This document shows positions 1-64,000 of a stretch of 64,000 nucleotides of DNA, one piece after another; the first letter of the stretch is position 1, and every line of letters starts with the position of its first letter. The position numbers and the translations under genes were made by a program. The stretch is taken from contig CBFFRP010000239.1 in NCBI GenBank assembly GCA_965644295.1, forward strand, positions 123,432 to 187,431. The letters are read 5' to 3'. A model generated the notes under the pieces. It ran no database searches and was not told the DNA's origin. It worked only from the letters and a program-made list of their open reading frames with translations. The stretch is from Paraphysomonas bandaiensis (taxonomy: Eukaryota > Protista > Chrysophyceae).

Positions 1-3000
1 CTGCCTCCAGGCTCTCATCTGCTGATAGATGGAGCCGGATGGATGTTTTATCTCATTAAATGCATAGGGGATATGGGGCCCTCTCACAGGCTCGCAATAT
101 GTCGAGGCGGCGGCTACAGGCAGCTGGATAACCTCATCCGGTCAGAGTTAAGACGACTATCAGAGTCCATGGGTCTATGTGTTGCTGTGTATATGGATGG
201 AGGTAGCCATCAGATGAAACATATCACACAAGCGAAGAGAGACAGAGATAGAGATGACAAATGGATTTCTCTCATGCAACACTGCACTCAAGGGACCGAT
301 GTATCCCCCCGGGATATCCCCCTGCCATTGATGGTCTCTGATCAATTCGAAGCCACTCTGGTCGATATGGGTGTGGATGTCGTACGGTGCAGCGGTGAGG
401 CGGATCAGTGTATTGCTAGAGATTGTTTGGCCTTGCTGGACGCCGGCTCGACTGCATTCTGTTACTCTGATGATAGGTATGTGTGTTTTACGTGAATGCG
501 TGAATGAAGATGACTTCATAAAACTTATGCAGCGACTTTGCTCTCATGCGAAGTGTACCCTTCATTCGGTTCAGCGAGTTAAGTGTTGTATGCTCTCCTG
601 CCAAAGGCATGTCTAGCCGTGTGCATGTTTTCCGGCGCTCGCACACTGCAAGCCTATTAAACATGACAGAGGCGCAGCTAGTTGAACTTGGTATCCTCTC
701 TGGGAATGACTTTACTGGGCATTTTGACCTCTCAGAGTACGATAACCTTGGCCGACCGCTCTCTAATAAGTACACTATAAACACCCTTCAGGCCATTATA
801 AGAGAACAGGGCGAAAGATTTCAGTTGCATTCCAGCCGAGACACCCTCCAGCAGGCGATAGAGTTTTCACGGGACTTCTATGAACTCCGGGAACTTGCAG
901 GATATCCTTTTGATCCCTACAATAACTCGCAGGAAGTTAAAGCCATGACCTTGAGTCCGGATGAAAAATGCAACCTACAGAAGTGGGTGGAGAAGTTAGG
1001 AGGTGCTAGGGCCGTATTATCCATCGGAATTGGACACGCAGTGGCCCTCTTGATGCGACATGTTCTAGAGAACACAAATTCTGTTGTGGGTGTGTTTTTA
1101 AAGGATTTTGTAGAGGAAAAATTTGTGTGTGCACTTGAAAGCATGCTGGAGAGCGATTATACAACTTGCGTCACACAGCCTGTTGAGTCAAGGCCTATCT
1201 GGCGAGAGGTGTTGTTTACTCATCACTACCAGCTTGTGTGCAAACACATCTTGCGCCTGTGTAAGCCAGTCATATTGCTGCTCGACGCCCCGCACAAGTA
1301 TCGCTTGGAGGTATGTAGTGTTGTCCGTTATGTATTACCTTTATAGTCGCAATAACTGATGGAAATGTGTTCCTGTTCTACACAGCCGAAGGATTTATTC
1401 AATGAGAATTTATTTTACGCCGTTCTTAATGAAATTAAGTCGGAGTCCGCCATTAAAATGGAAAATCCTGGTCATCCTCTACAACAGCGTGTTCTAAATG
1501 AAGTAAGGCCGGAAACCCCTCCAGCTTCTATATTACACAACAAAGAAGACTGTGTAACAACTTCACAACAGCAACAACAGGAAGGAATACGCGTGAAAGA
1601 TGCACTTCCAATAGACTCCCATCGAAATGAAATTCTACAGCGGATAAACCAGAGCCGCGTAACTATCATTCATGGAGAGACTGGATGTGGAAAGTCGAGC
1701 AGGGTTCCGTTAATGCTACTTCAGGATGCGGAACGGAAGGCTGTGCGATGTAAAATGATGGTGTCGCAACCCAGGCGCATAGCTGCGAGCTCTCTCATGA
1801 AGCGTGTTCGAGGTGAAATTGGAGACAAGGTAATAAATATTATCTAGTTACGTATTAATCGCGTTATCTGTGCTCTATTGATACGTAGGTTGGATTGCGC
1901 ATGGGGCATGGTGTCAGGGATGAATCAGGTCAGTCATATACAATCTGCTATCCTGTTTCAGCACTCAGTATATACGTAGATAACACCAAAATATATTTCG
2001 TCACGACGGGCTACCTTGTACGTTTGCTGGCATACAATCCTGGTTTGTTTGATGGACATTCTCACATCATAGTGGACGAGGTCCATGAACGGTCTGTGGA
2101 TGGGGACGTTCTCTGTCTACTTGTGAAGCGCCTTCTTACCACAAACTTGCACATCAGGGTAGTATTGATGTCTGCCACAATTCACACATCCCTCTATCAG
2201 GAGTACTTTGGGGCCGCGGATGCGCAGAATGGAAACCTAGAGTGTCTATCAGTAGGTCACAGACGCTTCCATATTAGTACACACTATGTCGAGGATCTCC
2301 ATAAAATTGTACTGGGCAGACCAGAAATTAAAATTCTTGCTGATCGTGTTTTAAAGACTTGCGACAGAGTAAATGTTGAAGGAGGTATTGGGATTCAGTT
2401 TTTCAAAGACCAGAGTGCTCTAGCGGTGCAAATCGTCCACACCATAATTCAGCCTGGTACTGCAGTGCTAATATTCGTGTCTGGTATGTCGGATATTGTC
2501 GATTTAACAGAAAAGTTTGCGGGAATCGAACGATACAAAGTGTATGGCATTCACTCGGAAATTCCATTTGAGGAGCAAGAGGATGCATTTGAACCCGTGA
2601 AGGAGAACGAGATTAAAGTTGTAATAGCAACTAATGCTGCGGAGTCTTCCATCACTCTCCCTGATGTGGACGTAGTATTATGTCTTGGCACGAACAAGAT
2701 TATTTCGTATAACGTTCGCAGTCATGAATCTGTTCTACGAAATACATTCATATCTAAAGCATCGGCAATCCAACGTGCTGGACGCACGGGTCGAGTTCGT
2801 CCAGGTGCTGTTTATCGGTTGTACAGTCAGAAACTGTTCGAGTCATTCAAAGAGTATGGAGATTCCGAGATATTGCGAACTCCCCTTCAAGAGACTATCC
2901 TTAGCATTCGTGTGATGATGGAAATGAGTATGGATTTTGAGGGGGTTGTTCCTGTTTTGGAAGAGCTAATTGAGCCACCGGATCTATACAACATACAACG

Positions 3001-4969
3001 AAGCTTTGAATATTTGCACGACACTGGTATGATTACATCTGCGGATGACACTGGACAACTGACTCCTAAGGGCCGCCTTGTGGGGATACTACCAGTGGGA
3101 ATCCCGTCCGGACTATTAATTACATATGGAGTCATGCTGGGAGTAAGGGATGAAAGTGTGATTCTTGCTGCTGCCCTTTCACAACCTCATAGCGCGTTTC
3201 GAATAGCTAGTCCTATTGTGCACAAAGACCCAGATGAGTTCAATAGAATTGTGCAGACGACGTTTTTTGCCGCTTGTAAATTTGACGAGGGGACTTACTC
3301 GGAACCGATCATGCTTCTCAATCTGCTGAATTGTTGGCGCGATCTTCCTGCCAGTAAGCGAGATTCTTGGTGTAAGCGCCACGGTGTGGTCAGCGCTAGG
3401 TTGAGGCACTTCCATTTGTATTCTAAGAACCTGGCGGACAAGCTGCAACAGGCTGAAAAGAATCAGATTCCTATACGATTTCAGCAACAGGAGGAAGAAG
3501 TCAAGCGCGAACTCACGCATTCACAAGTGATTAATATGCTGCGACTTATTCTCTTGTGGACAAGTAAAGAAAATATACTTCGCATGAATCCTCAGAGAAA
3601 ACTCACTTCGTTTAGTGCGACTTCTATTGAATTACGAAGTAATTTACTCACTCCGCTACAGTTGTCTTCTTTATTTCCACAGCACCAATGCCCTTGTGCT
3701 CTCAAGTCTTTCAGCAAGATACATTACTCCATTCCTGTAGCGTCTAATGTGATACTCGACGCTGGGTTTTTGGAAGAAAATGTTTATCATTTCGTTGTTA
3801 ATGTCATGCAATATGACACCCCAGTAGTTTGGATCAGATGTAGAAGGAGTGATGGGACAAAGATCCATTTGGTTTGTGTGCAAATCGTAGAGAGGGACAC
3901 TGAACCGAATTCTACAAAATTGTTGGCATCTCTAGAGACTATACACCCGGAAATGGAATGGATTGATACTTCAAGCTCAGGATTCTTGACCGTCCAGCTG
4001 AAGGCCACAAATAAAAAGCAAGAAAAAAAATTTAATGCTATCCGTGAATCGATAGAGCACTCCTTGTTTCTTCAGATGGAGTGTGGGAATAATGTCCACG
4101 TTGCAGCGGTTAATTGCGTAATTCCGGTAGAAATACTAGAGGAATACTTTTTGACCGATGAAGCCATTGAACAGGGATTGACTGTTGCGGTCGAACACAA
4201 AACTCAACCTAGACAGCTAATAGAGTTCGAGGATGCCCAAAGAGATGGGTCCCTTATAAACGATGTTGCACTTGGTATTCGACTATTCAACGCTTATCTA
4301 TCAGGATACAACAAGCGAAAGTACGTTCACTTGAATGCACCGTGATTTTAGTTACAGTTTTTGTGTAGGATAGTGCGAGTTCGGCTGGAGGGAAACAATC
4401 GAAGACCAGATGAAGTTGTCGGTTCGGCGCAGTGGGCAGCTAAGCGCGCGTCATCTCACGATGACCAGCTTCTGAAGCAGGATGATGGATGTATGATATT
4501 AGATGCGAAGTGTGAAAGTGCTACGTGGAAAATATTTCGCTCTGATAATTCATTATGTACAGCTATCATGCCTCGATACTCTGTACCTGGAGCGGCAGTG
4601 TACAGAGATAAAAAAACCTTGTTCGGTGTGGCGTATAAAGTACTAGAGCTGAACAGCTCACTCGTGAAATGTGAAGGAGTTAGTTTTCTACCTCCGGGCT
4701 GTGAATGGATATCACTCGCCCTTATGTGTATAGGAGTTAACCCGATTCCTTTTTTTCATGGCGGCAAGTTTCCTAACGATGAAAGCATTGATTCCTTGAA
4801 ACTGGACCAAGTAGACAGGATCCATGAAATATTGTCCGAGAGAAAAGATGAATGTGTCGCATATGATGCTGTTCTTGCTGATCGGGTAAACAGTCTGTTT
4901 TTTGATTGGACATATTTTCCAGATAAAACAGCAAGCGAGAACAATGATATGTATGACAGTGTGTGTTAG
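1..4969 (+). CDS. Multi-exon XPG/FEN1-like PIN nuclease (Asteroid/FAM120-like) fused to a DEAH-box (RHA-type) RNA helicase; 5' end lies outside the window
   Basis: PIN motifs LLIDG (frame 1 from base 1), VYMDG, GEAD, SDDSDF (across the ~477-531 intron) and GNDF. A phase-0 intron at 1311-1386 joins this to the helicase, which has GETGCGKS, SQPRRIAA, DEVHER, MSAT, TNAAESSIT, QRAGRTGR and an HA2-like region. Further GT-AG introns near 1831-1888, 1929-1979 and 4321-4369. Confidence 0.85.
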
Positions 4970-6269
4970 AAGGCATGCTCCTAATGTTTTGTCGTGTTGG
5001 CAAAATATAGTCTGTGAATTTTACATGTATCACGCGTACTTGTATTTCATGCCAGGACTTTGTCGTTTGTATACATAGCGATACCTGTGATCGATATATA
5101 TATAATATGAAGAACTCAATATTATCCATGCACGTGATTTAATTGTGGTATACGTCAGATATCATTACAGTTTTTAGCTTCTACACTTTCACGTATGAGG
5201 TCTAATCTCCATCGTAAAGATGAATAATATAGGATATCAATACGTTAAACGGAATGACATTGAAGACATAATGCTGATAGATTGCTAACTTTTAAGGATA
5301 AATAGATTTTAGCGAATTCAGCTTCTCTTCAACTGAATTTCTATTTAGCGATGACTAACTTATTGGTGTGACGAAACACTAAACGTTGTTCTTCTCAAAA
5401 ATTGGTGGTTGAAAGCCCCGCCTTGATTTCCATCTATTCAATCCTTTCAGTGTCTCCTAAAAGAAGAAAATATTATAGGGTAATGTAATCTACACACACC
5501 AACACAAATTAAAGTAAATACTCTTCTAAAAAATACTTCAGAGAGAATAGAATAAAAGACATTATACTGATGGGCGAGCTGTTGCGCAGTCAAAGAATGT
5601 AGAACTATATTGAAAGTCTTTTTATTTAGCAACCTGTACCAATATAGTGGCTAGTTGAATGCTAGACATACTAGTTAGCCAGAAACCAGAAGGCGGCAAT
5701 TGTCTAGAATTTAGAACTGCTACTTTAAGATTACTCGCAGTTTTCTTCAGCACAGCCTATGGCATGAGTGCCAGAGTGTCTATAGGTTTGATCTTCTTGT
5801 CATTCAGTTTTCAGTTGGGACTTGTTCCATGCAGACGCCACACTTTGGAAACTCAATGCTACCTTCAATCGACTCTTACACACTATAATGTAAGAGTCAT
5901 AAAAAATAAGACTAACTTGTGTACATATATCAGTGACTATATTGCAATTACCATGCATGTATATGATAGTTTCGGCCAGTATGTCGGTCATATGCAACAT
6001 CTACACGAAGTTGCAAAAGCGTTTGTTCCTGCTTTTCGTAATATCCCTCGGTTAAGCTGTATCTTACCTCCATGATATGCAGCTTCTAAGTTTATTAAAT
6101 ATAATATCATTAACTTTGGTGGGATGTCGTGTGGTTGTGTATACCGTGTAGAAGGTTTATTTTCCTGGTAGTGATATGAGAGTTCGCACACACAGACCGT
6201 AGTTGCCACTGTTATCTACTTCATATGATTAAGATCATCACCTTTCTTCGAAGTACAACGTACACACTC

Positions 6270-7070
6270 GGGAAGAAACGCTACTCTGCTTCCTCGAGGG
6301 GTCCACACAAACTTCTACCCAGAAAACGTAGTACGCGGCGAATCCGGCAAAGAAAACCGTTGATCCTCCGAATCCTAGAGTGACAAGACGGCCTGTGCCC
6401 TAAACCCTACTACCCCGCCCCAGGTCAAGAGCTCCTCCCACAATTGCACTTCCAACTATCACCATACAACCCATAAGTTCCCCCACTTTGGACCCAATGG
6501 TGCCTCAGCAGAGAATCACAGTTGGGTATCAGTCCACTTCCTTTACTTTTCTAACACTTTCACGCTCCCCCCCCCACACAAAACTCTGCCACCAACATTT
6601 ACATTCTACTGATTTACTGCAGTCAGTGGCGCCCTGAGTCTCTACAAATTCTACGTCACTACCTCGCACCATCTCACTTTCCCTCATATAACACTATCCT
6701 CCCATCTACATAACTCTGACCCTCCCTTAAACGTCGTGGACCCTAAAGGGCGTCCCCCTGATCCCCTGATTAACCGCACCTACATTGAAACTGAAGGACT
6801 ACACGTCCGTGGGCAGCTATCACACTTACTTAAAGACTACAATCCTGAAGTCAGCAGATGTCAGATAATATCAACATTCTGCTTGCTCACTGCGTTTGCT
6901 TTGAGCGATAGAGCGAAAGTGGTTGCACCTTGGTGCTTGCGGCGACGCACAAGCAGCGTTCGTAGCGAAAAACAGTAAGATGTCAGAGTTAAGCACTAGT
7001 TAGTTAAATTGTTTTGCTGCCTTACTTCTGACTCTTACACGCCTATCGCTAATAATAAGACGTTCACTAC
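6270..7070 (+). mobile_element. Retroposon family A, copy 1 (decayed ORF segment plus shared structured 3' module)
   Basis: Aligns by eye with the reverse complement of 16691-17380. The 3' ~240 bp (CTGAAGTCAGCAG...GCACCTTGGTGCTTGCGGCGAC...GCTAATAATAAGACGTTCACTAC) is shared with family B. The 5' boundary is approximate. Confidence 0.75.
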
Positions 7071-7210
7071 ATTCCTACTACTTGTCATTTACGGTAAAAC
7101 ATATGCTGTTCTCAAGTATTTCTCTCTTTTATACATTCAAATGCGTATACTTACCAAAATATGAGAGAAAAAATTAGAAAAGATAGTGCAAATATTCTAA
7201 AAATATACGT

Positions 7211-9076
7211 CTAACGACAACATCCCTTCGATTTAACTCTTTCTCTCTCATTGCCATATAGTTCAAACAGTTTCTCGTGCACTTCTTTCATCCGTGGTCT
7301 ATCAGCAAACTCGTGCGACCAACACCGTGCTATCAGAATCGAAAGCTCCTCCGCCGTTGAGGGGGCGCACCTGTTGTCTTCAGCTAGCTGGGTAATCATC
7401 CTAACATCAGGTCGATGTCTGTTCTGAACCACATCCAGCATGAATTTATTCTTTTTGAACTTGTGAAAGGGTACTAAGCCCGTAAGTATCTGCCAAAACA
7501 AAATACCGAAGCTATACACGTCAACAAGCTCATTATAGGGTTCAAAAAGCGCAACCTCCGGTGCCATATAACGAAGGGACCCTGACATTCCTACCAGGGC
7601 AAGCATATAAACACAGGTCGTTGGTCATATCTACAGATAGGTGACCTGTCATTTTGTAAGGACCGCGCTCCAGCACACGTCGGCGAATACAAGTACTGAT
7701 ACCGAAGTCCATCAGTTTCAGAGTCATGTCCTTAGTAAAGCTGTATGTGAAGTGGTGAGTAAACAATTTATGTGCCTACAAAGAGAACATACCATATGTT
7801 ATCAGGCTTTATATCCTACATCGATTGTGTCAAGTTCAACATAAAATAAAAATTAATACAACTTACCCTATGAAGTAAGACAGCATGAGGGTGAAACTCA
7901 TCGTGTAAGTATTTCACAGCGTTCGACAGGTCTCTAGCCATTCCTAGCGCAGTGAGTACAGAGAAGGGGAAGTCCTTCGAGTACGTGTTTCTGGGACGGG
8001 TCAGGTGATACGTAAGCGATCCGCCATCAAGTCGCTCCACCACAAGGAAGGGGTGACAGTCATGCACACCTGAGCCGAGGAGAGATATGATGTTCGGATG
8101 GCTGTTCCATACAGCGTATTAGATACCAAATTTAAGTAATTCCGAGACAATTAAGCCGTGCGCTATAACATGCTACCACATTAACTCCTCTAAGAGGGAG
8201 CACTCACCTAATCGCAGCCAATATGTCTCTTTCAAAATCGAACTCCCTCACCGCTGTTCCGAAGTCTACCGCGTCCGCTTTTACAAGCTTTATTATTATG
8301 TTGGTGGGAGCGGCCCCACCGTCCCTACCGCACAAGATCCCACGGTGACAAGCTTTGTATATCTCACTGTTAGAGCCATCTGTAAGATGCTCCAGATGAT
8401 TAAACCCTGTGAAATCTAGTTTAAACTGTAAACCAGGTGGCACGGGGACTGTAGAGAGAGGGAATATGCTGTCCGTCCCAACGAAGGTCGAGCTTGCTTT
8501 GCGCATCTCACAAACTATCAGGTCGGAAGTGCTCTCCAAAGCGCCTGTCTCCCCACCGCCCCGTATACATTCTGCACCATCTGAAGACTCCTTTCGAATT
8601 ATCTGATGAAAGGAACTTTGATCATATTGAGCGTTTTCCACGCGGTGCACCTCAGCATCGATTTCATCAACTTCAGGCAATACAATATGCCGAGTAGTTA
8701 ATCCGCGTCCCACAACAATCTTTGTAGTTTTGTCGACCGATAGAGCCCCATGTCTCTGAGCGAGAGAGTACTCAGACACACATCGTCGTGTGTTTATATT
8801 CGTATCTCTCTTGCCTAAGAAGCTCATGTTTTTAATCATTCGTATGGTGTTGTTCTCCCTCTTCACAGGCGACTGCTGTCTCTTCATAGAGACTGATGAG
8901 TCCCTTGACGCTGATCGAACCACCGGCTCTCTCTCGCTATCACTCATGCTCAACCCACTGGCACTGTTCGACCTCTCTCTCCCTGAGGAGGGTCCCTGTG
9001 GGGATACATGGGAGGTAGAGGCGGACGCAGAGGGGGCGTCAGGATCAGTCTCTGCTCGTCTGATGGGGATGGACAT
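7211..9076 (-). CDS. TKL-group protein kinase with a disordered Ser-rich N-terminus (multi-exon)
   Basis: GSNSEIYK, IIIK, LLHR|DIKPDN, MDFG, GSLRYMAPE and DVYSFGIL spread over exons separated by GT-AG introns. Confidence 0.9.
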
Positions 9077-9646
9077 GTGGACTATTCGAACAGATGGATC
9101 GGTGAGGAGGACATGTCGATGACAGCCCTGTCAATCTATGATCCGATAGATGAGGTGGACGCTATTGGGAGGATATGTATGTATATGTATGTGTGTGTTA
9201 TGTATGTGTACATCTGTGTGTGTATTTGTATGGAGACATACATACATGTCCACTGTACCATACAGCACTGTATTCTCCTGTATACAGAAGCCCTCCACAT
9301 GACTGTGCATATGTACCAAGAGAACGCCACCATCCACACCATTGAACAATAGCTACCAATAAGATTATAATAATCTCCTCTGATTGGATTATGTATGTGT
9401 CCACAGGAGAGACCATTGGCAGACAGTACACACAGTACTCTACAGTAATACCGTATACTGCTATGTGACTGTATGGTGTAGGTGTATGGCATGGTAGGGT
9501 ATGACTGTGTATAGTGGATGTACTGCTGTATCGTATGAGTGGTGTGTATGTACAGTGTATGTGTGTATATTCTCTGCCCAGTCCCTCATACACACATCCA
9601 TCTATCGAACAATCTCATAACACAACTAACCACTGATAGATCAACT

Positions 9647-12431
9647 ATGGTATTCAAGCGCAAGAAGAGGTCTGCCCCTGTCTCTAAAGTAGACGTTAAA
9701 GTGAGTGAGGAGGAGGAGGTGGAGGCTCTCAGAGCTCAGCTCAATGAGACGGCTCCGGAGTCAGGCTCTCAGCTCTCCTGGTAAAAGAAACACGCTGTTT
9801 TATATCATGAGGAGCGATGATGTGCTTACTTCTGTTACGCAGTGATGGGCTCTCGTTTGATGACTTCCCTCTATCGACGAAGACACGAGAGGGTCTGCGT
9901 AAAGCTAACCTCATATCCCCCACTGACATACAGGCGGCCGCCCTTCCACACGCACTTATCGGCCGGGATATATTGGGTGCAGCTAAGACGGGGTCTGGAA
10001 AGACTTTAGCTTTTGTTATTCCTATCCTAGAGAGGCTGTATATGGAGCGCTGGGGTCTGCAAGACGGTCTCGCAGCCATCATCATCACCCCAACACGTGA
10101 GCTTGCGCTTCAAATATTCGAGGTTCTGCGTGTTGTCGGAAAGAAACATCAGCTTTCAGCAGGTTTAGTGACAGGTGGCAAGAAAGAGTTCGAAGAGGAG
10201 CAAGGCCGCATTGTCTCGATGAATATTCTTGTTGCAACACCTGGGAGACTCTTACAGCACTTCGAGCAGACCCCCGGGTTCGACGCCTCACAACTGCTGG
10301 TACTAGTACTAGATGAGGCAGACCGAATCTTAGACATGGGCTTCAAGCAGCAGTTGGACGATATTCTCGAATACCTGCCTACTCATAGACAGACCCTTTT
10401 GTTTTCCGCAACCCAGACCAAATCCGTGAAGGTAGCATTTATGCCTCTTCAATGTTGTTGTGACTTTTTGCTAGGATTTGGCGAGGTTGAGCCTGCAGGA
10501 TGCTGAATACCTCGCTGTACATGCCTCCCATTCAGAGGCAACTCCATCTCGACTTAAGCAGAACTACATCATATGTCCTCTGCACAAGAAGCTGGATGCG
10601 TTATTCGGATTTATCAAGACACATCTGAAGAGCAAAATGATTGTGTTCCTGTCAAGTTGTGCGCAGGTACCTATGAAGTACTGTTACCTTTTTGCATAAA
10701 AAATAGTTTATGGTAAAGCTATTTTTTTACGTTTTGACAACCTCAGGTGCGGTTCGTGTACGAGTGTTTCAGAGGTATGCAGCCTGGGATTCCTCTCACA
10801 GCTCTTCATGGGAAGGTATTGAGGTCTAGTCCTACCATCACACTCTCAATTTGCCTTTTAGATCAAGCAGGACCGACGTACCCTTATATATATGGATTTT
10901 CTAAGAAGAAAGAGTGCATGTCTCTTCGCCACTGACATCGCAGCCAGGTTACTATAACATAGTGTGCCATTGCGAAGTTGACTCTTTGTGCAGAGGTCTC
11001 GACTTTCCTGATGTGGATTGGGTTATTCAAGTAGACGCCCCAGAGGACGCTGCAATGTACATTCATAGAGTGGGTCGAACTGCACGGTATACTTCAGGGG
11101 GTCGTGCTCTCCTGATGCTAATGCCGGGCGAGGAGAAGTCCGTATGCTCCGAGCTTGAAGAGGTATGTTTCCGATTGCCTTCGTTTCTGTACCTCTTGAC
11201 TGTACAGTTACAGGCTGGAATCCCGTTAAAGCGACTTTCTATGAACCCGAACAAGGCAGTGGCCGTTGCGAACAGAGCAGCAGCAATGCTCGTTTCCCAG
11301 CCGGAGTGTAGACATCTGGCGAAGAAGGCATTCACAAGCTATCTCAAGTCACTTTACCTGTTACCACGGAACAAGGTGTGTGTAGTATTTTGTGGCAATA
11401 TCAGAAAGTGTATATATAACTTCGGTGGGGCTTTCACAGGGCGGAGCACTGGGTGAACTTGATGTGAATGCATTTTCTGCCTCCCTTGGTCTTGCTATTC
11501 CACCTCCGCTACCTGCGGTCATGACGGATCCATCAACATCGTCAGATGTTACTGACCCGACGAAAAAGGCCAAGAACGTCAACAGGTGTGTCCCTAGTTG
11601 TTAGCTTAACTTTATGTGAACGTTTTGTGTGTGAAACATATCAGAGCCTTGGATAAGCTAAAGAAACAATTGAAAGCAGCAAAGGAAGAAAAACGTATGA
11701 AAAGGGAAATGCTCGCTCGTAAGAGAGCGGGTGATGATGATGGGTCAGACTCTGAATCAGGTAGTGAGGATGACCTTCTGGTTGTCAAGAAGGGAGGTGA
11801 AAGTACTGGGGAATCTACCAGAGAAACAATTGAAGGGGGTGTAGAACTGCCCGCTGCACCTGCTAAGATTAAAAAAAAGGAGAAACCTTTGAAGATAGGG
11901 ACTGATGGGGAAAGCACTGCCGCACGTCGAGCAGGGGCTAAACGCGTAGTGTTTGACGATGAGGGCCGGTCCATGGATCCTTTCGAGAAGATTGCAGCAA
12001 TGGGAACATCAGAGGGAAAATTGGATGGACTCGACGAAGAAGTGTCTGCTCGTGTTAGAAAGGCGAAGGAAGCCATTGACTCCGTGCGAAAGGAGGACGA
12101 TAGGCGCGAGAGAGAAAGAGTCCGGGAGAAGCGGCTCAAGCTCAAGCAGAGATTAAGAGAGGAAAAGAACGGTGAGGGCAACGGAGTAGGAGCAGTACTG
12201 GCTAGTTATTCAGAAGAGGAGGACCATAGCGGTAGTGAGGAAATATCTGATGAGTCAGGAGTTAGTAGCAATGACGAGAGTGCCGATTCTGGATCTGATG
12301 ATGGATCGGAATCTGATGAAGACAGTGACTCTGATGATGATAGGAAACCTATGGCTAAGAAACGTAAAGTTTCCAGTGATGAGTTGAAGCACCAAGAGCA
12401 ACTTGCGCTAAAATTGTTAATGGCAAAATAA
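9647..12431 (+). CDS. DDX10: DEAD-box RNA helicase DBP4/DDX10 (multi-exon)
   Basis: [51 protein letters not shown]. The C-terminal D-x-EDDRRER...REKR acidic/basic tail is typical of DBP4. Confidence 0.93.
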
Positions 12432-13973
12432 ATGGAATTATAATAATTTAATTATTTGAAATAATGTGATGGGTTAGTAAACAGTATGTGTGTTGTTAAC
12501 GTAGTAATGACCAAAGTCGAATGACTGAGTACAGCAACATTATATAGTATTTGAAGTACACCCTACGGGAAGATGTGAGAATGTACGAACATAATTGGGG
12601 AAACTAGAATGTGATGAATATATCATATATGATATTCATTCATTTCCACTTCAAGCAGAATCGCCGATGCATCGATAAATTATCCAAGCTAGTAGTGTAT
12701 ATTGTATATCAGGAAAAAAGTGTGAACTCGAGGAACAGTCAGAAAATATACAAAATTTCTGATTGACACTCTTCAGAGAATGGAAAAAATAAAACTGTTC
12801 TTATGCCGTGTGTGCTTTACAGTAGCAATTAATAGACTCTATGAAAGATGTTAATACTTAGTAGACACGTAGACACCAGGGATCAGGGGTAGGGAACAAT
12901 AGTATTGTGAGGATATGAATACAAAAACATGTTACATCATATAAGCAAAACCACCTTAGGATTGCTATTAATGAGTACAACTATTCGAAAAACATAAATA
13001 TGTATTTTATAAGCAACACAGCACGTCATGCTTCAGAGTGATGGCAGTTGATTTTAACAACGATTAGTATCGCCGAAAGCCTATTATGTCACCTGGCATA
13101 TAATACGCAAAATGAGTCGTCATTTTCAAGTAACCGTTTCCAGATCAATTTCCCCGGGATAATGTAATGATGTCGCCAAAAATATAGTTAGAGTTAAAGT
13201 GCTCTTCAAGCTTATAGTGGTCTCCCCTCCTCCAGTGACTGTTTCACTGCATCAAGGAATTATTCCCACCACTGTAATAGTTGCAGACGCCGACATTTAT
13301 AAGCCAGGGTTAAAACCTGCCAGGATCCGAAGTATTCACATGAAGATACAATATTCTTTTTGCCTGAATTTCCCCCCTGCGCCTACCACGCCTCTACTTC
13401 CATGTATGAAATACCACTCGGACGTTGAATCGCACTCCTTCACCCGTGTAAGTATAGTTGACTTCGTAGTGGCTGCATAATTCAGAACTACAGTTGGGTA
13501 GCTATTCCAAAATTAAAGCGTCGTCAAAGCCATAAGCTGCGTAGGACGACCCTCCTACTCCATCACCCTGTCCATCCCCCCCATTGTATGTCCCCTCCTC
13601 CATTGTACGTCCCTTTATTATAATTCTTACAAGACGAGTCTGCATCTCCCCTCATACATAAGTATGTATGTATAGCATCTCCTGCAGCAGCAGGCAGAGT
13701 GGACTGCAAGCAGAGGCGACCCGCTTCTACGACTCTCCGCCACAGAGCTCTAGAGCTATAGAAAACAGACCTTCCTGTTAGCATTGGTATGATCTATGAG
13801 CATGCTGTGGGTGACTGAGATGAAGAATATGCGACAACACTCAGAGCATCTCAGACGTCCAGTTCCGGTCCATATACTGTACCCATACAAACCATACCAT
13901 ACCATACCATACCAAGAATACACTGCTGTATACCAATAGGAATACGGCGGGCTCTATGTGCGTCATGCCAACA

Positions 13974-14124
13974 CATACCAGCATCATTGTTGTATTTTTG
14001 TTCAAAGATGCCTCTAATATTGAGACAACAATTATCTGTATTCCAGCTGTAGTTATATGTAGGTACTATAGAAGATTTTTGCTTCAATTTATTTCCGAAT
14101 AATAAGATGCTGACTGCCGATACG
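13974..14124 (+). mobile_element. MITE-like element, degenerate copy
   Basis: About 115 bp is nearly identical to 63362-63480. Right TIR TGACTGCCGATACG; left TIR decayed by transitions (CATACCAGCATCA). Flanked by CA...CA. Confidence 0.65.
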
Positions 14125-14215
14125 CACACAGTGCGTCCAGTGCTGTACATAACACTCTACGTCTCGGATACATACATACATATATATATACTCATACTCA
14201 TATACTGACATAGCG

Positions 14216-16493
14216 ATGCATACGACACTCCCTGTGATCATCCTTGTGTGGGTGTGGGCGGTGCTGTCAGCGTATGTTGAATGTGACAATGAGATGGGCA
14301 GATACCCTCTGCTTCACCTCTACTCCACTCTATTCGATGACACTCACACGACATGCACTCGTGTGCCCACTCCTTCTCAAGTACGAGCCATCCTTTCTCG
14401 CCAGTCGTCTATCCTCTCTGTCCCGTCCCCTCCTCCGTCCCCGCCACTGCACCCCGCCTCAGTGCCCCCTCTATCCCCCCCTATTGATATGACCACAACG
14501 CAGGAGCTCATCGCATCTCATACTCGCAGAGGAACTCTCGCTGTACAGGTGATGCGGCCTTGGCTTCATGTCTTTTATTTAATTGAAGCATGAATAGGTG
14601 GGCTGTGGGACGGGTAGCTCTGTGGTACACATATGGGGAGCAGTCTTGAGGAACTCCACTCCTCCTGGTATGCTTATTTGTATAGATACCTGGCTTCCTC
14701 GCCCTCTAGATATTTATAGCAGCACATCTAAGGAACTTTTTCAATATTATGTACAGCAAGCCGGTCTGGAAGATATAGTCTTCCCCCTACAACTTTCTGT
14801 TCTGGATGCAGCAGAGCTTCTCCGTGTCTTGCGCTGGCAAGTGGATATTATGTACATTAATTGCAACCCAAATTTTCCGGAATTTACCTCGAACCCTGTT
14901 GTAAATTCGGAAGAGGTTACGGCATTGTTTGCCATACTTAGACCTGGTGGGTTGTTTGTAGTGAGTGGCTACCAAATCTGTCCGCAGCTGTTAAATTCGT
15001 TGCTTCACATTCCCTCAAGTCACATCCTGAACTATGCACTTAAGCCTGTGGGATCTCTACACGCTGCTGGTACGAAAGCTACCATGTTGGATGACTCTAC
15101 AACTACATGTCGGACTCCGCGAGATTTTTATGTTCATCGTGCGTGCTCTGCGTTGCATGATACAGGTCATATTCCTGTACAAGAGATGTCATCTCTTATG
15201 TTCCTTGAAGATGCTGTTGATAGAAACGATTTAGAAACTGTGTCAAAAGAAATTAATTTTATTCGGCGCCAATTCCTTAGTACTGCAGTTGACGTGACAC
15301 CAACTTCGTTGTATGAGCTTTACCTCTGCCTCCTCTCCATCTACCAACACACCGACGATGTGCCGATCGAACGTACGTATCATCTCGGACGAAAGCTCGC
15401 CATTGAAGCTGCTTCGCATGCTCCTGAGATACTTCCTGAATCCACGTACTGGTCCTTATACCTCAATAACCTTCTCGATGTGGAGATGTACTTCTGGAGC
15501 ACTTTCTACGATTATCACAACTATGGACATGATCCACCTGTGTTCCAATGGTCTTTGTACAATAAGTGGGCAGCCGCCGGTGCGGGGTTGTTTAACTGGC
15601 TAATTCGTAGCAAAGAGTATACCGAAGAGAGTATTTGGTATAACGCGCACAGGATGGGTCATCGCTTTATGTATGGGAAGGTTTCTGTCACATCGTACAA
15701 CGGCCACGAATATCGTCATGAGCGGTAAGTGAATTGCTGTAGTGTTATAAACCTTGTTTATACTACCTCATGGTGACCGTGATTTCTGTGAATGTATTGA
15801 ATTTTTACTGTTTTACATAGGACGTACCATTTATCTCAAATGTTGATGTTGAGTAAAGTAACTGGTAGAATTCCTTCATACTACTCCGCAGTCATTGACT
15901 ATGGGGGAGGGACAGGTGATATGGCTGCGCTATTCACCCATCTCAATTTCAATGGGATCTATATAACATATGATTTACAACATATGCTTCTGATGCAACG
16001 GTATTTCTTGCGTTATTCGGGATATCCTGCTGTTTTGGTCTCGAACGAAAGTACATGGAGATATAATTCTGAGATAGTGTTAGTTCCTTCCACGTTAAAT
16101 GTGACTGATGTCGAAAAATATTCTATGATATCCGATATTGTAAACAGTAAAAGTTTTGTTCCAGAAACATCACTGTTTATGGCATCATATTCTCTAATGG
16201 AGTCACCATTACCACACAGAAAGAAGATTTTGTCTGTTGTAGAAAACTTCGGCACTATATACATCAAAGGCATAAGAAATTTTGATGGTTACGACAATGT
16301 TCCTTATCTCAAAGATTTACAGAAAAAGCTTGAAAGTCGCAATTACTCTACTTGCCTTTTCGTTGGACCAGATGACAGATGTCGAAAACTACTTGACCTT
16401 CGAACTTTTATTGCTGTGCGGAGAGATAGTCCTGGGTTTGTTGCGCTGAATTGTGACGGTAAAGACGTCCTGGAATACCTCTACTTTGATTAG
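14216..16493 (+). CDS. Secreted or membrane-anchored protein with two class I SAM methyltransferase domains (Methyltransf_24-like plus putative sugar O-methyltransferase-like)
   Basis: Hydrophobic N-terminus; AVQ|VGCGTGSS, CIDTW, LRPGG; second domain VIDYGGGTG and TYDLQHMLLMQRYFL. Introns at ~14549-14597 and ~15725-15820. Confidence 0.75.
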
Positions 16494-16690
16494 GCTCATT
16501 TTACTATATCGTTACTTTCTATTATTAGATACGTTGTGGTTTTTGTGCTATACTTTTCCCTGCAAGTACGGGGACACGAATCACAATATGAAGTTTTTCA
16601 ATATTTGAGATATGTGGTAGGCATAATTTGGTGTTTAGTATTGCACGGTTGCACGGAGATATGCTAAACAATTCTACTTTTTGGTTCCTA

Positions 16691-17380
16691 GTCTATTATT
16701 AGCAATAGGTGTGTAAGAGTCAGAAGTAAGGCAGCGAAACAATATAACTAACTAGTGCTTAACTCTGATATCTTACTATTTTTCGCTACGAACGCTGCTT
16801 GTGCGTCGCCGCAAGCACCAAGGTGCAACCACTTTCGCTCAAAGCAAACGCAGTGAGCAAGCAGAATGTTGATATGCCTGACATCTGCTGACTTCAGGAT
16901 TGTGAGTCTTTAAGTAAGTGTGATAGCTGCTCACGGACGTGTAGTCCTTCAGTGTCAATATAGGTGCGGTTAATCAGGGGATCAGGGTGACGCCCTTTAG
17001 GGTAGGGGTCCGCGACGTTTAAGGGAGGGTCAGAGTTAAGTAGATGGGAGGATAGTGTATATGAGGGAAAGTGAGATGGTGCGAGGTAGCGTCGTTGAAT
17101 CTGTAGAGTCTCGGGGTGCCGCTGACTGCAGTGAATCAGTTGGACGTAAATAGAGTTGGCGGAGTCTTCTCCGTTGGAGTTGACGTGTGTGAAAGTGTTA
17201 GAAGAGTAGTGAAAGTGGTTAGTCGCCCAGCTGTGATTCTCTGCTGTGGTATCATACCCCTAGAAGGTGGACAACCGGCGGTTGACCGATTAACCTCCTA
17301 TTACTTGTTCTGGGGGGAAGTCTATATGGAACCCTCAAGGAATCAGCGTAGCGTTGACTGCGATCTTGGAACATCTGCCA
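16691..17380 (-). mobile_element. Retroposon family A, copy 2
   Basis: Reverse complement matches 6270-7060. Tail GCTAATAATAGAC. Confidence 0.75.
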
Positions 17381-17636
17381 CTGCAAATAGTATACTCACC
17401 ATCGCATTATCCGGGATGTTCACCCCAAGAATAGCGTAAGTCACTTAGAGAGGAGTGAATAGTGGATGTATGCGCTAGACGAGCGTGCACAATGGAGGAC
17501 AGACATTGGAGTCAGCTTGAATTAGTAACAGAAATCTTTTTAAATGTATCAGTGAGACTGGCTTTTATAGCCGTGGGTGGGTCCAGAGCTAGAGCTACTG
17601 CAGATTACACTGCCTTAAAGAGCCCTAAAGACATAT

Positions 17637-17790
17637 TTGCTTAGTTCAGCGGTTTCCCACCCGGGTTCTCACTACATATTCAGCGCTGAATACCGTGTGA
17701 TAATGATGTGGCTAGTTGGGTTCAGTAGGTAGCTAGCAAATAACATATGGTACTTAATCAAGTATTAGTTAGGTACCCACCCGGCCCCCA
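17637..17790. repeat. 154-bp structured repeat, copy 1
   Basis: Differs from 18836-18989 at only 2 positions. Confidence 0.9.
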
Positions 17791-18834
17791 TACTGCTGTA
17801 TAGTACAAATCCACTTCTTGTTTATATGGTATTATATCGGGGTCCTCATACCACCAGCGTTGCAACTTGCTTTGTAGTTCTTGAAGCCATCAGTCTACTG
17901 GCCAGGGTAGCACCTGTAGCATTTCTTCATTTTGTATATGAAGTCATTGAATGCTATGCTGATCTATCCATTCAGAACCGCCTTTCAAACATTGCATCCG
18001 TCCAACTACCTCAACGGATAGGGCATGTTGCCGATCACATGCACCTTCTTCTGTCTCTTGAATTATAAGCGGCATTATTTCGCCGTCTTCTTTTCTCATT
18101 CGACGCTCTCATCCATATCCAGTCCAGCTTGCAACTGTCTACATGTTGAACTCCCACATCCATATTCAAATGTTTGATAGTGCTTTATTACAAACTTCGT
18201 TATGAAAGTCTAACATTCAGAACACAGTACACACATATGCATATATGTGAACCTCATATATGAGAAGCATATATATATGAAGATATGTCTGTAGGTATGG
18301 ATCATAAACTATCGATGGAGGTCATCCGAGGAGATCATAAATGACCTGACTATGGTCGGAGCCATACGTCAATGAGTTTGTTGTAGTTGTTGTTTGTTGT
18401 AGTGGTTGTGTGTCTGATGTGATTATACATATGTGTGTATACGTATATATGTACAGCTGTGTATTGAGAGGGAGAGTTAAGTTGTGCATATTTGTTAGTA
18501 ATTTAAACCTGCATTTTAAAGAATTTAGTCTTTAGTAAGAGTACAGTAGTCTTAAGTTAACAGTATTATACGAACATATGATATGATAGCATATATATGA
18601 GTGAAAGTGTACTATTCACTGTATAAGATAGTGTCTACCTGATACTTCATATGACTACCTATTATTTGATATTATGGTTGGTAATAGTGATGAGTTAGAT
18701 ATAATATAATTTGGTGAATGACAAGAAATGATAGGAGGTGTTTGCCCCATACAGACAGCTTACCTAGTCACTGCGTGTGGCCCTCTAGTGGGTGCGGCTG
18801 AGTGTTGCGACCGCGCACCTCTACCTATGTACGC

Positions 18835-18995
18835 ATTGCTTAATTCAGCGGTTCCCCACCCGGGTTCTCACTACATATTCAGCGCTGAATACCGTGTGAT
18901 AATGATGTGGCTAGTTGGGTTCAGTAGGTAGCTAGCAAATAACATATGGTACTTAATCAAGTATTAGTTAGGTACCCACCCGGCCCCCACCCGGA
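18835..18995. mobile_element. ~160-bp short retroposon-like insertion with a 15-bp target-site duplication
   Basis: Flanked by TCTACCTATGTACGC (18820-18834) and TCTACCTAAGTACGC (18996-19010). Second copy at 17637-17790. Confidence 0.6.
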
Positions 18996-19212
18996 TCTAC
19001 CTAAGTACGCGCTCAGAATGGAGCATGCATGTAGGCATCGAACCGTAATCACGAATAGCCATAAACAAAAATTGAAGTAACGGATCAGACTGTTATCTTT
19101 TAATATAAATAGTGTGTAGTTTATATACAATATGCCCTGCGTATGCACAAATGGGACTTACTGCGGGTAGGGTGTAATATACATATATCTAAACAGGGCA
19201 CATCAAACACAA

Positions 19213-20325
19213 TCATCGTTTGCCCGTACGCTTAAATATTCTGAATAATTTCTTCTTTTTAGCTCCATTATCCTTGGTGTATTCACTGGACGTACTGGGA
19301 ATGGACTCAACTGTTTCGTCTATACTGTTCGTATCATTATTGTCTCTGATCACAACTGCCCGATTGCCCACTTTCTTTGCCTTTTGCATGGCTTTCATCA
19401 TCGCTAGAATTCTCTCGTGTTCAGCTGTATTCAAAGTATCCACACTATAAAACTTATCCATGTTAATCGAATGTACGGAACGGTCTGAGATCGCCTCGCG
19501 AGGAGACTTGATAAAGCAGCTGCTGTGGTCATATCCCACCTTCACACTAGAGGCGGCAAACCAGCAATCCACAGTAACAGGAATTTGCAGCTGGCAGTCG
19601 AATGCGCTGCATGTCACATGAAAGGAACCACATTCAGTAAGATCCTCTCCCCATAAAGGAGAATCTTCATTGATGATATGGTTAATATTCAGGGCGTAGG
19701 CTCCTCCAAAATTCGGGCACTCTAGATTCATCGCCGTTATCTTTACATAACTCTCGCCTTCCAATGAAACAACAGACTTGTAGTAATGACAAGTCATTGC
19801 AATATCTGTCAAACAGTGCCCATAAGGACTGACTTGACGAAACTGTAGCATCAGTTGTCCATTTCGCATTTTCACGACGATGTTGCGCGAGAAGACAATA
19901 TCGGATTGCGGAGTGGTCAGTTTGTTGACAAGTATACTGAACACGCAGGCATCTGTTATAATACCAAGAATAACCATCACAAACGACACTGCTGGACACA
20001 CTCCGTTCTCCTTCACCGGAGGTCCTTGGCTGTGTAGCAGGCTCCCCAGAGCATACATGTACACCTGCCAGTAGTGTATCGCGGCCGGCACGCAGGCGGT
20101 CTGAATCAGCAGTAGTGTGATACCGCCGGCGCAACAGAGGATCCAACACAGCGCCTTGTACAGGAGACTGCAGCAGCTGTTGCGTATCATGTATTTGGTG
20201 AGTTGTGTGAGGGCAGGAAGAGGACGAGACCCAACCACACGACATCCGCTCTTTCTTATTTCATTGCGATACAGCGCCAACTCCTCATCGCCGACAGAGT
20301 CAGAGGATCGCACTGACTTCGACAT
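19213..20325 (-). CDS. Inward-rectifier (Kir)-family channel-like protein with a non-canonical pore
   Basis: M1, ACV, pore helix, CP, M2 GIITDACVFSILVNKL, then the Kir cytoplasmic domain (IVFSRNIVV, LMLQFR, SLEGE, HIINEDSPL). Intronless. Confidence 0.85.
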   Translation of the reverse strand: MSKSVRSSDSVGDEELALYRNEIRKSGCRVVGSRPLPALTQLTKYMIRNSCCSLLYKALCWILCCAGGITLLLIQTACVPAAIHYWQVYMYALGSLLHSQGPPVKENGVCPAVSFVMVILGIITDACVFSILVNKLTTPQSDIVFSRNIVVKMRNGQLMLQFRQVSPYGHCLTDIAMTCHYYKSVVSLEGESYVKITAMNLECPNFGGAYALNINHIINEDSPLWGEDLTECGSFHVTCSAFDCQLQIPVTVDCWFAASSVKVGYDHSSCFIKSPREAISDRSVHSINMDKFYSVDTLNTAEHERILAMMKAMQKAKKVGNRAVVIRDNNDTNSIDETVESIPSTSSEYTKDNGAKKKKLFRIFKRTGKR

Positions 20326-20761
20326 TAGGGTACTAGTAAACACAGGTGTGAAGGTGTGAAGGGTCAGTGCTCTCTCCTTACACTCACTACCATCCAGAGA
20401 ATGCGATCTGCATCACACTCTATTCGACACATACATACATAGAGAGATGCGTGTATCTATACTGCAATTACACACACGAGATGCCATGCATCACTGCTGC
20501 TGTATACGGCGGTATATACGGTATACGTGTAGGAATTCCTACACAATCTGTGTACCTGTGTACCTGTATAAATGTACCTGTATACGTGTTCCTGTTGTGT
20601 ACCTGTGTACCTGTATGTGTACTGCTGGATGCATAGTGGTGTATATATGTGTGTATTGTATGCAGTACACTCCATACAGATCGCTCAGGCAGTACGTGGG
20701 CAGGTATGGAATGAGTCGACTGTCGACTATATCACACAGCCACTCAGCCCACACATCACAC

Positions 20762-21898
20762 ATGTCGGGTATGCTTCTGTTGCTATTTCTACTGTGTTCT
20801 TCAGTCGTTACACATGCAAGTGGCAGGTACAAGAGAGACATCAACGATAATAAGGGCAACACGGCCTTCTTCCTGCAGGACCCGAACGATGAGATGTGTC
20901 TCGGTCCTAAAGGCTTCACTCTATGCGATGAGAGCGCTGTCTGGATACTGACGAAGAGACCAGGCGTTAAAACATACAGTTTAGTGTCGCTCTTCAACCC
21001 GAATGATAACGGACTGTGTCTGGAGGTTAAGTCCGGCTGGCTGGGCGGGAAGTCTGTCGGCATGGGTTCATGTAATCGCAAGGGAGCTAAAAAATGGGAG
21101 TTTGATTTCGTGGGAAGCAATAGTGTGAAGCTCCATAGCACAGGATATCAGCTTGCACGTGGGGTGCCTTATCGCAATTCTATCTCCATGACTCCAATGG
21201 GGAAAGCCAAGCGCTCTCCACTGGAATATCACCCCACGGCCGTGCATGAGGCTGGGTTCTACCTTAAGTCTGGAGATGGTCTGTGCTTTGATGGGGAGAA
21301 ATTCAGAGGATGTACAGATACACTTTCTGTACTCTGGGGCATGGGAGTCAAATTTGAGTGGGGCTCAGCGAAGAGGTATATATTTAGCTTCAAAGAGAGG
21401 AACGCATGCATAGAGGCCAAGGGCAATAAAGTCTACCGAGGTGGGAGTATATCCCTGTATTGTATAGCTTAGCGCTGACCATCGTGTATAGGCAGCTGTA
21501 AAGGAAAGCACACGTTAGGATGGAGTCTCAGTCACGGAAGGGTGCAGTTCGACAGCGGAAACAGTCGTAGTAATAGTCGAAGTATGTGCGTGACCCGCCG
21601 CAGCGACAACACAGCTGCCATGTCTCTCTGCTCAGAAGGCTTCGAGTATATATCTATGGAGTTGCCAGCCTCATATTCGTAAGTACACGATAATGTATAC
21701 ACAGATATGTAGGCAACAACATCCCATCGATGTGTTGGCCATCTGAAATTATTGATGTTAGTCGCTTACATATTGTGTTATCCTAGAGCAGAGGACTTGC
21801 AAAAAATGCTAAAAGATAAAGACAACCTCAGTGCGAAAGACAGGGCTGTAGTCGAGTCGATGCTTGCTCAAATCAGTGGAACAAGTGCGAAGAAGTGA
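20762..21898 (+). CDS. Secreted Cys-rich ricin-B/beta-trefoil-like repeat protein (3 exons)
   Basis: Signal peptide MSGMLLLLFLLCSSVVTHA; repeated CL...C.....W units. Introns at ~21441-21491 and ~21679-21786. Confidence 0.6.
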
Positions 21899-22619
21899 AC
21901 AGTTTCATTGGTACTAGATGGTCAACCGGTTGTTTTGTACTTTAGGTAGAGAAATCTTGTAAGTAATTATTGGATACCCTGAACATACAGGTCATTCTAT
22001 GAATGCTACTATGGATAGATGAAGTTAACGATATTACGCAATGAGTGACAAGGGCATATCTGAAATCTGTCGTCATATTAAATAATTCAGAGACGTTATG
22101 AATTCGAAAGTGTGCAATTCCCATCATTTATACATTATTCAAGGAAGTAGCCCCCATTTATTATACATTACATTGGAAGAGTTGTTGAGCGGCTACTATT
22201 CTACATTCTACACCTCATGATTACTAGCAACAGGAGTCAAAAATCAGCACCATATCCTACTATATATTATATACTATATCAGCACCAGGGTGCGACCACT
22301 TCCGTTCTTGTTTGTGAGTGAGAAGCTTGCAGATGGGTTTGGTCAGGGAAGAGTCCCTTGGGGTAGAGCTCTGCAGGACTTTGGGGAGGCACAGGATTCT
22401 GAATTAGTGAGTCGTGTGTTCCTAGCCTGGGATACATGGACGAGGGGGCGGGTTGGGGCTCTGACATGTCTAGAGATGGCGCGGGTTGCGAATTCGACCT
22501 GGGGCGAAGGAATAGCTGGCACAGGCGGCGCCGTGGCGTTTCCACTTGTGCAGGGGTTGTGGGAGAGGTATACATGTGGGGTGAGAGACTAGAGTAATTC
22601 TTCTCGTTACACCCAGCGA

Positions 22620-23040
22620 ATAACTCGCGGTTTCCGCCCTTTGTTGCTACGTTTCTGACGTGTTCTGGGGGGGGGTCTATGTGGCCCGCCCTTTGGGTGT
22701 AGCTGTGTAGCGGCCACTGCAGTCTTGAATCATTTGTTTGGCTTCAGCGTGAAGCGGTTTGTTTACAACTGCTATTTCAAGATTACATAGTCCTCGCGAG
22801 TTTAAAGAAAATTCGTATTGCGTGCCAAACTCAATCTTCATCTGGGCCTCAGAATCGCCCAACCTGCGTTGTTGAAGTGTTTCAGGCTCTGTTGGAGATC
22901 CTCTTGAGAACGGCGGCACTCCAAGTTGGGAGGGTCGGGTCTCGTTGTAGCTCCCGGAGTCTCACTTTGTGTCTCTAAAAGGCGGATTCTCGTATCTAAT
23001 ATTCTACACCTTACTGTGTAGACCACGTGTCCACGTGTAT
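22620..23040 (-). pseudogene. Frameshifted ORF1/gag-like fragment homologous to the family A coding segment
   Basis: QMIQDCSGRY...PPEH matches QMFQDRSQRY...PPEQ at 17300-17380 (-) and the corresponding DNA at 6277-6330 (+). Coiled-coil-like RILDTRIRLLE. Confidence 0.5.
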
Positions 23041-23069
23041 GTTATACAAAATGTCTGAAGCTGTGAGGT

Positions 23070-23155
23070 CCCTCAACAATGTCGGATTTCTACCTTTTAG
23101 TGGTGTTCTGGGGGATGAGTACCGGAGATATTTCTCCGGTAAACTAACGTGAGCC
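23070..23155 (+). ncRNA. Putative HDV-like self-cleaving ribozyme (partly decayed copy)
   Basis: ACC-TTTTAGT-GGT (P3/L3), perfect P4 ACCGGAGA-TATT-TCTCCGGT, J4/2 CTAAC, P2' GTGAGCC. The 5' strand of P2 is decayed. Confidence 0.5.
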
Positions 23156-23677
23156 GCAAACATCGACAGCAGATATTGTACTCATAGCCGAATGCTTGTG
23201 TGGTACAAGGGACACCAATAAGTGTCATTTGTGTAGACATCTTTGAGCCCTGACGAAAAAACAGGCATCCGGAAATGGGCCCACCTCAAGGGTACCCGAG
23301 ATAGGGCCTACCTCAAGGGCATCCGGGACAGGGCCCACCTCATGGGTAACCGGGGTATTGGGCTGCCTGCTGAAGTCAAGCATCCGGGATGTTCACCTTA
23401 AGGACTCAAAAAAACTGAAGTCAGCAGGTGTCAGGAATATATCAACATTCTGCTTGCTCACGGGGTTTGCTTTGAATGATAGAACGTAAGTGGTTGCACC
23501 TTTGTGCTTGCGGCGACACACAAGCAGCTTCTGTAGCGTTAAGTAGTAGGATAATAGAGTTTGTACTCTAGTTAGTTACAGGTAGACGTCTATATATAGC
23601 TTGACTAGTTTATCTTTAGCTACTAAGCTTATGCTGATTCTTAACGCATATTGCTAATGATGATAGAACTTTTAATA
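23070..23677 (+). mobile_element. Retroposon family B, full-length copy with 14-bp TSD
   Basis: TGAAGCTGTGAGGT at 23056-23069 and 23678-23691. Begins CCCTCAAC; carries a VNTR and the shared 3' module. Confidence 0.9.
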
Positions 23678-24226
23678 TGAAGCTGTGAGGTAGTATTGAT
23701 GTATTGATGTGTGTCCTTACCGTAGACTTGCAACAAATGTAATGTATTAAGTTTGTATCAAAAAATATTTATGTCGTGGGCTGCGGGAAATAGACTCCAT
23801 GCACAAACATACAGTAACTATAATTGAAGGGTTCTACTTATCGCTATAAACTACTAATAAATCTCAGCTATATTATGACATTTTCTACATAAATAGCACG
23901 ATTAGTACGTTTGAGATCTGCCTGAAAGCATAAATCAAAGGTATATCACTCTACGATTATTTTCAGGTTACTCTTTTACTGTCACATAACTTCATATATA
24001 AGTTTTTCGCAACTACATTTTAGCACGTTTTGCTGTCATCATATATGTTCATAATATATATGCTACTGCTATATAAATATATGCGCACCACTGTTATAAC
24101 TTGACAGTGATTAAAATATATTTCCTTCATATTAAAACACGCACACAAACCTAGAAAAAGCCATATGTGAGGCCGTTATCATGTCACGGCACTATCCGTA
24201 TCCGTCGTCGATTGACCAATAACACA

Positions 24227-27056
24227 TTACTCTGTGACTTTTTCTTCATTTTTTTTAATATGGTCCTGCTGGCCGAGCCCAATCATAACGTAGTCGTACG
24301 CAGTCTGCAACTTGTCTTTCTTGTCGCCGTGCACCTCTGTTGACAATAAGTAGAACAAACCGCAGGCGAAAACAACACCTAGAACCACCCCAACACCAGG
24401 ATGGTAGGCACCATAGCCCGCAGGTAGTAGCCCCATGACAACTGCTGCAACTGCAGCCAGAACTGCATACGGAATCTGAGTTTTGACGTGATCCAACAAG
24501 GTACACCTATGAAGCAAACACAAATAAACGACATATCCATAACGGTGTAATTATCGACTCACTTGCATGCAACAGCGGCCAACACGGTGGTGTCACTGAT
24601 TGGAGAGCAGTGGTCCCCAAATACGGCCCCTTGAAAACCATCAGCTATGCAATACACATCGTATCTAGGTAAGTATAGTCACCTGACAAGATCGAGGCGA
24701 TTGTACCATAGAAGACGGCTTTATTACAAGGGTCCGCATAGTGCGCAGTGGGTACAATGAGTGGGAACCTAGGTACGCATTAGAACAAGGTGTACCCTAG
24801 AGATATGATACATACATGATGCTCATGGTGCCCCAAGAGGAGCCTGTAACCATTGCCAGAACGGCTGATATTAGAAATGTCAAGGCCTACATATATATGT
24901 ACACTTTATCAGATAATATAACAAATAAATATCTGCCTTACCGGATAGGCTCCAGCATCAAGATTGTCAGCTAGTGCGGAGCTGATATATATTCCGGTGC
25001 CGCCTGAGGAAAACATTTCATTTTTACAATCTGCCGATATGTTTTGGCATACATTTGGTAAATGCATCTCCAACAGTCCAAGCGAGGAGCAGAACCATCA
25101 AAGCCTCAACCAAATTCTGAAGGCCGATGATAAACACCTCCAGAGACTCACCCGGACTCATCAAAGGGGGAGAATTCCACCCCTCAGGGGTGAACACAAC
25201 TGTCAGTTCTCCATCTGGAGTCACACGCTCAACCCAGCACATAATCCATATAGTCATGGTTCCACCCACAGAGCCATAAAGCAAAGCAACAAAAGAGTCA
25301 CTATAGCCGAAAATGTTTTGTACACTGAACTCCTCGTTGTTCCTCTTACAACCTTCTACTCCCGTGCATATCAGCGACACAAGAACTGTTTCGCACCAGC
25401 AGTGCATTAGAGCTTGTATGTATACTGCCTCACCAATAGCGTGTCACTTACCGAGAACAATGGTCATAACAATGGGAACAACAGCGTTGTACCATCTCTT
25501 TGGGGTATTTTTCTGCAGATACATTATCACAATTTCATCTGACGAGACGATACGTACTCGTGGCTCTAGCTGTGCTGCAAGGGCGTCCATATGTTCATGG
25601 TTGTCGTCAGGTATAGAGGCATGCTTTTCAATATTAACCTCTGGTTCTTTTACATTCTTCTCCCCAGTTCCTGATAAATCTGCTGATCTGACTTCCATAC
25701 ATTCGATTTCTTGTCCTCCTTCAGGAGATCCCTTTTCTTCATCACTATCGACATCGCCGCCCCTTCCAGTGGATTGCTGGGGTTGGTTACAGGAGTGCGA
25801 TGTAGTCGAGTCCACTGATTCGGTGCTAGAACATGTAGCCCTCGAACGTGCCTGCATGCAAAAACCAATTCATCCTGCAAGCAAAAATACATGGACGTTT
25901 AGAAAGCAGCACCTGTCGCTCTACTTCAACCATGGGGCCAAATTCTCTCCCAACAACTATCACAAAGAACTGCATACTGAGCATGATGAGCCCGTAGTAC
26001 ATGCTGGGAATTGAATTGATGAAGATAATAAAGGAGGACGAATCATAGCACGACAAATCCTCTCCTGCAGCCGTCATATCCGCCAGAACCTCATCGATGA
26101 GGCTCAGTTCGAAACCGATCCAACTGGAAATAGGAGAGATGGAAGCCACAGGCGCAGACTAATCGAAAAATACATATATACAAATTAGCTCAATCGTTGG
26201 ATCATACATGTTAACGTACAGTTGCATCCACCAAGAATGAAAGTTTCTCTCTAGAAATTCCCAATAAGTCAGTTATAGGTCTTACGGTTTGTCCAACAAT
26301 AAGGGTGTTCGCATAATCATCAAAGAATATCATTAAGCCGAGCGAAAAAGTCATCAAGGCCCCAGCACGAGCGGTAGTTGCATACTTTGACAATGAGTTA
26401 ACGAGCCCCGCACCACCTCCTGATTTCAATATACAGGTGATCATACCACTCAAAATCCAAGTGAAGAGAATAATGAATATATGCCCTGTATCTGAAAACG
26501 ACGACACAAGGAGATCTGAGAATGTGTTTATGAATGCGTAGAAGGGATTGTAATTCCATATTATCAATGCTGCAAAGTAGGTACCAACAAAGAGGCTAAG
26601 AAGAACATTTCTAGTTGTAGCTGCGACGACGATGGTCATAAGCGGTGGAAGAAGTGTTACAGGACCCTGTACGACTTTAACCAAGAAAGAGCTCTTTGAT
26701 GTGGTCTCTTTAGACGAGAATGTGTTATCAAACGACGCCTCTAGATGGTACCGATTCTTTCCCACGTGGCTATCAGTGATGCTCCCCTCGAAAGAAGTCA
26801 CTAAGGCACCATCAGATGCTGCACTGAAGCTTCCAGATTCCACATGCGATCCGTCTTTCCTCATAACTCTCCAGTACACAACTTCTGAACCATTGTAAGA
26901 GGCTGCTTCCCACGAAACGTCAACATCGAATGAGAACTCCTCGTCCTTAACGGCCACCGGATCACTTGCTTTGGCATTACCGAGATGAGGTTGAGACTGG
27001 ACAGAAGACGCGATGAGTATAAGAAAGCATGAAGCGATACGATGCACTTTAGTCAT
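24227..27056 (-). CDS. NhaC-family Na+/H+ antiporter with signal peptide and N-terminal extracellular domain (multi-exon)
   Basis: IFFDDYAN, REKLSFLVDAT, SPISSWIG, TGSSWGTM, GDHCSPISDTT and DHVKTQIPYA. Confidence 0.92.
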
Positions 27057-27630
27057 GATGATCTGAAGATGATTCTGATTTCACAGCCGAGTATTGTGAC
27101 GTGAGTGCAGCATCTAGATATGGACTGCTCGAGTCCAGGAACAGACAGACATACACAGCAGTACACAGTGCGTGTATCCCCGTATAGATAGTACGGTAGT
27201 ATGATATAGCTGGAATGACGTAGCCGGTTAGAGGAGGGAAGAATTCTTTCTTACAGTACTTGTATACCGTATACTACAGCTGTATAAGACGACCAACAGA
27301 ATACGTACGGTATTGTACCGGTTATAAAACCGTTGTGGGGATGTGTGATCGAGTGTGCAGTTTGGTATGGAGGCACAGGCATGTACACAGCAGCTAGCAG
27401 CAGCAGTTGCAGTAGCAGTACCTCCACGATTTCACACTATATGAGGACGATATCGTGCTCAATATCGTTTCAGTAGGCCAGAGGCGACATCATCAATATC
27501 ATAATTGTTTGCAAAGTGGTCTTGTGGTTTGCGGAGTTATATAGCTGCTATTAGTGTAATGGTTTTTGCAACCACCTCTGCGTGTTAATCTGTTGGAATT
27601 TAGAGATTTGGACGGAAAGAAAAGTAAAAA

Positions 27631-29061
27631 ATGTCAAGAACTATTCACTACACCGCTGCGGGATACAGGCCACAATTGATCGACATTGCACCTGATGCTG
27701 AGGACCCGGAATCTAAGCGATACCATATTATCGAAGAAGAGGCACGTGGTACTCTGTGTGTTGGTACTCGTATTGTAATTCTTCCGATAACAGGACAGGA
27801 ATCTCGTTAAGAATCTCACTGTACTGGAAGAAGGAACAAAAGCACGCAATCGTGAGATATTAAGAAGGCTGGTATGTAAGAATGCTGTAGCTTCTGAGCG
27901 CTATTTAATCTTGAACATAAGAATGAAGTGTGGAGCCAAACTGCTGGATGGGAAGCAAAAATGGTGACAGAAGTAAAAGAAGCAGAGGAAAGCATAGAAC
28001 AAATTAAGGTCTGATGCCTCCTTGTAACTGAATGAGGAATAATTAAAATATTCTTGTCTTTCTATAGCGAGATTATGCTGCTCACATGAAAGAGTTCGAG
28101 GAGTCTTTCCTTAAGGAAGTCCGTAGCACCTTTCATCATATCGACGAGAACCTGATTCCTCCACAAGTGGACCGCGTAAAGGAACAAGAAAAGGATGTCG
28201 ATTATTTTGTCAAAACTACGGTACCAGATAGTATAGAGCGACAGAGCGGAGAGGTGAGCCGCCAGCTAAAGAAGCAATACGAAACTTTCGACATAGAGAA
28301 ACAGAAGGGAAAGAAAAAGTGTGCTTCCATTTATTACTAAAGGACTATATAAGTGTTTTATGTGTAGGGAACGCAAGTTCATTACCAAAGCGAATGAGCA
28401 TATTCAGACGACAGCACAAAAGTTCACAGATGAAGATGCCTTGTTAGCAGCCTGCTTTTTCAACTTGGAGGAGGACGTCATCGAGCATGAAAGGCGGTCG
28501 TCACGTATGCATCTCAGACGGTAGGTTCGTGCTATTCAATGAATTATAAACGACTTAATTCGTAATTTTATATATTCGCGTATACCTTATTACTTCTTGC
28601 CCCTTCGTTTAAGTGTATTCCTAATAGGTATGATAATGCCGTAAAGGACGTTATGCAACTAGACAAACGTATTACTGAGGTAGTGGCCAAGCGCAAGGAA
28701 GAGGATGTGGATATTCTAGATACACTTATAGAGACTCAGGGTCTGCTTCAGAAGACGGTAGTGGTTTTACCTTTTGTAGTGCTCATGTTTTTAGCTGAAA
28801 TATTTCTCTGACGTTGACAGATCCTGGAGCACTTCGGGTCAGAAGAACAGGCCAAGCCATTTGGAGAAAAGCCTAACTTCAAAAAGTTGGAATCCCGCCT
28901 TTCCCGTGCTAGTAGTCGCGCCAATACCGCGGCATCTACGACGACATCTGGTATTTTTAGATCCTCGAAGTCGCATTCTTCATGGCTGACGTAATACTAC
29001 AGGTAGCCGAGGAGGGTCCAGGGGCCGAGGTCCAGGATCGTCGTCATCCAGGCGGAAATAA
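27631..29061 (+). CDS. SF-assemblin/beta-giardin-like coiled-coil protein (multi-exon)
   Basis: Exons join into a long coiled coil whose C-terminal part is KRKEEDVDILDTLIETQGLLQKTIL. The start codon is inferred. Confidence 0.6.
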
Positions 29062-29575
29062 GATATTAATACTTCTTCCGCTTGTGTGATAGGAGTTATT
29101 ACTGTTTTGATACCACTGCTATGATGGCTCTGATATTGCAGTTTTACTTGCGTGTAGTCCAGAGATGTGTACATAGATGACGAGTAGTTGCCAGGTGCTA
29201 GTATCCTGCTGTCGCCCCACTTGTCGAATAGAAGTAATTTATTTCCACATATTACGCACTTTATGACATTGATCACACTGACAATTTGACTTCTTTCTAC
29301 TGTAGTCTATACGACGAAAATTTGTCGATCCTGATAGTTTCAATTTCCAATGAACTACATAGTACTTAGAAGCTTAGAATGTTTTCGCGACTACCAACAT
29401 GACGTAATGTACTGAAAAAGCAACGTTCATATGATGATATTAAAGACATGATTCTTGAATACGTTTTAATTTAATATTCGGTTTGCTCTTATGCATGCCT
29501 GCATGAGGTAAGATCTAAGCAGGGGTGCAACCATTACCACTAGTTTCGGATACTGACTATGTACATGACTTTCTT

Positions 29576-29661
29576 CCCTCAACCAAGTCGGACTCGCATC
29601 TTTTCGTGGTGTTGTGGGGGATAAGTACCAGAGATATTTCTCCGGTAAACTAACGTGAGCC
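29576..29661 (+). ncRNA. Putative HDV-like self-cleaving ribozyme (best-preserved copy)
   Basis: P1 CCCTCAAC/GTTGTGGG; P2 GGACTCGC/GTGAGCC; P3 ATC/GGT with 7-nt L3 TTTTCGT; P4 hairpin; J4/2 CTAAC with candidate catalytic C at 29650. Confidence 0.6.
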
Positions 29662-30214
29662 GCAAACATAGTCAGCAGATTACGTTCTTTCCACTCATTG
29701 CCGAATGCTCGTATGGTACAAGGAACACAAATAAGTGTCACTTGTTTAGACGTCTTTGGGCCTTGACGAAAAAACAGGCATTCGGAAATGGACCTACCTC
29801 AACGTTATCCGGGACAGGGCCCACCTCAAGGATAACCGGGGTATTGGGCTGCCTGCTGAAGTCAAGCATCCGGGACAGGGCCCACCTCATGGGTAACCGG
29901 AGATGAAGTCAAGCATCCATGATGTTCACCTTAAGGACTCAAAAAAACTGAAGTCAGCAGATGTCAGGTATGTATCAACACACTGCTTGCTCACGGGGTT
30001 TGCTTTGAGTGATAGAGCGTAAGTGGTTGCACCTTGGTGCTTGCGGCGACACACAAGCAGCTTCCGTAGCGTTAAGTAGTAGGATAATAGAGTTTGTACT
30101 AGTTAGTTACAGGTAGATGTCTATATAGCTTGACTAGTTTTCATCTAGCTACTAAGCTGGTGCTGATTCTTAACGCTAATAATAAGACTTTCAATTTCAA
30201 TAAGACTTGCAATA
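29576..30214 (+). mobile_element. Retroposon family B, full-length copy with 14-bp TSD
   Basis: TACATGACTTTCTT at 29562-29575 and 30215-30228. Begins CCCTCAAC. Confidence 0.9.
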
Positions 30215-30226
30215 TACATGACTTTC

Positions 30227-31135
30227 TTAATTCATGCAGACCATCACAGAGCAGTTGACATTGTTGATAATAAAGGATGTGACGTCAGTGAGGGTTTGAG
30301 TCACACGTGCCCGTGGCCCAAGGGCAAGAAAGTCTGGAGAACTTTCATTAACGTAATCAGTGATAGCCTGCTTGATATTAACCCCTCTTGGCTGTTGCAC
30401 TAAATGAAACGCGCTTTCAGGTGGGGCGTACTGATCAAGCATATTTTGATAGTGACCTTTCAACAACTCAATACGTTCTCCATCATCGTCTGCATTGAAC
30501 ATGTAGAAGCAGTCCAGTCGGTCTCGTGGGCGAACTAAAGATAAAAGAATGTCCAGTCCTCTGTCTGAATATAGTGTGCCGTCTACCGCCATTGTCCATT
30601 TAATACAACTGTATCTATTTGGGCAAGGTTGTTTAACTATTATATTAGGAAGAAGTATACGCCGCAGGGCCCAGTCACAGTTTGATGAGAGTGGGGCGTA
30701 AAACCCTTTCCCTTTGCGGCCCATGTGTCCCATAACTAGGAAATGAGCAGGGTTTCCACTAGATTTCCAGGATAATATTGCCTCCTGTAGAGTGTCACTG
30801 AATCTTGATCCTCCACGTTTTGCCCATTTAACCTCAGAAAAGTAAGGCGACATATGCTGGGCTAGTTCTTTCTCGTATTTATCTTTCAAGACACTTGCTT
30901 TGAATTGATCTGGAACGCCATCCTGGTCATCGCGATAGGCGTGAAAGACAGAGATGTAGTCGTACTTCTTTCTGAGATGTATACACATCATGAACGCTTG
31001 ATGTGAACTCTCAGACCCATCGATACAACACACGATATGCCTTCCTCCGTTCATGGCGATATCCACCGCCTTGTTCTTGCACATCTCCGAGAACTCCACT
31101 CTGATTTCATCTGCACTGCGCGCAGTATGCTCCAT
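30227..31135 (-). CDS. Tandem universal stress protein (USP) domain protein
   Basis: IVCCIDGSESS, LVMGHMGRKG, MAVDGT, DFLALGPR and NVNCSVMV. Confidence 0.85.
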   Translation of the reverse strand: MEHTARSADEIRVEFSEMCKNKAVDIAMNGGRHIVCCIDGSESSHQAFMMCIHLRKKYDYISVFHAYRDDQDGVPDQFKASVLKDKYEKELAQHMSPYFSEVKWAKRGGSRFSDTLQEAILSWKSSGNPAHFLVMGHMGRKGKGFYAPLSSNCDWALRRILLPNIIVKQPCPNRYSCIKWTMAVDGTLYSDRGLDILLSLVRPRDRLDCFYMFNADDDGERIELLKGHYQNMLDQYAPPESAFHLVQQPRGVNIKQAITDYVNESSPDFLALGPRARVTQTLTDVTSFIINNVNCSVMVCMN

Positions 31136-31466
31136 CAGTATGTTGAATAAGTGCTACAAAGGGCAGTTCTTACTATTAGAATAGACTAGACAGTAACCTT
31201 CACTGTTACTGTTGTGACGTGTACAGTGTGTGAACATCATCCACAACCCAACCAGCACCCGATCTGCTCTGCTTGAGTTGAAGTATATAACGTAAACTCA
31301 ATATTGATCATACACACCTATTATTATCCTATCATATACCTTCAGCGAGGTTTGGTTGGAGGACAATCCCACTGAACTTCAACAGGTGTGATTAAAAATT
31401 TAAAAAAAAGAATACAGAATACATAACGGTATTTAGTAGTCTATTTAATCAGGGACAAAAAAAGTT

Positions 31467-31548
31467 CGACAGCTGCAGGGTTCGAACCTGCGCGGGAATT
31501 TCCCAATGGATTTCAAGTCCATCTCCTTAACCACTCGGACAAACTGTC
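31467..31548 (-). tRNA. tRNA-Ser(TGA)
   Basis: GACAGTT/AGCTGTC acceptor stem, anticodon arm ATGGA-CTTGAAA-TCCAT, long variable arm and GGTTCGAACCC T-arm. A T7 Pol III terminator follows at 31457-31463. Confidence 0.96.
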
Positions 31549-31842
31549 ACCACTTGATGATGAAACACCATTTGTTTGGATAATATAAATAGCTATTCTA
31601 ACCTTAGCCTCTAACCGTATTGAAAGGAATGGTACTCTGTGGATGTACTCACACTGTACGGATGTACTTATGGGTTCATAGCACTCCTCCACACTCCTCC
31701 CTCCCCGCTCATTAACACAAAGACAAGCAAGCTCCTTGCTCTGTTTCTCTCTGTGTTACCTTAAAGTGGATCCACGTGCATTTCATTGCATCAGAGTTGA
31801 TGATATCTTACTGATAGAGTAACTGCAGTGTGTTCGAACGGA

Positions 31843-33026
31843 ATGAATTTAGAGCTGAGCAACAAGCTGAACACTGCGCAAGATGACTATGTATTGTCGC
31901 TCGATGTCAATTGTGAGGAGAACAGATTCGCTTTTTCGACCTCCTCACACTCTATTTTTGTCGGAGATGTGCATACGTTGTCTCTAGTAACTCCTGATGC
32001 AGCTGCAGCCCACAGCGACACTGTCGATTGTGTGCAGTTCTTTAAGTCGTCCCCTCAGCAGTTGTTTTCAGCTTCAGCTGATAAATCTGTGTGCTTTTGG
32101 GACCTAAGAGATATTAGATCACCCACAATGCAGCTTCGAGTTGACGATGAGGTTAACTGTGCAGCTATAGGACTGAATGACTCTCTATTTGCGTTGGGAG
32201 TTGGAAATGATATATGCTTCTATGATATCCGCTCTCAAGGAAACCGACTGGGTGTGTATTCTGACTGCCACACTGATATTGTTACACGACTAGAGTTCAA
32301 TCCATCTCGGCCTGCTGTCCTTCTCTCTGGGGGTGAAGATGGGCTTGTTTGTACATATGATACTGCAGTCCCTGCCCAGGTATGTGTTATCGTGGTATCC
32401 ATTGAAGATGTTGTCATACCATCATTTCTAATATAATGCACGTACAGGAAGATGCTGTGCTCTCTATTCTCAACACAGATTGCGCTGTACGTGAGGCTGG
32501 ATTTTTCGGCAACGAAAGTGAAGGTGTATACTGCTTATCCACCATAGAGACTGCGTCTTTCTGGCATTACCCTTCGGCTCAGAGACTTGGTCATTTCCCT
32601 TCTATTAGAAACGGGTTGGGGGCAGATTATCTCGTCACATGCTGGGGGGTGGATAGTGGTAACGGCGATCTACTCATGCTTTCTGGGACCCACACGGGCG
32701 AAGGAAAGATATCGAATGTAAACCCTTCCTCGGTGACACCTCAAGGTATTCTTACCGCTACAGGTGGGCGTGAAGGACATGTAGACACTATCCGGTGTGC
32801 TAGACCATTCGGTGGAAGGTGGACGATGAACAAAGCGGGGAGCATGTCGAGGCAATGCCTCTTCACTGGTGGAGAAGATGGGGCGGTGTGCTTGTGGACT
32901 GACACCTCCTCACAGTGTAGCACTGAAAGTATAGAACCCAACATAAATATCCGAGGTAGTGGAAGAACGACAGAGGCAAATAAACGACAAGGATTTTCTA
33001 GAAGTATGAGATACAAACCATACTGA
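31843..33026 (+). CDS. WDR89: WD40-repeat protein (WDR89-like), 2 exons
   Basis: FWDLR, YSDCHTDIVT, LLSGGEDGLV, GHVDTIR, TGGEDGAVCLW and C-terminal RYKPY. Intron at 32380-32447. Confidence 0.82.
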
Positions 33027-33998
33027 ATTGTAGGTGTAGTGATAGATTGAGCGGAGATACCTGTTCTGACTTAATAAACGATACCATTAGCAGATCGCTG
33101 AAATATTTTTCGAAGGGCTAGTGAAAAAAACACAAGCCTAATTATAAAATATTATACGTTCGAAAGATACACTGTAAAAAATGTCATGTTGTACATTATG
33201 TCCCTTATTGAAATAGGATTTTAAATCGCGAAATGTGCTACATACTTACATTTCTAACGAAATACTTGTGCGAGCATATATGAAATGATATGTGCGTTAT
33301 TGAATGTATGAATAATTTATTTTATACTTTCATATATATACATATGTCTTCTGAATCAATTCCTCGAAATTTGAGTGTGCATGGAAAGTAATAGAAATAC
33401 GCACACTTTTAAAAAGTAATATGCGAGAGATTGATGGAAAACGTGCTGTGGAATGCAACTAGCACTTGTGAAATAGAGACTGTTCATGTGACACTTTATC
33501 GGCAGTTCATGCAACAGTTCATATAACAGTTGGTTGAATTGTTGAAATTAACTGAACCTATTCATTATTTAAGACACTTCTCTTGTCTCTTGTTGACTTT
33601 CTCGTGAGCTATAGCTAATAATTGCAATTTAATTGCAAAAAAACATTAGCAATTAAATTGCAATTAATTATTACGCAGCCCTGTTCTCAACGGATTGAAC
33701 TGAACGGGTTAGGGTTAGAACAGGTAGAGGTAGATTCTGTCGCTTGCAAAATTCCTTTGACATGTTTCTTGTCTCTTTCGCAATATTTGTCCAGGAGCCT
33801 CCCGTTTTAGAGATGGGAGTATACTTCCTGGAGTTGTGACGACACTTTTAAGAGTTGTACGACGTTTGTCCGTATCAAAAGCATGTGAAGTATGCAAGGC
33901 GGAGGGTTAGGTAGGGGTTTGTGTGTGATTGTGTAGTGCCGACCACGAGTTTTTAGCATTTGCACTCCGTTGCGATGAAGTGGTTGTTTTAAAATGTC

Positions 33999-34378
33999 TA
34001 GTAGTGAATGCCTGAGTAATAGCAATAGGCGTGTAAGAGTCAGAACTATTTAACTAGTGCTTGACTCTGATATTCTACTATTTAGCGCTACGAAAGCGGC
34101 TTGCGTGTCACCGCAAGCACTAAGGTGCAACCACTTTCGGTCACTGTCCTTGACTTCAGTAGGCAGCCCAATACCCCGGTGCCCTTGATATGGGCTCATT
34201 CCCGGATGCCTGTTTATTCGTCAAAAGACCCAAAGACAACTACGCAAAAGCGACATTAATTTTAGTGTCCCTTGTACCACACAAGCATTCGGCTATGAGT
34301 AGGAATAACGTTTTCTGCTGACTACATATTATGCGGCACTCATCCCCCAGAACACCACGTAAAGGTGCTAGTTGAGGG
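33999..34378 (-). mobile_element. Retroposon family B, internally deleted copy
   Basis: Starts CCCTCAAC and has ACC-TTTACGT-GGT. Tail GCTATTACTCAGGCATTCACTAC. Flanked by TTAAAATGTC (33989-33998 and 34380-34389). Confidence 0.8.
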
Positions 34379-34429
34379 CTTAAAATGTCATTACTATTTC
34401 AGCTATATACTTACGGTAGATATCTGTAG

Positions 34430-35690
34430 TCTAGTATTATTAAATGTTTTCTTATTTTTAGCCGTATACTTGTAAGCTAAAGATACTAAATTCAATAAAT
34501 CCAAAAATTACTAATGCCATTGTTCCACTGTTTGGCGCTACGAAAGCTGTTTTTGCATCGCTGTAAGCATCTAAGTGCAACCGCTTTTGCTTTCGAGGGC
34601 GAGATAAAACATTTATTTGGCTGACATACATACTTTCTTCCTATACTCAACTAGTTGCTATTGTAAAACTAAAACTATGTTCCGATGTACCACTGCAGCT
34701 TCTCTGTAAATTCTTGTATATGATGCTTCGAGTACATGGTTACACATTTCGGATGTTACACTTAATCAGGAGGTCGACTTCTATTGCGCACAAGCTTGCA
34801 CTTCTTAATTATCAGCAGACGTTATTATTAAAGAGACGCAAGTTTGTACGTTGTTACAGCTAACGTAACAACTCCGGCAACACTAAGCATAAAAAGACTC
34901 CAATCTACTTGCTACTACTGCAAGCACCGACAAGTGCTAAACTATATACAACACGATTTAGTTAGCTACAACAACGTGGGCATACGACTAGTTGTATAAA
35001 GCCGGGCTATGAACTCCTGCCCAGTCTACCTGTTTCAGCGCAAACCAAATTTGGTCCATGTCTTCGGCACGTGACTGCTGTATAGTACACACAGAAAGGA
35101 AAGAGGAACGCCATAAAAGTCATACAAATGAACCTCACACTCATGGGGTGTACAATGTCAAAGTCTTGATATTAGCTCAATAACCTGGGTCAGGAGAAAC
35201 CAAGACTAAGTAGTACATGTGTTGTGGGAAAACATTGCCATTGCCGAGCAGCTATGATGAAAGTTTGACGGTTTTCCTCGGTCATTGGTCACACATATGC
35301 TCAATATTGTGAACTAATAGTAGGCATCAATTACTCAAAGCGAACACAGTGAGAAAATTAAATATTAATATATAATATATACCGGATATCTGCGGACTTT
35401 AAAGGATTTTATTCTTTGGGTGAACTCACATCTCGGATGCTTGACTTCAGTATAGGCAGACACACAAACCCTTCAGATGGGACCATTCCTGGATACCTGT
35501 TTATTCATCAAAGCCCTAAACGACGTCGACTTATGTGACACTTATTTGTGTCCCTTGTACCACACAAGCATTTGGCTATGAGTGGGAAGAACATTTTCTA
35601 ATCTCTCTATATTATGCTGTTAGAGAAAATCTGTTTGGTGTGTGTCCCCCACAACGCCCCGAAAAGGTGTGAGTCTAGCTTTGCTGAGGG
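34430..35690 (-). mobile_element. Retroposon family B, old copy split into a 5' part (35411-35690) and a 3' part (~34430-34600)
   Basis: The 5' part starts CCCTCAGC...CTCAC-ACC-TTTTCGG-GGC. The 3' part matches the shared module and B-type tail. About 0.8 kb of unrelated DNA lies between. Confidence 0.6.
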
Positions 35691-63558: not shown

Positions 63559-64000
63559 ATGATGAAGCTCAGGACCACCCCGTGCAGTACGCTGGCATTA
63601 GCTTGTCGACGCAAAAAGTCTTGTCGATTTCTTTCCATTGACACCAACCTCATCGTCGACAAAGAAACGTACTTTGACTTTAGACCGAAAAGAGACAAGA
63701 ACCAGACCGATTTCCTCGAGAGCTTGGCGAACTGTCGAGTTGAAGCCATTGGGGATGGCATCGATGTAATTCATATTAATAACAAGTTGGGAGTGCCATG
63801 GAAATGCTTGGGCCCACAGAAGTTGTTTGTAAGGGAGTTTTATCCTGACTTGTTGAGAGAAATAAGGAGGAATGACAGAAGTGTTCTCATTGGAAACCCT
63901 GGAATTGGCAAGTCCTTTTTCCAGTATTATTACCTGGCTCGAATACTGAATCCTTCTTTGTTCGGGCCCCTTCCACCTGACTGCTACGACTCCACCACAA
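63559..64000 (+). CDS. Crinkler (CRN/CR)-type P-loop NTPase, 3' truncated by the window edge (not in the ORF track)
   Basis: Open frame 1: KLFVREFYPDLL...VLIGNPGIGKSFFQYYYLARIL. In-frame upstream ATGs at 63463 and 63502 are also possible starts. Confidence 0.7.
   Translation, partial: MMKLRTTPCSTLALACRRKKSCRFLSIDTNLIVDKETYFDFRPKRDKNQTDFLESLANCRVEAIGDGIDVIHINNKLGVPWKCLGPQKLFVREFYPDLLREIRRNDRSVLIGNPGIGKSFFQYYYLARILNPSLFGPLPPDCYDSTT

Follow-up and report, generated by a model that had tools for sequence, protein, structure and literature searches.

Background

Insects (R2, RTE and Baggins) and trypanosomatids (L1Tc/NARTc and SIDER) are established cases in which LINEs and their non-autonomous derivatives carry an HDV-like ribozyme at the 5' end. 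As reviewed, both LINEs and non-autonomous elements free themselves from co-transcripts by means of these ribozymes (PMC6765202, PMC3414825, PMC4035085). The trypanosomatid ribozyme, L1TcRz, occupies the first nucleotides of L1Tc and NARTc, and also of ingi/RIME and SIDER, and starts with C. It cleaves in vitro, and its P1.1 has been described as one base pair (PMC3185411). The 77-nt sequence, Pr77, is given by the R77 oligo (PMC1874656) and has been proven to act both as an internal promoter and as a ribozyme (PMC1874656, PMC3383444). In Drosophila, the 5' ribozyme of R2 and SIDE frees the element from its co-transcript and fixes its 5' end, and SIDE derivatives, which have no ORF, borrow the machinery in trans (PMC3414825, PMC3774820). 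A self-cleaving RNA also processes the transcripts of two other kinds of non-autonomous elements, the Sm-alpha hammerhead SINEs of Schistosoma and the retrozymes (PMC6765202, PMC4918200).

Ribozyme-headed LINEs and non-autonomous elements are therefore already known; the family described here, from a marine stramenopile, is new. In the literature that we searched, no paper connects HDV-like ribozymes with stramenopiles. The reading that we favour, with fair though not high confidence, is that the family is an abundant non-autonomous retroposon, that the element at 29576 is an old copy of it, and that its 86-nt HDV-like head belongs to the class of L1TcRz and is self-cleaving, as we propose.

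Results and Discussion

A retroposon family with a fixed 5' end

The window analysed is the whole stretch of 64,000 nt, and all positions refer to it. A first-pass annotation, made from the letters of the window, had listed five copies of the element. All five were located (Table 1), four of them start with CCCTCA as described, and the perfect 14-bp target site duplications (TSDs) of the two complete copies can be read directly from the sequence. These two copies share 82-84% identity, and bases 1-300 of the 29576 copy have ~90% identity to the main subfamily. The copy at 33998-34378 has a 9-bp TSD, ACATTTTAA, with a single additional G ahead of its first C; within the window, an extra G between TSD and C1 is seen only there. 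A tRNA gene lies at 31467-31548 (-; Rfam 58 bits), 1.3 kb from the element, and is unrelated to the head.

Table 1. Copies of the retroposon in the window and features of the 29576 copy
Feature	Position	Strand	Remark
Complete retroposon copy, 639 bp, non-coding, older long subfamily	29576-30214	+	
5' TSD TACATGACTTTCTT of the 29576 copy	29562-29575	.	read directly
3' TSD TACATGACTTTCTT of the 29576 copy	30215-30228	.	14-mer identical to the 5' one
HDV-like ribozyme head, element positions 1-86	29576-29661	+	covariance model R2, 29.3 bits, E 5.7e-5
P1 5' strand CCCTCAAC, predicted cleavage immediately 5' of 29576	29576-29583	+	genome-wide fixed end
P2 5' strand GACTCG	29591-29596	+	5/6 pairs with 29656-29661, class-anchored positions
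P3 (ATC/GGT here; ACC/GGT in family) around 7-nt L3 TTTTCGT	29598-29610	+	
P1 3' strand GTT-(GT bulge)-GGGGG, bulged bases 29614-29615	29611-29620	+	
J1/4 ATA+AGTA; A29621 partners L3 position 3 (T29603) in P1.1	29621-29627	+	
P4 hairpin, one A.C mismatch in this copy	29628-29645	+	
J4/2 TAAACTAACG, candidate catalytic C of CTAA at 29650	29646-29655	+	position analogy
P2 3' strand TGAGCC, begins 2 nt past CTAA	29656-29661	+	
Internal short tandem-like repeats	29790-29900	+	family D4
3' tail module common to another non-coding family (6845-7006 +, 16745-16914 -)	30015-30100	+	
Second complete copy, TSD TGAAGCTGTGAGGT at 23056-23069 and 23678-23691 (14 bp)	23070-23677	+	
Internally deleted copy, head without J1/2 and P2	33998-34378	-	
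Diverged copy, 5' part only, start CCCTCAGC	35480-35690	-	
Old diverged copy, ~75% identity, start CGCTTCAC	~52197-52513	-	

What kind of host carries the family, and what kind of element is it? The host had been taken for a non-kinetoplastid, and this is borne out by genes with introns and by nearest named protein relatives in ochrophyte stramenopiles. ORFs of the window match Pfam domains only in part, as is expected from genes with introns. A 658-aa epimerase fusion in the window is identical to an MMETSP/EukProt transcript, and its nearest named relatives are from Ectocarpus, Chrysophaeum, a pelagophyte and Nannochloropsis. The element is not an ordinary tRNA-SINE, again as first supposed: it is non-coding and TSD-flanked, an Rfam search of 29400-30400 up to an E value of 10 found no tRNA, 7SL or 5S head, and an early T4 run lies at element positions 26-29. 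Classical SINEs are recognised by a head from tRNA, 7SL or 5S RNA with a Pol III promoter, and the head of this family is of a different kind.

Is the 5' end really fixed, or do the copies of the window merely agree by chance? To this question the genome (62.5 Mb in 669 contigs) gives a clear answer. A first look with the first 100 nt of the element yielded more than 1,700 candidate heads. The best 150 matches to the head model were full length in 150/150 cases, and a whole-genome model search for diverged heads returned near-identical heads only among these best 150 matches. The 5' end is fixed genome-wide at CCCTCAAC. The sequences upstream of 65 distinct copies are unrelated to one another as far as base 1. 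Exact TSDs with a minimum length of 9 bp (9-18 bp) flank 19 copies, and in 16 of them the TSD adjoins C1; the other three junctions in this sample have 1-3 extra bases, none containing G, so that no extra G recurs at the C1 junctions of the 19 copies. Thus the common 5' end noticed in the window, as opposed to scattered ones, holds across the genome by head-model matches, flanks and TSD junctions alike.

The main subfamilies are 477-525 bp long. The window copies represent an older form of 608-639 bp with additional internal repeats, and the copy number of the tandem-like repeats explains much of the length difference. The element ends at a specific AATAATnAGAyTTTCAATA-type motif. Identity between subfamilies is 0.87-0.99 in the head and 0.86-0.99 in the head plus the next ~110 nt; 3' body parts diverge or get replaced, so the head is the better conserved part. 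Two other non-coding families carry the 3' tail module as well. One different non-coding family in the window, at 6497-7070 (+) and 16694-17255 (-), has no ribozyme head, and its ~160-nt 3' tail module is 85% identical to 29948-30109.

A separate non-coding family of 1,207 bp begins with the same 88-nt head (L005-L014, e.g. L009:1501-2707). It ends with AATAATCAGATTTTCAATAAT, a motif of the same type as that of the short element, and in L009 it is flanked by a 12-bp TSD, ATGAAAGAGCGT. The ten sampled copies are 98-99.7% identical, which indicates very recent movement and a head in current use. Nested and inverted insertions of the element within heads of other copies were also observed (L020:1460-1503 and L038:1440-1500), one copy being placed after position 40 of an older head.

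The head, element by element

The structural elements of the HDV-like fold were found in the head in their usual order. P2, which joins a strand 5' of P3 to the 3' end, has five of six anchored pairs (G21.U81, C20-G82, U19-A83, C18-G84 and G16-C86), with 92% of cells paired across the family. P3 has 3 bp, ACC/GGU in the family, around a 7-nt L3 of UUUUCGU, and 96% of its cells are paired across copies. The contact of L3 with J1/4, P1.1, is predicted as U28-A46; it falls on the column pair that covaries in the environmental relatives described below, and is U-A in 35/37 family copies. P4 has 7-8 bp, and the changes between subfamilies leave the stem intact; among them, a substitution together with an insertion gives it a further G-C pair. 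It is followed by J4/2, GAAACUAA, in which C75 stands at the class position and has a predicted catalytic role. The GAAR-CTAA motif is conserved across the class and in Pr77 of L1Tc. For the family fold as a whole, 91% of cells are paired, as against 35-60% in slid controls.

How well does the 29576 copy itself keep this structure? Compared with the family head it carries A9C, C24U (which turns a P3 pair into U.G), C39G, G55A (a mismatch in P4) and G71U; the cytosine of CTAA at 29650 is kept. The motifs that the first-pass annotation had listed are present, except that in this copy P3 reads ATC instead of ACC and the 5' arm of P4 reads CCAGAGA. Likewise, the P4 hairpin that it called perfect is so in the 23070 copy and in the family consensus, but not in the 29576 copy.

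Comparison with the trypanosome ribozyme

The L1Tc signature quoted in the first-pass annotation matches the sequence of the R77 oligo (PMC1874656). The head and Pr77 have the same order of CCCT at base 1, CACCTnnnCGTGGTG, AGTAC, a hairpin and GGAAnCTAA. Aligned semi-globally, the two reach a z of 3.1 against genomic 88-mers, and 62/5,000 shuffles are as good. Placed on the anchors of the class, Pr77 has 7/7 pairs in P1, an A-U pair as P1.1 and 5/6 pairs in P2.

The head thus resembles L1TcRz in being HDV-like, in making up the first ~77-86 nt of its element, in starting with C, in a single-pair P1.1 and a P2 with 5/6 pairs, and in heading several non-autonomous TSD-flanked families. It differs in its host, a stramenopile as opposed to a kinetoplastid, in a P1 that is best read as 8 pairs around a 2-nt bulge where L1TcRz has 7 unbroken ones, and in the spacing of GGTG and AGTAC, which lie 12 nt apart and not 9. 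The 3' end of the element is a specific motif, unlike the poly(A) of L1Tc-type elements. The other systems are further away. R2 inserts site-specifically in rDNA and its core sequence is unrelated; SIDE derivatives, unlike this family, are internally deleted forms of the autonomous element. The Sm-alpha SINEs and retrozymes have the hammerhead and not the HDV fold, and retrozymes proceed via circular RNA.

Environmental relatives and the ribozyme class

Metagenomes were scanned with the pattern CACCTNNNCGTGGTG, 8-14 nt, AGTAC, 12-30 nt, CTAA, which puts no constraint on the 5' strand of P1, on either strand of P2, on the bases of P1.1 or on most of P4. The scan gave 43 loci with 32 distinct sequences. 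A perfect 7-bp complement for P1, 13-21 nt upstream of CACC, is present in 22/32 of them, compared with 7.7% in shuffles, and P1 occurs with at least 12 different sequences. P2 is perfect (6/6 between the hexamer 5' of CACC and the 6 nt starting 2 nt past CTAA) in 19/32, with ten different hexamers; slid controls have 0-1 perfect cases and a mean of ~2.2/6. P1.1 is paired in 29/32 (as UA, CG, GC or UG), which was reached in 0/5,000 permutations.

When 29 matches were aligned under the guidance of the model, 87% of cells were paired in the double pseudoknot, versus 59% after shuffling, and the covariation score of the same alignment is 0.59 versus 0.15 shuffled (0/500). The pairings of P1, P2, P1.1 and P4 all covary strongly in these relatives. 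Two-sided changes are seen in all seven pairs of P2 and in the pair of P1.1, neither of which is encoded in the model. In one relative, L128 (L128:1-3097 -, contig PDWI01058735.1), the ORF that comes after the head encodes APE endonuclease and reverse transcriptase domains; the nearest proteins to this LINE are unnamed environmental ones with at most 29% identity. On the strength of this covariation, and of a relative that heads an APE+RT LINE, the core, judged from sequence, is the mark of a widespread L1Tc-type HDV-like ribozyme class.

Does the family belong to this class? Model R2, built from seven metagenome sequences only, matches young heads of the family with 34-38 bits (E 4e-7 to 5e-6). 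In the window it matches 29577-29662 with 29.3 bits (E 5.7e-5) and 23071-23156 with 27 bits (E 2e-4); the 33998-34378 copy gives a partial match (E 0.03), and the 52197-52513 copy reaches E 0.057. Besides the family heads, the model finds nothing below E 1 in the 64 kb. The family heads score as high as relatives outside the model (such as L128, L090, L091 and L131). Note that these matches are only partly independent, since the scan pattern was derived from the family head and Pr77. The features in register with the class are P3/L3, the 3-nt spacer with AGUAC, GAAACUAA, P4 from the C of AGUAC, and P2 2 nt after CUAA (5/6). With the environmental relatives (for example L097, L120, L121, L128, L131 and L132), the head shares the core, the spacing of P3/L3, J1/4, P4 and J4/2, and the start of P2 2 nt after CTAA; those relatives differ in a clean 7-bp P1, a P2 of 6-9 bp, mostly G after P1, and in coming from other eukaryotes. 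The HDV-like reading of the head, first made from the sequence alone, gains from an element-by-element fit to a class that includes the active L1TcRz, and from recognition by model R2. By its predicted structure, the head is a member of the L1TcRz-type class of HDV-like ribozymes, in a new stramenopile family.

Several negative results might lead one to think that the HDV-like look arose by chance, in what is simply the end of a repeat that has a local hairpin. Rfam gave nothing for the head at the gathering threshold, nor an HDV family at E up to 10; the MFE z-scores of the family are not significant; covariation, which the first-pass annotation had proposed as a check, was no better than in shuffles among 37 family heads (A2) in either P1 register; and the alignment to Pr77 has a z of only ~3. 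However, the clear environmental ribozymes share these negatives. Rfam HDV models have sub-threshold matches at the exact coordinates in 3/10 of them and miss the other 7, so the Rfam result is uninformative, and their MFE z-scores are null too, as expected for pseudoknots. The family is too young for covariation to show within one genome. A model from other organisms nevertheless picks out the family heads and nothing else in 64 kb, and P2, P1.1, P4 and J4/2 all stand at class-anchored positions. A chance resemblance is thus already disfavoured and, in our judgement, highly improbable.

An irregular P1

The main departure of the family from its class is in P1. GGUG and AGUAC are separated by 12 nt, versus 9 nt in 24/32 relatives, and the P1 5' strand of the family has 8 nt. 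Anchored as in the class, only 5/7 positions of P1 pair, no better than chance. A better arrangement runs from C1-G45 to C5-G41, then skips a 2-nt bulge (positions 39-40) and continues with A6-U38, A7-U37 and C8-G36. This bulged P1 has 8 pairs, and 91.9% of its cells are paired across the family. We favour it because it accounts exactly for the three extra bases, keeps the AUA-AGUAC spacing and leaves a Watson-Crick P1.1. It also agrees with the RNAfold centroid, in which positions 1-6 pair with 40-45, and with the free variation of position 39 (C/G/T/A among copies). Model R2 itself sets a 3-nt insertion in the P1 3' strand. The register of the first-pass annotation, C1-G43, with 8 bp and mismatches, pairs 72.2% of P1 cells against 91.9% and has two mismatches in the family consensus; it is kept as a second choice. 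In both registers the predicted cleavage, 5' of C1, is at the observed end.

The first-pass annotation had also counted the absence of the usual L3 cytosines as a defect. It is not one by the standard of this class, where L3 position 3 and the base that follows P1 form the one covarying pair of P1.1. Is the fold then a variant or a decayed form, the two options that were left? Variant is the half that stands, since young active subfamilies carry the bulged form; the 1.2-kb copies, with 99% identity, have the bulge as well, so that it appears to be the working state of an active lineage and not decay. To our knowledge, a bulged P1 is not among the structural variants known to be active in HDV-like ribozymes.

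How the 5' end may be made

Since the head falls in the same class as the self-cutting RNA of L1Tc, the element probably cuts its own 5' end. We suggest the following route. An element without a promoter-type head would be transcribed within a longer host or read-through transcript. The head would then fold, with P1 formed by 1-8/36-45 and its 2-nt bulge, P2 by 16-21/81-86, P3 by 23-25/33-35, P1.1 by U28-A46 and P4 by 53-59/64-70. The cytosine of CUAA (position 75, window 29650) would catalyse a cut just 5' of C1, which would give all template RNAs one common 5' end. A LINE reverse transcriptase may recognise the shared 3' tail and copy the RNA to that 5' end, and the outcome would be full-length TSD-flanked insertions. 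Of this route, in vivo folding, the cut itself and the LINE partner are what we infer. An RVT_1 search of the genome gave about 150 places among the matches listed.

The RNA data are assembled contigs, in which a break at the repeat edge carries no meaning for 5' ends. Metatranscriptome libraries made from poly(A) RNA contain the element. Some of the contigs cross base 1 into differing upstream sequences; this fits co-transcription, and it implies either that not all transcripts are cut or that there is DNA in the libraries.

One further explanation should be considered. The same 77 nt are also a promoter in trypanosomes, so transcription initiation could set a fixed 5' end. The head would then be a relic that no longer cleaves, and the uniform end would come from transcription that begins at C1 under an internal promoter in the head, like that of Trypanosoma cruzi, where Pr77 is proven in both roles (PMC1874656, PMC3383444). 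The irregular P1 and the short P2, compared with the environmental relatives, would suit a relic, as would the RNA-library contigs that cross base 1, and conservation of the head between subfamilies would suit any function. Yet very young copies keep all elements of the class at the right spacing, including P1.1 and CUAA, and the element begins exactly at the base of P1. An extra G, which would suggest capped templates, is lacking at 16/19 junctions. We know of no Pr77-type promoter outside trypanosomatids, and we count this against a promoter here. Promoter and ribozyme functions are, moreover, not mutually exclusive. We therefore regard a promoter-only head as unlikely, although it deserves far more weight than a chance resemblance, and a self-cleaving head as the better account.

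A more general proposal can be put forward tentatively, as a possibility that we do not yet hold to be probable. The Pr77/L1TcRz core may be one branch of an old and widespread 5' module of eukaryotic LINEs, captured here by promoterless SINE-like families with thousands of copies, which would depend on read-through and self-cleavage and use a bulged P1. If the head cleaves, the trypanosome Pr77-type ribozyme would stand for a class spread over distant eukaryotes, a very successful SINE-like family would show that a ribozyme can take the place of a Pol III promoter head, and the bulged P1 would join the known tolerances of the HDV fold. The 29-32 covarying environmental sequences could seed a curated family model, which would be useful because current Rfam models miss most of them. 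New in this study are the covariation of the environmental class, the P1.1 rule, the bulged reading of P1, the count of TSD junctions and the 1.2-kb sister family.

Further observations in the environmental contigs

Second ribozyme copies, found by the model only, lie on the same contigs as relatives at L095:6551-6627 (-) and L094:1426-1512 (-), one of them with CCAA for CTAA. On a TARA contig, model R2 has no match in L133, and another HDV-like fold with a different core, lacking AGTAC, was recognised by eye at L133:300-420 (+). It lies ~500 nt upstream of the ORF of a related APE-RT-RNase H LINE, and the candidate fold has P1 CTGCGG/CCGCAG, L3 TTGCCGA, a P4 UUCG hairpin and P2 GGTGGCC/GGCCACC.
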